Virus record (IMG/VR): IMGVR_UViG_3300035565_000042
Location: 1-64,000 of that record
Strand: one strand, 5' to 3'
Length of the DNA stretch: 64,000 nt
From: a virus
A model generated the notes under the pieces. That model saw only the letters and a program-made list of their open reading frames with translations, was not told the origin of the DNA and did no database searches. Positions 1 to 64,000 of the stretch are shown here, piece by piece. Numbering within the stretch: the first letter of the stretch is position 1; every line of letters begins with the position of its first letter. The position numbers were made by a program, and so were the translations under genes.

Positions 1-2127
1 GGTGCTGCCGAACTGGCTGTAGAGGGAGTCAAAGCATTACTTAATCATGGCGCAAATAAAAGAGCCCGTGCTGAAGCTGTAGGTAAATGGATGAACACAT
101 GGAATTCAACTGATGAGTCTGCAGTTGAATATTCTGGTTACAAGAGAGGTGGATTCCACACGAAGAAAGGAAGGAACGCTGCAGCAAAACATGACAAACA
201 TAAGATCAAGCCGGTTATTCCTCCGACTGTCAATAATGAAACTGCACAACCTGCCGATGGTAATATTCCGACACAAGGAATGCCGATGCCAGGACAACAG
301 GTTCCACAGATACCCGGTGCAGGTATGAAATCAGGTGGCCCAACAGTTGCAAAAGCAAAAATGATGTTAAGAGATAATTCTGCACAGGGACATCCATTAA
401 CTACTAAACAAAAGAAATTCTTTGGCCTTATTGCAGGTGGAGGGAAACCAACCAAACATGCTACTGGCGGTATTGTAGGTAATCCATTATTTCTTCAACT
501 TCAAAAGACTCCGCAAGGATTCGACAAGGGTGGATTCTCAATATCATTTAAGGATGGTGGTATTCATATAAAGCCAGAGAACAAAGGAAAGTTTACTGCC
601 TATAAAAAAAGGACAGGAAAGACAACCACAGAAGCTTTGCATTCAAGCGATCCTCATGTAAGACAGATGGCAAACTTTGCCAGGAATGCTAAGAAGTTTC
701 ATCATGCTGAAGGCGGTCCAATTATTGATACTACATCAAAAAAGACTACAACAGTAGTTCATAGTATTGAGCCACGCAGTATGCTTCCCGCCGAGATTGC
801 ACCTCAGGCCGTAAAAGATGGTATCTTTAAAGGATCAGTAGAGGATCTCTTGAAACTTCCAGTTGAGGAACAGGCAAAGATTCTGCATAATCCCGATAAA
901 GGATATAATGTTACAAGTAAAGCACCAGGGCAATATGAATTCTGGCGTAATGATACGATCAATGCTCAAAAACCAACAAAAGCAATGGATTTTGCAAGAA
1001 AAAGATTTGCTGAAGCTCAGAAGACTAACATTCTAAAAACCAATATTAAACCAGATCTTGTTGCTGAAAGAGCAAAAGGAGGCAAGATAGAAGGTCCTGG
1101 CGGCCCTAAAGAAGATAAGATCGAGATGAGTGCTAAGGATGGATCATTCATCGTTCCTGCAGAGAATTCTGGTGTTGCTATTGGACTTGGTAAGGAATTC
1201 CTTGGATGGAAAGGCGATGAGAGAGCCAAACGTAAGTATTCATCCGGAGGAATCAAAGTAAGTGATGGGGAAGTATTATTCACACCTCAGGAAGTAAATA
1301 TCCTTAAGTATCATGGTGTTGATCTCAATAAACTTGCTCCCAATGCTGATCCTGGCAATAAACTTGCCAAGGGTGGTTATACATGGAATGAAGATAAAGG
1401 TAACTGGGCATGGGACGAGAATGCTGAAGGTGATGATCCGGAATATGCAGATTATCTCAAGAATCAGAAAGCTTCAGCAAGTAATCCAGCAAAAGATCAG
1501 GCTGGTACAACTGAAGATAAGAAAAAACCAGAAAAGACAGCTTTTGAGAAGATCATGGATATCACCCCGGAAATCGGTGGTGCATTACAAGGAGCTGCAG
1601 CAATATCAGGAATCATTAAGACAGGTCATATTCCTGATGTCAATGTAAGCAATACGCTGAAAACTCTTACCAATAACTTGCGTAAGGAATCACAATATGG
1701 ACTTGCTCCCGGGACTCTTGATGCAATGGATATACAGACCGAAAAATCAAGGAGAGATGCTACCAATGCAATTGTTGCTCGCGGAGGGTCCTCATCAGAA
1801 GTACAGTCAGGTATTCTTGGAACTCTTAGTACTACATTAAGCGAAAAGTACAAGACTCAACTTATGGATCAGCAAGAGAAGACCAGCAAAACAAGTTTAT
1901 ATGCCAATGCTGCCATGGGTGAATCCGGACAGGAAATGGATGCTAAGAAGATTGCTCTTGATGCCTGGCTTCGTAGTCAACAGACAAATGCCGGACTTCT
2001 TAATTCTGCAATAGCAAATATCATAGGAGCCCGGAAATATAAAGAAACACAGGAATTCCTTGACAAGACAGGTACAAGTGCTCCATACATAACGATTGGT
2101 GGCAAAACTATTAAATTAGGCAATTAA
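1..2127 (+). CDS. Probable virion ejection/cargo protein (5'-truncated; frame is open from base 1)
   Basis: Frame 1 has no stop from position 1. Contains IHIKPENKGKFT...ANFARNAKK (a motif I recognise from crAss-like virion proteins), a GPGGPKEDKI..DGSFIVPAE motif, repeated xxGG motifs and an Ala/Gly/Gln-rich helical C-terminus. Lies just upstream of the vRNAP gene. Confidence 0.6.
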   Translation, partial: GAAELAVEGVKALLNHGANKRARAEAVGKWMNTWNSTDESAVEYSGYKRGGFHTKKGRNAAAKHDKHKIKPVIPPTVNNETAQPADGNIPTQGMPMPGQQVPQIPGAGMKSGGPTVAKAKMMLRDNSAQGHPLTTKQKKFFGLIAGGGKPTKHATGGIVGNPLFLQLQKTPQGFDKGGFSISFKDGGIHIKPENKGKFTAYKKRTGKTTTEALHSSDPHVRQMANFARNAKKFHHAEGGPIIDTTSKKTTTVVHSIEPRSMLPAEIAPQAVKDGIFKGSVEDLLKLPVEEQAKILHNPDKGYNVTSKAPGQYEFWRNDTINAQKPTKAMDFARKRFAEAQKTNILKTNIKPDLVAERAKGGKIEGPGGPKEDKIEMSAKDGSFIVPAENSGVAIGLGKEFLGWKGDERAKRKYSSGGIKVSDGEVLFTPQEVNILKYHGVDLNKLAPNADPGNKLAKGGYTWNEDKGNWAWDENAEGDDPEYADYLKNQKASASNPAKDQAGTTEDKKKPEKTAFEKIMDITPEIGGALQGAAAISGIIKTGHIPDVNVSNTLKTLTNNLRKESQYGLAPGTLDAMDIQTEKSRRDATNAIVARGGSSSEVQSGILGTLSTTLSEKYKTQLMDQQEKTSKTSLYANAAMGESGQEMDAKKIALDAWLRSQQTNAGLLNSAIANIIGARKYKETQEFLDKTGTSAPYITIGGKTIKLGN

Positions 2128-2138
2128 ATACTATTCAC

Positions 2139-3848
2139 ATGGACGGACAAAATTTAGGAATAAAAGAGGGTATGTCCTTTGTGGAAAACTGGGATAATGA
2201 TATAAATCAGTTATACCAGCGCGAAGAATATAAAGCTCGTATCAATAACGAGCAGGAGAAGAAAGCAGAGTATTATGCAAATCTTCTCAAGCAAGGTCAT
2301 GTAAGTAGTCCTTATGCCGAGTCACGGTTACAAGAGTTCTATAAAGGTCTTAATGGTAAGGTTGCCGACTTTGCTATTAACAATCCTAACTTTACCAATG
2401 ATGTTACTGGTATGCAGAAGTTCAATGAACTTACTGATCAGTTCCTAAATAATCCTATCATACTTGAAGATCAGCAGGTAAAACATGAATTCCAGAAATT
2501 TCAGGATGCAGTTGTTGCTGGAAATATAAGTCCTGATACGTACCATGAAAACATGGAACGGTATAATAATTATATCAATGCAAAACCCGGAGACAATGTA
2601 AGCCCTTATGTATTTCAGAACTTCAAACAACAGGATTTCGATAAGATGACTTCAGAGATTGCCGGAACAATAAAGACAGATCAGTTCGAAAATGTCAAAC
2701 AGGTAGGATATGATTATTACAAGACTACCGATGTGGATAAGCTTTATCCAGTATTACTATCAAGATCGATGGCAGCCGTTCAGGATCCAGAGAAAGCAAT
2801 AGCAATAAACAATCGTTATCAGGCAGCAATAAGTTCCAATCCTGATCTGAAGAACTTGAAGGGATTTGAAAATTCAGTTACCTGGTATGCAAATTATCTT
2901 CAGTCAGCTCTTCCAATAAAAAACATGGAACATGCATGGTCTATGTCAGAATGGATGTCAGGGCAGGGAGAAGGCGCAAATGTAGATTGGTTTGGAGTAA
3001 GTAAACTTCCAAGGATACTTTCATTGTACAATGCTATTGGGCAAAAGAAAAATGCGGATGGTTCTGTAGCACTTGATTCAAATCAGAGACCAATTGTTGG
3101 ATATACAGATCAGGAGATAAGTGCAGATCCTGAAGATATAGCTTTGACTGATTTCGATAAAGATAAAAGGATGTCTATAAATGGTGCAGCTGGTGTTCTT
3201 GTTAAGAATACAAAAACAGGGCAACTTGAACCATTCTCTTTTGCAGGTACTTCAGTAATCGCAGGATGTAATTCTATTGATAAGATTGTTTCCATAAGTG
3301 GAATTCCTTATGCTAAGGTAAATGTATCTTACGGTTCCCCAATAGGAACTGAAGGGATCAATAAAGACAAACCCTTCTATCCAGCCAAAGATGAATGGGG
3401 ATTTCAGACGATGAAAACCCAGATACCTGCCGGCTCGATGTCAGCACTTAACATGACAGGATCAATGTCTGTAGGAACCGGTCAGCAGTATAGTGGTGAC
3501 GTCTATGTCCGGTTAAAAGTAAATCAGAACACAGCCCAGAACTGGAATAAACTTCACAATGGTGAGTCTTATGCAAATAAGGTTTCAACAAGGACCGTTG
3601 AGGATCTTCAGGAAATGGCTAAGGCTAATCCAGCTTCAAGTTATGCTATAAATAAAATTGCTTCCGGAGATATCCCAAACATATCTGGAGTCATGCCGGC
3701 CATAACTGGAAACAATATTGCTAAACGGAATAAATATCTTATTGCCGAACAAACTGATCCAACATCCGGCAAGAAGATAGATATACTTATTGATGCAGAA
3801 ACTGGAATAGTGTGGAAAGATCCTGCAACAGTTAACAAATACAGATAG
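2139..3848 (+). CDS. Probable second ejection/cargo protein, 569 aa
   Basis: Long ORF with helical N-terminus, tightly packed between the cargo gene and the vRNAP gene as in crAss-like gene order; function inferred from position. Confidence 0.5.
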   Translation: MDGQNLGIKEGMSFVENWDNDINQLYQREEYKARINNEQEKKAEYYANLLKQGHVSSPYAESRLQEFYKGLNGKVADFAINNPNFTNDVTGMQKFNELTDQFLNNPIILEDQQVKHEFQKFQDAVVAGNISPDTYHENMERYNNYINAKPGDNVSPYVFQNFKQQDFDKMTSEIAGTIKTDQFENVKQVGYDYYKTTDVDKLYPVLLSRSMAAVQDPEKAIAINNRYQAAISSNPDLKNLKGFENSVTWYANYLQSALPIKNMEHAWSMSEWMSGQGEGANVDWFGVSKLPRILSLYNAIGQKKNADGSVALDSNQRPIVGYTDQEISADPEDIALTDFDKDKRMSINGAAGVLVKNTKTGQLEPFSFAGTSVIAGCNSIDKIVSISGIPYAKVNVSYGSPIGTEGINKDKPFYPAKDEWGFQTMKTQIPAGSMSALNMTGSMSVGTGQQYSGDVYVRLKVNQNTAQNWNKLHNGESYANKVSTRTVEDLQEMAKANPASSYAINKIASGDIPNISGVMPAITGNNIAKRNKYLIAEQTDPTSGKKIDILIDAETGIVWKDPATVNKYR

Positions 3849-3854
3849 AAAATA

Positions 3855-6800
3855 ATGCTTTCAATTGAAGATAAGGGCCCCGATCCAAGCAAAGGTGTCT
3901 CCATAGATTCCTTTAGTTATGGAAATGATATAACAAAGAATGCTCCGGTTGTCTTGAAAAATCAACAGCAACCAGAAACAGACAAGGGCCCTGATCCATC
4001 AAAAGGCGTTCCACTCGATGCACTTCGTCCTGAAAATCCGGAACAATTCCAGTTACCTGATACTGAGGCAAAGACTTCCGTTACTCCTCTTGATCCGAAT
4101 AAAGGATTAAAGGAACGTCAGGATGAACTTGACAAGCAGATTGCAAAACTGAATAATTACAAGGCAGAAATCACAAAGAAACCATTCCTGTCAACAATCA
4201 ATGATGCGTTGTTTGATCATACATTTTCTCTTGGGAATGAAGATGAAAAGAAAAAGAAGATCCAAGATGTAGACGAGACTCTTACAAAACTCACTGCAGA
4301 ACGCCAGACAATAGCAAATAAGATAGCACCTATTACTCCTGAAGTAATGAAGGATATCAATGACAAGACATCCTTTTCCGTCGACAAGAATAATATCTTT
4401 ACTACCAAGTTTTCTGATGCCATTGAGAAATATGGGTTGCCACAGATAAACCGTGCTTATACTGAATACTGGAACCAACAGTTTGAGAAGGATGCCAAGG
4501 ATGATGTGAAGCATTATGAACAGATGGGTGACACCAAACAGATGTTCACTTATAATGCAGTCAAGTATGGAGAAATGCCAACTCTTAATCCTGAAGAGAC
4601 TACAGAAATAAGAACACTTTGGGATAAGATTCGCAACAGTCCGGAATTCAATGGTAAATATTCTACATCTCCGATAACATACGATAACCAGGTTAATGTG
4701 GCAAACCAGATGGTTAAAGAGTTTGTCGATAGTAAACATCTTAATGATGAAAATGTAGATACCAAGCAGAAATCTGATGACTGGATAAAATATTCAAAGG
4801 TCATCAGTTCCATGATGCAATATAATCCTGATAATGGCGCTGTGACAGTTCAGGGACTACAAGCATTTGCCAGGGCCAATACCGGACAGATCAATGACAG
4901 AATATCACAACTTCAGAGCATAGCAAACAATCTCAACACTATTGAGGATAAGTATAACAAGAATCCAGAAAGTAAACCTCCATGGTTTGTAGAGAATGGA
5001 ACACCGGAACAAGCTCAGAAGTCATTCAATAATTACCAGGCTTATAAACAGTATGTCAATACTGAACTTACAACACTACAGAAGACCCAAACACTCAATA
5101 ATGCTATCTATAATTTACCACTCAATAAGAATGCAAAAAAAGAGGTAGGTGCATTTGGGAAGAAGAATGATCCATCGAATATAGATATGCTTGACTTTAA
5201 GGCGGCCGGACTTGATGAATTATCACAAAGTCAGGATATCGTTGACCTTAACAAACGTGTTTATGCCGGAGAACACCTTTCCTGGGGCGAACAGAAGGCC
5301 GTTGAACTTGCGACGATACTCAACACTTCCCTACATGGGAAGACCTTAGAAACGCCTGATTTGACCTTAAAAGGGCCAAGTCTTGGTTTTAAGAATGTAA
5401 CTCCTGCATCACTTACCGGAGATTATCTTTCCGGTATTGATATTCCGCGAGCCAGGGACAATCATGAACTTAAACATCTTTGGCAACTTCCATTTGCAAC
5501 TGCCGGTGAATTAAGTCATGCATATGGATCTATTGCACATATGTTTGACTGGGTTCAAAACAAAATGGAGCAAGGGATAGCAAATATTGCATTCGGAGAT
5601 AAGACAGGAGATAAATGGTATGATCTGAAGAAAAGAGGATTAATACCAAACTATATCGGAATAGGTGGAAATGATGAGACTGGTATGCTCGTTGATATGT
5701 TTAATGAGTTTTCAGAAAAGATGCCAGGACTACCTGTTACATCCGGTTCTCCATTTGCTAATGCCATGTGGTCAGGATATAAATCAACCGTAGATATTAT
5801 TCCTGATATTGGTATGACATTGTTTATGCCTGAAGCTGGAGTACCTAAGATACTTGCTGAACTTGGAGTCAAGTCTTTCGGTAAATGGGCAATGTATCTT
5901 GGTGCTAAAGGGATGATTGAGAAAGCTGAAGAGTCTGAAGAAGGAACTATAAAACAGAAATTAACTGCACCACTCATTGGAGGCCTTGAAGGTGCGGCAC
6001 AAGGATTCATGTACGATGCTCTTGGTATTATGGCATCAAAAGCTGGTTCCTTACTTGCTCGTAAGACCATGCCAAAATTAATGTTTGCTGATGGTTTTGA
6101 AAAGATAGATCCTACCTCAAGAGTATCTGATCTGAAAGGGGAAAACGTACCTATCTTCAAATCTACTGATGAGGCATTGAACTATCAATTAGGTTCCCTT
6201 GGATATTCTACTCTTGTCAATATGGTTTCCTTTGCCGGAATGAATATCATTGATGAATATGCCAGAACAGGAAAGATATCTGCTGAGTCAGGAGTATCAG
6301 GAGCCATGACAGGATTTATGCTTATAGCAAAAGATGCTGGACAGTTACTTACTGCAAAGGCAATGAATATGCTTGTTGTCGCTCCGGATGAGTTTGTATA
6401 CAGACTTTATACAAGCAAGGTTACTTCTGAGCAGATGGCAAAGAAAGCTCAGGATCTTATTCAGGGAGTACACGAAAAAAGGTCAAAGAATGTTAAACAA
6501 GATCTATACCTGGCAAGAGTATGTCAGAACATGGCTGAATTGAAGGGATTACTGGAAGAACATAAGAATGATCCTAAAGCTATCGAATCGATTATACTTC
6601 AGTCTAAACTTGAGAAAGGAACGAAGAAATATATCATCCAGAAGTTAAAAATTGCATCAAAGGAAAAAGCGCAAGAAGGAGCACCATTATTCCCAAAAAA
6701 ACCAAAGATAACTGAAGCTGATGCTGAGTCCATACAGAAACATAATGAAGAGATAAAAGGTAAGTATCCGGACTTATATTCAAATGGATTACTCGAAGTC

Positions 6801-9800
6801 GACAAACAATCCGGAGCTTTTATAGAGCCGGATGCAGCAACACTCTTTGCTATTCATGATCAATTATCAGAGGATATCGACAAGTTAAGCAAACGGAATG
6901 CTCATGATGACTATATCAATCCTGATAAGGATGCCATTGCAAAGATTAATGAACAGTTAAAATCACTTCCAGATACTCCTGAGAACACAAATTCAAGAAA
7001 TGCATTACTCGCGCAGATTGAGACTATCAGGAAGATGCCATCTCCAGAGTTGACAAAGTTATTGAATCAAAGAGTTGCAGTTGAGAACCATCTTAATGAA
7101 ATAGCATCAAATGTAAAACTTCCATTCAACTACAAACTTCCATCTGAGAAACATCAGGAACTTCTCAATCGTGTTGCTACCGGAGAACCGGTTACTGGAA
7201 CCGTAAGTATTCCAGGTCAGGCAATACATAGGATGCTAATTACAATGCCTAATGGAGATCAGGTTAATGCATATCGTGGAACGGCACCCGGCATTGAAGA
7301 AACAAAAGAAGAATTCGAAGAGCGCAATAAACTTGCTCTTGGCGCAGCTCGTTCAAAGACTCCAGTTACTCTAAAGTATATCCCAAAAGCTGAATGGAAC
7401 CCAGATGACAAAGCATTCGAATCATTCGTCAATCCATTTACCGGAGAAGTAGAACACGTACCATACGGAGACAAACTTGATGTCATGGTTGGTGACAAAT
7501 CTATTGGTTCAGTTCAGGTTCATGACTATAGTGAACAACAATTGATGCGATCAAAATTCAACAAGGCAATAGAACTGGCCCAGGCATCAGAGAATGAAAT
7601 AGTGCATAACCTTTCCTTTGATGCAGACGGTAAACCGGAAATGGGAAAGAAGAAAGAGAAGAAGATGCAGAAACTTGTTTCCGACATGGTATCCGGATTA
7701 AGTAATGCATTATCTACAGTCAAGACTGAAGATGTGATACCGTGGCTGAAAGGACAGATCGACAACAATAATAAACTCAAACAACCAGAGAAAGACTTCA
7801 TAAAGAATTTCATTGACAAGAACAAACAGACCATATCAGAAAATGTGATGACAAGAAGGCTCATGGATGCCGGTTTTAAGACTCAGGTTAAAGGTTTTGA
7901 TCCTTCGTCAATGATCCTACCAGAAAATGAGAATCCTGCCTTAAATCAATCCCAGAAGATAGCTGAGAGCCTAAAGACATTCACACCTATATGGAATGAT
8001 ATGTCGAATCGGTATAACCAAAGTCAGGGCCGGCTACAGATGGAGTTTAACCGGATGGCACTTAATGGTGATATCAGTGAGATAACCAACCAGGATACAT
8101 GGAAAGCATGGTTATTAAAACATAGGACTGCTGACGATGTGAATAATGCTATTGTCGATTATCTTATGGATATGCACTTCCCTGTTGCTGTTTCAATGCT
8201 TGACTTTTATCATAGTGTCCGGCCGGTAAGAAAGATTGGTGTATATGTTGAGAAAGGAGTTATCTATACAAAGGATCTTAATCCATCCGAGTCGTATGAA
8301 GATTTCGTAAACAGGTTTGGAAGTACATTGAAAGCAACCGGTATTGATAAGATCAAGGAACTTATTCTTAACCGTAGGAGAGAACAAGAAGAAGCATTCA
8401 AATATGAAAACGCATTAAGTGCTGATGAACTCTACAAAATAAAGACAGAACAATTCGAGAAAGATCTTGACTTACTCTTCAATGTTACTGGAGTTTCAAA
8501 AGATGTGTGGAAACAATATTTCCAGCAGAGAACAAATGAAACAAAGGCTTATGCCAAAGAAGGGGATAAACGTAAAACCGACTATAAGACCTTCGATAAT
8601 CTTATGCGGAACAAAGTATATCGCAGAGGTAAGAAAGGTGATTATCTATGGCGCCAGGGAGACATAATTTTTAATCTTCTCAAAGGTAATGCATCTCCGG
8701 CCGGCAAAGATCCGGAACAGGCAAGTGCTGACATCATAAAGTATTTTACTGAAGGTCGTGATGCAGACGAGGATCATAATGTAGTATTCTCAAATCTTTA
8801 TAAGCTTTCTACAGCTCTTGGCAATCGTGAAGACATAGGAATAGATGGCCGCGATATCAAAGGCGATCATATGACTTCCTTTGAACAGAACAGTAACATA
8901 TTTACCCAGGCAGACAATATACTTGAATCGGCTATAGACAATCCAATAACCAGACTTCACAAAGAGAATGGAGTGCCAATGCAGATCATCATAGTTAATG
9001 GACTGCATAATCTTGATATTAACAAATACAAGAAAGGAACTCCGGCTGAAGATATGAGCATGGAAGATATCTGGGCCACTCAGGTTAGTATGTTTGCAAA
9101 CGGACTTGATACATACCAGCATAGTATCGGTCAGTTTGCTGATAAACCATCTATCTATGTCATAGAGGCACCAAAGGTTACAAATCCTACAGAAGAGCAA
9201 TTCCAGGCATTATATAAGGATCTTCCAAAGAAAGACTTTGATGATGCTGTAGAGTATCTCACCAAAAAATATGCATACTGGCAGGATGATCTATATTCAA
9301 AACTTGCAAAGAATTATGAAGGGGATCATTTTCAGAAGTTGCATAATATGATGAAAGCATTCGTGTACAACTATGCTATGAACACGAAAGCTTCTAATGA
9401 GATATTCTTCGGCGATCTGCATTCATATTCTAATGTTCTAAACCTTGTCAAAAGAGCTGGAAGTTCTAACAGTCCCGGGTGGAATATGAATGAGAATGTA
9501 GAAGGAGGTATTGGTTCTCATGTCAGGGTAATAGTCGTTAATGACAAAGGAATATTCGACGACAAAGGAAATCTTATTACAGACAAGGGAGCTGATGGTG
9601 CAATCTTCATGTCCGGAGCATGGGCAAAGCGGGCCCAGGTATCTCAGGGATCAGTTTACAACAAAGAAGCAGTCTATCCTCAGTTATTATCAATGAAAGC
9701 TGTTGCTTCATGGCTTAGTGATGCAACAAACAAAAGAGGACTTTACAAGGGTAATTTCATTAATGTAGATGCTATATCAGAAGGAACCGGATCTCAAGCA

Positions 9801-12800
9801 TATAAAGAGATTGCTGACTTCATGAAGAAAAATGGTATTGATGTTCTTATACCAAAATCTTCAGCCAAGGTTGTAACAGATAGTGAAGTTGCAAATATCT
9901 ATGATGAGAAAGGTAATTTCAATCCAGACTTTGAAGTTGGAGAACAACACATAAACAATCTCAAGACATCACATATATTCGTTCAGCAGGATCTTCGTCA
10001 TCCAGATGTTCCCAGAACAGCCAAGCAACCGGCCCAGTTCCTTCCAAACATATTGATTCTTCCGGAAGGTGGTCAGATAGCCGGGAATATTTCTGAGATG
10101 CAGAGATTATCAATTGAACAGTTCAAAGATGAATTAAATCAGAAATCATCTGATGAAGCAAAGATCGATTGGCTTAGAGAAAATGTAAATCAGTTCTCGC
10201 AACCAGATCTGTTCAGGCTTCTTGACATGGGACTTACGGTTGATGATCCTTCGTATCGTAAGATGATGCATACAATCCTCTCAGCTGCGATAAATAAAAA
10301 AGTCCTTGAGATACCAATAAACAGGATCGCCACTCAGGAGATACCTGATCTTGACGGATTATCCAGGCCATTACGAAAAACATCTGATGGTAAACACGTC
10401 ATGCTTCCGGATATTGCGACTTCGTATAGGAATGGAAGGGAAGAGGATGAAAGGTTTAAAGGAAAAGTTCAGGACGCAATTGACCACATAAATACTCATG
10501 CAGAAGAATACCGCGATCTCTTTGATGACAATGGTAAACTAATGAAGTGGGAGATTGAAGAGAGAGATGGTATAATACCAGGAGAAGTTATAATATCAAC
10601 AAGAGTTCCGGCTCATGGTCTTCCTTCACATACAGTAGCAAGATTAAGAAAGAATCTTCCCGGGAACTTCACAATGATTGACAGGAAAGGTCAAACAAAC
10701 AGTGGTTCAGACTTTGATGGAGACCAGAGATATAACCAGGTATTTTATAAGCGCAAAGGAAATTCTTTCTTTGATGATACAAAGGAAGGTATAGCAAACC
10801 ATAATATGATGCTAATGGTCTATGCTTATACTCATCCTGATAACTTTGATCTGATAAACCGGAAGATTGACGTAAATGCTTATGATGACATTCTTGAGAA
10901 GATAGGAAAACCATCGGTCAAACTATCCATTGATCCTATGGCTTATGAAGCTGCAAGGCTTAATAACATGGTTGGCGTTACGTCTAAAGGCATCATGACA
11001 GATATGATGACAGTATACAACCTGTTATCAAAACACAACATAAGACTTCGTAATCGCAAGTATATTCCAGTAGGATCAGGTATAGTTGAGGCAGAGAGAT
11101 TTGTTTCCGGAAATATAATGCTTGATCAGATCATCAAGGATCAGTATGGTGCAGTCAGGAATCATCTTGCGAACCTTGAGAATATGTCTTTCGACAATAC
11201 CAAGGATCCAAAGATCGAGGCCCTGGGATGTAATGAAATTACCTTTCCAATGGTTATTCTGTCAGTAATTGCTGATAGTCGTAACAGCAGTGAACATTTC
11301 AAGAGTTTCGAAGAACATTACCAGCATCTGCATGATGCTATAGGTAGGACAATGCAATATATGAATAGTCCTCTTGTAAGAGAGTTTGTATCTATAGCCA
11401 GGAGAAACAATGGTGGCATACGTAATGGAGATATGCAATCTATCTTTGAGAATCTTGAACATACTGCAGAAACTGAAAGCAATGAAAAGACTCCACGGTT
11501 TACAGTAAGAGATGTTAAGGATCTACGATCACTTCATTTCATGTCATCGGAACTTTCCGATATCAGGAATCTTTATCGTCTTACAGAATCAGCACCGACA
11601 ACCTATGTTGACTATATAATGGCACAGAGACTTGTTGATAAGTTTAAGGCAAACAACAGGGAAAACGGTCTTAAGATATTCGATACAAGTTCGTTTTTTA
11701 CAAGCCAGGGAGAGTTTCGCACAGAGTTCCGCGTTATTGACAGGGTGCTTGATATGTGTCGTGATTATGTCTTTGATGATATTCCTGAGACAAGTGAAGT
11801 TGGGAAGCAGATACAGGCATATGTTCTTCAGAAGATGATTGGTAATAATCCGAAGAAACTTCAGTTGACCAAAGATGAACTAAATGATGTATGCGCTTCA
11901 ATAAACAATGCTTTCAATATTCGCGCTATTGGATTGAAACAATCATTTGGCAAGACTTCAAACGAGTTGCTTGAACTACTTCCCAGACTCAAGGCAGAAA
12001 ATCCAGATAATGAGTTTCTGAAATATATCCGTGTAGTTAAAAAGAATGGTGTTGATACTGTAAGTATACTTCCGGAGTACACTCATGGAAAGATTTCAGA
12101 TTTCCAGATGAAAAAGATAGGAGAAGCCTTTGATAAACTTGAATCACATACCAAAGACTTATTTGCCTCCTACGCAATAGAAAAGTATGGTGCCAGCTCT
12201 TTAACTTCTAATGGTGGGTTCTATGCCCTCTTTGGTGACAACTATCGTGTAGAGCTCTCAGAACGCGCCAGAAACGAAATGAACGATTGGTACTTTGGTG
12301 ATGTATCTTCAGCTGACCGTCTTGCAATAGCTGATTGGGTTATCAGAGCAAATAGAAGCCAGGATATTCGTAAACTGAATGACGGGTATACTAATGATCG
12401 TCTTATGGATATGTTTACCGAACCATCCATTGATGTTCCTATTCGTCGGGATGCTCTTGAAGGAATAGGATCTATTGATGATATAACGCAATATCTTGAC
12501 CAGGCAAATCAGTATGAATTTAACAGAACTTTTTCAGACTGGTTAAGACGTGAACTTGGAATACCGGAAGGTACACGCAAAGTGACTCTGAAGGAAGCAA
12601 GAGAGTTTTCTACTCAATATGCAAAAGGACGCCAGGCAATAGCTGACAAGTTCTTTCCACAGACAAAAGAAATGGATGAAGAAGATGTTCGTCAACTTCA
12701 TGCCAATGATGCCGTAGGAACTGCCATGCTTACACATGATCCTGAACTGAATAAATTCATCTATGATCATCTTCAGAAAGTATTCCCAGACATAAAATTC

Positions 12801-15800
12801 TTCAGCAACCGTGATGAATTCTATGAGTTCTGCCGGAAGAACGGAGCTCGGATGATGGACGTTAACATGAATGCCGTTGGTCATGCATTCAAGAAAGCTG
12901 TATTCATTGATCCGAATTTTCCAGTACAAGAAGCATTATTCCATGAATACGGACATATCTATTGGGATGGATTGCCTGATGATGTAAGATCAAAACTTGA
13001 ACTCAGAAAGTTATACAAGGAGATATTCCCACATCTTGATGGTGAAGATCTTGATGAGAAGATTATCATTGATATTGGTCGTGCTGGCACCGATATGGCA
13101 AATACTTTTGCTTATTCTAAGTTTGGCAGATTTACAGAGACTCTTAAAGATTTCTGGAGATCAGTAAAACAGTTCTTTGGAAAATATAACAAAACAGACC
13201 TTGTCAATGATATGGCTTATGACATCTGGAGAAACAAGAATAAGTTTGGGACTCTCTCTTCAAATGTCATCAAGGAAATGCATAACCTGATCGAGTATGA
13301 CAGTTCAATAGAAGGATTTAACAGAGACAAGCCAAACCATACAGTAATTGTAGGTAATGTTCATCTGCCCGGGATTCATTCAGTAATCAACAGGGCCAAA
13401 CAGAATAAGTTTGATCCTGACGATACTATTCAGAAGAACCTTGACAAGTTCACTCAGTTCTACAAAGAAAATAATGCTGGCCGGGAACCAACGGATGATG
13501 AGACTGCATTGTTTATCCACAACACTATGAACCGCTGGAATGCACGTACCGAAGCTGGTAATGCTGCACATATGGTAGCACAGGAGATCTTTGGTGGTGT
13601 ACAGATGGATGAAGAAACAAGCAAACGTTTCGCACCGGGAGTACTTAATCAGATGCGTTCTTCTATGACTCAGATGCGTCAGGAACTTGAACATAAATAT
13701 CCGGAATGCAAGTTCTATACTGAACATGATCTGATATCAATGGATCATAACTATTTTGGTGTTGCAGACCTTATAATGGATATTGGCAATAATCATCTTC
13801 ATGTTTTCGATTTCAAGACTACGGAGAACGAATATAAAGATGCAGATGGTATTATAACTCCATGGTATAAAAAACCATTCGGCCTCATGCTTCCGCCAGT
13901 ATCGAATGTTCAGGAGTCAAGATATTCAGAACATAAGATGCAACTTGCACTTGAGGCTATTGCACTTGAGGAACAGGAAAATCCTGATCATCCCGGAGAG
14001 AAGAATGTCATTGATGGAATGTATATCGTTCCGGTTATCCAGACCATGGGAGATGATGGACTTGTGAAGAGATCATACATATCAAAGATTGTTGAGATTC
14101 CCGGGGAAGACAGATCAAGAGTAATGGATAATATCATTCCTGTAGAAGTCAATGGTAAAGACAGAGAATATGCACAACTGATCCTTAATTCATATAATGA
14201 AACAGTCAAGAACTTAAAAGAGATATATGCTGAGTTTGACAAGAAGTTACAGGATGAGAAAATGCCACAGCATCTTCGTGATATGTATATGGCAATGTAT
14301 TCCTATTTCAGTTCATCGTTTAACCACAAGATGGGAGAACTTGACCATAAGGATCTTGATGGTATAAGACTTGCTGCAGATAAGAATCTATACAATACCT
14401 TACTTGATCTTGGATATGAAGTAAAAGATATTAAGACAATGCCTACAGAAGTTCTTGTCAACGCAATGGCAAGAGGAATATCGAAAGCACAATATCTTGG
14501 TGGTGGCGGTGGCGGAACATTCTATCATCAGGTACCAGTAGACCCAGAGACTGTAGGGTTATATGGATCGACAGAGAAAGTTCCTAATCCAGCATACAAA
14601 CCATTTGATGGATATTATCACAAAGAAATCGGTGGTATTGATGTTTATTTCCATGAAGCCGGCACGCAGACATTAAAGCTAGGAGATCCTGTTCTTCGTC
14701 TTTGGGAGACAACTTATCAGAGTCAGAAATATTCTTCTCATGATTTCAAGACTGTAGTATCAGTAGATGCAAATAAGAAAACTGTTACACTGAAAGATAA
14801 TGATACCGGAGCTACAACAACTGAACCTAATGTTGAAGGCAATAGTGGTATTCTAAAGATTCATGAAGGAGAGATCGATAAACCTATTACTGATAACTAC
14901 GTTCCAAGTACATTGACTCAACAGCGTGATCTTACTCAGACGCATTGGGATTATGGTCAGGAACCATTTCCAGGAGAGAAGAGTCCGAAAGCCATGGAAG
15001 AACAACAGAAATTCTACATGATCCGTAAGCGACTATGGTCATTCTATAATCGGTATGATACCCGTGAGAAACTTCTCGAGCTTCTGGATAATTATCAGCA
15101 AGTAGTTGAGGAATTCAATAAGCTTAATGAACTCAAGAGTGAGGATCCTAATTGGATAGCAAAAGGACTTCACACTTTACTTGGTGAGACATTGATGAAC
15201 CATGATATGGCCCGGCAGTTGAATGATGAAGTTGACAAGGATGGAAAGCCTACTACATTTATGCCATTAGCAATGAATATCTATCATATGCTTACCGGTG
15301 ATAACGCTGCTATAACAATGAGATTTGGAGGATTCCATCGGTTTGCCGAGTACTTTGAACCGGAAAGGATGATCCCAGGGCAGTATATCGGATTCAGTTA
15401 TGCCATGTCAATGAAGAACCAGGCTCTCTTCAAAGTACATGAAGATCAATATGACATGCTTAAGAAACTTGATCCTATTATTGGTAATCTCAACAGAGAT
15501 AATATTACGATCAAGATGGGTAATAAACTCTTCTGGGCAAGTCCTGACCGGAATGGATTAAGTGAAGACGAGAGAAAATTCTTAAGAGAAGTATACAAAA
15601 ACTATTATACCTACACAGAGAAGTTTTTCAGTATTGCTCAACGATATGACAAGATGGGCAAACCGGTTGGTATTAATGAAGAGAATGGAATGTCAATGTA
15701 TCCTCAGCTTATTCCTGTAAACAGGGTAAGTGCAACAACCGGTGAGTTTGAAGATCTGTTAGGAGATGGAAAGAAAGGAAGAAAGTGGGGTTCTGCTATT

Positions 15801-18317
15801 CATGATGTGATGACTGACCCTAAGTTTGATAATGTATCTATAGTTGTCGATCCAAAGAATCCTGGCAAGACTGTTAAATTCGGGGATTTCAAAGATCAGT
15901 TCATGATCGAGAACGCTACAGATGCAGAGATTGAACAATGGATGGGCAAGAAATATCGGTACTGGCTGAAGTCTCATAAGATATTCCCAGATATGTCTAC
16001 AGGAAAACTGTATGATGCTTACATGCAGGCCCAGAAGAAGTACTACGAATCAGATAGGAGTAATACCGGAAGACGTATAACATCAATGGCTGATCAGAAA
16101 TCGAAGTATGCAACAAAACATTTTGTTGAGTCTGAGATTGAGGTCATGAAGTCGAATATCTGGGCTTTTCACATGAAACACGTTCTTGCTTCTACTGACT
16201 ATGTTTTATCGCATTACGCAGGCGTTAAGAATGTCCATGACTATCTTCAACAGTATATGGACTTGATGTTGTTCAAGAAAAGTCCAAGAGAGAATAAGGC
16301 ACTTACCGGATTTGTAAATACCATTATGCAATGGAAGTCATTCTCTACAATGGTATATTCACTCAAGACACAACAGTATAACTTTGCCGTTGGCCAGGCA
16401 ATGGATATCACTCGTGAGCCAGCTGCCTATGCAACTGGGATGAAACGTATGGGCCTCAATCCTGAGAACTTTACAAAGGCATTCAATATTCTTCGCAGGG
16501 AAGGCCTTGGCAATATCGTAGACGAGTCAAGATTCAATGAGATATCCAAGCAACACGGACTTGCTCTTGAATGGTCACAGGGCAAGAAATTCGCTCCCTG
16601 GACACTGGATAAGTTCCTTAACAAAGGATATCTTCCTATGGAATGGGTAGAAAGGATGAACCAGTTCCCGATCTTTACCGGACTCATGACTGATGCAGAA
16701 TGGAATGCTTATGACAAGAATGGTGAGATTGTACCCGGTCATGAACAAGATGCATTATCATTTTCTCGCAAGTATATTCTTTCATCAAGAGTCAAGGATA
16801 TACATGGTGACTATACTCCGGAGAATGCAGCTCCATTCTGGAATACTAATGCCGGGGCATTGTTCATGCAGTTCATCAAGTGGGTACCAGCAAAATTATA
16901 TTCTCAGTTTGTACCTTATCATTTCGATAGGAATTACATGATACGTTCCGGGATATTTCCTACCATAAAGACTTATCTGAATATTGTAAGGTTTAATAAT
17001 ATTGGCGAAGAAAGCAGAAGACTTGAATACAAACAAGCTCTTGAAAGATGGCCAGATGCAGACAAGGCAGAAGAACATAACAAGTGGGTTGCAGAGAAAT
17101 ATGCTGGTAATCCGGATATGATTGCCAAGATGTCCATTGATACTAAGAACCTGAAGAAAAGCACATTCAATCTGCAACAGCAATTTCTGCAAGGAACCAG
17201 GGATTATATGCAGATGCTTGAAGCCGGACGTAATGGAGGGCGGATCAAATATGCAGATCTGGCAGAACAAGATCATCGCAATCTCATGTCAGGAATAATA
17301 GGCCTTGCAATGTTTGGTGGTTTCGCTGCCGGCATAGGTGCATTGATGGAATCAAAGAAAAAACTGAAGGGTTTCTGGCCGACACAGAAAGAATGGTTAC
17401 TTCGCTTCTTCACTCGTTATTCCGGAGATATGTATCTTGCATCGAATATGGGACCAACACTTAACCAGGCATCGTCAGGCAACTTCTTTGAATCAAAGGC
17501 AAAGAATCTTATTCCAGCACTCTCTCTTGGTACTAACCTCATGAAAGGCGTAAGAGACTTTACTGAGTATATACATGGACTTGCCTTGAAAGCTTTCGAT
17601 CCGGACAGTTATAGTGAGAATTTGCTTGATACAGACTTCGGCAGGTATACCAAGATGACGGATTACAATGATGTTGGGGATGCCAAGTGGATCTATGATC
17701 TATTCAATGTACTTCCCGGAGGTGCTGCAATAAAAGCTCTTGAACAACGTCGTATGCAGGTTATTTATGCAAAACCATATAAGGAATATCTTGAGAAGAA
17801 TGAGCATATGAGCCCGGAATTCATTGAGGCTATCAGTAATGTTGTTGATGTAACGAAGTCCACAAAACAGATCATGGATGATGCTAAGCGTGGAGAGACA
17901 TTAAAGAAAGCGCTTCCTATGTCTTTACTATGGGATGCCATGACAAAAGATCAACTCTTCTCGTATCGTGATGCATTACAAGGCAAGGCAGTATTCAATA
18001 AAACAAAATCTCTTTCCCAGGATGCTGCATATCTGTATCAGTGGTTACAGCAGTATCCTTTATCGCAAGAAGATCTTGATTCTATACTTGAGAAGGCTGG
18101 AAAGATGGAAGAATTCCTGAAGAAAGGGGAAGGCCGTTCTGACAAAGAGAAGATGGATAAACTCTACAAAGCAATAGATTTCTACAAAGATGGAAATCCA
18201 GATAGTCTATTCAATGTTGACGATATACTTTCGAAATATAAAAATACTCCTATGAATAAGCGTATTGATTTAACTCGCCCAAAAACTGTTATTGAAAAAT
18301 TAAGAACGGGAAAGTAA
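3855..18317 (+). CDS. Giant virion-packaged two-barrel RNA polymerase polyprotein with zincin-like and PD-(D/E)xK domains, 4820 aa
   Basis: STRVPAHG (RxP) followed by GSDFDGDQ (nt 10710-10724); ALFHEYGHIYW (12942-12956); GVADLI...VFDFKT (13758-13820); C-terminal HGDY...GALFMQFIKW region. Matches the known architecture of crAss-like vRNAP proteins. Confidence 0.88.
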   Translation: MLSIEDKGPDPSKGVSIDSFSYGNDITKNAPVVLKNQQQPETDKGPDPSKGVPLDALRPENPEQFQLPDTEAKTSVTPLDPNKGLKERQDELDKQIAKLNNYKAEITKKPFLSTINDALFDHTFSLGNEDEKKKKIQDVDETLTKLTAERQTIANKIAPITPEVMKDINDKTSFSVDKNNIFTTKFSDAIEKYGLPQINRAYTEYWNQQFEKDAKDDVKHYEQMGDTKQMFTYNAVKYGEMPTLNPEETTEIRTLWDKIRNSPEFNGKYSTSPITYDNQVNVANQMVKEFVDSKHLNDENVDTKQKSDDWIKYSKVISSMMQYNPDNGAVTVQGLQAFARANTGQINDRISQLQSIANNLNTIEDKYNKNPESKPPWFVENGTPEQAQKSFNNYQAYKQYVNTELTTLQKTQTLNNAIYNLPLNKNAKKEVGAFGKKNDPSNIDMLDFKAAGLDELSQSQDIVDLNKRVYAGEHLSWGEQKAVELATILNTSLHGKTLETPDLTLKGPSLGFKNVTPASLTGDYLSGIDIPRARDNHELKHLWQLPFATAGELSHAYGSIAHMFDWVQNKMEQGIANIAFGDKTGDKWYDLKKRGLIPNYIGIGGNDETGMLVDMFNEFSEKMPGLPVTSGSPFANAMWSGYKSTVDIIPDIGMTLFMPEAGVPKILAELGVKSFGKWAMYLGAKGMIEKAEESEEGTIKQKLTAPLIGGLEGAAQGFMYDALGIMASKAGSLLARKTMPKLMFADGFEKIDPTSRVSDLKGENVPIFKSTDEALNYQLGSLGYSTLVNMVSFAGMNIIDEYARTGKISAESGVSGAMTGFMLIAKDAGQLLTAKAMNMLVVAPDEFVYRLYTSKVTSEQMAKKAQDLIQGVHEKRSKNVKQDLYLARVCQNMAELKGLLEEHKNDPKAIESIILQSKLEKGTKKYIIQKLKIASKEKAQEGAPLFPKKPKITEADAESIQKHNEEIKGKYPDLYSNGLLEVDKQSGAFIEPDAATLFAIHDQLSEDIDKLSKRNAHDDYINPDKDAIAKINEQLKSLPDTPENTNSRNALLAQIETIRKMPSPELTKLLNQRVAVENHLNEIASNVKLPFNYKLPSEKHQELLNRVATGEPVTGTVSIPGQAIHRMLITMPNGDQVNAYRGTAPGIEETKEEFEERNKLALGAARSKTPVTLKYIPKAEWNPDDKAFESFVNPFTGEVEHVPYGDKLDVMVGDKSIGSVQVHDYSEQQLMRSKFNKAIELAQASENEIVHNLSFDADGKPEMGKKKEKKMQKLVSDMVSGLSNALSTVKTEDVIPWLKGQIDNNNKLKQPEKDFIKNFIDKNKQTISENVMTRRLMDAGFKTQVKGFDPSSMILPENENPALNQSQKIAESLKTFTPIWNDMSNRYNQSQGRLQMEFNRMALNGDISEITNQDTWKAWLLKHRTADDVNNAIVDYLMDMHFPVAVSMLDFYHSVRPVRKIGVYVEKGVIYTKDLNPSESYEDFVNRFGSTLKATGIDKIKELILNRRREQEEAFKYENALSADELYKIKTEQFEKDLDLLFNVTGVSKDVWKQYFQQRTNETKAYAKEGDKRKTDYKTFDNLMRNKVYRRGKKGDYLWRQGDIIFNLLKGNASPAGKDPEQASADIIKYFTEGRDADEDHNVVFSNLYKLSTALGNREDIGIDGRDIKGDHMTSFEQNSNIFTQADNILESAIDNPITRLHKENGVPMQIIIVNGLHNLDINKYKKGTPAEDMSMEDIWATQVSMFANGLDTYQHSIGQFADKPSIYVIEAPKVTNPTEEQFQALYKDLPKKDFDDAVEYLTKKYAYWQDDLYSKLAKNYEGDHFQKLHNMMKAFVYNYAMNTKASNEIFFGDLHSYSNVLNLVKRAGSSNSPGWNMNENVEGGIGSHVRVIVVNDKGIFDDKGNLITDKGADGAIFMSGAWAKRAQVSQGSVYNKEAVYPQLLSMKAVASWLSDATNKRGLYKGNFINVDAISEGTGSQAYKEIADFMKKNGIDVLIPKSSAKVVTDSEVANIYDEKGNFNPDFEVGEQHINNLKTSHIFVQQDLRHPDVPRTAKQPAQFLPNILILPEGGQIAGNISEMQRLSIEQFKDELNQKSSDEAKIDWLRENVNQFSQPDLFRLLDMGLTVDDPSYRKMMHTILSAAINKKVLEIPINRIATQEIPDLDGLSRPLRKTSDGKHVMLPDIATSYRNGREEDERFKGKVQDAIDHINTHAEEYRDLFDDNGKLMKWEIEERDGIIPGEVIISTRVPAHGLPSHTVARLRKNLPGNFTMIDRKGQTNSGSDFDGDQRYNQVFYKRKGNSFFDDTKEGIANHNMMLMVYAYTHPDNFDLINRKIDVNAYDDILEKIGKPSVKLSIDPMAYEAARLNNMVGVTSKGIMTDMMTVYNLLSKHNIRLRNRKYIPVGSGIVEAERFVSGNIMLDQIIKDQYGAVRNHLANLENMSFDNTKDPKIEALGCNEITFPMVILSVIADSRNSSEHFKSFEEHYQHLHDAIGRTMQYMNSPLVREFVSIARRNNGGIRNGDMQSIFENLEHTAETESNEKTPRFTVRDVKDLRSLHFMSSELSDIRNLYRLTESAPTTYVDYIMAQRLVDKFKANNRENGLKIFDTSSFFTSQGEFRTEFRVIDRVLDMCRDYVFDDIPETSEVGKQIQAYVLQKMIGNNPKKLQLTKDELNDVCASINNAFNIRAIGLKQSFGKTSNELLELLPRLKAENPDNEFLKYIRVVKKNGVDTVSILPEYTHGKISDFQMKKIGEAFDKLESHTKDLFASYAIEKYGASSLTSNGGFYALFGDNYRVELSERARNEMNDWYFGDVSSADRLAIADWVIRANRSQDIRKLNDGYTNDRLMDMFTEPSIDVPIRRDALEGIGSIDDITQYLDQANQYEFNRTFSDWLRRELGIPEGTRKVTLKEAREFSTQYAKGRQAIADKFFPQTKEMDEEDVRQLHANDAVGTAMLTHDPELNKFIYDHLQKVFPDIKFFSNRDEFYEFCRKNGARMMDVNMNAVGHAFKKAVFIDPNFPVQEALFHEYGHIYWDGLPDDVRSKLELRKLYKEIFPHLDGEDLDEKIIIDIGRAGTDMANTFAYSKFGRFTETLKDFWRSVKQFFGKYNKTDLVNDMAYDIWRNKNKFGTLSSNVIKEMHNLIEYDSSIEGFNRDKPNHTVIVGNVHLPGIHSVINRAKQNKFDPDDTIQKNLDKFTQFYKENNAGREPTDDETALFIHNTMNRWNARTEAGNAAHMVAQEIFGGVQMDEETSKRFAPGVLNQMRSSMTQMRQELEHKYPECKFYTEHDLISMDHNYFGVADLIMDIGNNHLHVFDFKTTENEYKDADGIITPWYKKPFGLMLPPVSNVQESRYSEHKMQLALEAIALEEQENPDHPGEKNVIDGMYIVPVIQTMGDDGLVKRSYISKIVEIPGEDRSRVMDNIIPVEVNGKDREYAQLILNSYNETVKNLKEIYAEFDKKLQDEKMPQHLRDMYMAMYSYFSSSFNHKMGELDHKDLDGIRLAADKNLYNTLLDLGYEVKDIKTMPTEVLVNAMARGISKAQYLGGGGGGTFYHQVPVDPETVGLYGSTEKVPNPAYKPFDGYYHKEIGGIDVYFHEAGTQTLKLGDPVLRLWETTYQSQKYSSHDFKTVVSVDANKKTVTLKDNDTGATTTEPNVEGNSGILKIHEGEIDKPITDNYVPSTLTQQRDLTQTHWDYGQEPFPGEKSPKAMEEQQKFYMIRKRLWSFYNRYDTREKLLELLDNYQQVVEEFNKLNELKSEDPNWIAKGLHTLLGETLMNHDMARQLNDEVDKDGKPTTFMPLAMNIYHMLTGDNAAITMRFGGFHRFAEYFEPERMIPGQYIGFSYAMSMKNQALFKVHEDQYDMLKKLDPIIGNLNRDNITIKMGNKLFWASPDRNGLSEDERKFLREVYKNYYTYTEKFFSIAQRYDKMGKPVGINEENGMSMYPQLIPVNRVSATTGEFEDLLGDGKKGRKWGSAIHDVMTDPKFDNVSIVVDPKNPGKTVKFGDFKDQFMIENATDAEIEQWMGKKYRYWLKSHKIFPDMSTGKLYDAYMQAQKKYYESDRSNTGRRITSMADQKSKYATKHFVESEIEVMKSNIWAFHMKHVLASTDYVLSHYAGVKNVHDYLQQYMDLMLFKKSPRENKALTGFVNTIMQWKSFSTMVYSLKTQQYNFAVGQAMDITREPAAYATGMKRMGLNPENFTKAFNILRREGLGNIVDESRFNEISKQHGLALEWSQGKKFAPWTLDKFLNKGYLPMEWVERMNQFPIFTGLMTDAEWNAYDKNGEIVPGHEQDALSFSRKYILSSRVKDIHGDYTPENAAPFWNTNAGALFMQFIKWVPAKLYSQFVPYHFDRNYMIRSGIFPTIKTYLNIVRFNNIGEESRRLEYKQALERWPDADKAEEHNKWVAEKYAGNPDMIAKMSIDTKNLKKSTFNLQQQFLQGTRDYMQMLEAGRNGGRIKYADLAEQDHRNLMSGIIGLAMFGGFAAGIGALMESKKKLKGFWPTQKEWLLRFFTRYSGDMYLASNMGPTLNQASSGNFFESKAKNLIPALSLGTNLMKGVRDFTEYIHGLALKAFDPDSYSENLLDTDFGRYTKMTDYNDVGDAKWIYDLFNVLPGGAAIKALEQRRMQVIYAKPYKEYLEKNEHMSPEFIEAISNVVDVTKSTKQIMDDAKRGETLKKALPMSLLWDAMTKDQLFSYRDALQGKAVFNKTKSLSQDAAYLYQWLQQYPLSQEDLDSILEKAGKMEEFLKKGEGRSDKEKMDKLYKAIDFYKDGNPDSLFNVDDILSKYKNTPMNKRIDLTRPKTVIEKLRTGK

Positions 18318-18346
18318 AAAAGAATTAACTTTAAAAGAAAAAAGAT

Positions 18347-18958
18347 ATGGCTTTTTCAAATGTAACATTGCTCTCCGTGGTTCAGGAATCACAGGACGCT
18401 ACAGAAATAAGAATTTGGGACGAATCTACCTGGGGAGGACAGTCCGGAAATGTAACTGGTGCTTGCATTGTCATATCTTATTATGACAGTGATGGTGATC
18501 TAAAGTCACTCGATCCATACTACCTGATTGTCGGCCAGACAAAAACCAAATGGGATGAGTATCTTGATAAGCAAAATGGTCATATTATCGACATTGATGA
18601 CCTTACTGTCAGCGGAGTTGCTTTTGGCGACAAGTTTACAGATGGATACTACATTGTCACACTCTATGTCACTGATGGCACATATGGTACTTTCATTGCT
18701 GGTGGATGGCTTAAATATGCCAATTCTCAGGCTTTCCTTGCTAGGGCAAGATTCACATCAAGGAAGTTACCAGCAACACTTACATGGCCTCTTACCGACG
18801 AAGTAAGGGTAGTAAATAAGGATATCTTCCTCTTGCAGATGTATCTCAATGCCGCGGAAGATGCTGCCGACTACGGTCTCCTCACAGAGTTTAATAACAT
18901 CATAACTCTTGTGAATGCAATATTCTCGTATTACAAAATCGAAAATATCTGGTCATGA
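18347..18958 (+). CDS. Putative virion structural protein, 203 aa
   Basis: Beta-rich N-part and helical C-part; lies in the tail module; function from context only. Confidence 0.45.
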   Translation: MAFSNVTLLSVVQESQDATEIRIWDESTWGGQSGNVTGACIVISYYDSDGDLKSLDPYYLIVGQTKTKWDEYLDKQNGHIIDIDDLTVSGVAFGDKFTDGYYIVTLYVTDGTYGTFIAGGWLKYANSQAFLARARFTSRKLPATLTWPLTDEVRVVNKDIFLLQMYLNAAEDAADYGLLTEFNNIITLVNAIFSYYKIENIWS

Positions 18959-19206
18959 CACAGGACGATCTTGATACTCAGGTAGACCTTCTATGTAGTA
19001 GTGAGGTAAAACTTGCCAGTATTGCAGCGACAATGCGCAGGCAAGGTGATCCGCAGGTTTCATTCAGGGAAGATGATCTCATGCTTCTTCAGAACTGTCT
19101 TGTCACTCTGAAGTTTTATGATGTTACTTCTTTGCTTCTCACCGATGCAGAAATAGAAACTGCAATACAACTTGGTACGTCGACAATACTTAAATGGACA
19201 CGATAA
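18955..19206 (+). CDS. Hypothetical protein, 83 aa
   Basis: ATGA overlap with the previous gene; acidic, helical. Confidence 0.55.
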   Translation: MTQDDLDTQVDLLCSSEVKLASIAATMRRQGDPQVSFREDDLMLLQNCLVTLKFYDVTSLLLTDAEIETAIQLGTSTILKWTR

Positions 19207-21473
19207 TGGGCGGAAGTAAACCATTCGGATCAACAAAGGAATTTCCAAAGATGAGCCAGCCTTCCGGAAAGGAAATGCTGCCACATCCGGCATCAAACTC
19301 AATAAACTTTATTGATCTTGCCGATACGTTCCTGAGTTATGCAGGTAAGGCAAACTATTATCTTCGGATAAATGCTGGAGAGAATGGTATTACTGCTGTA
19401 AGTACGGTAAGTCTTGATACTGCATTCCTTGATCTCACAGATACCTTTGCAAGTTATTCCGGGAAAGCTGGCTTTGCTGTTGTTGTTAATTCCGGAGCTA
19501 CAGGACTGGAAGCTACTGCAAAACCATTTCTGCAAGGAGTAAATGCTGATTTTCAACTGCACGAAATAAAGAACATCGTTATTGATCACGTCACATCAAA
19601 TCCAGCAACTCCCTCTGAAGGTCAGTTATGGTACAATACTACAACTCATATACTGAGGTATTATGATGGAACTAACAATATCGATATCACGAATCTTGGC
19701 GGTAACTTTCATTCTCTCTCTTCCTCTTCTTATCTTTCCACTCATGAGATCCCGGTCTATGATACAATAGGTGGTGCTTATCATAAGATAACTCTTGGAG
19801 ATTTACCAACAACTACAGAATTTGCAGAAATAGATGTAGACAGCGGAGATGACATTGTCGCTTCATCTGAAGGGGTTGTAACACTTGCTGGCGATGGAGT
19901 CCTGGCAACATTTGTAGGATCATTAACTCCGGATACTATTACTCTGACATTGTCAACACAGACAATGAATCTTATCTTTGCCGGCCCTCCAAGTGGATCT
20001 GCTGCCAAACCTACATTCAGGGCAATGGTAGATGCTGATCTTCCTTCGAGTTATCATAATGCTGTCTGGGATACTCTCGTATCAACTCCATTGACTTCTC
20101 TTGTACCATATACTGGAGCAACTGCTTCTGTAGATCTTGGTGATCAGACATTGTCAACAACCGGCCGGGCAACGGTTGGTGACATAACGATAGTCAATAC
20201 TCCGGTTGTCTCAACTGATGCCGCCACAGTAGGATATGTAAATCTTATCGTAGCTCTGGGAATATTCTGGGTTGCAGCTGTTGAGGATATTGTTTCATCA
20301 TTACCAGGAGGAACACCTGCTTCCGGGCTTCGCTACATACTTTCCACTAATAAAAAAATATATACTGCCAATGGTTCTGGAGGTTATGATACACCTTCTG
20401 CTACAACAACCGGAACAACTTGTTTCGTTAAGTCAAATGCTGCAGCTCCGACAAATGAAATAGGGCCCTACACATACAATGGATCAGACTGGGTTTATAT
20501 TGGAGCCGGCCAGATACATAATGATCTTTCGTCGATACAAGGAGGAACAACTGCAGAATACTATCATCTTACTTTAGCACAACATGCTGTTGCTATCCAG
20601 GCAGCCACGGATAGTCTTAATGGTTATCTTTCTTCTGCAGACTGGTCATACTTCGATTCAAAGGCTGACTATCCTCATGCTCATGATGATGGTATCTTTG
20701 ACTGGAGTATGAGCGGAAATGGATCCTACGTGGCCTACGCTGCGAAATCCGCGGGTTGTTTTGATAGTGGTGCTGTTGCTCCATCGCATACCAATCGATT
20801 GAATTACGATGGCTATCTGTACGCTACAAAGCTTTATTCAGCCAATACTGAAGTAAGTGTTACCGGACATACTCATGCTGAGTCAACGATAACCTTTACA
20901 GCGATAACTACAAATAACGTATCAATAACAAAACATGGTTACTGTCCTATTCTTCCTAACGATGCAACAAAGTATCTTGATGGTACGGGTGCCTGGACGG
21001 TTCCGGCAGGAAGTGGTGGCGGATCATCATTATGGTCAAGATCTGGTACTGTACTCTCTACATTGAATGCCGGAGATAAGGTTGCCATAGGAAGTACAAC
21101 ACCTGGTACATATATGCTTCACGTTACCGGTAATGGTTATTTTACTGGAGCTGTACAGGTAAACTGCGATATCCGGAATAAGATAGTTCTTGGGCCGGTT
21201 GAAGATGTCCTTGACAATATAATGAATATTGAGACCATAAGATTCATATACAAGGATGACGAGTTCAAAGAAAAAAGATGTGGTTTCTCAGCTCAGAATG
21301 TAAATAAGTTTTTCCCTTGTGTCGCTTCTTATTATGAAGAAACAGATCAGTATGGTATCGATCCTATTGGTGTAGGAGCTATGAATACAAAAGCTATACA
21401 GGAGCTCAGGGCCAGGTTTGAAAGAAGACTTGAGTTGCTTGAAAATGAGTTTGCAGATATCATAAGAAGATAA
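19194..21473 (+). CDS. Tail fibre protein with C-terminal intramolecular chaperone (peptidase S74-like)
   Basis: Two FxDLxDTFxSYxGKA repeats, EGQLWYNTT, GPPSGSAAKPTFR, HNDLSSIQGG..YYHL; Thr/Ser/Gly-rich. C-terminus reads CDIRNK...GFSAQNV...KAIQEL. Confidence 0.8.
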   Translation: MDTIMGGSKPFGSTKEFPKMSQPSGKEMLPHPASNSINFIDLADTFLSYAGKANYYLRINAGENGITAVSTVSLDTAFLDLTDTFASYSGKAGFAVVVNSGATGLEATAKPFLQGVNADFQLHEIKNIVIDHVTSNPATPSEGQLWYNTTTHILRYYDGTNNIDITNLGGNFHSLSSSSYLSTHEIPVYDTIGGAYHKITLGDLPTTTEFAEIDVDSGDDIVASSEGVVTLAGDGVLATFVGSLTPDTITLTLSTQTMNLIFAGPPSGSAAKPTFRAMVDADLPSSYHNAVWDTLVSTPLTSLVPYTGATASVDLGDQTLSTTGRATVGDITIVNTPVVSTDAATVGYVNLIVALGIFWVAAVEDIVSSLPGGTPASGLRYILSTNKKIYTANGSGGYDTPSATTTGTTCFVKSNAAAPTNEIGPYTYNGSDWVYIGAGQIHNDLSSIQGGTTAEYYHLTLAQHAVAIQAATDSLNGYLSSADWSYFDSKADYPHAHDDGIFDWSMSGNGSYVAYAAKSAGCFDSGAVAPSHTNRLNYDGYLYATKLYSANTEVSVTGHTHAESTITFTAITTNNVSITKHGYCPILPNDATKYLDGTGAWTVPAGSGGGSSLWSRSGTVLSTLNAGDKVAIGSTTPGTYMLHVTGNGYFTGAVQVNCDIRNKIVLGPVEDVLDNIMNIETIRFIYKDDEFKEKRCGFSAQNVNKFFPCVASYYEETDQYGIDPIGVGAMNTKAIQELRARFERRLELLENEFADIIRR

Positions 21474-21474
21474 T

Positions 21475-23415
21475 ATGTCAAAACTTGCTACATCTGATCT
21501 TTCTACAGATGATATAAAGATTGCACTTGGATTACAAGGTGTTCAGTCTATCGAAGATTTATGCACAAGTGAGAATGTAAAGCCAGAAGGACTTGATGCT
21601 ACATATTGTCCCGGAGCTCAGTCTTATAATAAACTGATAAATCTTCGAACAGAACCATACGATATCAGTAAGTTTCGTGGTTATGATCCGAGTGATAGAA
21701 TTACTGTTCTTGACAATAGTAATCTGATCCATAAGTTAAATGCCGGAGAATGGGATTCTTCTCTTATTCTTGGGATCGATCATCGTTGTGTTGTTCGTGG
21801 TTCTGATGGTTATACATGGATCGGAGCCGAGACATCTTTATATCCTGGCAATGAAGGATTATACCGATATACCGGTACTGGGATGGGATGGAAAGTTCCT
21901 GCTTCATATCTTTCCGGATCATTTGTATATTCATTACTTGTAGATAACGATGGCAAACTCTGGATTGGCACAAGCAATGGAATAACAATCTACGATCCGA
22001 TTGCTAATACATGGACAAAGTATACTGCATCTTCACCTTATGCTTCTGGTAAGATGACAAATAGTAACGTAAAGTGCATGCTCCTTGATAGTGTGGACGG
22101 TTCTATATGGCTTGGTACTTTGCGAGAACTCATTAATATCAAAGTCTTAAATAGTAGTCTTGGATGGATCCGATATACATATCCGGTACTATCTGACTAT
22201 GCGGTACTATCAATAGCTCAGGATGCAGCCGGTGATCTTTGGATTGGTACTATGTTTGGCGGTGTTACCAAAATGAATCACATAACTCATGCAACTACAT
22301 TTTATAAAGTTGCAGATGGACTTGCAAACAGGCGAGTAAATTCCGTGAAGATTGACAGTAGTGATGTCAAATGGTTTGCAACTGCATCAGGTCTGTCTGT
22401 ATATGATGGTACGTGGACAACGCTAACTACAACTGATGGTCTGGCAAATAATAATGTTCTCTGTCTTGTTGTAGATAATGTAGACTGTAAATGGATTGGC
22501 TGTCATGGAGGATTATCAAAAATATTCAGAAAAACAGGAACGATTCAGACGTGGTATTTTAATGGATTACATGATCCTAATGATGAACCATCACCTGGTA
22601 TTGATAGTATAAATGCCATTTTTGCTGAAGTTGCTCCTGTAGTTCCTGATGCTGTTGTTGCTACCGCAGGGGTAGATATTGATGAGTGGTCATTTACGGC
22701 TCATTGGAATATTTCTGAACTTGCTTTAGGATATTATCTTGATGTTTCAGAGGATCCTGCTTTTGCTACTTTTGTTTCGGGTTTTAATAATCTTAATGTT
22801 GGTAATGTTCTTTTATATGGAGTAACTGGTCTTACTCCAAATATTAACTATTACTACAGATTAAGGGCATACAATAAAAACGGTACAAGCAGTAACTCAA
22901 ATATTATAACATATAATATAGTACATCAATATGATGATTGGTTCTTGCCATCTCTTGATGAGTTACAGGCAATGTATGATCAATTGCAACTACATGGAAT
23001 AGGTAACTTTTCTATTATTAATTCAACCTATTGGTCTTCAAGTGAAGGTTCAGTTCCGGCAACTTCTGCTAAGGCTATTGATTTTTCAAATAGTTCAACA
23101 TGGAATAATGTGAAAAGTAATTCTGCCGGCCCATGTACTAGAGCCTGCAGAGCATTTACGTCTACTAATCATTCATACGCATTAAGAGATACCGGTCCGG
23201 CAGGAGGATGGATATTCTGGAAGTCAGGGAATAATTATCTTGAATGTGCTGTATCAGATTTAAGTAATACCCAGTCATGGAGTAATGTTACAAATCTTGC
23301 TATTGGTACTACTGGAACTGCAATAGGAACCGGTCAGTCAAATACAAATAAAGTAATAGCGCAGGTTGGTCATATAAACAGTGCTGCTAAACTTTGCAAT
23401 GATCTTATAGTATAA
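21475..23415 (+). CDS. Probable receptor-binding/adhesion protein: Reg_prop-type beta-propeller + Fn3 + DUF1566/Lcl-like domain
   Basis: Repeated D..G.LWIGT..G blades; YYLDVSED...GLTPNINYYYRLRAYN (Fn3); DWFLPSLDEL...YWSSSE...RACRAF. Confidence 0.75.
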   Translation: MSKLATSDLSTDDIKIALGLQGVQSIEDLCTSENVKPEGLDATYCPGAQSYNKLINLRTEPYDISKFRGYDPSDRITVLDNSNLIHKLNAGEWDSSLILGIDHRCVVRGSDGYTWIGAETSLYPGNEGLYRYTGTGMGWKVPASYLSGSFVYSLLVDNDGKLWIGTSNGITIYDPIANTWTKYTASSPYASGKMTNSNVKCMLLDSVDGSIWLGTLRELINIKVLNSSLGWIRYTYPVLSDYAVLSIAQDAAGDLWIGTMFGGVTKMNHITHATTFYKVADGLANRRVNSVKIDSSDVKWFATASGLSVYDGTWTTLTTTDGLANNNVLCLVVDNVDCKWIGCHGGLSKIFRKTGTIQTWYFNGLHDPNDEPSPGIDSINAIFAEVAPVVPDAVVATAGVDIDEWSFTAHWNISELALGYYLDVSEDPAFATFVSGFNNLNVGNVLLYGVTGLTPNINYYYRLRAYNKNGTSSNSNIITYNIVHQYDDWFLPSLDELQAMYDQLQLHGIGNFSIINSTYWSSSEGSVPATSAKAIDFSNSSTWNNVKSNSAGPCTRACRAFTSTNHSYALRDTGPAGGWIFWKSGNNYLECAVSDLSNTQSWSNVTNLAIGTTGTAIGTGQSNTNKVIAQVGHINSAAKLCNDLIV

Positions 23416-23439
23416 AAAAAGAGGCCTAAGCCTCTTTTT
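23414..23439. terminator. Bidirectional intrinsic terminator at the convergent junction
   Basis: AAAAAAGAGGC-CTAA-GCCTCTTTTT hairpin, flanked by A and T runs, between convergent stop codons. Confidence 0.8.
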
Positions 23440-23989
23440 CATTACCATCGTCAATCTTCTCTGGATCAAACTTACTTATCCCCGCCAGTTCTGTGTAATG
23501 AATAGTCAGAAATACATTACCGGTAACCCAATCAATAACCTTTGGTAATGACCAGTTCAATGCTTCTTCCGGTAGGAATGGATTTACTTCTTTCCCTACA
23601 GCAAGTTTTGCACGGATAGACTCAGGAATATCAACTGTATCCCATGCGACAACAAAGTATCTTTTTATCTCCTGCATTGAGTCATCCTTCTTTGGAGCCA
23701 TGCGTTGCGGAAGAATAAGATTTGCAACCTTTGACTTTATCTGCTTTCCGGGAGCATCAATGACATAGATTCTTCCATTGACCGGTTCGCTTTCGCACTT
23801 TGGTATCTCAATGGATTTATACTCTATTTCTTCTTCGGCTTTTACAAACTTTTGTCGGAAATCTTCTGTAACTAATCCTGGGGATACTACTCCGGATAAT
23901 ACAGGAGACTCACGGTCGCCTTGTTCATCTGACGGATGACCAATGTTATCAGCCATTTCATTTATTTCTTTCTTTCTTTTCTCTTCCAT
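23426..23989 (-). CDS. Hypothetical protein with a weak GroES-like segment (likely start MEEKRK)
   Basis: EPVNGRIYVI...KSKVANLILP resembles the GroES PLxDRVLV...SGIILP motif. Start at 23989 avoids overlap with ung. Confidence 0.35.
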   Translation of the reverse strand: MEEKRKKEINEMADNIGHPSDEQGDRESPVLSGVVSPGLVTEDFRQKFVKAEEEIEYKSIEIPKCESEPVNGRIYVIDAPGKQIKSKVANLILPQRMAPKKDDSMQEIKRYFVVAWDTVDIPESIRAKLAVGKEVNPFLPEEALNWSLPKVIDWVTGNVFLTIHYTELAGISKFDPEKIDDGNEKEA

Positions 23990-23990
23990 T

Positions 23991-24872
23991 TTATGATTGT
24001 TTTTGTGGTTTAGTTGAAAATGCTGCTTCAATTTCGTGAAGATAGTTAAAATAATTGTCACGATTTACAGGAATATGCAAAATCAGATCTTTGTCGATGT
24101 AGTTGCATATCTTGTCTGCCTCGATAGGATAGTGTTCGCGAACTATTGCCTTGGCTTTAGCCTTATCAAAGCATGAGTCAAGATCAACCTGGTTATAGAT
24201 GTTCGACTTATTGATCATTGGAAGTATGTCCCTGACAATACTGAAGTGCCGGCATCCGGTAAACTTATCGGTACCGTTGGAGTCTTTATATAGTTCAGCA
24301 GCTGGGTGTGGCGCTGTAAGGACTACATGCTTGGGATTCTTGATGTATTGCTGGTATTCCTGAGCATCCCGGCCCCAGAGAAGATATATGACCTGATGTT
24401 CTTTTTTGTCAAGAGCCTTGAAAACTTCTTCTATAACCAATTCCCATCCTTTTCCTTTATGAGATCCTGACTTGTTCTCTTCGACGGTAAGAACTACGTT
24501 TAACAAGAGAATGCCAAGTTTCGTCCAGTTTGTAAGATCAGCTGTAGGAAAGAACTCTTCAATGGTTACGTTGTGGAAATATTGAATGTTTAGATCTTGG
24601 TATATCTCCTTGAAGATAACCTCAAGAGATTTGGGCCACTCTTTCTTTCGTGAAGAGAATGCCAGACCATCAGCGACTCCTTCCCACGGATATGGATCCT
24701 GACCGAGTATTACTACTTTAGTTTGCTCGTAAGTACAGAGATCGAATGCCCTGAATACATCTTTGCCTTCCGGATAGATCTTCTTGTTCTGGCGCTCAGA
24801 CTTCAGAAATGCCTGTAACTCTCGCATCCTTGGAGTTGAGAGAACCGGTGTTAGTATTTCATTCCAAGTCAT
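23991..24872 (-). CDS. ung: Uracil-DNA glycosylase (family 1) with C-terminal extension
   Basis: KVVILGQDPY, ADGLAFS, LLLNVVLTV, LLWG, APHP, FTGCRHFS motifs. Confidence 0.95.
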   Translation of the reverse strand: MTWNEILTPVLSTPRMRELQAFLKSERQNKKIYPEGKDVFRAFDLCTYEQTKVVILGQDPYPWEGVADGLAFSSRKKEWPKSLEVIFKEIYQDLNIQYFHNVTIEEFFPTADLTNWTKLGILLLNVVLTVEENKSGSHKGKGWELVIEEVFKALDKKEHQVIYLLWGRDAQEYQQYIKNPKHVVLTAPHPAAELYKDSNGTDKFTGCRHFSIVRDILPMINKSNIYNQVDLDSCFDKAKAKAIVREHYPIEADKICNYIDKDLILHIPVNRDNYFNYLHEIEAAFSTKPQKQS

Positions 24873-25030
24873 GATTCGTCTTTTAGATTATCAAGGATAC
24901 TCTTAAGTTGATCCCATGTACGATACAATGGATTAATGAAATAGTCTGTTCTCCATGAATATGCTGACAGATTACCATTGAAACATCTTTTGATAAAATA
25001 TCCTCTATACATTAATGGATGTTTTGTCAT
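24869..25030 (-). CDS. Small hypothetical protein, 53 aa (MTKHPLMYRG...), not in the ORF track
   Basis: Translated by hand; fills the gap with ATGA overlaps at both ends. Confidence 0.6.
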   Translation of the reverse strand: MTKHPLMYRGYFIKRCFNGNLSAYSWRTDYFINPLYRTWDQLKSILDNLKDES

Positions 25031-25503
25031 GTATAATGTTTTAGATCGATTTGAAATTTGTTGTACTTATAGTGTTCGGCCGGCTTAGGATTGATGTCAC
25101 ATTCCATAACAAGCCACATGATGACTTCATTTATGTATTTAGCCATCTCTGTCTTACTTCTCACTATTTCATTGAAATCAGGAACTGTTTCAACAACTTT
25201 AAGACTTCCGTCTTTCATTGTTATGTTTCTCATAGTTCCACGGACTTCCTGAAGAAGAATAGAATGAATTTCTTTTTCTTTCATTCCTCCAAAGGTATTT
25301 GAGTTCATGCATTCCTTCCGGATGATACCACCGAAGTAATATGCCAGTTGGTTCCGGGAAGCTCCGGGAGTATCTTCTTCAATGATAGCATACCCCCGTT
25401 TGCCTTCCAGATTTCTTTTGCAGAGCTCAAACATATCCGGACTTTCCCAGTTGAACTTCCCATCGGTTACGGTGAAGAAGTGCTTATATGCAAGCTCTCT
25501 CAT
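25027..25503 (-). CDS. NinB-like recombination protein
   Basis: SRNQLAYYFG...EIHSIL...KTEMAKYINEV pattern typical of NinB-like phage proteins. Confidence 0.55.
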   Translation of the reverse strand: MRELAYKHFFTVTDGKFNWESPDMFELCKRNLEGKRGYAIIEEDTPGASRNQLAYYFGGIIRKECMNSNTFGGMKEKEIHSILLQEVRGTMRNITMKDGSLKVVETVPDFNEIVRSKTEMAKYINEVIMWLVMECDINPKPAEHYKYNKFQIDLKHYT

Positions 25504-25505
25504 TT

Positions 25506-26219
25506 CTACCAGTTACCTTCAACGGTCTTTCCTGTTGCTGGCTGATCAGATGATGGTTCTGGTCCTAATGAATCAGGTTCATCAGATCCTTCGATCTTAT
25601 ATCCGCCTGCATATTTTCTGAACTCATCAGATGTAGCCGCTTTTTTCTGCAACCATTTTGGCATCTTTTCAAAAAGATCCTTATCGAAGCCATTGGTTGC
25701 AATCTTGTCCCAATCCCAGTTGTAGTAAGCATTGACGACAGGAAGTGCTTCGACATTCTTTGGTACCGGCATGATACCATTGAATTTAAGGTTTGTGTTG
25801 GCATTGGTTGCTACAGAAACTTCTTTGCCGATGTAGTCCTTCTTGCGTTTATGTATAAATGATATGAAACATGGTTTGCCGATCATTACTGCCGGGTCGA
25901 ATGACTCTTCCTCTTTTTCATCAAGAGGCCTGTTTCTCCATGAGGAAACGAGTTTTGACAGATTGGACTTGTCACCTGTTACGGCTGTCAGTTCCATGCC
26001 AATAACGAATGGCTGTTCGCCCTTGTCGGGATTGAATGTTGCAAGTAATCCTGGGAATTCCCACGTGATGTAGATCTTTCTCTGCTTGCCTTTTGCTTCT
26101 CCTTTGAAAAATACCGGAACTGTTCCGATATCGATTACTGAATAACATCTTGCGAATGCGGTTTGAGGTTCGGGCAGCGGTACTGAATTAAAGTTACCGC
26201 CTTTTGTGGCTTGTGTCAT
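25506..26219 (-). CDS. Putative phage ssDNA-binding/replication protein
   Basis: ARCYSVIDIGT...ITWEFP...KSNLSKLV...IGKPC...MPKW, acidic tail ending in an aromatic residue; replication module. Confidence 0.55.
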   Translation of the reverse strand: MTQATKGGNFNSVPLPEPQTAFARCYSVIDIGTVPVFFKGEAKGKQRKIYITWEFPGLLATFNPDKGEQPFVIGMELTAVTGDKSNLSKLVSSWRNRPLDEKEEESFDPAVMIGKPCFISFIHKRKKDYIGKEVSVATNANTNLKFNGIMPVPKNVEALPVVNAYYNWDWDKIATNGFDKDLFEKMPKWLQKKAATSDEFRKYAGGYKIEGSDEPDSLGPEPSSDQPATGKTVEGNW

Positions 26220-26318
26220 AATTAATAAAGATTTAGTGTAACAATAAGTGAAGATTAATTTAATGATAATTTTCTTTCCAACGTATGTGTATCAAATGTA
26301 AGTTGTTATAGCGAGATA

Positions 26319-26813
26319 TCAAAGTTTGCGTCCTATTATTTTCATCCATTGTTCATAACTCCAAACTTCCAATCCTTTGCTCTTTCGATACTCCATGAGT
26401 TCCCGCCATCTTATTTTGAATCGTTCCCGATGCCATAGTTTTTTCAGATATGCACGTTTCTTATTGCATCGTCTTATATGTGCGGCCAGTTCTGCATCCC
26501 AGCGTCTTTGTCGTTCCTGCATGGTCATTCCAAGGAACCCGAGTTCGTCTATCTTGACATAAACACCAAGTCGCATCCGGTTTACTATTCTTGTGAAAAA
26601 AAGTCTTATAACCCGTTCTACCAAGTTATAAGACAAATCCATTCCCTGTTCTTTGCCATCTTCAACGATTTGTCTGATGATCAGGTTCCATCCATGGGGG
26701 CCATCAAAAGGAACTTTACCTGACGACGTACTGGTCGTCGATATAGAATTTAATGCCCGGTAAGGTCTCTCGTCCTGAATGCAAATCCTCTTTGATTTTC
26801 TCTCTGTTTTCAT
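26319..26813 (-). CDS. HU/IHF-like DNA-binding protein with basic tail (start uncertain)
   Basis: LSYNLVERVIRLFFTRIVNRMRLGVYVKIDELGFL resembles the HU helix-2/beta-1 signature. Confidence 0.45.
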   Translation of the reverse strand: MKTERKSKRICIQDERPYRALNSISTTSTSSGKVPFDGPHGWNLIIRQIVEDGKEQGMDLSYNLVERVIRLFFTRIVNRMRLGVYVKIDELGFLGMTMQERQRRWDAELAAHIRRCNKKRAYLKKLWHRERFKIRWRELMEYRKSKGLEVWSYEQWMKIIGRKL

Positions 26814-27768
26814 TTATAAAAGAATATATCTTTGATTCATCAACACTAAGAAGATCTCTGGTTACTGATAATTCATCAACAACAGTATACTTCAGCTGAC
26901 CTCTTATTCCTTTCCCTGCATCAGCAACTACAGCTTCATTAGCTTTATCTTCTTTCTTTATCGCTCTTCCAATCTTCTTATCTGTTGTTTCAAAGTTCTC
27001 CTTACTCTCAACTTCGGCTGCAGCACGTTTCTCGGATATCTTCTCAAGAGCCTTTGTTCTCTGATATGGTTCCAGGTGTTCAGCTTCGATGATCAGAAGG
27101 CTTGCCTTGTGTTCAGCCAGGCGTTTGCGTATCTTGCGTACCATTTCGCTGTAAAGCTCGGAAAAATATTTGAATGTCTCTTCTTTGGGAAGACTTCCGT
27201 CAAGCCATGTGGAAAGATCATCACAGTCAGAAGATTTGATACAGCCGGAACTTTGTTTGTTCTCCCCATTCTTGTTCTGCCAGTTGCCACCATATATCCT
27301 GGCATTAAGCTGGACTTCAATCCTGTTGATCTTGGCATTTTCTTCAGTCATCTCTGCCTGTTTGACCTCAAGTTCCTTGTCCTTTGCTTCTTTCTCAACT
27401 CTGGCTGCAGCTTCCTGGACGACCTTATAGTTAGCGATCTCTGAAGTGATACGGACCTTGATCCGTGTAAGCATATCGGTGACAGTCTTGAAATAACTGT
27501 CAATAGCTTTTGATGTGGCCAGATATGGTTCTTTCAGTATTACGCGAGTATTCTCAACTTCCTTGAGATAACCAACTACGTTTGCCGCATTGTTTTCGGC
27601 TATTGTCAGGATCTCCGGAGTGGTGATCTTCAGTTCAAGACTCATCTTGTCAAGTTCAGGAAGTTTATCCTGGATGATCTTGACCTTAGATGCCATTGTT
27701 TCTACCGGCATCAGTGATTCAGTTTTCTTTACTGCCTTGGTTGTTTCTTTGTCTTTAGTTGCTTTCAT
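26716..27768 (-). CDS. Coiled-coil protein with Gam/Gp157-like C-terminus
   Basis: Extensive heptad-like helices; ends LSVDESKI...ETLPGIKFY. Confidence 0.45.
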   Translation of the reverse strand: MKATKDKETTKAVKKTESLMPVETMASKVKIIQDKLPELDKMSLELKITTPEILTIAENNAANVVGYLKEVENTRVILKEPYLATSKAIDSYFKTVTDMLTRIKVRITSEIANYKVVQEAAARVEKEAKDKELEVKQAEMTEENAKINRIEVQLNARIYGGNWQNKNGENKQSSGCIKSSDCDDLSTWLDGSLPKEETFKYFSELYSEMVRKIRKRLAEHKASLLIIEAEHLEPYQRTKALEKISEKRAAAEVESKENFETTDKKIGRAIKKEDKANEAVVADAGKGIRGQLKYTVVDELSVTRDLLSVDESKIYSFINENREKIKEDLHSGRETLPGIKFYIDDQYVVR

Positions 27769-27777
27769 GATTATTAC

Positions 27778-27948
27778 TTATTGTACATTATAGTTTAATT
27801 GTTTCGATTTGTGCAGGTATGTAGACAATAACGGGGTCGGATTATGGAATAATTTATCTTCAATCTCTATCAGTCTTGCCTTTGGATGCACTGTTGCTCC
27901 ATAATGACGTAGTTTTCGATGAAGATAATACCTACTTGCATTACTCAT
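27778..27948 (-). CDS. Small basic hypothetical protein, 56 aa (MSNASRYYLHRKLR...), not in the ORF track
   Basis: Translated by hand; fills the gap and overlaps the upstream stop. Confidence 0.6.
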   Translation of the reverse strand: MSNASRYYLHRKLRHYGATVHPKARLIEIEDKLFHNPTPLLSTYLHKSKQLNYNVQ

Positions 27949-28825
27949 CTGTATTTATATTTTGTACAATTTTCTTGAGTGACGATCTGTATTCCTTCGT
28001 TTCTTCTCTTTCTTGAATGAGAAGTTCTGTGAATCTACCCTGGTCAAATATACTATTGATGGCGTCGGTACACATCTGCTGGAGTTGTTCCGGTTTTATA
28101 GCGTCCAGTTCGACCTGTCCAAGTCCTGTCCACTTTGCGGTCCTCACATCAGATTCTTTTGCTGGTGCCGGTGGAAGGTTCCATTCGATAACCTGATCTT
28201 CCATTAAAGCTATTCTTCTTACTTCAACTTCAACACCAAACTTCATGAAGTTCTCATAGATACTTCTCGGAATATCTTCCCCGGAAGGATCGTAATCACC
28301 GAAGTATATTATTATTGGCTTCTTTCCTTCTTCCACTGCATTCTCAAATCTTTTTGATGCTTCATGAAGGAATGTCAATGAAGGATATCCCTTGCATGCA
28401 CCAAGTGTCACACCTTGTCTTGTAGTAACTGGATTGAATACTCCTTGGAGTGCTTTCTTTTCGATGAATACTTCGGGATAATATTCCTGATTTTCCCATC
28501 TGTTCTTTGAATAATATTGCATCCAACTTTTGATAGCATCTTCGGCATCAAGGATCGCTTCATTAACATTTGTCTGTTTGAACTTCGTTTCACCTATCAT
28601 GACACGGTCCAGATCAGAGAATTGGTCAAAGTCAATATCATTATTCCATCTGGCATCAATCATTGCTGTAACTACACGTTTGTAGTGATTGATATCATTG
28701 GTCATGCCAATACCTACCAGTTGGTAATGTAAGGATCTCAAAGTAAGAACTCCAAATGCATACCTACTACAGATCTCAATAGAATGTTCTATGATCCACT
28801 GTTTTGTAAAAATATCTTTTTCCAT
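27941..28825 (-). CDS. Topo VI-A/Spo11-like WHD+TOPRIM protein (Mini-A-like)
   Basis: TLRSLHYQL (candidate catalytic Tyr), VFIEKKAL, KGYPS, YFGDYDPSG, VELDAI. Confidence 0.75.
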   Translation of the reverse strand: MEKDIFTKQWIIEHSIEICSRYAFGVLTLRSLHYQLVGIGMTNDINHYKRVVTAMIDARWNNDIDFDQFSDLDRVMIGETKFKQTNVNEAILDAEDAIKSWMQYYSKNRWENQEYYPEVFIEKKALQGVFNPVTTRQGVTLGACKGYPSLTFLHEASKRFENAVEEGKKPIIIYFGDYDPSGEDIPRSIYENFMKFGVEVEVRRIALMEDQVIEWNLPPAPAKESDVRTAKWTGLGQVELDAIKPEQLQQMCTDAINSIFDQGRFTELLIQEREETKEYRSSLKKIVQNINTDE

Positions 28826-28827
28826 GA

Positions 28828-30744
28828 TTAAAATCCTTCAAAGTTAATTTGTTTCTCTGCCTCGTAATTTGTGAACGGATATACCGTATAAGCACTACTG
28901 AGATTGCTTATATCCTCTCTCTCAAGAAATCTGTTCGATCTCCTGTCAAATTTAAGCAATACCGGATTGGCCCTGTCGGTAGGAAATCCTGCCAGCTTAT
29001 GTTCCTTGTTCTTTTGGATATGGATCTCTGCCAGAGTATTCTGCCATGACGTGCGATCATGCTTGTGAATGCACATCATTGAGTAAGTTGTTGATGACCA
29101 TACCTGGCCGCCAATGAGATCAAACTGACTTGGAGCCGGATAGTTCTTATCCTTATCCCTTGGCGGAGTAGGTGGATGATGACATATCAGGTTGATCAGA
29201 TCATTCTTTATTGCGATCCTTACTTCAGCTGCCAACTCTTCCTGAAGATACATATCGATGGATTTGTTCCCAAGGTCATGTTTCAGGTTTTTCCATGGAT
29301 CAGTAAGGAATCCATTTATGCCATGTTGCCGAATAAGGTTCTTTTTAACGCGTCTAAGCTCACTTGGTGTGTAGCCTTCCTCATTGTCCACAAAGAAGAA
29401 ATGCTTGTCTATATGCCTCTGGATTGCGTCCTGGTAGCGTTTTTTACTCATCCTGTCTCCAAAAGAAATGTCTGCAGTATCTCCTACAAGTATTTCAGTC
29501 AGGGTATCAATGATATTTTCCGGTGGATAGTTCTCAGGACAATACATTCCCCACTTCCAGTCGTATAGAACAGTTGATATCACTATCAGATTGAAAAGAA
29601 GACTTGACTTACCTTCCCCGGGATAACCATTGCCAAGGACTAACCAGCCAGGCATCCAATTGAAATGCGGATCCAGTGATTTGTATCCTGTTGAATAACC
29701 TTTCTGCCTGCCATTGTCAAAGATTCTTTCCATTTTATCCCAGTACTGGGAAGCTGTTGTCACTCCAGATATCGGATACGGATGTGCATATTCATTGGAA
29801 AGACTGTTTGCCAGGTATTCCTTTCCCTTAGATACAAGAAGATCATTGGCATCTTTGCATGGAGTACCATCTTGTTTCGTATATTCTGAGAACTTAATGT
29901 ACCGGCATCTGTCCTTGCCAAGTCTCCGGGCCAGCTCCTCACGAAGTTTCAATCCGGGAATATCATCATCGGTAGCAAGATAGATTGTTTCTATTTCTTT
30001 GAAGTATTCAATGCAGATGTCAAGATAATTGAGGTTGAGGTTCTCCCTGAATCTTCCGGTTCTTTTGAACTCTTCAATCTCCTGCGGTGATATTGCTGAT
30101 CCATTTGGTACGCTTATGACATTCGTGATGCCGGCTTCATGATATGCAAGAACGTCCATCTCTCCTTCAACAATGACAACCGATTTCTGTCCTTTCATTG
30201 CATCAAGATTATAAAATATCTTGGTAGCTCCGGATATCAGTTTGAAATTCTTGTCTTCATCCCTGTACTTTATATCAATGAGTATACCGTCTTTCTTGTA
30301 CTTGAAGTTGATGCATTTCCTATTTACATAGGTACCTCGGACACTCTCGTTTCCTTCCTTGACCTTATTCTGAAGTATCGGTTCGGTACTCATCGAAATA
30401 TCAAGATTCAGCAATGTCTGTTTTGAGATTTTCCTTTCTTCCCAAAACCATTTAACCAGACTATCACTTACCGGAAGTGTCTTCTTGGCTTCAAGGATAG
30501 GTTTAATCGTCATCCTGTTATAATAATCCTCATCGACAATATAACCACCTTCATTACAATGGTTACAGCGCCAGGGCCGCGGTATCTTGTTCACGTTAAT
30601 AGCAAGCTTCTTTTCTTTCTGGTGAGCCGGTTCCCGGGTTGGAGAACATATAGGGCATACTATATAAACTTCTCCTGTTGCCGGCATCTTGTCTTTCGGA
30701 ATAGTGATATCGAATATGCCTTTGCTTGTTATTATCTTTTCCAT
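28828..30744 (-). CDS. Bifunctional primase-helicase (T7 gp4/Twinkle type)
   Basis: Zn finger CPIC...CNHC; TOPRIM VIVEGEMD, ATDDD.PG, KDAND; Walker A GYPGEGKS; LTDPW. Confidence 0.92.
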   Translation of the reverse strand: MEKIITSKGIFDITIPKDKMPATGEVYIVCPICSPTREPAHQKEKKLAINVNKIPRPWRCNHCNEGGYIVDEDYYNRMTIKPILEAKKTLPVSDSLVKWFWEERKISKQTLLNLDISMSTEPILQNKVKEGNESVRGTYVNRKCINFKYKKDGILIDIKYRDEDKNFKLISGATKIFYNLDAMKGQKSVVIVEGEMDVLAYHEAGITNVISVPNGSAISPQEIEEFKRTGRFRENLNLNYLDICIEYFKEIETIYLATDDDIPGLKLREELARRLGKDRCRYIKFSEYTKQDGTPCKDANDLLVSKGKEYLANSLSNEYAHPYPISGVTTASQYWDKMERIFDNGRQKGYSTGYKSLDPHFNWMPGWLVLGNGYPGEGKSSLLFNLIVISTVLYDWKWGMYCPENYPPENIIDTLTEILVGDTADISFGDRMSKKRYQDAIQRHIDKHFFFVDNEEGYTPSELRRVKKNLIRQHGINGFLTDPWKNLKHDLGNKSIDMYLQEELAAEVRIAIKNDLINLICHHPPTPPRDKDKNYPAPSQFDLIGGQVWSSTTYSMMCIHKHDRTSWQNTLAEIHIQKNKEHKLAGFPTDRANPVLLKFDRRSNRFLEREDISNLSSAYTVYPFTNYEAEKQINFEGF

Positions 30745-31407
30745 CTATTTGCTTGCCTCCTTTGCATAAGCTTTGTTAACTTCTTCTCTTGTTACTGGCT
30801 TGACAGCATTTTCTGCCGGCCGATTCATTCCAAGTTTCTCTTTGAGGTCATTACGATATTTCTGCCAGTCCTCAAGATACCGTTCATTTTCAGGATTAAG
30901 AAATACCTGAGCCATCAACTTCTGTCTGGCAAAACCATTCTTATGTTCCAAAATAAGATATTCAAAATAATATCTGCGCTGATCAGATAGGAAATCTCTG
31001 GAATACTTTCTGCGAACCTTAATATAATATTCAAGAGCTTTCTTTCTTACACCTGGCCATGCAACCTTGCCATCCTCTTTCCAAAAGAATTCATCAAACT
31101 CTTTTTCGATGTCTGCGAATCCATCCATCCACTTTGAAGTGACAATACATTCATCGCCTTTGATGATAATGAATCCTTTCAGAATAAGTCCTTTTAGGAT
31201 CTGTTGCTGGTTATCCGGAGAGAAACCTGTTTGTATATATGTCGATAATGTATCAGCGACTTCACCCTTGTCTTGTTTTCGGGCCATATGATCAAGGAAC
31301 GCATATTCACTGCAGTTAAGTCCAAGACTTACTCTTGCAGCATGATTGATCGTAGTACTGCCGACTATAGCCGGAGCCTTCGATTTATAACTATCAAGAC
31401 TTGCCAT
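30745..31407 (-). CDS. Putative replication initiator/replisome-organiser protein
   Basis: wHTH-like N-part; FDEFFW...KKALEYY...QVFLN C-part typical of phage replication proteins; abuts the primase-helicase. Confidence 0.5.
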   Translation of the reverse strand: MASLDSYKSKAPAIVGSTTINHAARVSLGLNCSEYAFLDHMARKQDKGEVADTLSTYIQTGFSPDNQQQILKGLILKGFIIIKGDECIVTSKWMDGFADIEKEFDEFFWKEDGKVAWPGVRKKALEYYIKVRRKYSRDFLSDQRRYYFEYLILEHKNGFARQKLMAQVFLNPENERYLEDWQKYRNDLKEKLGMNRPAENAVKPVTREEVNKAYAKEASK

Positions 31408-31432
31408 AAATAATTGTTTGAAAGTGGAATAA

Positions 31433-31858
31433 CTACTTTTTTTTGTCAGAAGGTTTTATTGATAGATCGCCTTCCGTATCTTTCTCCAGCTTGACAATCC
31501 GCGGTGTGCCGGGTATTGCTGTTGGCGTAATCCATTTGATGAATGACAAAAACCTTGCGTTCCAGCGGATGATCTCTTCCTTGGACTCAGCATCACGCAT
31601 GACAACAAAGACTCTGTATCCATCCGATGAGGCTTCCAGATATGGTACAAGTTGTTTATCGGGGCTTGCTGACGTGACATATGCCTGACCATTGGCAATC
31701 TTGGTAAACGATGCGATTGTATGACCTTTCGTTATATGCATCATCCAATCTGTCTTCTCAACGGGATCACCAATATCCGGCGGATTTGGTCCTTTGTTCT
31801 TCAATTTCTTCTTTTCAGCTTTACGCTGATCCAATGTTTTCTGACTTGTTATACTCAT
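31433..31858 (-). CDS. Hypothetical protein, 141 aa
   Basis: ORF packed in the operon (ATGA overlap). Confidence 0.6.
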   Translation of the reverse strand: MSITSQKTLDQRKAEKKKLKNKGPNPPDIGDPVEKTDWMMHITKGHTIASFTKIANGQAYVTSASPDKQLVPYLEASSDGYRVFVVMRDAESKEEIIRWNARFLSFIKWITPTAIPGTPRIVKLEKDTEGDLSIKPSDKKK

Positions 31859-33375
31859 GACTTCAATTTGTTAATTATGTTTTCTCTTGTCTTATCATCA
31901 ATAACGAATTTTTCCTTGATGTCAATAGCCTGTTTTACTCTCTGGTACTGACCTACGGTAGCTCCATGAGTAACATCATATCCTTTGACAGCAAGATAAC
32001 GTATCTGCCATTCCTGGCATGGTAGGTTGCTTATTAGTTCTGAGGCCTGCATCTTTGTATACTCGGTATCCTCAACCCATATCTGAGCTCTTTTAAGCCA
32101 GTCGATTTGTTTCTCGGTAGCCGGTTCAAGCATTTTCTCACTACTCCATACTTTGACTTGTGGAAGCTTTAGCAGGTCTATCTTCTTATCTTTGCCATAA
32201 CTAAGCTGAACATATCTCTCTCTGCGCTTACGTTCTTCTTCCAGAAGTTTCTCTTTATGTTCTTTTGGAAGGAACAACTTATCAGCAATAGGTACATCTT
32301 TCTCGAGCTCGTAAGCATTGATCAGTGATAACCGGCCGGTATTGTCTACGAAGTCAAGAACAATACATGCATCGGAACTATATTTCTGAACAAATGTCTG
32401 AGATTTCAACCTTGTCCCCCTGCCAAGACATTGAATATACAAAGTCTCTGATTGTGTGGGCCGGCACATCATAATACATCCGATATCATTGTAGTCAAAT
32501 CCTTCGGTTAGGATCTCGCAGTTTGTGAGAACTGTTATCGATCCATCTTTAAATCCTTTGATCAGTTCTGAACGGTTATCACAACGATCCTTGTCTGAAG
32601 ATACTGTCTCACATATGATACCATTCTTCCGGAATTCATCACGAAGATGATAAGCATGATTAATGTCCACACAATAGGCTATGCCTTGCCGGCCGGGTGT
32701 GTATTGCTTGTATTTCTGAACGATGAGATTATTTCTCAGTTCACTGTCGACCACTTCGCTTAATTGCTTCTGATTGAAATCTCCGGCCACTCTCTTGACC
32801 TTACTGATGTCTGCCTGAGTCTTTACCTGATATGCCTCTACAGTGGCTAAAAACCCGTCTTTGATGCCATCAGCGATGTTATACTCAAATACAAGTTTGT
32901 CAAACAGATTTGACAATGATAATCCATCAAGACGTTTTGGTGTAGCTGTCCATCCTGTCATCAGCTTTGGAGTCCAATGCCTGGCTGTCTCAAGAAAAGT
33001 TCGGCTGGCATAATGATGACATTCATCTATGACAATGAGCTGGAATGTATCAGGATTAATTTTATCAAGACGATTAAATAGAGTCTGTACTGAGGCAACA
33101 ACTATCTTTTTGTCGATCTCAAAAGATTTCTGTTTGACTATGCCTACATTTAAAGGATAGTATTTCTCAATCTCATCATATGCCTGTTGCATGAGTTCTT
33201 CACGATGAACAATGAAAAGACTTCTTGGGAAGTGTTGCATTAGATCTACAGCAGCGAGTCTTTTGCCCGTCCCTGTTGCGGCAACGATTAGTTGTTTGGT
33301 AACGCCCTTATCATAATTCTCCTTGATTGCTTTTTTGCATTCGACCTGGTATGGCCGCCAGTTAATATCTACCAT
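31855..33375 (-). CDS. SF2 (DExH) helicase
   Basis: [33 protein letters not shown]. Confidence 0.93.
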
Positions 33376-33778
33376 TGATATGCTCTTTGATCATTTCCAT
33401 TAGTTCTGCATTCTGATGTTCAGGACTCGTTTCTATATGTCGTTCCTTTATCAGTTCTCTTGCTCTTGTAAGCCAGTTAATGACTATGAAGTCTTTTGTG
33501 TCTATCATGTCATTTACAGTCTTGATAGCATGAAGAACTGTAGCATGATCTCTTCCTCCATGCCGGGCCCCGATTGTAGCCAGACTTTGTTTTGTTAGTT
33601 CCTTGCAAAGAGACATCGATATCTGCCTGGCAACGACATATTCCCTTTTCCTTGCTCCCTTTGTCTTGTCGGGCATAAGCATTTCTTCCTTGCTTATCTC
33701 TGCAGCTGAGGCAGCACAGTCGATAATATCGCTTATAGCGAAGTAATCGGTTTGTGGTAAACTATTATTTCCTTCCAT
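33362..33778 (-). CDS. Stand-alone DnaA domain IV (C-terminal HTH DNA-binding) protein
   Basis: [42 protein letters not shown] is the DnaA signature; no AAA+ domain. Confidence 0.9.
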
Positions 33779-33820
33779 CTGTTTTTGTGTTGGTTGTCAA
33801 TAATAAGATAATTATTTTTA

Positions 33821-34408
33821 TTAAGTAGATAACTTCGGATTTATGAGTAGATCACTCCGGATTGATTCAAGGTATTCTTTTATGAGTACTTTCTTGAACT
33901 TGATTTTTCGTGGTTTGCCGGTGTTATCAGTGAACTGGTATGCTTTAGGAATGAATGTTTCAGCGAATAACTGGACAGGGATTATCTTCTGTACATAGAT
34001 ATGATATTTCTGATATACCCACTTCATATTCAACGGGAATGTTATCGCAGACGTATTGTGAGGCCCTATGAAAGTTCCTTTGACATCTATTACTGAAAAG
34101 TTGGTTTTTCCCTGAGCAACGAAGATGGCATCTTTGACATTGCACTTCTGGTTGAGATTAAGAAATATCTTTCCTATCCATTCCGGGTTCCAGTGTATCA
34201 GGAAGTCAGCCTGGTACTGATGATCATTGATAATTACCGAGTCTTTGGAAACAGTCTTTGTTTTGAGTATCTTGTCGTAGACATGGACTATTCGATCACT
34301 AAGGATGAAAGGCTTTGGATGGTAGTGCCAATCTGTTATCACTCTATTTTCGCGTAACTCTTCCAGATACCACGAGAAGTAGAGTTCTTCTGAACTATCA
34401 TACTGCAT
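33821..34408 (-). CDS. PD-(D/E)xK nuclease (DUF1064-like)
   Basis: YDSSEE...YQADFLI...VIDVKG. Confidence 0.7.
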   Translation of the reverse strand: MQYDSSEELYFSWYLEELRENRVITDWHYHPKPFILSDRIVHVYDKILKTKTVSKDSVIINDHQYQADFLIHWNPEWIGKIFLNLNQKCNVKDAIFVAQGKTNFSVIDVKGTFIGPHNTSAITFPLNMKWVYQKYHIYVQKIIPVQLFAETFIPKAYQFTDNTGKPRKIKFKKVLIKEYLESIRSDLLINPKLST

Positions 34409-34444
34409 AAATGAAAATGTTAACGTATCTCGCGATAAAGATAT

Positions 34445-34477
34445 AAAAAAAGACCGATACGTTTTCCATATCGACCC
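34445..34477 (-). terminator. Intrinsic terminator
   Basis: Minus strand GGTCGATATG-GAAAA-CGTATCGGTC followed by a T run, just after the 34485 stop. Confidence 0.65.
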
Positions 34478-34484
34478 TAATTAA

Positions 34485-34967
34485 TTACTTTATTTTTAAA
34501 ACAAGTTCTTTGACTAATTTGTCAAGAAGTTCGGTAATTTCCTTGCTTCCTTTTGTTAGCTGAGCAATGCTGAGTTGATGGCAAAGGTATTCCTGTACAG
34601 AAGTTGTTCTCCATCCTTTCATGTTTTCAAATCCTTCAGGGACGAGAGCATTAATAGAAGGCATTGGAAATTTACTTGACTTGTACCAGGAAAGGAATGA
34701 ACACTGAGTAGATTCGATATCCCTCTGAACTCTCGAATAATACTTGTCAGGTTTTTCTACGGTTATCGCTTTATCGACATCTTTTGCAAGTGCAATAAGA
34801 CATGAGAAATTCTGACCGAGAGTTGTTCTGGCAAAATCTTTCTCAAAGTTCAAATACTCTTTCGATTTCAGGATCTTGTCTATTCGCTCCTGTACGATAG
34901 TGTTGATTCGGTTTGCACCTTCTGTTGCAAGGGTCTTCAGTTCTGTTGGCGTTAATTGTCTGTTCAT
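34485..34967 (-). CDS. Hypothetical protein, 160 aa
   Basis: ORF with a TAACCAAA leader. Confidence 0.6.
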   Translation of the reverse strand: MNRQLTPTELKTLATEGANRINTIVQERIDKILKSKEYLNFEKDFARTTLGQNFSCLIALAKDVDKAITVEKPDKYYSRVQRDIESTQCSFLSWYKSSKFPMPSINALVPEGFENMKGWRTTSVQEYLCHQLSIAQLTKGSKEITELLDKLVKELVLKIK

Positions 34968-35001
34968 TTTTTAAGTTTTACTTTGGTTATGAAATTGGCT
35001 T

Positions 35002-35655
35002 TTATAAGATTCCGTTATCTGCAAAAGAATAGTATTCCTTCTCTGAAACAATGATATGATCCAGAAGCTGAACATCAAATATATTTCCGGCTTCTTTTAC
35101 TTTTTGTGTTATCCTGGTATCGGATTCACTCGGGTTAAGATTGCCCGATGGATGGTTATGACAGATTATCAGTCCGGATGCTTTGTATTCAAGGGCAACA
35201 CGAAGTATTATCCTGATATCAGTTACTGTCCCATTGATTCCTCCTTGGCTCATTTTTTCTCTGTGAAGAATTTTATTGCTCCTATTTAGGTAAACAACCC
35301 AGAATTCTTCATGATCGAGATCCTGCAGATATGGTGTAAATAGATCGGCCATGTCTTTAGAACATTTGATCTGGAACCTATCAGGAAATGCCTGAATGGA
35401 TCTTCTTTTCATAAATTCTCCGGTTGCGATTAACCTTGTTGCCTGGGAATGAGATAAACCATTCTTTACCATGTCTGCATAACTCAACTTTGTAACCATG
35501 TTAAAATTGAATTCGCAATGGCTATAGATTATTCTGGCGCGTTCAATGGAATTCGTACCTGCCATTATGATAGAAAGAGTTTCAACATCAGATAGGGTAT
35601 TCACTCCTTTGTCTATGATCTTGTAGTTAGGATCATCAAGTCTTTTTTGTTTCAT
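35002..35655 (-). CDS. radC: RadC-family JAB/MPN domain protein
   Basis: LSDVETLSII, HEEFWVVYLNRSN, HNHPSGNLNPSESD, LLDHII, YYSFADNG. Confidence 0.95.
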   Translation of the reverse strand: MKQKRLDDPNYKIIDKGVNTLSDVETLSIIMAGTNSIERARIIYSHCEFNFNMVTKLSYADMVKNGLSHSQATRLIATGEFMKRRSIQAFPDRFQIKCSKDMADLFTPYLQDLDHEEFWVVYLNRSNKILHREKMSQGGINGTVTDIRIILRVALEYKASGLIICHNHPSGNLNPSESDTRITQKVKEAGNIFDVQLLDHIIVSEKEYYSFADNGIL

Positions 35656-35822
35656 ACGTCTTCCTCCGTTAATATTCCATGTTCGATAAGTTTTGCATTG
35701 AATTCCTTTTCAAGTTCCTTACGAAGAGTAAACATTGCATTCAGAGCTATCTGCTCGTAGGTACTGATGTTTGCTGAGGCTTTCTTTTCGGCCTCATAGA
35801 TTTCTTTATTTGTCCTCGCCAT
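35652..35822 (-). CDS. Small helical hypothetical protein, 56 aa (MARTNKEIYE...), not in the ORF track
   Basis: Translated by hand; ATGA overlap with radC. Confidence 0.55.
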   Translation of the reverse strand: MARTNKEIYEAEKKASANISTYEQIALNAMFTLRKELEKEFNAKLIEHGILTEEDV

Positions 35823-36108
35823 ATACTTTCTTAATTATGGAAAGTGAATGTTCAGCAACCATCTCGTTTATATCAATGATGTTCTTTGATGAAGCGTCAA
35901 TGCCAAGATATCTCTCGACATACAGTTCGGCAAGATTTAGCGGAGAACCTACTATTTTGTTCTCCATGTATGACCAGACGAAATATCCTCTTGGATCAAC
36001 ATTAAGAAGATTGATACAGTCATCCACGAAGTTCTGTGGCAGGGCCGTATCAATACTTCTCTTTTCGTCATCAGCCAATACCAGGTCTATGAGTTGTCCT
36101 TTTGTCAT
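35806..36108 (-). CDS. Hypothetical protein, 100 aa
   Basis: ORF in the operon. Confidence 0.6.
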   Translation of the reverse strand: MTKGQLIDLVLADDEKRSIDTALPQNFVDDCINLLNVDPRGYFVWSYMENKIVGSPLNLAELYVERYLGIDASSKNIIDINEMVAEHSLSIIKKVYGEDK

Positions 36109-36113
36109 GGTAT

Positions 36114-36305
36114 CTATATTACAAGTTCAAGCGTTTCTTTATCTCCGTATGCTGATAAATGAAGTTGGGCACAGAATTCCAGAAGCTTGTCGTAAACATA
36201 TTCATCCTCACAGATTACCTTTCGGCTCCATATAGTCTCAATAAAATCTTTATCAGACTTTATAGAGTCGACCATTTTTCTTGTTACAAGAAGTTGTTCT
36301 GGCAT
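36114..36305 (-). CDS. Hypothetical protein, 63 aa
   Basis: ORF in the operon. Confidence 0.55.
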   Translation of the reverse strand: MPEQLLVTRKMVDSIKSDKDFIETIWSRKVICEDEYVYDKLLEFCAQLHLSAYGDKETLELVI

Positions 36306-36306
36306 C

Positions 36307-36564
36307 TCAGATCTGCTTTAATTGTCCTAATACAACTCTGTACGGAACTTTAGTATAGAGTCTGTCCGGAGTCTTTACTTCTTCATTGAAGTACTTACCG
36401 ACATGTAAAGTCGGAACGAGCATCTTGTTGAACTTCTCAATAGGAACATTGTCATAAGCATAGACATTTCCATTAAGGAACTCAACATAAAGTTTCCTTG
36501 TGTCCGGATCGTATCCTACGGATCTGATCATCTTGGACGATACTGGGTGCATTGTGATATTCAT
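36307..36564 (-). CDS. KTSC domain protein
   Basis: PVSSKMIRSVGYD...LYVEF.NG.VYAY.NVP...VGKYFN. Confidence 0.9.
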   Translation of the reverse strand: MNITMHPVSSKMIRSVGYDPDTRKLYVEFLNGNVYAYDNVPIEKFNKMLVPTLHVGKYFNEEVKTPDRLYTKVPYRVVLGQLKQI

Positions 36565-36710
36565 TGGTCGTTCTTTTGGGATTCATACTTTGCCTCTCCT
36601 TCCTGTTCACGAAGGTCATCCTTCTCATCTTCTGACAAAGGATTTTCTTCTTCGTTCCATGGAGCTCGCGGATCATTGTCTGAACCGATTGGTAAATAAC
36701 CGTCACTCAT
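36561..36710 (-). CDS. Small acidic protein, 49 aa (MSDGYLPIGSDNDPRAPWNEEE...), not in the ORF track
   Basis: Translated by hand; ATGA overlap with the KTSC gene; preferred over the listed 36482..36706 frame. Confidence 0.65.
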   Translation of the reverse strand: MSDGYLPIGSDNDPRAPWNEEENPLSEDEKDDLREQEGEAKYESQKNDQ

Positions 36711-36740
36711 TTTATTTAAAGTTTGTGAATGGAATAATTG

Positions 36741-38084
36741 CTATGCCACTTCTTTCACGCGTTTCCGCGACTTACTGGCTTTCTCGATGGCAGGTATGCA
36801 ACTCTGGGCGAGCTTTACAATTTTTCTATGATACTTTGAATCTTTGTTGCAGGCACCTCTTGCCTGAATAAGCTTCATACTTACCAGCGATACTTCTATA
36901 GTCTCAAGGAATTTGTTGTTTTTTCTGGCTGAGAGAATAAGAGTATCTGGCTTTTTGTGATAATCATTCGAGTACACGCAATGGTGAAGTGCTTTGCCTT
37001 CCATGTAGATTTCCTTTACGTGTCTTGGGACAACAATCTTTATTTCTCCATCTGCAAATGCCAATCCTATGAATTTGCCTTTGAGTTTCTGGTACTCAAT
37101 ATTTGCCTTTTCAAGTTCTGCTTCAATCCGGGCCAGTTCTTCCTTGTTACGTATCTTCTGTCTCCTGTCTATAAGTTTCTGATGTTCCTTGTTAAGATTT
37201 GCCGGGCAGATGAACTTTGGATTGTGTGTATCCTTATGGAAATATTCAAGTAGTTCAAGATGATCGAGCCACATACTCGTATCACGGATGATATAACCAT
37301 TGCGGATACATATCTTGATCTGTTGCCAGTATTTCGTCCAAAGCTTATCCTTTGGCTCGAATGCCTTCAGAAGACTTATCTGACCAGTTTTAAGCAAAGT
37401 TTCAGCTATCGGATATGCAAGGATAATATGGAAGAACCAAGACTGGTTAAACTCATGGAAATTGCCTTTAAATCCATTCCTACGGATAATAGGCAATATC
37501 TTCCTTCCAGGGAAAGTAGGAATTTTGTTTATGAAATATGTATCGTTATCATTTCGTCTTACCTCCATTGGTGTATCGTAACACCATGCAGTCTGTCCTG
37601 ATCTCCAGCCACCCATTGAATTTTTCTTTATCGCAAGGACAGTAAACCTACCATCAGGTGCTATCCAGTGCTGGTACACCTCGATACATGAGTAACTGGC
37701 TTTATATCCTTTCTTGTAATACTGCATTAAAAAGAACATTCTTACTATCTGAAATCCATGAAAGGTAGTCATGATCTGGAAATATCCCCATTCCTGTTTG
37801 CTCCAAGCCTTACTATCAGTTACCTTCAGTTTGTTCTTACACTTAGGGCAATCACAACCAAGCAATGAACTAATGAGATTGGTTTCAACATTCCAGGCAT
37901 GACCACACTCAAAACATACAGTGGTGTGTTTTGTCTTGTATGCCCATCTTGTGAATACTTTCTTCCATGCCCATTCCTTATGCTTGTTTGTGATCTTCGG
38001 AAGCTTGGCACTCAGTTTTATTACTTCATGATGAAGTTTTGTCTGTGGTTTCATTTTACTTTTATTAGCTGATATGATCCCCAT
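36741..38084 (-). CDS. PcfJ-like protein (likely start MKPQTK)
   Basis: CFECG..CPKC Zn ribbon, KICIRNGYII.D..MW.D, EGKALHHCV, ETIEV, QARGACN; adjacent to PcfK. Confidence 0.88.
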   Translation of the reverse strand: MGIISANKSKMKPQTKLHHEVIKLSAKLPKITNKHKEWAWKKVFTRWAYKTKHTTVCFECGHAWNVETNLISSLLGCDCPKCKNKLKVTDSKAWSKQEWGYFQIMTTFHGFQIVRMFFLMQYYKKGYKASYSCIEVYQHWIAPDGRFTVLAIKKNSMGGWRSGQTAWCYDTPMEVRRNDNDTYFINKIPTFPGRKILPIIRRNGFKGNFHEFNQSWFFHIILAYPIAETLLKTGQISLLKAFEPKDKLWTKYWQQIKICIRNGYIIRDTSMWLDHLELLEYFHKDTHNPKFICPANLNKEHQKLIDRRQKIRNKEELARIEAELEKANIEYQKLKGKFIGLAFADGEIKIVVPRHVKEIYMEGKALHHCVYSNDYHKKPDTLILSARKNNKFLETIEVSLVSMKLIQARGACNKDSKYHRKIVKLAQSCIPAIEKASKSRKRVKEVA

Positions 38085-38296
38085 CCTTTCTCAAAATGAG
38101 TACATTTTTCCTGCTTTGCAAGTTGTTTAGCGCGAGTTATAGCTGCAGTTTTGCTGGAAGCATAGAATGTGATGCATCCTGGATTTGCAAGTATTTCGCA
38201 ACTAAGATCATCTACAGATAAGCATAACTGAGCTATTTTCTGATTATCGGAGTAATCCTTATATACCCCGAAATAATACTTGAGTGTTTTCATCAA
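38051..38296 (-). CDS. Hypothetical protein, 81 aa, between pcfK and pcfJ
   Basis: ORF overlapping both neighbours. Confidence 0.5.
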   Translation of the reverse strand: MMKTLKYYFGVYKDYSDNQKIAQLCLSVDDLSCEILANPGCITFYASSKTAAITRAKQLAKQEKCTHFEKGWGSYQLIKVK

Positions 38297-38775
38297 AATA
38301 AGGATTGTTCAACCGGTTTTGTTTCAGTAACGATCTTCTTATCATCCTCTTTCTTCTCTACGGTAGTTGAGGTAGGCTTGGCTCTCATCTTCTTCTTGAT
38401 CTCATTCTTGAGTTCTTCGATAGCCTTGACTTTCGCTTCAGCTTTCTCTTCTTCGGTGAGATGCACGGTATGGTTTACAACGACCTGGCAATCCATTTTA
38501 GAACCTACATTGATATTGTCCTCATCGAAGTAATGGATTGCCATGTTATAGACTTCATCATCAGTAAAGCCACTGCAACCACTATTCTTGACGGTATTCA
38601 AGATGTATGTAATGCAATCATCCATATTCTTGCCAGGCTTCTGAACTATCTTTGCAAAGAGCGGATCCTTCATGGCACGGCTGACCAGATAATCTCTGAT
38701 TGTCTGCTTAAATGCTGGTGTTGTTTTCATTATCTGTTTGGTATTATTTTTCTGAAAATGATTTGATCTGAACAA
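38293..38775 (-). CDS. PcfK-like / AcrIIA9-family protein (likely start MKTTPAF at 38730)
   Basis: FKQTI..YL..RA..D.LFA...KN.DDCITYILN.VK.SGC.G.TDDEV...AIHY.DEDNI.VG...VVVNH.V.LTEEEKA...SLF matches the Bacteroides PcfK/AcrIIA9 pattern. Confidence 0.88.
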   Translation of the reverse strand: MFRSNHFQKNNTKQIMKTTPAFKQTIRDYLVSRAMKDPLFAKIVQKPGKNMDDCITYILNTVKNSGCSGFTDDEVYNMAIHYFDEDNINVGSKMDCQVVVNHTVHLTEEEKAEAKVKAIEELKNEIKKKMRAKPTSTTVEKKEDDKKIVTETKPVEQSLF

Positions 38776-39098
38776 TACTCTTTCTCAAGATTATTAAAGT
38801 AATACATCGATCCTTTCGGAATAATAAATTCACCAATGACAGATACATCTGAGTATGATCTGTCAGGTTTGTAAGAATAAGAGTGAAATCCTGCTTCAAC
38901 TGTTTGTCGATGATCAGGGCTGTAGCCAAGAGAAAGTACTTGTTTATAAACAACATTAGCAATATACAGGAATCGGAATAGTGAAGATACAAATTGTGTA
39001 TCATTGCAATATAACCATCTTCCTGTCGTTTTATAGCAAATGATATCAGCTTTTGCTTTTCTTGGCTTCGACCAATTGTGCAATATTATTAAACACAT
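38730..39098 (-). CDS. Hypothetical phage protein, 122 aa
   Basis: MCL...DIICYK...GFHSY...FIIPKGS.YY...EY.SDQII, a pattern I recognise from Bacteroidota phages. Confidence 0.65.
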   Translation of the reverse strand: MCLIILHNWSKPRKAKADIICYKTTGRWLYCNDTQFVSSLFRFLYIANVVYKQVLSLGYSPDHRQTVEAGFHSYSYKPDRSYSDVSVIGEFIIPKGSMYYFNNLEKEYCSDQIIFRKIIPNR

Positions 39099-39216
39099 CT
39101 TTTTCTTCTGGATTTAATTCAAGATAACCGTAAGGAATAACAACAGGAACACCATTATTTTAGTGCTCAGATTATTTAGCTCTTTTAGTTGTTCTTGTGT
39201 CATCTTATTTCTGTTA

Positions 39217-39480
39217 TTAATCTAATATTGAGTTTAAGAAATTTAATGCTTCTTCTCCGAATTTTGTTCTGACGTATTCCTGCATGGCAATACCTTCTTG
39301 TCCTTTGTATGTACAATTCTCAGGATCGTAATCAGAATCATGTTGAGCAAATTTTTCGTCAAGTTTTATGATGTCTACCTGAGCTTTATTTGGGCCAGAT
39401 AGTACTGTTAAGAGCATATCAATAGGCGGATCCATATTGAAATACCTTCGAAACGATCTTTGAAGCTGTGGTATAGTCAT
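39217..39480 (-). CDS. Hypothetical protein (likely start MTIPQL)
   Basis: ORF in the operon. Confidence 0.55.
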   Translation of the reverse strand: MTIPQLQRSFRRYFNMDPPIDMLLTVLSGPNKAQVDIIKLDEKFAQHDSDYDPENCTYKGQEGIAMQEYVRTKFGEEALNFLNSILD

Positions 39481-39481
39481 C

Positions 39482-39766
39482 TTATTTCTTTTTATAGAAT
39501 TCAATCACTTCTTTTATCTCTTCAATGGAAAACATTGGCATCCTGCCAAGAATATCACCAGTTTTTGGCTTCCATCGGACGAGTTCGACCTCACGAGTCT
39601 CACTATCCCATGTAAGATATATTCCCTTTGCAAGTTTCATCTCCACAAGAAACCATTCATAACCATGTTGATCAAGAAAGACATTGTCGTATTGTTGTTT
39701 CTGGACAAATCCGAGATCGATCATGTCTTTGTACCTGAATTTTACAGGTCCTGTTGCCATTACCAT
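39482..39766 (-). CDS. Hypothetical protein, 94 aa
   Basis: ORF in the operon. Confidence 0.55.
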   Translation of the reverse strand: MVMATGPVKFRYKDMIDLGFVQKQQYDNVFLDQHGYEWFLVEMKLAKGIYLTWDSETREVELVRWKPKTGDILGRMPMFSIEEIKEVIEFYKKK

Positions 39767-40365
39767 TCTTCCCCTCCAAGTGTTAGTTCTTTCTTAACTT
39801 CAGGTTTTGGATCGGCAAGTTCTTTCTTCTCCTGAGCTATAAGATCAGTAACTTTAGCTTTGCCTTCGTTTATATCCTGAGCTGTGATCTTATGTGGTTT
39901 TACTTCAGGCGATGCTTCAGGGGCCGTTCCTGACATTATCTGTTCACGGGTAAGGGGAACGTCTGGCTCGACCTTTGCCTCGCTTACAGGCTCGCTTTTG
40001 ACTTCTGCGGCCGGTTCTATAACTTCCCCGGTTTCTTCATCAATATCGGGATCCTCTTCATCATTGTCCAGCTCTTCATTTGGTTCTTCAATTACCGATT
40101 CTGGTTTGGCTGGCTTATGAGTTGCCTTGCCTGGCTTTTTTGTCTCTGTAGTTACTGGCTTAACAGGTTCCGGCTTCTTATCCGGAATGACTATTGCTTC
40201 GGCCGGCTTGACAACTTCCAATATCTCTTTGTAGGCAAGAGTATCGACGTTGAATGACAAAGCACCTACTTCTTTGCCATCAACCATGATTACGAGTGTC
40301 AGCACCTTTCCGGGTGCAATGAACTTCTCAAGTTCTTTCCAGTTTATCATTTTTTTAATTTTCAA
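39760..40365 (-). CDS. Acidic Pro/Glu-rich hypothetical protein
   Basis: Short beta-rich N-domain followed by a long disordered acidic tail. Confidence 0.6.
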   Translation of the reverse strand: MKIKKMINWKELEKFIAPGKVLTLVIMVDGKEVGALSFNVDTLAYKEILEVVKPAEAIVIPDKKPEPVKPVTTETKKPGKATHKPAKPESVIEEPNEELDNDEEDPDIDEETGEVIEPAAEVKSEPVSEAKVEPDVPLTREQIMSGTAPEASPEVKPHKITAQDINEGKAKVTDLIAQEKKELADPKPEVKKELTLGGEEW

Positions 40366-40597
40366 GTTTTTCTACTTCTTCAACAAACGCTCTTATTGTA
40401 GTACCAAGATATGTATGTCCAAAAAGAAAGTAATTATAATTAGTTCCTTTTTTCATTGTTACTGGTGGTAATGATTCAACAATAAATTCTGCACCAATAG
40501 GAACAACAACATAAGATGTCTTACCTTCTCCTTTGATATTTACTTTAAGCTTTACCTTATCGCCAATCTGTATCCGGTTTGAATCTTTCCTTCCCAT
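40355..40597 (-). CDS. Small SH3/KOW-like hypothetical protein
   Basis: IQIGDKVKLK beta-barrel-type start. Confidence 0.5.
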   Translation of the reverse strand: MGRKDSNRIQIGDKVKLKVNIKGEGKTSYVVVPIGAEFIVESLPPVTMKKGTNYNYFLFGHTYLGTTIRAFVEEVEKLEN

Positions 40598-40608
40598 AAC
40601 TACGATTG

Positions 40609-41919
40609 TTATATTGAATATGCGTTGATTGTTTTCATGTACGTTACAAACTCATCAAACAAGGCATTCTGAAATGCCCGGGTCATATCACTCTTCCCGC
40701 TCTTGATATGAAGATACTCCTCAATCAATGCACATACAACCTGATGCACGCCTTGATTCAGTACTGTAAGAGATATCAGAATATCCTTGTTCTCAATGGA
40801 TGCAAGAACATCTTTCTTCTCGAACTCAACAAATCTAACCTTGTTATAGATTTGGTATTTGCATTCTTTCAGAAATGTCATTGCCTGATCATATACTTGC
40901 ATCTGTGTAGCACTTGGAATAGCTTCAACACAAAATCCACTTTCAGAGACTATCGAGAAGCATGATGCCGGTTTTGCTTTTGAACACCGCGATGTTATGG
41001 CATTATACAGTCGTTGTGGCAGGAACAATGTTTTTATCCTCTCTTCTTCATTGACGTATCCTCCCATATTTTCTGGTGCAAGGAATTTATCTTCTATGAC
41101 ATCATTCCAGACCTCTGCAGCCATTTTATCACTCTGGTCATCATATCCCCACTCATTGATATTTCCTTCAAGCAATCCTTCTTTAGTTACATTATCAAGT
41201 ACTTGCCTTACAATAGTTGGATTATCACATTTAAAGATGATCTTCCACATTTCATTGGATACCTGCCAGGCATAACGAATTTGCCTTGACTCGTTCACAT
41301 CAATATTGAACAAATTATAATCGAATATCGATCCTTTCTTATTGACCTGGCAAAGAACACCCTTGTGATATACTCTGCCTTCCATCCCATGTTTGCGAAG
41401 TATCTGCCCTTCAGCACAACTGAAGATTACTTCCTTCTTGTAGCTTAGATAATCATTAATGTTGAACATGATATCCTCAATGGCATCATCAGCTTTCAAG
41501 ATAATCTGTGTGTTTTCGTTCCCACAAAACAGTTTATCCGGAAGCTCATCTTCGGTAACGATCTTAAAGGTCATCAATCCTTCATCCATGGCATTGCAGT
41601 ATAATTCCCGGATTGCACCCCATAGATCCCATTGAAGTCCGAAATCCGTGGTTATACTGGTCCTGACATCATTGATAGTCATTACTTCAAATTCTTTGTC
41701 ACGAAGCATAGCTTTCTCTGTAGACAGTTTTATCTCAGCACCTCCGGTAAGTATCCTTATTCCGATACCGTTGCGTAACAGGTATGCCAAAGCATACTTA
41801 TTGCCACTGCCAAACATTCCTATCTTGGAATGGTCTTCACGCTTGGTAGATGCTCCGAGTAATGTCAATGCTTCTACCTGGAGAACGCCTTTGTTCTCAA
41901 TCAATAGATATTTATTCAT
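40609..41919 (-). CDS. GHKL-type ATPase with permuted motif order and a zincin-like C-terminal helix
   Basis: IENKG..LLGASTK..IGMFGSG precede AIRELYCNAMDEG; C-terminal LIEEYLH. Confidence 0.7.
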   Translation of the reverse strand: MNKYLLIENKGVLQVEALTLLGASTKREDHSKIGMFGSGNKYALAYLLRNGIGIRILTGGAEIKLSTEKAMLRDKEFEVMTINDVRTSITTDFGLQWDLWGAIRELYCNAMDEGLMTFKIVTEDELPDKLFCGNENTQIILKADDAIEDIMFNINDYLSYKKEVIFSCAEGQILRKHGMEGRVYHKGVLCQVNKKGSIFDYNLFNIDVNESRQIRYAWQVSNEMWKIIFKCDNPTIVRQVLDNVTKEGLLEGNINEWGYDDQSDKMAAEVWNDVIEDKFLAPENMGGYVNEEERIKTLFLPQRLYNAITSRCSKAKPASCFSIVSESGFCVEAIPSATQMQVYDQAMTFLKECKYQIYNKVRFVEFEKKDVLASIENKDILISLTVLNQGVHQVVCALIEEYLHIKSGKSDMTRAFQNALFDEFVTYMKTINAYSI

Positions 41920-41975
41920 CTTATGAAATTATGTTGGTTAGACGATCAGAAAATACAGAAATAGAATAATTTTAT

Positions 41976-42377
41976 TTATCTATGCCCTTGATTCTTGCGC
42001 TGCAATAGACCACGATTATCTCTCCAGTCTGCCATCTTCTCTCTGTTATGTTGTCTATGACCTTGTACTTTCTTATTTCTCATCTTCACTTTGAGATATT
42101 TGTATGGATCTATGGCTTTCAGACCACCATAGCGACATTTCTCGTAGTGGATACACATATCATGGTTTATTCCCGGCTTTGATATTCTGTACTTTTCATA
42201 GAGTTTTAGTTCATCGAATACTTCCGGAGAGAATGATATTCCTTCGACATGGAAATAAATCCATATCAGGTAGAGCCCTTTTTGCATATCAATAATTTGG
42301 CCAACACTCATTTCTGAGTATTGACCAAATCCAATGATACTTTTTCTTGTCAGAGTTCTAAGAAGAACGACATCCAT
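41976..42377 (-). CDS. DUF3820/ExoX-C-like small protein
   Basis: IGFGQYSEMSVGQII...YLIW motif. Confidence 0.5.
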   Translation of the reverse strand: MDVVLLRTLTRKSIIGFGQYSEMSVGQIIDMQKGLYLIWIYFHVEGISFSPEVFDELKLYEKYRISKPGINHDMCIHYEKCRYGGLKAIDPYKYLKVKMRNKKVQGHRQHNREKMADWRDNRGLLQRKNQGHR

Positions 42378-42381
42378 ATTT

Positions 42382-42678
42382 CTACATTATAAGATGAACT
42401 ACCCATCCGAACAATAGAAAGATACCACCAATAGTTAATGATTCGATAAATCCATGTACCACTATGTCATAAAGATCATCTTCAACTTTTGATGGTTTTC
42501 TATAATTTACATAGAGAATGAATAACGATAGACCTATGGCTTCGATTAAAGTTATTGGCCGTATATCGAATATCTGAACGATGAACCAAGCCCATAACTT
42601 AACAATGACAAATCCCTGAACAATTGTTGAAAGGACTGTCAGAATTATTCCTGCAACTATCTTGCCGAATGTTTCCAT
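42382..42678 (-). CDS. Membrane protein with about 3 TM helices
   Basis: Three hydrophobic segments; LWAWFI..F...IT..EAIGL. Confidence 0.7.
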   Translation of the reverse strand: METFGKIVAGIILTVLSTIVQGFVIVKLWAWFIVQIFDIRPITLIEAIGLSLFILYVNYRKPSKVEDDLYDIVVHGFIESLTIGGIFLLFGWVVHLIM

Positions 42679-43613
42679 TAGTTCTTGTTTAACTCAAAGC
42701 TTTCAAGAAGATATTCAGCAAAAAGTGCGCTGGATGACTGTATACCAGCAATGTCCATAATTTCCGGTTTCATTACTGATGTTCCGTAATTGTAGAGATC
42801 CCAGACTGTATTGAGATCAACAGGACGATTGAACTCATGAGCTCCTACGTCTTTCTTCTTCATGAGCATTTTTTGCACGAAGTTACTCATGCCTGCAGTA
42901 TCGAATGGTGCCGGCTGTTTTGATATGTATGCCTGGTCTATTGCTTTCCTGTATAGATCACCAATGGTGAATTCCAATGCTCCGGCACTTATTGGTGCAT
43001 TCTGCATCCTTGCCATGATATCCATCTCGACCTTCATTTTCTGATCAAGAGATGCAGTCCATTCTTTCAGCTGATATTCGATAGACTCCCAGCTTTGTCC
43101 TTCACGGCCGTTCTGCTTGAACGTATGCAGAAGAGATCCTCCCATGATAGCGAAGTTACTGCATGTCCTTACGTTAAGGCCAAATGCTGTTTCAATACCT
43201 TCTTCACTGAACCTCATTCCAATCCTTGCACATACCAGGTCATTACCAAGGTTAGGAATCTGGATAGTTGCCAGGACTTTATCGAACATCCATTTTCTGA
43301 TCGGGCAATTGCTACGATCATAACCCAGCTTCTTCTCATCATCTGTGAGCATAGGGAATGAATTCCTTTTCTGCACATACAGAGACTCAAGGTTATAATT
43401 TACTTCCTGAGCTTCAAGCAAGCCAAGGATGAATGCAACTACAGTCCATGATTGAACAGGACGGGTAGCAAGAACTCTTCCATGTTTTCCTTCAACCCTG
43501 ATGGATTGCTCAAGCATGGTGAGTGGAATTGTCTTTGTCGATTCATCTTCGACAAATCCAAAGATTTCTGGAGCCTGCAGGACTTCCTCTTTCGATGTGA
43601 TGATGTCTTCCAT
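42678..43613 (-). CDS. DUF932-like protein
   Basis: AFGLNVRTCSN..I and TVWDLYN..T..MKP motifs. Confidence 0.65.
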   Translation of the reverse strand: MEDIITSKEEVLQAPEIFGFVEDESTKTIPLTMLEQSIRVEGKHGRVLATRPVQSWTVVAFILGLLEAQEVNYNLESLYVQKRNSFPMLTDDEKKLGYDRSNCPIRKWMFDKVLATIQIPNLGNDLVCARIGMRFSEEGIETAFGLNVRTCSNFAIMGGSLLHTFKQNGREGQSWESIEYQLKEWTASLDQKMKVEMDIMARMQNAPISAGALEFTIGDLYRKAIDQAYISKQPAPFDTAGMSNFVQKMLMKKKDVGAHEFNRPVDLNTVWDLYNYGTSVMKPEIMDIAGIQSSSALFAEYLLESFELNKN

Positions 43614-43680
43614 TTTTAGATAATTATTAATTAATAATATATAACTGAAAGTAAAATAAGTCTTTTGCTAAGATATAATA

Positions 43681-43710
43681 AAAAAGCCCCCGGGACATTC
43701 CCAGGGGCCA
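43681..43710 (-). terminator. Intrinsic terminator
   Basis: Minus strand GCCCCTGGGA-ATG-TCCCGGGGGC followed by TTTTTT. Confidence 0.8.
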
Positions 43711-43805
43711 TAACAACAACTCTTTTATTCCGGATTTCCTTCAATAGAAGGCCTTCGATCGCTATGAGTCGATCTACTGGTGAGTTGCCAAAGCATCCGG
43801 CCATG

Positions 43806-43952
43806 TTATTCCTCCTCGCTTTTGTTCATTTCACGAATAGTATTCCGTATGACTCTTCTGCGATTTTCTTTCCAGAGTCTTCGATATTTGTACCATTGGC
43901 AGAACCAGCCTATTGAGGCCAGTATTGCCCATATTAACAGTATTGTTTTCAT
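43806..43952 (-). CDS. Small single-TM protein, 48 aa (MKTILLIWAILASIGWF...), not in the ORF track
   Basis: Translated by hand; N-terminal TM helix followed by a basic tail. Confidence 0.6.
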   Translation of the reverse strand: MKTILLIWAILASIGWFCQWYKYRRLWKENRRRVIRNTIREMNKSEEE

Positions 43953-43997
43953 ATCTCAGGATGTTGTTTAGCAAAATCTAATTCCATAACTATTGGA

Positions 43998-44138
43998 TTA
44001 TTTTTTAAGTCTTAAATTACATCTCAGTATCCACAATTCCAAATTGCACCACCTGATAAACTTCCTGAAAATAGACTCCTCGTTTATCTCCTTAATCAAT
44101 TCCTCAATAACTTTACTGTGATACTCATTTGCTTTCAT
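43998..44138 (-). CDS. Small hypothetical protein, 46 aa (MKANEYHSKVIEE...), not in the ORF track
   Basis: Translated by hand; fills the gap. Confidence 0.45.
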   Translation of the reverse strand: MKANEYHSKVIEELIKEINEESIFRKFIRWCNLELWILRCNLRLKK

Positions 44139-44162
44139 TGCCTTCTCTTTATTGATGAGGGG

Positions 44163-44393
44163 CTAAACAAGTGTTATCTTAAATTTTTTCAACACCTTCC
44201 TTCTGATGTTTCTTTCAGACATTCCCAGTTTCCGATGGCGGTCAATAAAAATATCAATTTCGGTTCGCTTGTCAATAGGTATTGGGCGTTCACTTTTCAT
44301 GACTTCGGCTTTGGTCGGCTTTTGATTTAAGGACAAATCTGCCCACTTTGCGGGTTTCCCGTCCATTAAATTATCAAATTCTCTTTCTTGCAT
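44163..44393 (-). CDS. Small basic hypothetical protein, 76 aa
   Basis: ORF in the operon; HTH-like basic C-terminus. Confidence 0.55.
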   Translation of the reverse strand: MQEREFDNLMDGKPAKWADLSLNQKPTKAEVMKSERPIPIDKRTEIDIFIDRHRKLGMSERNIRRKVLKKFKITLV

Positions 44394-44432
44394 TTCTCGT
44401 TTCTTTTAGTTTAACTATTCAATACTCTGTAA

Positions 44433-44696
44433 TTATTCTCCATCGGGCTTGGTAACTTCTCTTTCTTTCATCAGTTTGTTGATGACAAAAAGAACTTCAG
44501 TCAGGCAGGAATTATTCCAGACAGTATCAAATTCGAGGGAAGGAAAGAAGCAGTATTGCCTCCATGCTCCATACCATTCGATTGTTGCAATTACGTACCC
44601 TGACGACTTATTAACCACTTCGACAAGTTTTGTCTTTCTACCGGGGATGTCCTGAGAATTGAAGTATAAATACTTTGTTACGTGAATCGTTTCCAT
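44433..44696 (-). CDS. Hypothetical protein (likely start METIHV)
   Basis: IEWYGAWRQYCFFP...WNNSCL motif, familiar from phage hypothetical proteins. Confidence 0.65.
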   Translation of the reverse strand: METIHVTKYLYFNSQDIPGRKTKLVEVVNKSSGYVIATIEWYGAWRQYCFFPSLEFDTVWNNSCLTEVLFVINKLMKEREVTKPDGE

Positions 44697-44721
44697 CTCT
44701 CTATAATTTAGTTTAACACTA

Positions 44722-45232
44722 TTGTTCACTCGGAAATCACTCGGCTTCACCTTTATATTTTTTGTAACTGAAAATCTGTGGCTTAATGCCTTCTCGCCTT
44801 AATATAGAATACATGAGGCGTTGCTCCTCGTAGGCACTATGCTCTTGCTGTTTTGCTGGTATAATCTCTTTGATAACTCCCGATGCGCTTATGTAAAGCA
44901 ACCCCCAATCTTTAGGTAGTTCAGATTCTTTTATCATGCCTTCGGGACATAAATAACTCCGATATTTACCCAATCCAAATTCAGGGCGCCTTCTCCAGTA
45001 TTTCTTTTTATCTGAAAGAAAGTCTGCTCTCGAAATCTTTACCTCGATTAATTGAGTTGACCCCCAGCTAAAGCCAAAAGCATCGGGACTTTCACCAACC
45101 CTTTCCAACTCACAAACCACATACGGACAAGTGTGGAATGGTTGAATGCCTTGTTTCCGCAAGTAGGATGCAGCCTTAAAACAAAGTTCCCTATGTGTAA
45201 ATGATTTATTCATTTTGTTCACTCGGAAATCA
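44722..45232. repeat. 18-bp exact direct repeat TTGTTCACTCGGAAATCA flanking the nuclease gene
   Basis: Copies at 44722-44739 and 45215-45232. Confidence 0.9.
44737..45213 (-). CDS. MmcB-like PD-(D/E)xK nuclease
   Basis: GESPDAFGF...LIEVKISRADFL.D...R.YLCP...ELP..WGLL. Confidence 0.75.
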   Translation of the reverse strand: MNKSFTHRELCFKAASYLRKQGIQPFHTCPYVVCELERVGESPDAFGFSWGSTQLIEVKISRADFLSDKKKYWRRRPEFGLGKYRSYLCPEGMIKESELPKDWGLLYISASGVIKEIIPAKQQEHSAYEEQRLMYSILRREGIKPQIFSYKKYKGEAE

Positions 45233-45902
45233 AACCGTCTCTCATTGCCTTTGCACCGAGCATCTTAAAGTAATTAGCGTATTTTGTTTCAAACATCATC
45301 GGAGGGCATTCGTTCGGATAAAACTTCTCAATCTGCTCGTCACCCACCTTCTCATCACTAATCTTATGGCTCTGGAGGGAGGAAAGACGATCACGATACC
45401 ATTCAAAACAATGATTGAAACCGAGAGTATAAATATGCTTCTCTTCGTTTGTATAACCATCCCAAATGTTATTGGCACACTCATCCCTTGCTTCGACATC
45501 CTCTATTATCGCCTTGTCCGGTGTCTCAACCTTATCTGTCATTGTGAAATCTCTCCAACTGGTAGGATGCTTTGGTTCTTCATCGTCCGCCTGATCTATT
45601 AATGGAACAAGTTTATATCTGAACGTTTCCCCTTTTGGCGGTGTTATCACTATATCAAAATCACCCGTTGGATCTTGCTCTTCATTCATTCTGTCAATCA
45701 TCTGATCGGAATGACTCTCTTGCTTAATCCCGTCAATAAAGTCAGCAATACAATCTTTTGCCTTTGCAAGCAAAATAACTGCCTCGGTCAACCTTTCGTC
45801 TGCGCCCGCCTTCTCAACTTCCTGTATGGCGTTATGGATAGCGAGTTCTGCCGGAGTATTTAAGTCCAATCTGTTTCTCCTTGGAATTTCATTGTTTTTC
45901 AT
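45219..45902 (-). CDS. Hypothetical mosaic protein, 227 aa
   Basis: ORF in the operon; helical N-domain plus acidic linker. Confidence 0.6.
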   Translation of the reverse strand: MKNNEIPRRNRLDLNTPAELAIHNAIQEVEKAGADERLTEAVILLAKAKDCIADFIDGIKQESHSDQMIDRMNEEQDPTGDFDIVITPPKGETFRYKLVPLIDQADDEEPKHPTSWRDFTMTDKVETPDKAIIEDVEARDECANNIWDGYTNEEKHIYTLGFNHCFEWYRDRLSSLQSHKISDEKVGDEQIEKFYPNECPPMMFETKYANYFKMLGAKAMRDGLISE

Positions 45903-46350
45903 ATTCTTCTTTTGTTATTTCAATATATTTGGTTTTGCACATTTTATGATCGTTTGGCGAAACATGACCCTCAGCGATAGGAAGCCAATAAGGGAATCCG
46001 TTAAACTCAAACTTTGTCCCACAATCAACACATTTGAAATATCTTAATGGTTTTGTCTCTGGCTTATCAGGTGCGGATAACTCTGCAATAGCATCTAACC
46101 TTTCTCTTAAATGGTCAATAAAATTATGACTCAAATCGGTAGTCTCAAGACTTCGAGGAGTGCTACAAAATGTTAACCATTCAATTAATTCATCACATAA
46201 TTTCCGTCTCTCTTTCGAGGGGATAGACTGAGAGGCAAATTCTTCCATTGCCTCAATCGCCTCTTGTTGTGTGAATTTCAATGTATGACCAAAATTAGAG
46301 TCACTTTTTTGATAAATTTTATCAAGTATTTCTTCTTCTGTCTTTTCCAT
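45889..46350 (-). CDS. Hypothetical protein with a CxxC motif
   Basis: AIEAMEEFA; YFKCVDCG. Confidence 0.6.
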   Translation of the reverse strand: MEKTEEEILDKIYQKSDSNFGHTLKFTQQEAIEAMEEFASQSIPSKERRKLCDELIEWLTFCSTPRSLETTDLSHNFIDHLRERLDAIAELSAPDKPETKPLRYFKCVDCGTKFEFNGFPYWLPIAEGHVSPNDHKMCKTKYIEITKEEYEKQ

Positions 46351-46354
46351 GATA

Positions 46355-47326
46355 TTAGTTTATTTTAATTCCTGTGATCTCCTCAAATACATTAGCATCA
46401 AAGTTTGGAAGTGCCTTGAGCAGTTTTATATCTTCTTTAGATGCGTCTTTATAGGCTATTGCCCATGCTTCTTTATAACTGACAGTTTTTAAATAACCAT
46501 CAGTCACAAAAGCATCTTTGTTTGACTTCTTCTCATCATCTGTCATATTGCTCCACGAAACCCATGTATCAATATTGATATTATAAATGAAATTAGGCTT
46601 TGGTGCATTATCCCAAACTTCTCTTTCGCATTCCTTATTGAATACTAAAATAGTATTAGGGGTAATTGAATTAAAGTTCCCTGAGTTTCCGTCCCCTGAG
46701 TTTCCGTTCCCTGAGTTTCCGTTCCCTGAGTTTCTGTACCCTGAGTTTCCGTACCCTGAGTTTCCGTCCCCTGAGTTTCCGTCCCCTGAGTTTCCGTCCC
46801 CTGAGTTTCTGTACCCTGAGTTTCTGTACCCTGAGTTTCTGTTCCCTGAGTTTCCGTTCCCTGAGTTTCTGTACCCTGAGTTTCTGTCCCCTGAGTTTCC
46901 GTACCCTGAGTTTCCGTCCCCTGAGTTTCCGTCCCCTGAGTTTCCGTCCCCTGAGTTTCTGTACCCTGAGTTTCTGTTCCCTGAGTTTCCGTCCCCTGAG
47001 TTTCTGTACCCTGAGTTTCCTATGCCAGAATTAGCAAGAGTTAACATCTCTTCCCACGTCACTTCCCTCACAATGGTTATCTTCTGAGCGCATTGCTTAT
47101 CGCTGTCAAGACCTAATATAATACCCGACAGTATAACTTCAGCAACTTTGTTTTTGGGGTCAAAAGAATAATATGTAAAGCAATCGGATACCTTCTGACA
47201 GGCATGAAATCCACGCTCACACATAGACGGCTCTTCTTTGATTGAATAAGTCTTTCCGGTTTCATATTGAAATCCCCTGTACTTCCAATCAGGGTCAAAT
47301 ACTTTGTACGCTTTTACTGTTTTCAT
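46355..47326 (-). CDS. Pentapeptide (NSGxx) repeat protein
   Basis: AYKVF..GFQYE.GKTY..C.RGFHAC N-domain, over 20 NSG[DYN][GR] repeats, C-terminal LPNFD..VFEEITGI. Confidence 0.88.
   Translation of the reverse strand: MKTVKAYKVFDPDWKYRGFQYETGKTYSIKEEPSMCERGFHACQKVSDCFTYYSFDPKNKVAEVILSGIILGLDSDKQCAQKITIVREVTWEEMLTLANSGIGNSGYRNSGDGNSGNRNSGYRNSGDGNSGDGNSGDGNSGYGNSGDRNSGYRNSGNGNSGNRNSGYRNSGYRNSGDGNSGDGNSGDGNSGYGNSGYRNSGNGNSGNGNSGDGNSGNFNSITPNTILVFNKECEREVWDNAPKPNFIYNINIDTWVSWSNMTDDEKKSNKDAFVTDGYLKTVSYKEAWAIAYKDASKEDIKLLKALPNFDANVFEEITGIKIN
46676..47020. repeat. Coding tandem repeat: 23 copies of a 15-bp unit
   Basis: CTGAGTTTC recurs every 15 nt from 46681 to 47011; only two positions per unit vary. 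Confidence 0.97.
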
Positions 47327-47346
47327 ATAGTTAGTTTTTAGTTTGT

Positions 47347-47631
47347 TTATTTGACCTCGGTGATTTCGCTGTTAACAATCAAATTCCTTGTAACTTTTGT
47401 AGGCTTTAATGCACCCGCCATTTGACTCATTATTTCGAGTTGAATATGTTCCAGCCATCCTAACAACTCCTGAGCTGTAAACCCGTCATTAGTGCGTTCA
47501 ACGTGTAGTCCTTCTTCAAAGTCACTGACCTTAATGGTGTAGACTTTTACTGATCTTGGTTTTTTAGTTTCTTTTTCCATATCTTCAATTTGTGCAATGT
47601 ATCTTATATCCCATAAAAGGCATGAAGCCAA
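47347..47631 (-). CDS. Hypothetical protein (likely start MEKETK)
   Basis: RTNDGF...ELLG.LE motif. Confidence 0.55.
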   Translation of the reverse strand: MASCLLWDIRYIAQIEDMEKETKKPRSVKVYTIKVSDFEEGLHVERTNDGFTAQELLGWLEHIQLEIMSQMAGALKPTKVTRNLIVNSEITEVK

Positions 47632-47634
47632 CAG

Positions 47635-48054
47635 TCATTTGAATGTTACCATTCCACTTTCATTATGGACAAACCCTCTATACATGAAATCAGCATCGCT
47701 GATATACGGAGAGATCTTTTCCATATCCACATCATTAAACACTATGTTTCTTAGATGAAGTTCATAGCCAACATATCTTAGAGCTACAGCTGCAACAACA
47801 GCTTCATCGATTGCTCTTCTCATTAAAGCTTTCGAAGTAAACATTCCATCACATTTATTGTAAGTCTCAATGATGTCATGTAAGATCTTGCATATATTCA
47901 ATAAATGCGAGTCTTGAAGAAGATAGATAAACTCTTCAGTTCCGTCCCTGGATGTCCAGGTCTTTATATCATGATCCTGCAATGGTATTCTGCAATATAC
48001 CGGAGTTGTCACGCGCTTGGAGCGATACTGTGCTAATCTGCTGTTTGGTTCCAT
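47635..48054 (-). CDS. Hypothetical protein, 139 aa
   Basis: WTSRDG...DSHLLNI motif. Confidence 0.6.
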   Translation of the reverse strand: MEPNSRLAQYRSKRVTTPVYCRIPLQDHDIKTWTSRDGTEEFIYLLQDSHLLNICKILHDIIETYNKCDGMFTSKALMRRAIDEAVVAAVALRYVGYELHLRNIVFNDVDMEKISPYISDADFMYRGFVHNESGMVTFK

Positions 48055-48073
48055 TTCTTGTTATTTAGTATAA

Positions 48074-48562
48074 TCAAGAAAATGATAACTCTTTTGGATA
48101 TATGAGCCAGGCAAAGATAATCCGTTTCTTCAAATAGTTCGGATAGTTACAATTGGCATATGCTTCACGGAAAAATGGATTTTCCTGCATGAACCACGCA
48201 ACAAGGAATGGCAGTAAGAACTTGTTAAGAATGCTTACTTTCTTTTTAAAGCTTCGGAATCCGCTTATGAGTATGATAAGTGGATATACCAAGAGCAATA
48301 ACAATGAAAACCATCCTACAAGGTAGGAAAGGCCTATCATAGCTATTATCTCTGCCTGTAATATCTCTTCCTGTTGCTTGAGCATAATAGCGTCCATATT
48401 GCCCTGCAAATCGCTTGTAGTGAGTTTTGTCATATGCTTTGATCCGTAGAATATGAATGGATAGATCACCACCGATGTAAAATCTTCATATATCTTTCGC
48501 CTGAGCAACCATGGCCAGGCAACCTTGAACCCTTTGAGGATATTAAAATGGTACGACTTCAT
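48074..48562 (-). CDS. Membrane protein, possible degenerate zincin-like
   Basis: IYPFIF, TM segments, PFFREAYAN..NYL..R..FAW; no HExxH. Confidence 0.55.
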   Translation of the reverse strand: MKSYHFNILKGFKVAWPWLLRRKIYEDFTSVVIYPFIFYGSKHMTKLTTSDLQGNMDAIMLKQQEEILQAEIIAMIGLSYLVGWFSLLLLLVYPLIILISGFRSFKKKVSILNKFLLPFLVAWFMQENPFFREAYANCNYPNYLKKRIIFAWLIYPKELSFS

Positions 48563-49079
48563 TTTTTCTGTGTTTAGTTTTTATTTCTTCCCAGAATGTG
48601 TCCAGAATCATTTCATGGAACATTTTCTTTGGTTTGTATATTACAACAACTCTCTTATCTGCCGGCAACTCTGCAAGAGAGTCTTTAAGTGATGTTCTTA
48701 CAGGGCGTGTCTTAACCAATGCATGATGCAGACATATCAATATTCGATCAAATATCTTCGATTCAAGGAAATGATCATGCTCAATATTTGACATTCCTTT
48801 TACAACTGATAATGGATCGGGCCGGCCACTTATATCTTTGACAAGGAATTGCTCGTATTCAGCGAATAATTGTTTAATGTCTGCTCTGATATCGCTTTCA
48901 CGCATAGTATCAGGGAATACAATGGAATAGCCAAAATATTCCCTGACTATCTGGTAACGATCTTTAAGCGGAAGGCTTTCATAGTGATCAACAGTCAAGG
49001 CTCCTTCTTCCATGATATACGAAACAAACTTGCGCGTGGTATTCGGAGCCAATGACTGCAAGGACTCTATCATTCTCAT
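48543..49079 (-). CDS. Hypothetical protein, 178 aa
   Basis: ORF in the operon. Confidence 0.6.
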   Translation of the reverse strand: MRMIESLQSLAPNTTRKFVSYIMEEGALTVDHYESLPLKDRYQIVREYFGYSIVFPDTMRESDIRADIKQLFAEYEQFLVKDISGRPDPLSVVKGMSNIEHDHFLESKIFDRILICLHHALVKTRPVRTSLKDSLAELPADKRVVVIYKPKKMFHEMILDTFWEEIKTKHRKNEVVPF

Positions 49080-49112
49080 GTTTACATGAATCTTATAAAA
49101 ATGGAATAATTT

Positions 49113-49976
49113 TTACTCCTTGTATATCTTCAGAAGCGTGGTAATGGCATCGAGTTCAGTATTTGCATCATCAATCCTGGTCTCGAGTTCACGTATCTCT
49201 GCCTGAAGCAATTTCTTCCTGAGGGTAAGATCAATGATCTTATGCTGTTCGGCAGGCTTTTCGATCTTCTCGACATTATCTTTAAAGCTGAACTTCCTGT
49301 CCTTTATTCTTTTGATGTCCGGAGAGTCTATTGTCTCTGTTGAATTCAGATCTTCCATTTCTGCAAGAGTCTTGAGAGGACTCTGCGTTATATTCTCCGG
49401 GGAATGTTCATTCATGCCATTAGCCTCTGGATCTTTTATTTCAGCAGGTTGTGATGCGTTCTGAATTTCTTCATGAAAACCACCTTTCTTTTCTATCATT
49501 TTCAGAAGAGAGTCTTCATATATCATTCCGGCCAGTTCAGAAGTATCACTTTCATTGGCAAATTCTCTCCAATCGAATGTGTCAGTCTTGATCATGAATG
49601 ATACTGCCATGTCCTTCACTACAGTGTCGGAAAGCAAACTATAGCTCTTTGTTTTCACAAAAGAGATGTATGCCTGGTTTACTTTTATCTTGTCTGCCAT
49701 CTCTCTTTGTTTGCATTTCAGGTCATCGACAATCGCAATGATCATCTCAGCCATCATGTCAACAAGTTGTTTCTTTGTCTCAGCATTCTCAAAAACGAAT
49801 CTTTCAGTTGTCATAATATTGTGTTTAATTGGTTCCTGTTTTTCAGTCATATCAGTTGCCGGCACCAGTTCATCACTCACACGCCTAACAATGGGCGCAT
49901 GGGATGTGTCTGGTGCATATTTACCAAGAAAAGTATTGTAATCCATTACACATGGATCGGTTTCGTCTGGCATCAT
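49113..49976 (-). CDS. XRE-like HTH protein with coiled-coil C-terminus
   Basis: KQREMADKIKVNQAYISFV. Confidence 0.55.
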   Translation of the reverse strand: MMPDETDPCVMDYNTFLGKYAPDTSHAPIVRRVSDELVPATDMTEKQEPIKHNIMTTERFVFENAETKKQLVDMMAEMIIAIVDDLKCKQREMADKIKVNQAYISFVKTKSYSLLSDTVVKDMAVSFMIKTDTFDWREFANESDTSELAGMIYEDSLLKMIEKKGGFHEEIQNASQPAEIKDPEANGMNEHSPENITQSPLKTLAEMEDLNSTETIDSPDIKRIKDRKFSFKDNVEKIEKPAEQHKIIDLTLRKKLLQAEIRELETRIDDANTELDAITTLLKIYKE

Positions 49977-49986
49977 AGCAATATTG

Positions 49987-50187
49987 TTAGTTGTTTTCTG
50001 TAAGCAGAAGATCTGCAGCCTTCAGAAATGTTTCATCTGAATATTCTTTATCACCAGTACGGTCAAGAAGCTCAAATACCTGATTATTTTTCTTCAGTGC
50101 ATCTTCAAAGATATGATCAGATAATGATTCTCTGTCTTTAAAGTTTTCTAATAGCCATTTGTGGTAAGCGGTCAGATTTGTTTTCAT
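49987..50187 (-). CDS. Hypothetical protein, 66 aa
   Basis: ORF in the operon. Confidence 0.5.
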   Translation of the reverse strand: MKTNLTAYHKWLLENFKDRESLSDHIFEDALKKNNQVFELLDRTGDKEYSDETFLKAADLLLTENN

Positions 50188-50593
50188 AAAGATATGTTTT
50201 TACTTTTTTCCAATAATCCTTTGTCTTTGGGCCAGAACCATTCCATTTCCTGGCTATTGTCTCCATATCATTCGGCCCTATCTCATTAGCGTAATATAGA
50301 AACACTTTCTCCGCTTTATGATAATCTCTCATCTCCCAGAGAGTATATCGTATGCCTGTTCGTTTGTAGTAGTCGTTGAGGCGAACCTGTCTTATTTGAA
50401 AATAACCGAATGCATATTCATTCCAGTTTATCTTCAGAGTATCAAGATTCGTTTCAACTTTACCAATCGCATATATGATTTTCTTATATGGATCTATTGC
50501 CTTTGCTTTCTCAATATATAGCGTGGTATATCCTGGTGCAAACAGGATCTTGGCTAACATTAGAAAAGCAATGATTAATAGTGCTTGTTTCAT
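50138..50593 (-). CDS. Lysozyme-fold/lytic transglycosylase-like protein with an N-terminal signal or anchor
   Basis: Hydrophobic N-terminus; AIGKVET (candidate catalytic Glu), AFGYFQI, IARKWNG.G, Y W KV. Confidence 0.7.
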   Translation of the reverse strand: MKQALLIIAFLMLAKILFAPGYTTLYIEKAKAIDPYKKIIYAIGKVETNLDTLKINWNEYAFGYFQIRQVRLNDYYKRTGIRYTLWEMRDYHKAEKVFLYYANEIGPNDMETIARKWNGSGPKTKDYWKKVKTYLYENKSDRLPQMAIRKL

Positions 50594-50741
50594 TCTTTCT
50601 CTTTTTGGTTTATACTCAAAATTTCAAAGATGAAATGACTGTAGATATGATAATTTTCGTGAATTGATTTCCTATCATTTGACAGGGCATATATGTGAAT
50701 ATGTTTCACACAAAGAACTGTATACGGAACAACAAAGATAC

Positions 50742-50780
50742 AAAAAAAATGATCCCCCGGTACTAATGACCAGGGAATCA
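50742..50780 (-). terminator. Intrinsic terminator after paralogue A
   Basis: Minus strand TGATTCCCTGGT-CATTAGT-ACCGGGGGATCA followed by a T run. Confidence 0.8.
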
Positions 50781-50808
50781 CTCTTTCATCATTTCACTTG
50801 TTTGGTGA

Positions 50809-51381
50809 TTAGCCGTCGATATCTGATGTCTCAACAACTGCAACTGCAGCTTTCTTGAACTGGGATATCCTCAGCTGATCCTTGCCTTCATAGGGCTCAT
50901 TGGTGACGTTCACAATGAATTCCTTCTTCTCGGCAATGATTGCATCCAGATCTTCGATACCGGAACCTTCTGCCATTCCCAGTGCAGCAAACAGCTGGTC
51001 CATGATGCCTTCGCATACGGCTGTGTTTGCAGGATCAGGAATTCTGTTCAGTTCCTTGGATTTCGGGTTGACAGCGCAGGCATAGCCTGATACGTCTGTG
51101 AACTTTCCGCTTTCGATCTCTGCAGCTGAGAGCTTGCTGAATGGTACATAACCTTCCAGGTTGAGCCTGTGGGTTAATCCACCTTTACCTTCAGTGCTGA
51201 CAACTGTTATTGCAAGCTGTTCGCAAGGGTTGGTGTAGTCCGGAAGAGTCTCTTTGAGGGTTCCGTCATAGTTGTGAAACGAATCAGTCGGCCTGAATGA
51301 TACGAGCCTGACTTTGTTGGCACCGGTAGGCAGTTTTGCGAATACCGGGGTCTTGCTCTTGTAAGAAGCGATTTTTGTCAT
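50809..51381 (-). CDS. Paralogue A: 190-aa DUF669-like/OB-fold putative ssDNA-binding protein
   Basis: LPTG.NKVRLV start, VNVTNEPYEGK.Q.RI..F end, acidic tail; about 70% identical to 53402..53974. Confidence 0.5.
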   Translation of the reverse strand: MTKIASYKSKTPVFAKLPTGANKVRLVSFRPTDSFHNYDGTLKETLPDYTNPCEQLAITVVSTEGKGGLTHRLNLEGYVPFSKLSAAEIESGKFTDVSGYACAVNPKSKELNRIPDPANTAVCEGIMDQLFAALGMAEGSGIEDLDAIIAEKKEFIVNVTNEPYEGKDQLRISQFKKAAVAVVETSDIDG

Positions 51382-51447
51382 TTTCTTTCTTTTTGGTTAG
51401 ACAATTTGAAAATACTCATGATAAAATAATTTACTGGCACATATATC

Positions 51448-51505
51448 AAAAAAGACGCGGGGGGATCATTGAGAAGGTTAACTCAATAATCGACAACCCG
51501 CGTCT
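51448..51505 (-). terminator. Long-hairpin intrinsic terminator
   Basis: AGACGCGGG...CCCGCGTCT stem with inner ATTGAG/CTCAAT; T6 follows on the minus strand. Confidence 0.8.
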
Positions 51506-51794
51506 AAAATAAGTCATTGTCTCTGGTCCTCAGGAACGTCTTTCTGGCATTGTTCAGATACCACATCGGACGTGACCTGTCTCACCATTGTGCATAACAC
51601 TTCCTCTGCATTGAATTTATGTACCGTTAACGTTAACGGAACTGCCGTTAAATCTTTATCGGTTGACCGTGTCTTGGTCTATTCCGGTATTTCACCGGTG
51701 TGAAAGTCTAAACAGGCAATTAAACCTGAAATTATGCGACAATAACTCATCGGTTAATTAACCAATAATCGGGAATAAAATAATTTCTTTGCTA

Positions 51795-51956
51795 TTACTT
51801 TCCTCTCTTTTTATGAGGAAACCTGGCACGCATGTTATTTTCTCTTTTACTCTCCTGAGCTGTCATATACTCATGAAGGTCTTTAGCGCCAGATGGCGTG
51901 AATATATGTCTGCTTTTCAGAAAAGCAAACGTATCCTTGTTACTGAGCTTTGCCAT
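51795..51956 (-). CDS. Small basic protein, 53 aa (MAKLSNKDTF...), not in the ORF track
   Basis: Translated by hand; starts 4 nt after the upstream stop. Confidence 0.55.
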   Translation of the reverse strand: MAKLSNKDTFAFLKSRHIFTPSGAKDLHEYMTAQESKRENNMRARFPHKKRGK

Positions 51957-51960
51957 GATA

Positions 51961-52302
51961 TTATTTGTCTTTTATTAAAAGTTTACAAACTGGTGAATTC
52001 ACATACCCTGTCCTCACATACCTGACAGGATCCGATATTATCCCTGCCTCAACAAGTACTGCCAGCATCCCTTCATTCTCACTGTAGTCCTTGATGATTA
52101 CTTCATCATCTGTCATCATCTCTGCCGGCAGGTTTATAGTTGCCACAGCTATATCCTCCATTCCCGGATATGCTATATAGTCATCCTCCCGTATGGTATT
52201 GGCATTTACCAGGACTATTGCCTTCCTTCCATTGCCATACTCCCTGAGCTGTACATTACACAGCCACTGCCTGAACTGTACCTTCTTCCCTGTTTCCACC
52301 AT
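51961..52302 (-). CDS. DUF4313-like protein
   Basis: YGNGR.AI.L...ATINL...KDYSENEG....LVEAGI...TGYV. Confidence 0.6.
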   Translation of the reverse strand: MVETGKKVQFRQWLCNVQLREYGNGRKAIVLVNANTIREDDYIAYPGMEDIAVATINLPAEMMTDDEVIIKDYSENEGMLAVLVEAGIISDPVRYVRTGYVNSPVCKLLIKDK

Positions 52303-52305
52303 GAC

Positions 52306-52431
52306 TCAGACCCTCGCATGTTTGTTACTGTTCCTTACATACTTCACTACTGTTATAACAAAGTATGCCACTATCAGTACTGCAGAAGTGATCTCAATCA
52401 CTCCCCCTGCATTGCAAGCTATTGTTTCCAT
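52306..52431 (-). CDS. Small single-TM protein, 41 aa (METIACNAGG...), not in the ORF track
   Basis: Translated by hand; has the GTCTAACCAAA leader and an upstream TATCTTTG element. Confidence 0.6.
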   Translation of the reverse strand: METIACNAGGVIEITSAVLIVAYFVITVVKYVRNSNKHARV

Positions 52432-52481
52432 CTTTTTCTTCTCTTTGGTTAGACTTTATTATTACTCTATTCATCAATTAA

Positions 52482-52497
52482 CAAAGATAAAATAATT
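52482..52497 (-). promoter_or_regulatory. Bacteroidota-type -7 promoter element (AATTATTT-TATCTTTG)
   Basis: Perfect TAnnTTTG about 50 nt upstream of an ORF start. Confidence 0.7.
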
Positions 52498-52513
52498 ACT
52501 CTGATATCCTCCC

Positions 52514-52674
52514 AGTTATCTACTCATAGAGTTATCTACTCCATCCACCTGAGTCATCTACTCGATAAAAAAGGGTTCTCTCTGCACTCTTTCCTTATAT
52601 TGTATATAATATATATAATCTTTAAAGAATAATATATATAATATTATAAAAAGAAAAGAAAGATAAAGAATATA
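52514..52674. other. Candidate replication origin: 3 x AGT(T/C)ATCTACTC followed by an AT-rich tract
   Basis: Repeats at 52514, 52530 and 52552; nearly pure A/T at 52595-52674 with ATAATATATATAAT twice; non-coding. Confidence 0.55.
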
Positions 52675-52921
52675 CCTAACCTTCCTTCAATCTTTATATC
52701 CCCTTTCAGTAATATTCCATCAATATCCAATCAGTATGTCCCTCAATGACTCCCTTATTACCTCATATACTATCCATTGTTATCCTTTACTATCAGTAGT
52801 CATCCATAGTCACCCATACCAATCAATCCCCAATACCCCCTCTATCGAACTACTGTCATGGCCACGGGCTTGTTAACATTGAATGTTTATAACAATGGAA
52901 TAGTAATATGTGATGAATGAT

Positions 52922-52929
52922 TATCTTTG
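52922..52929 (+). promoter_or_regulatory. Bacteroidota-type -7 element pointing into non-coding DNA
   Basis: TATCTTTG with no obvious + strand gene downstream. Confidence 0.4.
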
Positions 52930-53231
52930 TAGTCACTCAGATTCATTCTACGAATCATTTCTAACGTATCTGTCCCTGGTAGGAAGTGGCATGCAAGGCA
53001 AGGCTTATGGAATACCAGGGACTCTTCATTTCATCCCACAGCTATTCTCAGAGGGTTTCAGGGCATTTTGATATGAGAGTGGTATGTAGAGATGTCTGTA
53101 TGGTTATCGTGTCTTAAACACCCTCCGTTAACGTACACGATTTAACGGAACATTAACGGTAAAACTATCATTTGACAGGGTAAATACCATTTGACGGGCA
53201 GGCAACGCTATCATATGACAGGGTGAATATT

Positions 53232-53327
53232 AAAAAAAGAGAGATCATCCAGGGATACGGAATACTTCTTACCGTACCAGCTATCTTTCGCACCCATTCT
53301 CATAGGTAGATAGACTAATGATCTCTC
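53232..53327 (-). ncRNA. Candidate three-way-junction RNA ending in a U-tail
   Basis: 10-bp outer stem GAGAGATCAT/ATGATCTCTC enclosing TACGG/CCGTA and CTATCT/AGATAG; T7 follows on the minus strand. Confidence 0.45.
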
Positions 53328-53347
53328 AAAAATATAATAACTGTATT

Positions 53348-53380
53348 AAAAAAAGAAAGAGGCTTTATTACCTCTCTCTT
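53348..53380 (-). terminator. Intrinsic terminator after paralogue B
   Basis: Minus strand AAGAGAGAGGT-AATAAA-GCCTCTTTCTT followed by a T run. Confidence 0.75.
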
Positions 53381-53401
53381 AAACTGATTACCCTTCGGCG
53401 A

Positions 53402-53974
53402 TTAGCTATCGATGTCTGAAGTCTCGGCTTTCTTGACTGCGACCTTGCCAAACCTCGAGATACGAAGCTGATCACGTCCCTCGAATGGTTCATTGGTCAC
53501 ATTGACCGTGAAAGCTTTCTTTTCAGCGATGGCATTGTCGAGTGCCTCGATGCCACTGCCCTCAGGCATTCCGAGTGCTGAAAAGAACTGGTCGAGAATA
53601 CCCTCGCAAACCTCGGTGTTCTTGTTATCGATGAGCCTGACCAGCTTGTTGGTTTTGCTGTTGAGCATGCAGGCATAGCCATTGACGTCGATGTACTCAC
53701 CGGACTCAATCTGCTTTGCAGACAGTTTTGAGAACGGAACATAACCCTCGAGATTCAGCCTGTGTGTCAGACCGCCGTTGCCGGCAACACTGACGACTGT
53801 GATAGCGAGTTGTTCGCATGGGTTCTCAAACTCCGGAAGGTTTTCTTTCACCGTGCCGTCGTAGTTGTGAAAGCTGTCTGTGTCCTTGTAGGAAACAAGA
53901 CGAACTTCATTCTGACCGAGTGGAAGTTTCATGAAGACCGGAGTCTTCGACTTGTAAGAACTGATTTTTGACAT
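53402..53974 (-). CDS. Paralogue B: 190-aa DUF669-like/OB-fold putative ssDNA-binding protein
   Basis: Gapless alignment with 50809..51381; visibly more GC/CpG-rich codons than its neighbours. Confidence 0.5.
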   Translation of the reverse strand: MSKISSYKSKTPVFMKLPLGQNEVRLVSYKDTDSFHNYDGTVKENLPEFENPCEQLAITVVSVAGNGGLTHRLNLEGYVPFSKLSAKQIESGEYIDVNGYACMLNSKTNKLVRLIDNKNTEVCEGILDQFFSALGMPEGSGIEALDNAIAEKKAFTVNVTNEPFEGRDQLRISRFGKVAVKKAETSDIDS

Positions 53975-54055
53975 TGTGTCAGCCCTCCTAAGGCTGTGTT
54001 TTTGGTTAGTACTAAAGAAAAAATGTCAAGTACAAAATAACTTCTGTACAATATC

Positions 54056-54098
54056 AAAAAATAAGTTGAGAAGGGTTCGATACCCTTTCTCAACTTAT
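54056..54098 (-). terminator. Intrinsic terminator with a 15-bp stem
   Basis: ATAAGTTGAGAAGGG-TTCGATA-CCCTTTCTCAACTTAT (one bulge); T run on the minus strand. Confidence 0.75.
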
Positions 54099-54106
54099 AA
54101 TTCATC

Positions 54107-54319
54107 TCATGATGTCTTATCATTCATCATCGATACCAGGCATAGTCTTCCCTTTGCATACTGGCTGTCATTCCTGTGCTCTCTTAGCCACCATTGGCAA
54201 AGACGTTTGGGCTTATCATACATCTCAACTACATTCTCGCTGTATGTACCATAAACCCAAACTACCTTGTAGTTGCTGTTAACAACTACTTGGCTCTTGA
54301 TCTTCCCAGTGGAAACCAT
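54107..54319 (-). CDS. Hypothetical protein, 70 aa
   Basis: ORF ending just before a terminator. Confidence 0.45.
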   Translation of the reverse strand: MVSTGKIKSQVVVNSNYKVVWVYGTYSENVVEMYDKPKRLCQWWLREHRNDSQYAKGRLCLVSMMNDKTS

Positions 54320-54477
54320 AATGAGTGAAGATCAGAGATGTGCTTGTCTATTCTCTCTTCTACCATCTTCTTGTCTTCGTAGTTGCGAAGAATCTTAACG
54401 GTAGCAACGATGTCCTTGCGTTGCGCTCTGCGCTTGGCAATAGGACTGTGAACTGCATAAATGTGTGTCATAATCAT
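54286..54477 (-). CDS. Hypothetical protein, 63 aa (first gene of the minus-strand block)
   Basis: TAACCAA leader; basic, helical. Confidence 0.45.
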   Translation of the reverse strand: MIMTHIYAVHSPIAKRRAQRKDIVATVKILRNYEDKKMVEERIDKHISDLHSLWFPLGRSRAK

Positions 54478-54723
54478 GATTATTATTGGTTAACAGAGAT
54501 ATAATAACTTTCATCCTGTAAGCATTCTTTTTTGGGGCCCCCTTTTGGCAATCAAACACGCCCCCCTGGTCGGTTTCTGTCATAACCACATCAAAAATGC
54601 CAATATTAGGTCAGGGATGCGTTTTTACACAAAAAAAATAATAGGGATGTTAATAAGTAGTTATCTACTTGTGATTGCGGAGTGGATAACTTGTAATATA
54701 TTCGCGAGAAGAAAAGGAAGACA

Positions 54724-55110
54724 ATGGAAGAGAAGGAAAGGAAGTTTGTATATCCAGCAGTAAGGATCAATCAGGTATGGTTGGACAGGGACCACATGAT
54801 ACTAAGAATGGAGACATGGTTAAGGAAGAAAGAGAGAGGGTTCTTGGGTATTTGGAAAGGGAAGTGGTATCTTCAGAGGTTTTGGAGTGAGTATATCATA
54901 ACTGATGGTACAGATGGGATAATAGCAAGTATGAGTCAGTTTCATGCTACGGTATATAAGTCTGTCATATGTGGGAGAGTTGACAGGAAGATAGTATTCC
55001 CGGGGATTGATGGTCCGGCAAGGAGATTGTTTGAAGATGATCCGGAGCAGATAGATGAGAGGGAAAGGATTGGTGATGGTTTAAGCGGGAGGAAACATGG
55101 CAACAAATAA
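54724..55110 (+). CDS. Hypothetical protein, 128 aa
   Basis: First gene of the + block; upstream TATATTCG element. Confidence 0.6.
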   Translation: MEEKERKFVYPAVRINQVWLDRDHMILRMETWLRKKERGFLGIWKGKWYLQRFWSEYIITDGTDGIIASMSQFHATVYKSVICGRVDRKIVFPGIDGPARRLFEDDPEQIDERERIGDGLSGRKHGNK

Positions 55111-55351
55111 GTATCATTTGACGGTATATATTAGGCCTGACATACAGAAGAAGTTGAGGTACCTGTGGTTACTGAGCAGGAAGGATGGTCTGGGGAATGG
55201 TGTTGTAGGTAGGAAGAAACTCAAGTTTGGTGAGTTTATTGAGACGGTGATGGAGGAATACCTGGCGAAGAGAAAGGGGATACTGGACAAGTTGCTTAGT
55301 GTGGAGCATGAGGTACTGAGTAGGGAAGAGGAAACTACAAAAGTAGAATAA
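55097..55351 (+). CDS. Putative ribbon-helix-helix DNA-binding protein
   Basis: YHLTVYIRPDIQKKL...FGEFIETVMEEYL strand-helix-helix pattern. Confidence 0.5.
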   Translation: MATNKYHLTVYIRPDIQKKLRYLWLLSRKDGLGNGVVGRKKLKFGEFIETVMEEYLAKRKGILDKLLSVEHEVLSREEETTKVE

Positions 55352-55398
55352 AAATTATTTTACTTTCGTGGATATTAAAACTGAAAAAAGATTTGTTT

Positions 55399-55758
55399 AT
55401 GGGAATAGATAATCAACAGATGGGAAGTAAGAAGGCAGAGTTATATTATGTAAAGACCAGGGGGATCAGGTATACCGAGCAGGAAGCATCAGATCATGGC
55501 ATCAAGAGAGTGTACAACTACACCAGCGAACTTGAGTTCATGAATGATGAAGACATAGATGGCTGGGTAAAGGGATTGTATGATCCGCGGCATAGTGAAG
55601 CTGTACTGGTAGAGAGCGCCATAAAGACGATCAATGGAGTTCCCTTGTACATTATGACCTGTATAGTATTCATGTCCATTGAGGGATGTAATCTGTATTA
55701 TCTGAGATACCAGAGTGATTTCAAGGAGAACAAGGGATTTGCACATTTACTGAACTAA
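55399..55758 (+). CDS. Hypothetical protein
   Basis: ORF downstream of the AATTATTT-TACTTTCG element at 55353-55368. Confidence 0.6.
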   Translation: MGIDNQQMGSKKAELYYVKTRGIRYTEQEASDHGIKRVYNYTSELEFMNDEDIDGWVKGLYDPRHSEAVLVESAIKTINGVPLYIMTCIVFMSIEGCNLYYLRYQSDFKENKGFAHLLN

Positions 55759-55787
55759 TTTTTTATATAAACTTAACAATTGTAGTT

Positions 55788-56081
55788 ATGAGTGAAGAGA
55801 AGGAAATTGCACCAAGTAAACCGATATTATTGGAACTGGACTCTATTCGTAAGGATCTGTACGAACTTTCAGATTGCAGATCATCTTTGGAACAGATACT
55901 TGATCGTTTGCAATCGAATGATAATTTAAACAATCAGTTAAAAGAGGTACCTGACACTGCTAAAGAGAAGGACTGGGATCAGATGTCTATAAACGAGAAA
56001 GTAACATCTCTCAGAAAAATTTCATCCATACTCTCTCATAAGTTTGGTGAGCTTCACCAGCGGATAGATAGCGCGATTTGA
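55788..56081 (+). CDS. Coiled-coil hypothetical protein, 97 aa
   Basis: Heptad pattern. Confidence 0.6.
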   Translation: MSEEKEIAPSKPILLELDSIRKDLYELSDCRSSLEQILDRLQSNDNLNNQLKEVPDTAKEKDWDQMSINEKVTSLRKISSILSHKFGELHQRIDSAI

Positions 56082-56116
56082 TCAGTAGCAAGAAAATTAT
56101 TATTCTTTCGGGATAT

Positions 56117-56240
56117 ATCGAATTTGATAAAGCATACTGTTTTTGGTTAGACAGCAGTCAGGGGCCCGGCACTAAGGTAGCGAAGTGAGACATTGGTTGA
56201 CGACAACATATTAAAGTCCGGGCCACTGACATATTTTTTG
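56117..56240 (+). ncRNA. Candidate trans-acting small RNA
   Basis: ORF-free gap; upstream imperfect promoter-like motif (56095-56110); seed TTTTTGGTTAGACA; long stem GTCAGGGGCCCGG...CCGGGCCACTGAC (56157-56230) with two inner hairpins; T6 tail. Ends are approximate. Confidence 0.55.
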
Positions 56241-56266
56241 ATTACAAGAAAAAAAGTTTAACTTTG
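56237..56266 (+). promoter_or_regulatory. Canonical Bacteroidota sigma-70 promoter
   Basis: TTTG-N18-TAACTTTG upstream of the ORF at 56306. Confidence 0.75.
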
Positions 56267-56305
56267 ATCCTCGATTGATCGATCGTTAAACTAAACTTAA
56301 GCGTC

Positions 56306-56482
56306 ATGACAAAGAAAAAAGATCCAGGCGAACTAAAGAGGAAACCGAAAGGTTCAGTAGTTCCGGTGCCAAAGAAAGAAACCAGTGCTTCTAAAACAAA
56401 GAAAGTTTCAGTATCAGCACCTAATCCTGATGGTATCCTTACGCCAAAGAACAAGGCTCATGTACATACCTTGAGTGAGTAG
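56306..56482 (+). CDS. Small Lys/Pro-rich basic protein, 58 aa (MTKKKDPGEL...), not in the ORF track
   Basis: Translated by hand; has its own promoter and terminator. Confidence 0.65.
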   Translation: MTKKKDPGELKRKPKGSVVPVPKKETSASKTKKVSVSAPNPDGILTPKNKAHVHTLSE

Positions 56483-56495
56483 CAATGCGTTGAAC

Positions 56496-56540
56496 AGCCC
56501 GGAAAGAGTATATTCTGCCGGGCTTATTTTTTTATTTTTT
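56496..56540 (+). terminator. Intrinsic terminator
   Basis: AGCCCGG...CCGGGCT followed by long T runs. Confidence 0.8.
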
Positions 56541-56561
56541 GAACCATTAATTGTTATTGTT

Positions 56562-57587
56562 ATGCATATCAGTAAATTTAAACTCATCCGCGGTGGATTG
56601 GATGGAGTAGTAATCTCCGCAATCGAACCGATACCTTGCAAGGGTAACATGCTTATTCTTGATGAGGTACAAAGAACACGCAAGGTGACCCTGTCATCAG
56701 AACTTCGCGAGAAAATCCAGAACCTGAAGTACTTTTATCTCAACCTGACGAGCCACTGGATCCCGCCTTACAACAAGTATTTTGATCTGAACAAGTATGT
56801 GCCAAACATCGTCGACACTACTGCAGAGATGCCTCAGGGCCAGACATTGCTTCATGACATCTGGAACCATACCGAGATAACCGGAGTATCAGTTACCGAT
56901 CATGGTTTCGTTATAACCGGTGCAATAGAGACTGTTGAACTCAAGAAGATCGGTATCGTGACTCCGTATATCACGGAAGAAGATGATGTATCATTCTTCA
57001 TCACGGCCATGGATAAGATCAATGAGATCATGAAAGACCTGGTATTCAATCTTGAGAACAATATGCTTCCGGCACATGAAAGCAAGGAGACTCTCATGGC
57101 CCTGAATATTCCTACTGAGGAAAAGATGACCGAAGATGAAGTTCTTGAGAAAGTCATCAACCGGCTTATGGATCGTGGGGCTGTCATTCTCATGGATGAT
57201 AGTGGTTCTCCACAGAAAGAGATACAGGAAAAATCTGAAGGAAAGAGTGAGAAAAAGACCAAGGTTCATACCAACACTAAAAGTATCGACTCTCATAATA
57301 TGCCTGACGCTGTCGAAACAACTGAGAAGACAACGGAAGAAGCTAACGAAGAAAAGAATGGAACACCAACTCCTGAAGTTATCAGGAAACCATCCAGTTC
57401 AACGCTTGCATCAGAGAAAGGATTTCCAGATCTGTCAGGAGACCGACCCTCACCAAATGAAGGCAGCCAGGAGTTTATTCCTGATGGTGGTTCTCTTGAG
57501 CATCTTGAGTTCTCAGACAACATGGGAATATCTCAGGAAGTAGGGCCGGATGATTATCCGAGTTCTCCGGAAGATCTTGATGAATAA
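56562..57587 (+). CDS. Hypothetical protein with acidic disordered tail (likely start MHISKF)
   Basis: The listed upstream start crosses a terminator; the ATG at 56562 follows an AT-rich leader. Confidence 0.65.
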   Translation: MHISKFKLIRGGLDGVVISAIEPIPCKGNMLILDEVQRTRKVTLSSELREKIQNLKYFYLNLTSHWIPPYNKYFDLNKYVPNIVDTTAEMPQGQTLLHDIWNHTEITGVSVTDHGFVITGAIETVELKKIGIVTPYITEEDDVSFFITAMDKINEIMKDLVFNLENNMLPAHESKETLMALNIPTEEKMTEDEVLEKVINRLMDRGAVILMDDSGSPQKEIQEKSEGKSEKKTKVHTNTKSIDSHNMPDAVETTEKTTEEANEEKNGTPTPEVIRKPSSSTLASEKGFPDLSGDRPSPNEGSQEFIPDGGSLEHLEFSDNMGISQEVGPDDYPSSPEDLDE

Positions 57588-57594
57588 TTAAACC

Positions 57595-58479
57595 ATGGAT
57601 AACGATATTTTCATCCAGTCTGAAGTTGACTTCGATCCAAAGAAACATACATATACATCAGTACAGGAAGGATTCGAATATACCAGTGTCACGCGTCTTT
57701 TAAGCAGTATACAGGTTCCGTTTGATCGGGAAGCAACTGCAAGACGCATGGCAACTGGTATTGCTGCAGAAGAAGGAGGTAGTGCAGAGGATGCTTATAA
57801 TGATATCATCAAGGGATGGAATGATTCTCTGAAAGGATCTATTGATAAAGGAGATTATCTGCATGATGGACTCGAGAAGTTTGTGAAGACTGGAATGGTT
57901 GCTGAAGAGGAACTGAAGAAACCGGTAACATTTCTTTCGCCAATATTGAAAGAGTATTACAGGTTCTATCCGGAAGTCACGCTTCATTCTAATGATCACA
58001 AAGTAGCCGGCAGGACTGATCTGATCTTGCAAAGGCAGAAGACAAAGAATTCAGTGTTTGACTTCATTGATTACAAAACAAATATGTCAAAAGGAATTGT
58101 CTATGACTCGATCAAAAGAAACACAACTCCAATTAAGCATTATAACCGGTTCCTGCTTCCACCATTCGATTATCTTGAGGACTGCAACTATGTAATCGAT
58201 TCACTTCAACTGAGTATCTACGCATTCATGGCAATGACCAGGTTAAACCTAAGAGTTGGCAAACTCAGGATCATTTTCTTTGATAACAATTTTGATGGTC
58301 ATATCATTCCGGTGCCATTTATGTACCAGGAAGCAAAGATGCTTTGTGAACTCAATGTATCGAGAAAGCAACTTCCGGAATTTAATTTGATGCCCAAACT
58401 TATTCCGGACAATGTAATCCATGATATTCCGAAACCATATGAACCATTTGATCCAGCAAATGTAAGGGAGAATTGGTAA
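57595..58479 (+). CDS. PD-(D/E)xK exonuclease (Cas4/lambda-exo-like)
   Basis: FDPKKHTY, YTSVT, KGDYLH, VAGRTDL, IDYKTN, LQLSIY. Confidence 0.85.
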   Translation: MDNDIFIQSEVDFDPKKHTYTSVQEGFEYTSVTRLLSSIQVPFDREATARRMATGIAAEEGGSAEDAYNDIIKGWNDSLKGSIDKGDYLHDGLEKFVKTGMVAEEELKKPVTFLSPILKEYYRFYPEVTLHSNDHKVAGRTDLILQRQKTKNSVFDFIDYKTNMSKGIVYDSIKRNTTPIKHYNRFLLPPFDYLEDCNYVIDSLQLSIYAFMAMTRLNLRVGKLRIIFFDNNFDGHIIPVPFMYQEAKMLCELNVSRKQLPEFNLMPKLIPDNVIHDIPKPYEPFDPANVRENW

Positions 58480-59009
58480 TGAGTGTATTTAAAATAAATA
58501 AGGAATATACGGCAGTCCTCAACCCAGAGGCTGCCAAACTTGTTCCTGAGCTATCAGGACTCAGTCCGGATGAACTTCTGTATGTCATCCTTGTTGCAGA
58601 CTATGCTGATGGTCCATACCGTAAGAGACCACCAGAGGAAAGACGTACACTTGCCCTAAAGCATGTTTTTGGAGCCAAGCAAGTCAATCTGGATAATCAA
58701 AGGATCTATGATGCTCTTGATGCTTACAAGAGTCTTGTATTTGATATCCGGAGAGAAACACTTGATATTCTCAAACAAAAAGCACAACTATATCATAAGG
58801 AACTTCTGAATCCAAATATTGAATTCAAAAGGATGAAGGAACTTGACCAGGCAATTCAGTACATTGAGGATCGCATTGAGAAGATTGAGACAAGTCTTTC
58901 AACTGATGATATCACTGAGATGGAACTCAAAGGGCAAAAGAAACTTTCATTCCTTGAAATCTGGCAGAGAAGACAGAAAGAGTATAAGAAATTCAAAGAG
59001 ACAACATGA
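58473..59009 (+). CDS. Hypothetical protein upstream of terminase (candidate small subunit)
   Basis: Helical; ADY.GPY motif; ATGA-coupled to terL. Confidence 0.45.
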   Translation: MVMSVFKINKEYTAVLNPEAAKLVPELSGLSPDELLYVILVADYADGPYRKRPPEERRTLALKHVFGAKQVNLDNQRIYDALDAYKSLVFDIRRETLDILKQKAQLYHKELLNPNIEFKRMKELDQAIQYIEDRIEKIETSLSTDDITEMELKGQKKLSFLEIWQRRQKEYKKFKETT

Positions 59010-61153
59010 TAGGAAATGTTTATGTTCCAGAGATTAAGAAGCATGGGTTCTGTCCGAATCCTGTTGCTGGCAACATACCTATTTATGCTGACTCGATAAC
59101 GAATCCGAAATGCATAGGCACACTTGCTTATGAAGAGTTTTGGAACGAACAGATAAACCGTTGCATTAATGGTTATGATACCGCAGGAGTTCATATCTCT
59201 GGGCGGTATTATTTTTTTCTGAACTTTAAGATACTTCCAGGACTTAAAGGGCCCCAATACCCTTTCTTCGTAGATATGCAGAAAGAATACTTTGATCTGA
59301 TCGAATGGGTTAAAAAAAACAGAAAACCGGGCATAGTAGGCCTGAAAGCTCGTAGGAAAGGACTATCTGAGATTGAGGAAACCATCCTTGCTCATGGTAT
59401 CCGGTTTATAGAGGACTATAGAGCTGCGGTAACTGCTGGCATGGAAACCTATGTGACAGGTATCAAAAATAAGTTTGAATATACCCAGAAAACGATTATT
59501 CAAGATCTCAGACTTTCGGTTCTTGAAAATAACGATAAGACATACAAGATTGGTTATGCAGTTCGTAACCCAATCGGAGGATTTGTCGAGGAAGGTTATG
59601 GAGGATTCCTATCATTTGAAACTATGTTCGACAATCCTACTAAACTTGAAGGTGAATATTTCCACGATGTCCTTTGTGAAGAGAGTGGCCGGTACAAGTA
59701 TCTTGGAAAGGTAATAACAAGTATTCAACCGGCTCTGGAGTTTGGTAGCCAGATGCTCGGAACATTCTATATCTATGGAACCGGAGGCAATATCCTGTCA
59801 ACATCAAAGGACTTCAAAGAAATCTGGGATCATGCAGAGGCAATGGGATTCGTTAAGTTCTGGGTTCCGGGAAGCAGAATGTATTATCCATTCTTTGGCA
59901 ATAATAAGGAAGAATTTTTTATAGATCCTGACAACGGAAGTAAAGTTGACTCAATGCCAAACCTTCGAAAGTTCTCAAAAGAACAGAGAATAGGAATGGA
60001 AGACACAAAGGCAGCTGAAGAATATATCATTCGTAAGCGCGTAGAATATGCCAAACTTCCAAACAAGAAAAAACTTAAGGAACATAACCAGGCATATCCT
60101 TTGACTATTGAAGAAGCTTTTACCTCAGGTGGATCTAATAACTTCAATGATGAAAAGATATATAACCAACTATTCGATATAGAGGGAGACCCTAATGCAT
60201 TCACTCCAGTAGTTCTTGAATGGGTAACTGATTCAACTGGGCAGAGACTCGAAGGTGAAGAAATGGTTGTAAAACACCGTCCAGCAACGGCAAATGATCC
60301 TGACTGGAAAATTGTATGGGTTTACCAGTTTCCAAAGAAAGAGATGCTTGATCTTGATATTGGAGGTATTGATGGTTATAACCAGGACCAGACGCAGACA
60401 TCTTCTTCACAGGGAGCCATGACTGTTGTCAGGCAGGGAAATAAAGTAAACATGGTTGGCGATGGTATTCATAAAGCTATTTATCCAGTTTGTCTTTATT
60501 ACAAACGGCCCCCGCGAAAGGAAGAGTTCTATGATGTCTGTTTGAAGATCTCAGTATGGTACCGGCTTATTCGAAATACAATGGCCAATGCTGAACAGGA
60601 TTTCGTCATAGACTACTTCATGAAGAATGGTGGAGCTCGTTATCTTTCTCCGCGTCCAAAAGCTTTTGACTCTCCAAAATCACAGCAAGTTCATAAACTT
60701 GGTGCAAAGATGACCGGATATTCGAAAGAAATTATCCTTGGTATTGTTCAGACATATGTTGAAAACTATATCGAACTTAACCGGTTTCCGGCAATGCTCA
60801 GAGATCTTCTTGCTTATGATGAGGAATATATCGGTACAGACTGGGACTCTGTAGATGCACTTGCATATGCTCTCATGCGTATAGAAGATATGAAGACAAG
60901 GCCGCGCAAGGCAGATGATGATGATAATTCTGATATCGAACCAGAATGGGGCAAAGACGAAGCCGGGAATCTTGTTATCAAGAATAAGGAAGTACTCATG
61001 GAAAAACCAAAAGAGAGAAAGAGTGACAAGGATGAAGAGACAAAAAACCTTGAGTATACAGGAAGATGGAAAGCGCAAGAATATAAAGAGAGAAAGAGAC
61101 AAGATGACAATGAGAGAAAACCTTTCGATTACGACGAGCATGAAGACAAATAA
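59006..61153 (+). CDS. terL: Terminase large subunit
   Basis: ISGRYYFFLNF, LKARRKGLS (Walker A), VLCEESG (Walker B), GTGG, YPLT.EEAF, GGIDGY.QD...SS.GA, DSVDA. Confidence 0.9.
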   Translation: MIGNVYVPEIKKHGFCPNPVAGNIPIYADSITNPKCIGTLAYEEFWNEQINRCINGYDTAGVHISGRYYFFLNFKILPGLKGPQYPFFVDMQKEYFDLIEWVKKNRKPGIVGLKARRKGLSEIEETILAHGIRFIEDYRAAVTAGMETYVTGIKNKFEYTQKTIIQDLRLSVLENNDKTYKIGYAVRNPIGGFVEEGYGGFLSFETMFDNPTKLEGEYFHDVLCEESGRYKYLGKVITSIQPALEFGSQMLGTFYIYGTGGNILSTSKDFKEIWDHAEAMGFVKFWVPGSRMYYPFFGNNKEEFFIDPDNGSKVDSMPNLRKFSKEQRIGMEDTKAAEEYIIRKRVEYAKLPNKKKLKEHNQAYPLTIEEAFTSGGSNNFNDEKIYNQLFDIEGDPNAFTPVVLEWVTDSTGQRLEGEEMVVKHRPATANDPDWKIVWVYQFPKKEMLDLDIGGIDGYNQDQTQTSSSQGAMTVVRQGNKVNMVGDGIHKAIYPVCLYYKRPPRKEEFYDVCLKISVWYRLIRNTMANAEQDFVIDYFMKNGGARYLSPRPKAFDSPKSQQVHKLGAKMTGYSKEIILGIVQTYVENYIELNRFPAMLRDLLAYDEEYIGTDWDSVDALAYALMRIEDMKTRPRKADDDDNSDIEPEWGKDEAGNLVIKNKEVLMEKPKERKSDKDEETKNLEYTGRWKAQEYKERKRQDDNERKPFDYDEHEDK

Positions 61154-61196
61154 AATATTTATTAACAATTGATAGTTATATGTCAGAATTTATTAT

Positions 61197-61204
61197 TATC
61201 TTTG
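61197..61204 (+). promoter_or_regulatory. Bacteroidota-type -7 element upstream of the portal gene
   Basis: TATCTTTG 16 nt before the ATG, preceded by ATTTATTAT. Confidence 0.6.
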
Positions 61205-61220
61205 ATCAAATTTTGCATAG

Positions 61221-63419
61221 ATGTTATTCCCGGATGTAACAAACATAGACTTCTCAGTCGATGGGAGTAAGAACAAGCACCTTCATCAAATGCTTGACTA
61301 TGCTGTCATGAGATGGTATGCCCGAGATGTCCGGTTACAGAAGATCGCTAAACTTTATGATGCTCACAATGGACTCATTGACTCCAGAGAAACTGAAGCG
61401 ATAACAAAACCATTCGGGAAAGAATCAAAAACCAAATATGTCAAGTACCGGTTGGGAAGGACAAAGCTCAAGCAACTCCATGGAGAATTTCTTGAGATCT
61501 CCTTAACTCCCACTGTTTCAACAGTTAACCGCGATGCTATCAACAAAAAAATGGCCAAGTACAAAGAGATACTTGGCCTTTCTCTTAGCAAACCATTCAT
61601 CGAAAGAGTTCGTCAGTTGGGATATAACGTATTCCCTGGAATGAAGTTACCGGACTATGATGACAAGAGTACCTGGAATATAAATAACTTCAAACTTGCC
61701 AATGAACTCATCATGCAAAAAATTCTTGATGATAAGATGGCAAACGAGAGACTGAAGACAATCTTCTATCAGAATTTCATTGATCTTACAATAACAGCTG
61801 AAATATTCGGAAAAGTTGAACGCAATGTCAATGGAGTCGATACATACCGGTTCATTCCGATGAAATATGCCATGTATGAAGAAAGTATCAATGATCCATT
61901 CCTTACACAGTCTCCATATCTTGGTGAAGTAAAACCAATGTTCTATCATGAGATAGCAACAAATAAGGAATTCAATCTTACTCCGGCCCAACTTGAAGAA
62001 CTTCGTCAGTCGTCACTTGCATATCATACAGACAATATCGGCCAGCGAGATATACAGACTCAGAAAGGAACTTATCTTATAAATACTTACAATATTCAGT
62101 GGAAAGGACTTGAGAAGGTAAGAGTTAAGATATCTCCGGTTGATGGATCAGATGAACCATTCAGATTGATCATAAGTGACGAATATTATAACGAACACCA
62201 GAAACAGATTGAGAAGGATGTTCGCAATGGAAAGTACACTATCGAAACTTATGAACGCGAAATACTCTGGGAAGCTACTCGCATAGGGCCGACTCTTTAT
62301 ACCCCTGCACGCAAGACAAAGAATCTTATTCAGCGCCTTAATGACAATAACAAATACAATGTCGATTATGACTTTTGTGGTATGTTATTCTGCACGATTG
62401 ATGGCACCAGAGTATCTCTTCAGGAAGTGATATATGAACTTGAAAAGATCTATGATGATCTTCGGTTCTATATCAACCGGGAGATGAAGAAACTGAAAGG
62501 CAATCTTGCTTACTTTGATGAAGCTTTCCGGCCCAAAGGAATGCGTTTCATTGATGTCATGAATTCTATTACCGAGGATGGTGTTATTCGGTTTAACTCG
62601 TCAGCTGAAGGAAATACATCAGGAACTGCATCCGATAGTGACAAGGTAGGTATCGGAGCAATCAATCTTGGTCAGAATCAAAATTTGATGGTTCTTCTTA
62701 ACCAGGCAATGGATGTCGAGAGAGTCATGGATCGCATTACAGGAATGAATGATAATCGCCAGGGACTATCAAGACCTACAACAACTGCAACAGCAAACGT
62801 CAACAGTATTGACGCCTCAAGATCGATGACATACGATCTTTTTTACTTTATGCAGGAATATGTAGAAAGAACACTTACCAAACTTGTTGAGAAGACAAAA
62901 ATCAATAAGACTTATTATGGAGAGGATAACCGTCAGTTCATTATGGATGATGGCGAGCTCCTGTACATGATGTCAACAAAAGACCTGACATTTGATAACT
63001 ATGGAGTAACGATAACAGATGGACGCAAAGAGAAAGATATTCTTGCCAAGATCGAAACGTTATTCCCTCAGGAGATCAATGCCAGAAATATCCGGACAAC
63101 CGATATTGCCAAGTTCTGGATGGAGAGTTCCTATTCTGCAGCTATTCGTGTTCTTGATAATGCTCATGATGAAATGGCCAAGATCCGTGAGAAAGAGATC
63201 AATCTCAAACAGCAAAGCGCAATGGCTAATATCCAGTCTCAGGAACAACAGCAACAGCAAATGCTCGCTTCTGAACAGGAACATGATAAGGATATGGCAT
63301 TACTCCGTGGTGAGATTGACAAGGAAGAGATACAGCTTGAAGAAGGATTAAAATCGAACAGGGATACAGCTAATATAGCCGGTAAGTCGGCACTACAGGC
63401 AACAAAACCTGTTAAGTAG
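61221..63419 (+). CDS. Portal protein
   Basis: 732 aa directly after terL; KLKQLHGEF, ITGMNDNRQG...TAT, Gln/Glu-rich C-terminal coiled coil. Confidence 0.85.
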   Translation: MLFPDVTNIDFSVDGSKNKHLHQMLDYAVMRWYARDVRLQKIAKLYDAHNGLIDSRETEAITKPFGKESKTKYVKYRLGRTKLKQLHGEFLEISLTPTVSTVNRDAINKKMAKYKEILGLSLSKPFIERVRQLGYNVFPGMKLPDYDDKSTWNINNFKLANELIMQKILDDKMANERLKTIFYQNFIDLTITAEIFGKVERNVNGVDTYRFIPMKYAMYEESINDPFLTQSPYLGEVKPMFYHEIATNKEFNLTPAQLEELRQSSLAYHTDNIGQRDIQTQKGTYLINTYNIQWKGLEKVRVKISPVDGSDEPFRLIISDEYYNEHQKQIEKDVRNGKYTIETYEREILWEATRIGPTLYTPARKTKNLIQRLNDNNKYNVDYDFCGMLFCTIDGTRVSLQEVIYELEKIYDDLRFYINREMKKLKGNLAYFDEAFRPKGMRFIDVMNSITEDGVIRFNSSAEGNTSGTASDSDKVGIGAINLGQNQNLMVLLNQAMDVERVMDRITGMNDNRQGLSRPTTTATANVNSIDASRSMTYDLFYFMQEYVERTLTKLVEKTKINKTYYGEDNRQFIMDDGELLYMMSTKDLTFDNYGVTITDGRKEKDILAKIETLFPQEINARNIRTTDIAKFWMESSYSAAIRVLDNAHDEMAKIREKEINLKQQSAMANIQSQEQQQQQMLASEQEHDKDMALLRGEIDKEEIQLEEGLKSNRDTANIAGKSALQATKPVK

Positions 63420-63451
63420 TTTTATTTATTTTTTTTAAACTAATAGTTGTT

Positions 63452-64000
63452 ATGGCAGAGAAAGACGATAAAATGTCTATGACCGATGAAGATGATTTCG
63501 ACATAGGCGCCCTGAAGACGGGTAAGAAAGAAGAAGAACTTGAAAAGAGTGATGAAAAAGAAAAAGTCGACGAAGAGAAGAAAGATGAAGGGAAGGAAAA
63601 GGTAGACGAAGGAAAAGAAAAAGTCGATGAAGGAAAGAAATCATCAGACAAGGAAGACAAAGACGATAAAAGCAAAGAGAAGAAAGACGAAAAAAAGAAT
63701 GAAGAACCTGAGGATCTCTTTGTAGACAAGGATGACAAGAAAGAAGGAAAACGCAAGACTTTAAAGGAAATAGGAAAGAAACTTGACGTTGACCTTGAAA
63801 AAGACGATGATGATGAAGAATTCGAAAGGAAGATCGCAGAGAAACTCGCAAAGAGCCGCCAGGATGTTAATCTTGATGGTTATTCTGATGATGCGAAGGC
63901 CCTCATCAAACACCTAAATGAGAATGGTGGTGATGTCGAATCATTTTTCACAAACAAGAATATAATTGGATTACAAAGCGTTCTTTCACTTGATGCAGAA
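63452..64000 (+). CDS. Acidic low-complexity protein, 3'-truncated (scaffold-like gene after portal), not in the ORF track
   Basis: MAEKDDKMSMTDEDDFD... open to the window end; KEKVDE three times; position between portal and expected capsid gene. Confidence 0.7.
   Translation, partial: MAEKDDKMSMTDEDDFDIGALKTGKKEEELEKSDEKEKVDEEKKDEGKEKVDEGKEKVDEGKKSSDKEDKDDKSKEKKDEKKNEEPEDLFVDKDDKKEGKRKTLKEIGKKLDVDLEKDDDDEEFERKIAEKLAKSRQDVNLDGYSDDAKALIKHLNENGGDVESFFTNKNIIGLQSVLSLDAE

Follow-up and report, generated by a model that had tools for sequence, protein, structure and literature searches.

A conserved, structured RNA-like element in crAss-like phages, with complementarity to the leaders of a 190-aa gene family

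The DNA considered here is a 64,000-nt stretch (positions 1 to 64,000 of IMG/VR virus record IMGVR_UViG_3300035565_000042), referred to below as the window, of an 83.4-kb crAss-like phage genome. An operon of small ORFs on the + strand is followed by a gap and then by a block that includes a K-rich ORF, exonuclease, terminase, and portal genes. The gap, at 56082–56305, has no + strand ORF of ≥40 aa in the ORF listing, and there is no ATG on the + strand from 56095 to 56240. ARAGORN found no tRNA or tmRNA gene in the window. The features that matter for what follows, including two boxes in the leaders of paralogous genes on the opposite strand, are as follows.

55399–55758, + strand: conserved small ORF of 119 aa, which marks the syntenic neighborhood of the element
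55788–56081, + strand: ORF of 97 aa, the last of the upstream operon (ORF listing)
56093–56110, + strand: copy of a recurring motif, AAATTATT..., that may serve the unit as promoter or operator (from its recurrence in the genome)
56137–56154, + strand: 5′ hairpin of 6 bp, with the loop UUGGUU at 56143–56148 in the minimum free energy (MFE) structure (RNA folding)
56157–56230, + strand: branched, GC-rich, long-range stem with a weakly structured interior of 48 nt (RNA folding)
56234–56239, + strand: run of six U, a terminator-like tail, with AUA between stem and U-run (sequence)
51390–51403, − strand: box in the leader of paralogue A (gene 50809–51381), 14 nt complementary to 56140–56153, ending 8 nt before the ATG
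53997–54009, − strand: box in the leader of paralogue B (gene 53402–53974), 13 nt complementary to 56138–56150, ending 22 nt before the ATG

Searches of phage records by megablast and blastn found no close relatives of this genome, and no exact 25-mers shared with IMG/VR were found. The top non-self protein match of a neighboring 341-aa gene is 51% identical. The sample names of the relatives point to habitats of sediment or wetland type. Profile searches of genome contigs with alignments of the 341-aa protein and the A-family found no relative.

The original prediction described a small hairpin, a long branched stem, and a T tail in this gap, and RNA folding recovered all three. The sequence from 56095 to 56245 folds with −39.9 kcal/mol (z = −3.56), and none of 200 shuffled sequences folds as well. 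The stem and the six U, 3 nt apart, are terminator-like; because the interior enclosed by the stem is 48 nt long, a simple terminator scan (loop of 3–8 nt) does not list it. Terminator-like hairpins with long interiors are also found elsewhere in the genome, e.g., at 51454–51504, with an interior of 35 nt. Rfam gave no match to the element when the whole window was searched at the gathering score, C4 family included, no relevant match for 55950–56350 at E ≤ 10, and none for five member loci at E ≤ 0.1.

The imperfect promoter-like motif that had been noted upstream of the hairpin is real as a recurring motif. AAATTATT has nine copies in the genome, six of which are intergenic, all six being co-oriented with the local genes. 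The region upstream of gene 55399 matches the motif region at ~28 of 34 positions (hand count), and in a related genome, G001, the 7-mer most enriched ahead of genes is AATTATT, found in 17 of 46 upstream regions. The housekeeping promoter consensus of Bacteroidota consists of TTTG at −33 and TAnnTTTG at −7, and the AAATTATT motif region, compared by eye, does not fit it. A good fit lies after the element, i.e., TTTG, 18 nt, and TAACTTTG at 56259–56266, the last of which we take to be a match to the −7 consensus. This promoter serves the next gene and is conserved, also in relatives without an adjacent element. The TTTG at 56237–56240 is the end of the U-run, and may double as the −33 element.

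The same architecture was found in the syntenic place at five further loci from four other lineages (G001, L022, L025, and L030/L035). In ~450 kb of relatives, six distinct sites from five lineages have the core TTG(G)TTAGA with a long-range stem after it; in 1.01 Mb of unrelated control loci, none of the 82 core hits comes with the stem. The two-part structure folds independently at all six sites, with z from −2.8 to −4.7. The element is always downstream of, and on the same strand as, the conserved small ORF, and its position is syntenic, with this ORF upstream and the K-rich ORF and the 341-aa gene downstream; ORFs resembling the 119-aa ORF lie upstream of the element in L007, L022, L025, and L035 (translations compared by eye). 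In L022 and L025, the promoter-like motif was not found upstream of the element, which begins there within ~15 nt of the upstream ORF's stop codon. The transcript of the 97-aa ORF (55788–56081) could likewise end at the element's stem.

Every member has the long-range stem, the arms of which differ in sequence yet pair, around an interior of 30–61 nt. All six members favor the + strand, where the MFE is 3.7 to 19.6 kcal/mol better than on the − strand and where there are 4–8 G·U pairs per member, versus 0–2 on the − strand. In the small hairpin, 22 of the 24 stem cells pair in alignment A4, two of four pairs change on both sides (C-G/U-A and G-C/C-G), and L035 has a G·U pair; this covariation is modest, with 25 of 500 shuffles reaching its score and the +3 register scoring equally. 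The 12-mer TTTTTGGTTAGA (56140–56151) is identical here, in L022, and in L025, and G001 and L030/L035 carry a form one base shorter. This seed lies in the loop and upper stem in three members and is largely paired in the MFE structure of L030/L035; in the folds of G001 and L030/L035, some or all of the core is taken up by the stem and not by a loop. A T-run follows the stem here, in G001, and in L025, and is absent in L022 and L030/L035. In the reading proposed below, the gap would encode a member of a so far undescribed structured RNA element of a subclade of environmental crAss-like phages.

A scan of IMG/VR for the promoter motif plus TTAGAC gave at least 118 loci, and among those listed, the stem is present only in G001 itself. 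Two scans that required the core together with its arms returned 26 and 21 loci, of which a loosened stem filter picked out 13, with interiors of mostly 82–105 nt; these were rejected, none having the family layout by eye. A second hairpin with a TTGGTT loop, at 78175, was dropped: it sits in an open reading frame.

The original prediction listed six + strand words located about 9–35 nt upstream of minus-strand start codons. All six recur exactly inside 56138–56153, and the gaps between word and ATG (8, 22, 12, 14, 8, and 14 nt) agree with that range. The length of a match decides whether it exceeds chance. On both strands of the genome there are six complements of ≥10 nt to 56135–56158, all six in sense and ≤60 nt upstream of an ATG, and five of them contain the core TAACCAA, a result in favor of the antisense reading; at 9 nt such a position is taken by 2 of 7 matches, and at 8 nt by 2 of 24. 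The 5′ hairpin of the element is the genome's longest exact complement to the leaders of both A (14 nt) and B (13 nt), paralogues that are 72% identical. The orthologous gene of G001 shares 64% identity with A, and for its leader, too, no exact complement in that genome is longer than the one in the element's 5′ hairpin, with 14 nt. The G001 box has one C fewer than the box here and the G001 seed one G fewer than the seed here, i.e., a matching one-base difference. G001 has no other complement of ≥12 nt, and its seed fits the variant of the box that the A-orthologue carries; it does not fit AACCAAAA, the variant in another G001 leader. This comparison of seed and leader covers two genomes, the present one and G001, because the contigs of the other members (1.9–4.6 kb) are without the target gene. 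In another relative, G002, the box is kept in two leaders, that of the A-family gene included, with no clear element; a G002 hairpin pair at 54640–54725 with an 11-nt complement to one leader was rejected, being inside an open 128-aa frame and having a duplex of ordinary rank. G005 has an A-family gene, and neither box nor element was found there. The seed had been read as antisense to the A and B leaders, with conservation of seed and leader in relatives as a check; the reading holds, and is strengthened, because the element recurs in relatives and the complementarity is conserved, with 14 nt between the G001 seed and the orthologous leader.

The energy of the duplex is unremarkable: the best has −20.0 kcal/mol, a value that 6% of shuffled 24-mers and 8% of 24-mers taken at random from the genome attain. 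For the sum of the top three duplexes, p is 0.0025 when the comparison is with shuffles and 0.04 when it is with random genomic 24-mers. When corrected for accessibility, only the duplexes with A (−12.5 kcal/mol) and B (−7.9 kcal/mol) stand out among 95 leaders. Duplex folding of the whole 116-nt RNA was dropped, as it gave unrealistically long duplexes. Pairing with the A box would be shorter if the A mRNA started inside the box. The observations, then, concern the sequence, the fold, the conserved architecture, the strand bias, and the complementarity that is kept in the orthologous leader of a second genome.

Paralogues A and B have no PHROG match, A has no Pfam match, and a profile of the 190-aa family found no relative among PDB sequences. 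Other A-family proteins were found, one of them 84% identical and others on contigs of 89,273, 86,337, and 37,487 bp. A weak lead is that the 190-aa proteins may be DUF669-like, with an Atlas TM of 0.51–0.56 and a weak Pfam match in 2 of 28 family members (best E 0.0016).

We propose, with confidence and doubt about evenly balanced, that the element acts in trans as an antisense RNA on the 190-aa gene family. A + strand RNA of ~100–145 nt would be made from the gap; it would start at its own AAATTATT-type motif or else form the 3′ end of the upstream operon of small ORFs. This RNA would consist of a 5′ hairpin with a conserved U/G-rich sequence (TTTTTGGTTAGA here), a long-range GC stem, and, usually, a U-run. 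The partner of the hairpin would be GTCTAAC(C)AAA, the box in the 190-aa gene's 5′ leader; the gene has two copies here, A and B. Pairing 8–35 nt ahead of the AUG on an mRNA that has no Shine-Dalgarno sequence would most likely hinder ribosome loading, and would thereby cause repression. We infer the synthesis of the RNA, its pairing in vivo, and the sign of its effect.

A broader action was originally envisaged, in which one sRNA turns off a set of early genes, i.e., A, B, and the 41-aa, 436-aa, 151-aa, and 160-aa genes. Several counts speak for such a switch. Boxes with the core AACCAA precede at least seven genes; the 41-aa leader has an 11-nt match 12 nt before the ATG and the 436-aa leader a 10-nt match 14 nt before it; and when a frame of 146 nt is slid along the sequence, the gap ranks between the top 0.3%, for two leaders matched at 12 nt, and the top 1.3%, for five matched at 10 nt. 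However, a typical 146-nt frame matches two to three leaders at 9 nt. The 9-nt match at 50602 and the 8-nt match at 34982 therefore carry no weight, being at background level. After accessibility correction, the duplexes with the 41-aa (−5.1 kcal/mol) and 436-aa (−3.9 kcal/mol) leaders sit in the background, like those of doubtful ORFs; neither gene has a homologue in G001. The G001 orthologue of the 151-aa gene keeps a AACCAAAA box, which the G001 seed does not match. There is also an extra 10-nt match upstream of a 383-aa gene in the structural block, and the box was not found at the G001 homologue of this gene. Neither the multi-target off switch nor its restriction to early genes is thus borne out, with A and B the only duplexes that stand out, and we regard such a switch as unlikely. 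Two of the labels given to its targets also find no confirmation: the 436-aa "GHKL ATPase" matches only PHROG families without known function and has no Pfam match at E ≤ 0.01, and the "lysozyme-like" protein has no Pfam match at E ≤ 0.01.

Other explanations dispense with trans-acting RNA altogether. The element may be only a cis-acting terminator or stability structure at the 3′ end of the upstream small-ORF operon, its core being kept for some other reason, e.g., as an RNA-level protein site, and the leader complementarity having no RNA–RNA function; we find this doubtful. The short distance (~15 nt) between the upstream stop codon and an element without a promoter-like motif in L022 and L025, the T-run after the stem in three of five lineages, the similar terminator-like hairpin with a long interior at 51454–51504, and duplex energies that are not exceptional are all consistent with a cis-acting 3′ end. 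A conserved 12-mer and a separate 5′ hairpin, however, are more than a plain terminator requires, and two lineages lack the T-run. Moreover, action in cis leaves unexplained that nothing else in either of the two genomes compared complements the A-family leader as well as the 12-mer region and that G001 has the matching one-base difference. Alternatively, a phage regulator might bind the box GTCTAAC(C)AAA on double-stranded DNA, making the gap and the A-family a single regulon, with the box lying between promoter and ATG in the A-family and, inverted, downstream of AAATTATT in the gap. Complementary words are a single motif in double-stranded DNA, and a copy of it in inverted orientation would produce complementarity and co-variation of the same kind. 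The box lies 29–44 nt downstream of a AAATTATT-type motif at A, the 436-aa gene, the 41-aa gene, and the gap (hand count), intergenic motifs of 13–15 nt occur in both orientations in the genome (a AATTATTTTACTTTC motif and a DnaA-box-like word), and two G002 leaders carry the box, with no clear element in that genome. Such an operator nonetheless predicts neither flanking arms that still pair through two-sided changes, nor a + strand advantage with G·U pairs, nor an adjoining conserved long-range stem, and the G001 seed, which fits the A-orthologue box and not AACCAAAA, is gene-specific rather than consensus-like. We consider it decidedly unlikely.

Two further explanations fare worse. In phage lambda, the PR′-tR′ unit makes 6S RNA, a short terminated transcript with its own promoter ahead of the late genes, which depends on an antiterminator and has no trans target. 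The element resembles it in its order of a promoter-like motif, ~110–140 nt, and a strong stem with a T-run, with the K-rich ORF and the genes for exonuclease, terminase, and portal directly downstream, and might likewise be a leader in which a constitutive promoter at the head of the late block yields a short terminated RNA, with read-through into the packaging and structural genes by way of a phage antiterminator, the seed match being incidental. Unlike in lambda, the next gene here has its own conserved promoter of Bacteroidota type; other ORFs lie between the element and that block in G001 and L030/L035, two lineages have no T-run and two no promoter-like motif, and the conserved complementarity would go unexplained, making such a leader very improbable. 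Hardly credible is that the gap box is a remnant of a minus-strand leader, i.e., a seventh sense copy. A − strand ATG does follow the box after 4 nt and opens an 11-codon ORF, which was rejected as a gene, as it is not conserved. However, a long stem stands before the box where a promoter-like sequence would be expected on the − strand, none of the latter being found, the − strands of G001 and L022 have no ATG after the box, and all members fold better on the + strand.

As a trans-acting antisense RNA, the element would have parallels among known systems. The c4 RNA of phages P1 and P7 and the CI RNA of P4 are small structured RNAs, derived from an operon transcript, whose loops pair with leader boxes and so block expression. 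The present element is similar in being a phage-encoded structured RNA element with a hairpin complementary to the leader of a phage gene. While c4 and CI act on their own transcript, downstream of themselves, the partner gene here is 2–5 kb away on the opposite strand; the fold and the host type (Bacteroidota, no Shine-Dalgarno) also differ, and there is no match to the Rfam C4 family. In enterobacteria, CpxQ, SroC, and DapZ are base-pairing sRNAs derived from 3′UTRs that depend on Hfq or ProQ. Like them, the element can have its 3′ end and terminator in common with the upstream mRNA (L022 and L025) and has a short conserved seed upstream of a terminator stem; unlike them, some members carry their own promoter-like motif. 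In Bacteroides, GibS and MasB act independently of Hfq, a single-stranded loop pairing with A-rich start regions that lack a Shine-Dalgarno sequence. The element's hairpin is likewise complementary to start-region leaders without Shine-Dalgarno sequences, whereas GibS and MasB are chromosomal and metabolic and have no sequence relation to it (no Rfam match). Abundant non-coding RNAs come from early-region intergenic DNA of phi14:2, a crAss-like phage, their function being undetermined according to the authors (Drobysheva et al., 10.1101/2020.03.07.982082). As there described, those RNAs share with the element an intergenic origin near early genes of a crAss-like phage, the one here being recognized from sequence; they differ from it, by that description, in being long, in belonging to another lineage with a Cellulophaga host, and in having no proposed seed or target.

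To our knowledge, almost nothing is known of post-transcriptional gene control in crAss-like phages, and we know of little on the regulation of translation on Bacteroidota mRNAs without Shine-Dalgarno sequences. A tentative extension of the antisense proposal, which we consider possible, is that a dedicated conserved sRNA sets the dose of a possibly ssDNA-binding (DUF669-like) protein, and so couples the replication phase to the packaging switch; the RNA would be made with or after the small regulatory ORFs that head the packaging block. The seed of this conserved candidate RNA and the conserved leader that it matches, both of them defined, would provide a concrete pair, and annotation of phage genomes from metagenomes would gain a new RNA family.

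The phage record is a single contig of 83,393 bp, and the window covers its first 64 kb. A direct repeat of 123 nt at the contig ends (positions 1–123 and 83271–83393 of the full genome, G000) indicates that the assembly is circular or that the genome has short terminal repeats. There is an ORF of 4,820 aa, a minus-strand block at 23426–54583, and a plus-strand block from 54724 on that includes an exonuclease-like gene, the large terminase, the portal, and the major head protein. We read this layout as that of a crAss-like phage. The gap studied here lies in the plus-strand block:

55788–56081, plus strand: last of four small ORFs, the 5′ neighbor of the gap
56082–56305: gap of 224 nt, containing the structured element
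56306–56482: 58-aa lysine-rich (K-rich) ORF, the 3′ neighbor of the gap

The Bacteroidota promoter consensus consists of TTTG at −33 and TAnnTTTG at −7. A promoter of this type precedes the K-rich ORF (TTTG, 18 nt, then TAACTTTG at 56259–56266; region 56237–56530), and a GC hairpin at 56496–56524 forms its terminator. The ORF, its promoter (TTTG, then a TAnnTTTG-type box), and its terminator are kept in all relatives seen (loci L005–L009, upstream of the 341-aa homologue), and the K-rich ORF looks like a single-gene unit with predicted strong expression.

Folded as plus-strand RNA, the gap forms a 6-bp hairpin at 56137–56154 with the loop UUGGUU, followed by a long-range stem (56157–56230) that encloses a 48-nt interior; AUA and six U come next. 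The fold of 56095–56245 has a z-score of −3.56. Searches of the gap yielded no tRNA and no Rfam family match. We refer to this unit as the element and to the sequence of its 5′ hairpin as the seed.

No close relative of the phage was found in the collections searched (phage records and IMG/VR); distant relatives were identified through the neighboring 341-aa protein (32–51% identity). Nothing gap-like lies immediately upstream of their K-rich ORF promoters. In one relative, G001, a scan for the motif AATTATT located an intergenic unit of the same plan at 7767–7941: behind the motif come a short TTTGTTAGAC-bearing hairpin, a long-range stem enclosing 61 nt, and a T-run. About 450 kb of relatives were scanned with a descriptor requiring the core TTG(G)TTAGA and, behind it, a long-range stem; of 19 core hits, 7 had this stem. 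These represent six distinct sites in five lineages, i.e., the phage under study, G001, and the relatives at L022, L025, and L030/L035. Among control loci picked for containing AATTATTCTTTT...TTAGAC (1.01 Mb of unrelated sequence), the stem followed none of 82 core hits. Each member alone folds into the same two-part structure (z from −2.8 to −4.7), and the stem arm sequences are wholly different between members. Aligned across members, the small hairpin has 22 paired cells out of 24, with changes on both sides in two of its four pairs; formal covariation support is modest, with the score equalled by 25 of 500 shuffles and the +3 register scoring as well. No member locus matched Rfam, IMG/VR scans gave no further recognizable member among the matches listed, and a search of the prokaryote genome collection gave no relative. 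We consider it very probable that the gap holds a conserved structured RNA element.

The element is always located 3′ of a conserved small ORF (here 55399–55758) and 5′ of the K-rich ORF or the 341-aa gene. In L022 and L025 it starts right behind a stop codon, without the AATTATT motif, and the T-run is missing in L022 and L030/L035. The plus-strand fold is the better one in all six members, by 3.7–19.6 kcal/mol, with 4–8 G·U pairs versus 0–2 on the minus strand, which suggests that the RNA runs the same way as the flanking genes.

What the original prediction called an imperfect promoter-like motif in the gap proves to be a copy of a recurring one, AAATTATT, present nine times in the genome. 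Six copies are intergenic, all co-oriented with local genes. By hand count, the copy at 56094 is identical at ~28 of 34 positions to the region upstream of the gene at 55399. Sites ahead of genes are as follows:

55352, 56094, plus strand: AATTATT(C/T)(C/T)... motif
51786, 51432, 49112, 41972, 52497, 36739, 31432, minus strand: AATTATT(C/T)(C/T)... motif

In G001 (L011–L015), no 7-mer is more enriched upstream of genes than AATTATT, which 17 of 46 upstream regions contain, often with the ATG 26–29 nt behind it. The motif does not agree with the Bacteroidota −33/−7 consensus and may serve as a promoter or operator specific to the clade. A second ORF-less unit of ~330 nt (51448–51800, minus strand) lies immediately upstream of paralogue A, one of two copies of a 190-aa family. 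It starts at a AAATTATT-type motif and ends in a terminator; close to its start is the palindrome GGTTAATTAACC, containing TTGGTTAA.

The matches between the seed and gene leaders listed in the original prediction are all exact, and they exceed chance at lengths of at least 10 nt. Genome-wide there are six seed complements of this length, each in sense and no more than 60 nt upstream of an ATG, five of them with the core TAACCAA; the leaders thus have a genuine common box. The 8- and 9-nt matches do not stand out, since two or three leaders are already hit at 9 nt by a typical segment of 146 nt. Nine-mers complementary to the seed fall in leaders in 2 of 7 cases and eight-mers in 2 of 24. The only inverted copy of the box outside coding sequence is in the gap. 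One of the six long matches lies beyond the window, ahead of a structural-block gene of 383 aa. That leader (68117–68136, plus strand, G000) is near-identical to the paralogue A leader over ~20 nt (TAACCAAAAA...GAAAGAAAATG), so the box may, in its A-rich part, be a strong leader of a general kind.

Pairing energy between seed and leaders is unremarkable: the best duplex (−20.0 kcal/mol) is equalled by 6% of 24-mers after shuffling and by 8% of those drawn at random from the genome, and the sum of the top three is matched by 0.25% and 4%, respectively. When pairing is corrected for accessibility across 95 leaders, only paralogues A (−12.5) and B (−7.9) stand out, with the 41-aa and 436-aa gene leaders at background level.

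The same gene family emerges in G001, where a single seed complement of at least 12 nt exists genome-wide, spanning 14 nt of the leader of gene 2318–2896, an orthologue of paralogues A and B (64% identity, E = 2e-87). Conversely, the longest exact genome-wide complement to the leaders of A, B, and the G001 orthologue is the element's 5′ hairpin (14, 13, and 14 nt). The G001 box is one C shorter than that of the phage under study, and the G001 seed is one G shorter. G001 also carries the AACCAAAA form in the leader of the orthologue of the 151-aa gene; its seed does not match this form. The box is absent before the G001 homologue of the 383-aa gene, and homologues of the 436-aa and 41-aa genes are lacking there. 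The conserved partner is thus the 190-aa family rather than a broad regulon, and with the 41-aa and 436-aa duplexes at background, the evidence does not reach as far as a multi-target “off switch for early genes.” In G001 (L011, L015), a direct terminal repeat of 4,953 nt (1–4953 and 89192–94144) carries the A-family orthologue and other box-bearing genes, which are therefore present twice per genome.

The 190-aa family (50809–51381 and 53402–53974, minus strand) has 40 relatives at 44–84% identity and is better conserved than its neighbors. No confident annotation was obtained; a DUF669-like fold is a lead only, from weak hits in an Atlas structure search and in 2 of 28 family members. DUF669 proteins bind single-stranded DNA. 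Another relative, G002, keeps ATGTCTAAC in the A-family leader without a clear element. At 54640–54725 (plus strand; L018), G002 has a hairpin of 5 bp with a TTTAGT loop, then another of 23 bp (−37.5 versus −23.1 kcal/mol on the minus strand), with 11 nt complementary to a G002 leader carrying ATGTCTAAC, inside a predicted 128-aa ORF; this may, doubtfully, be a diverged counterpart. In the relative G005, the A-family gene is present without box or element.

Two other readings are the chief competitors of pairing between RNAs. The element could be a purely cis-acting 3′ end structure, or the box could be a DNA-level operator shared in inverted orientation. Other intergenic words also occur in both orientations, namely, a 15-nt copy of the AATTATTTTACTTTC motif (72587–72601, minus strand, and 55353–55367, plus strand) and a 13-nt DnaA-box-like word (54659–54671, plus strand, and the leader of 79031). 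Inverted regulatory words are thus not peculiar to the gap, and the operator stays in play. Both alternatives are made less likely by the strand bias, the pairing of the flanks, and the gene-specific match seen in G001. The explanation best supported is a conserved plus-strand RNA whose 5′ hairpin would pair with the leader of genes in the 190-aa family, although, judged from sequence, we put the antisense mechanism itself at about even chances.

Such an element would work most like the phage antisense RNAs c4 of P1/P7 and CI of P4, and like sRNAs derived from 3′UTRs; it belongs to none of the Rfam families. Non-coding RNAs of undetermined function are described in a preprint for phi14:2, a crAss-like phage (bioRxiv 10.1101/2020.03.07.982082). 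In the phage studied here, the RNA would most likely act in trans as an antisense regulator, controlling translation or the stability of mRNA.
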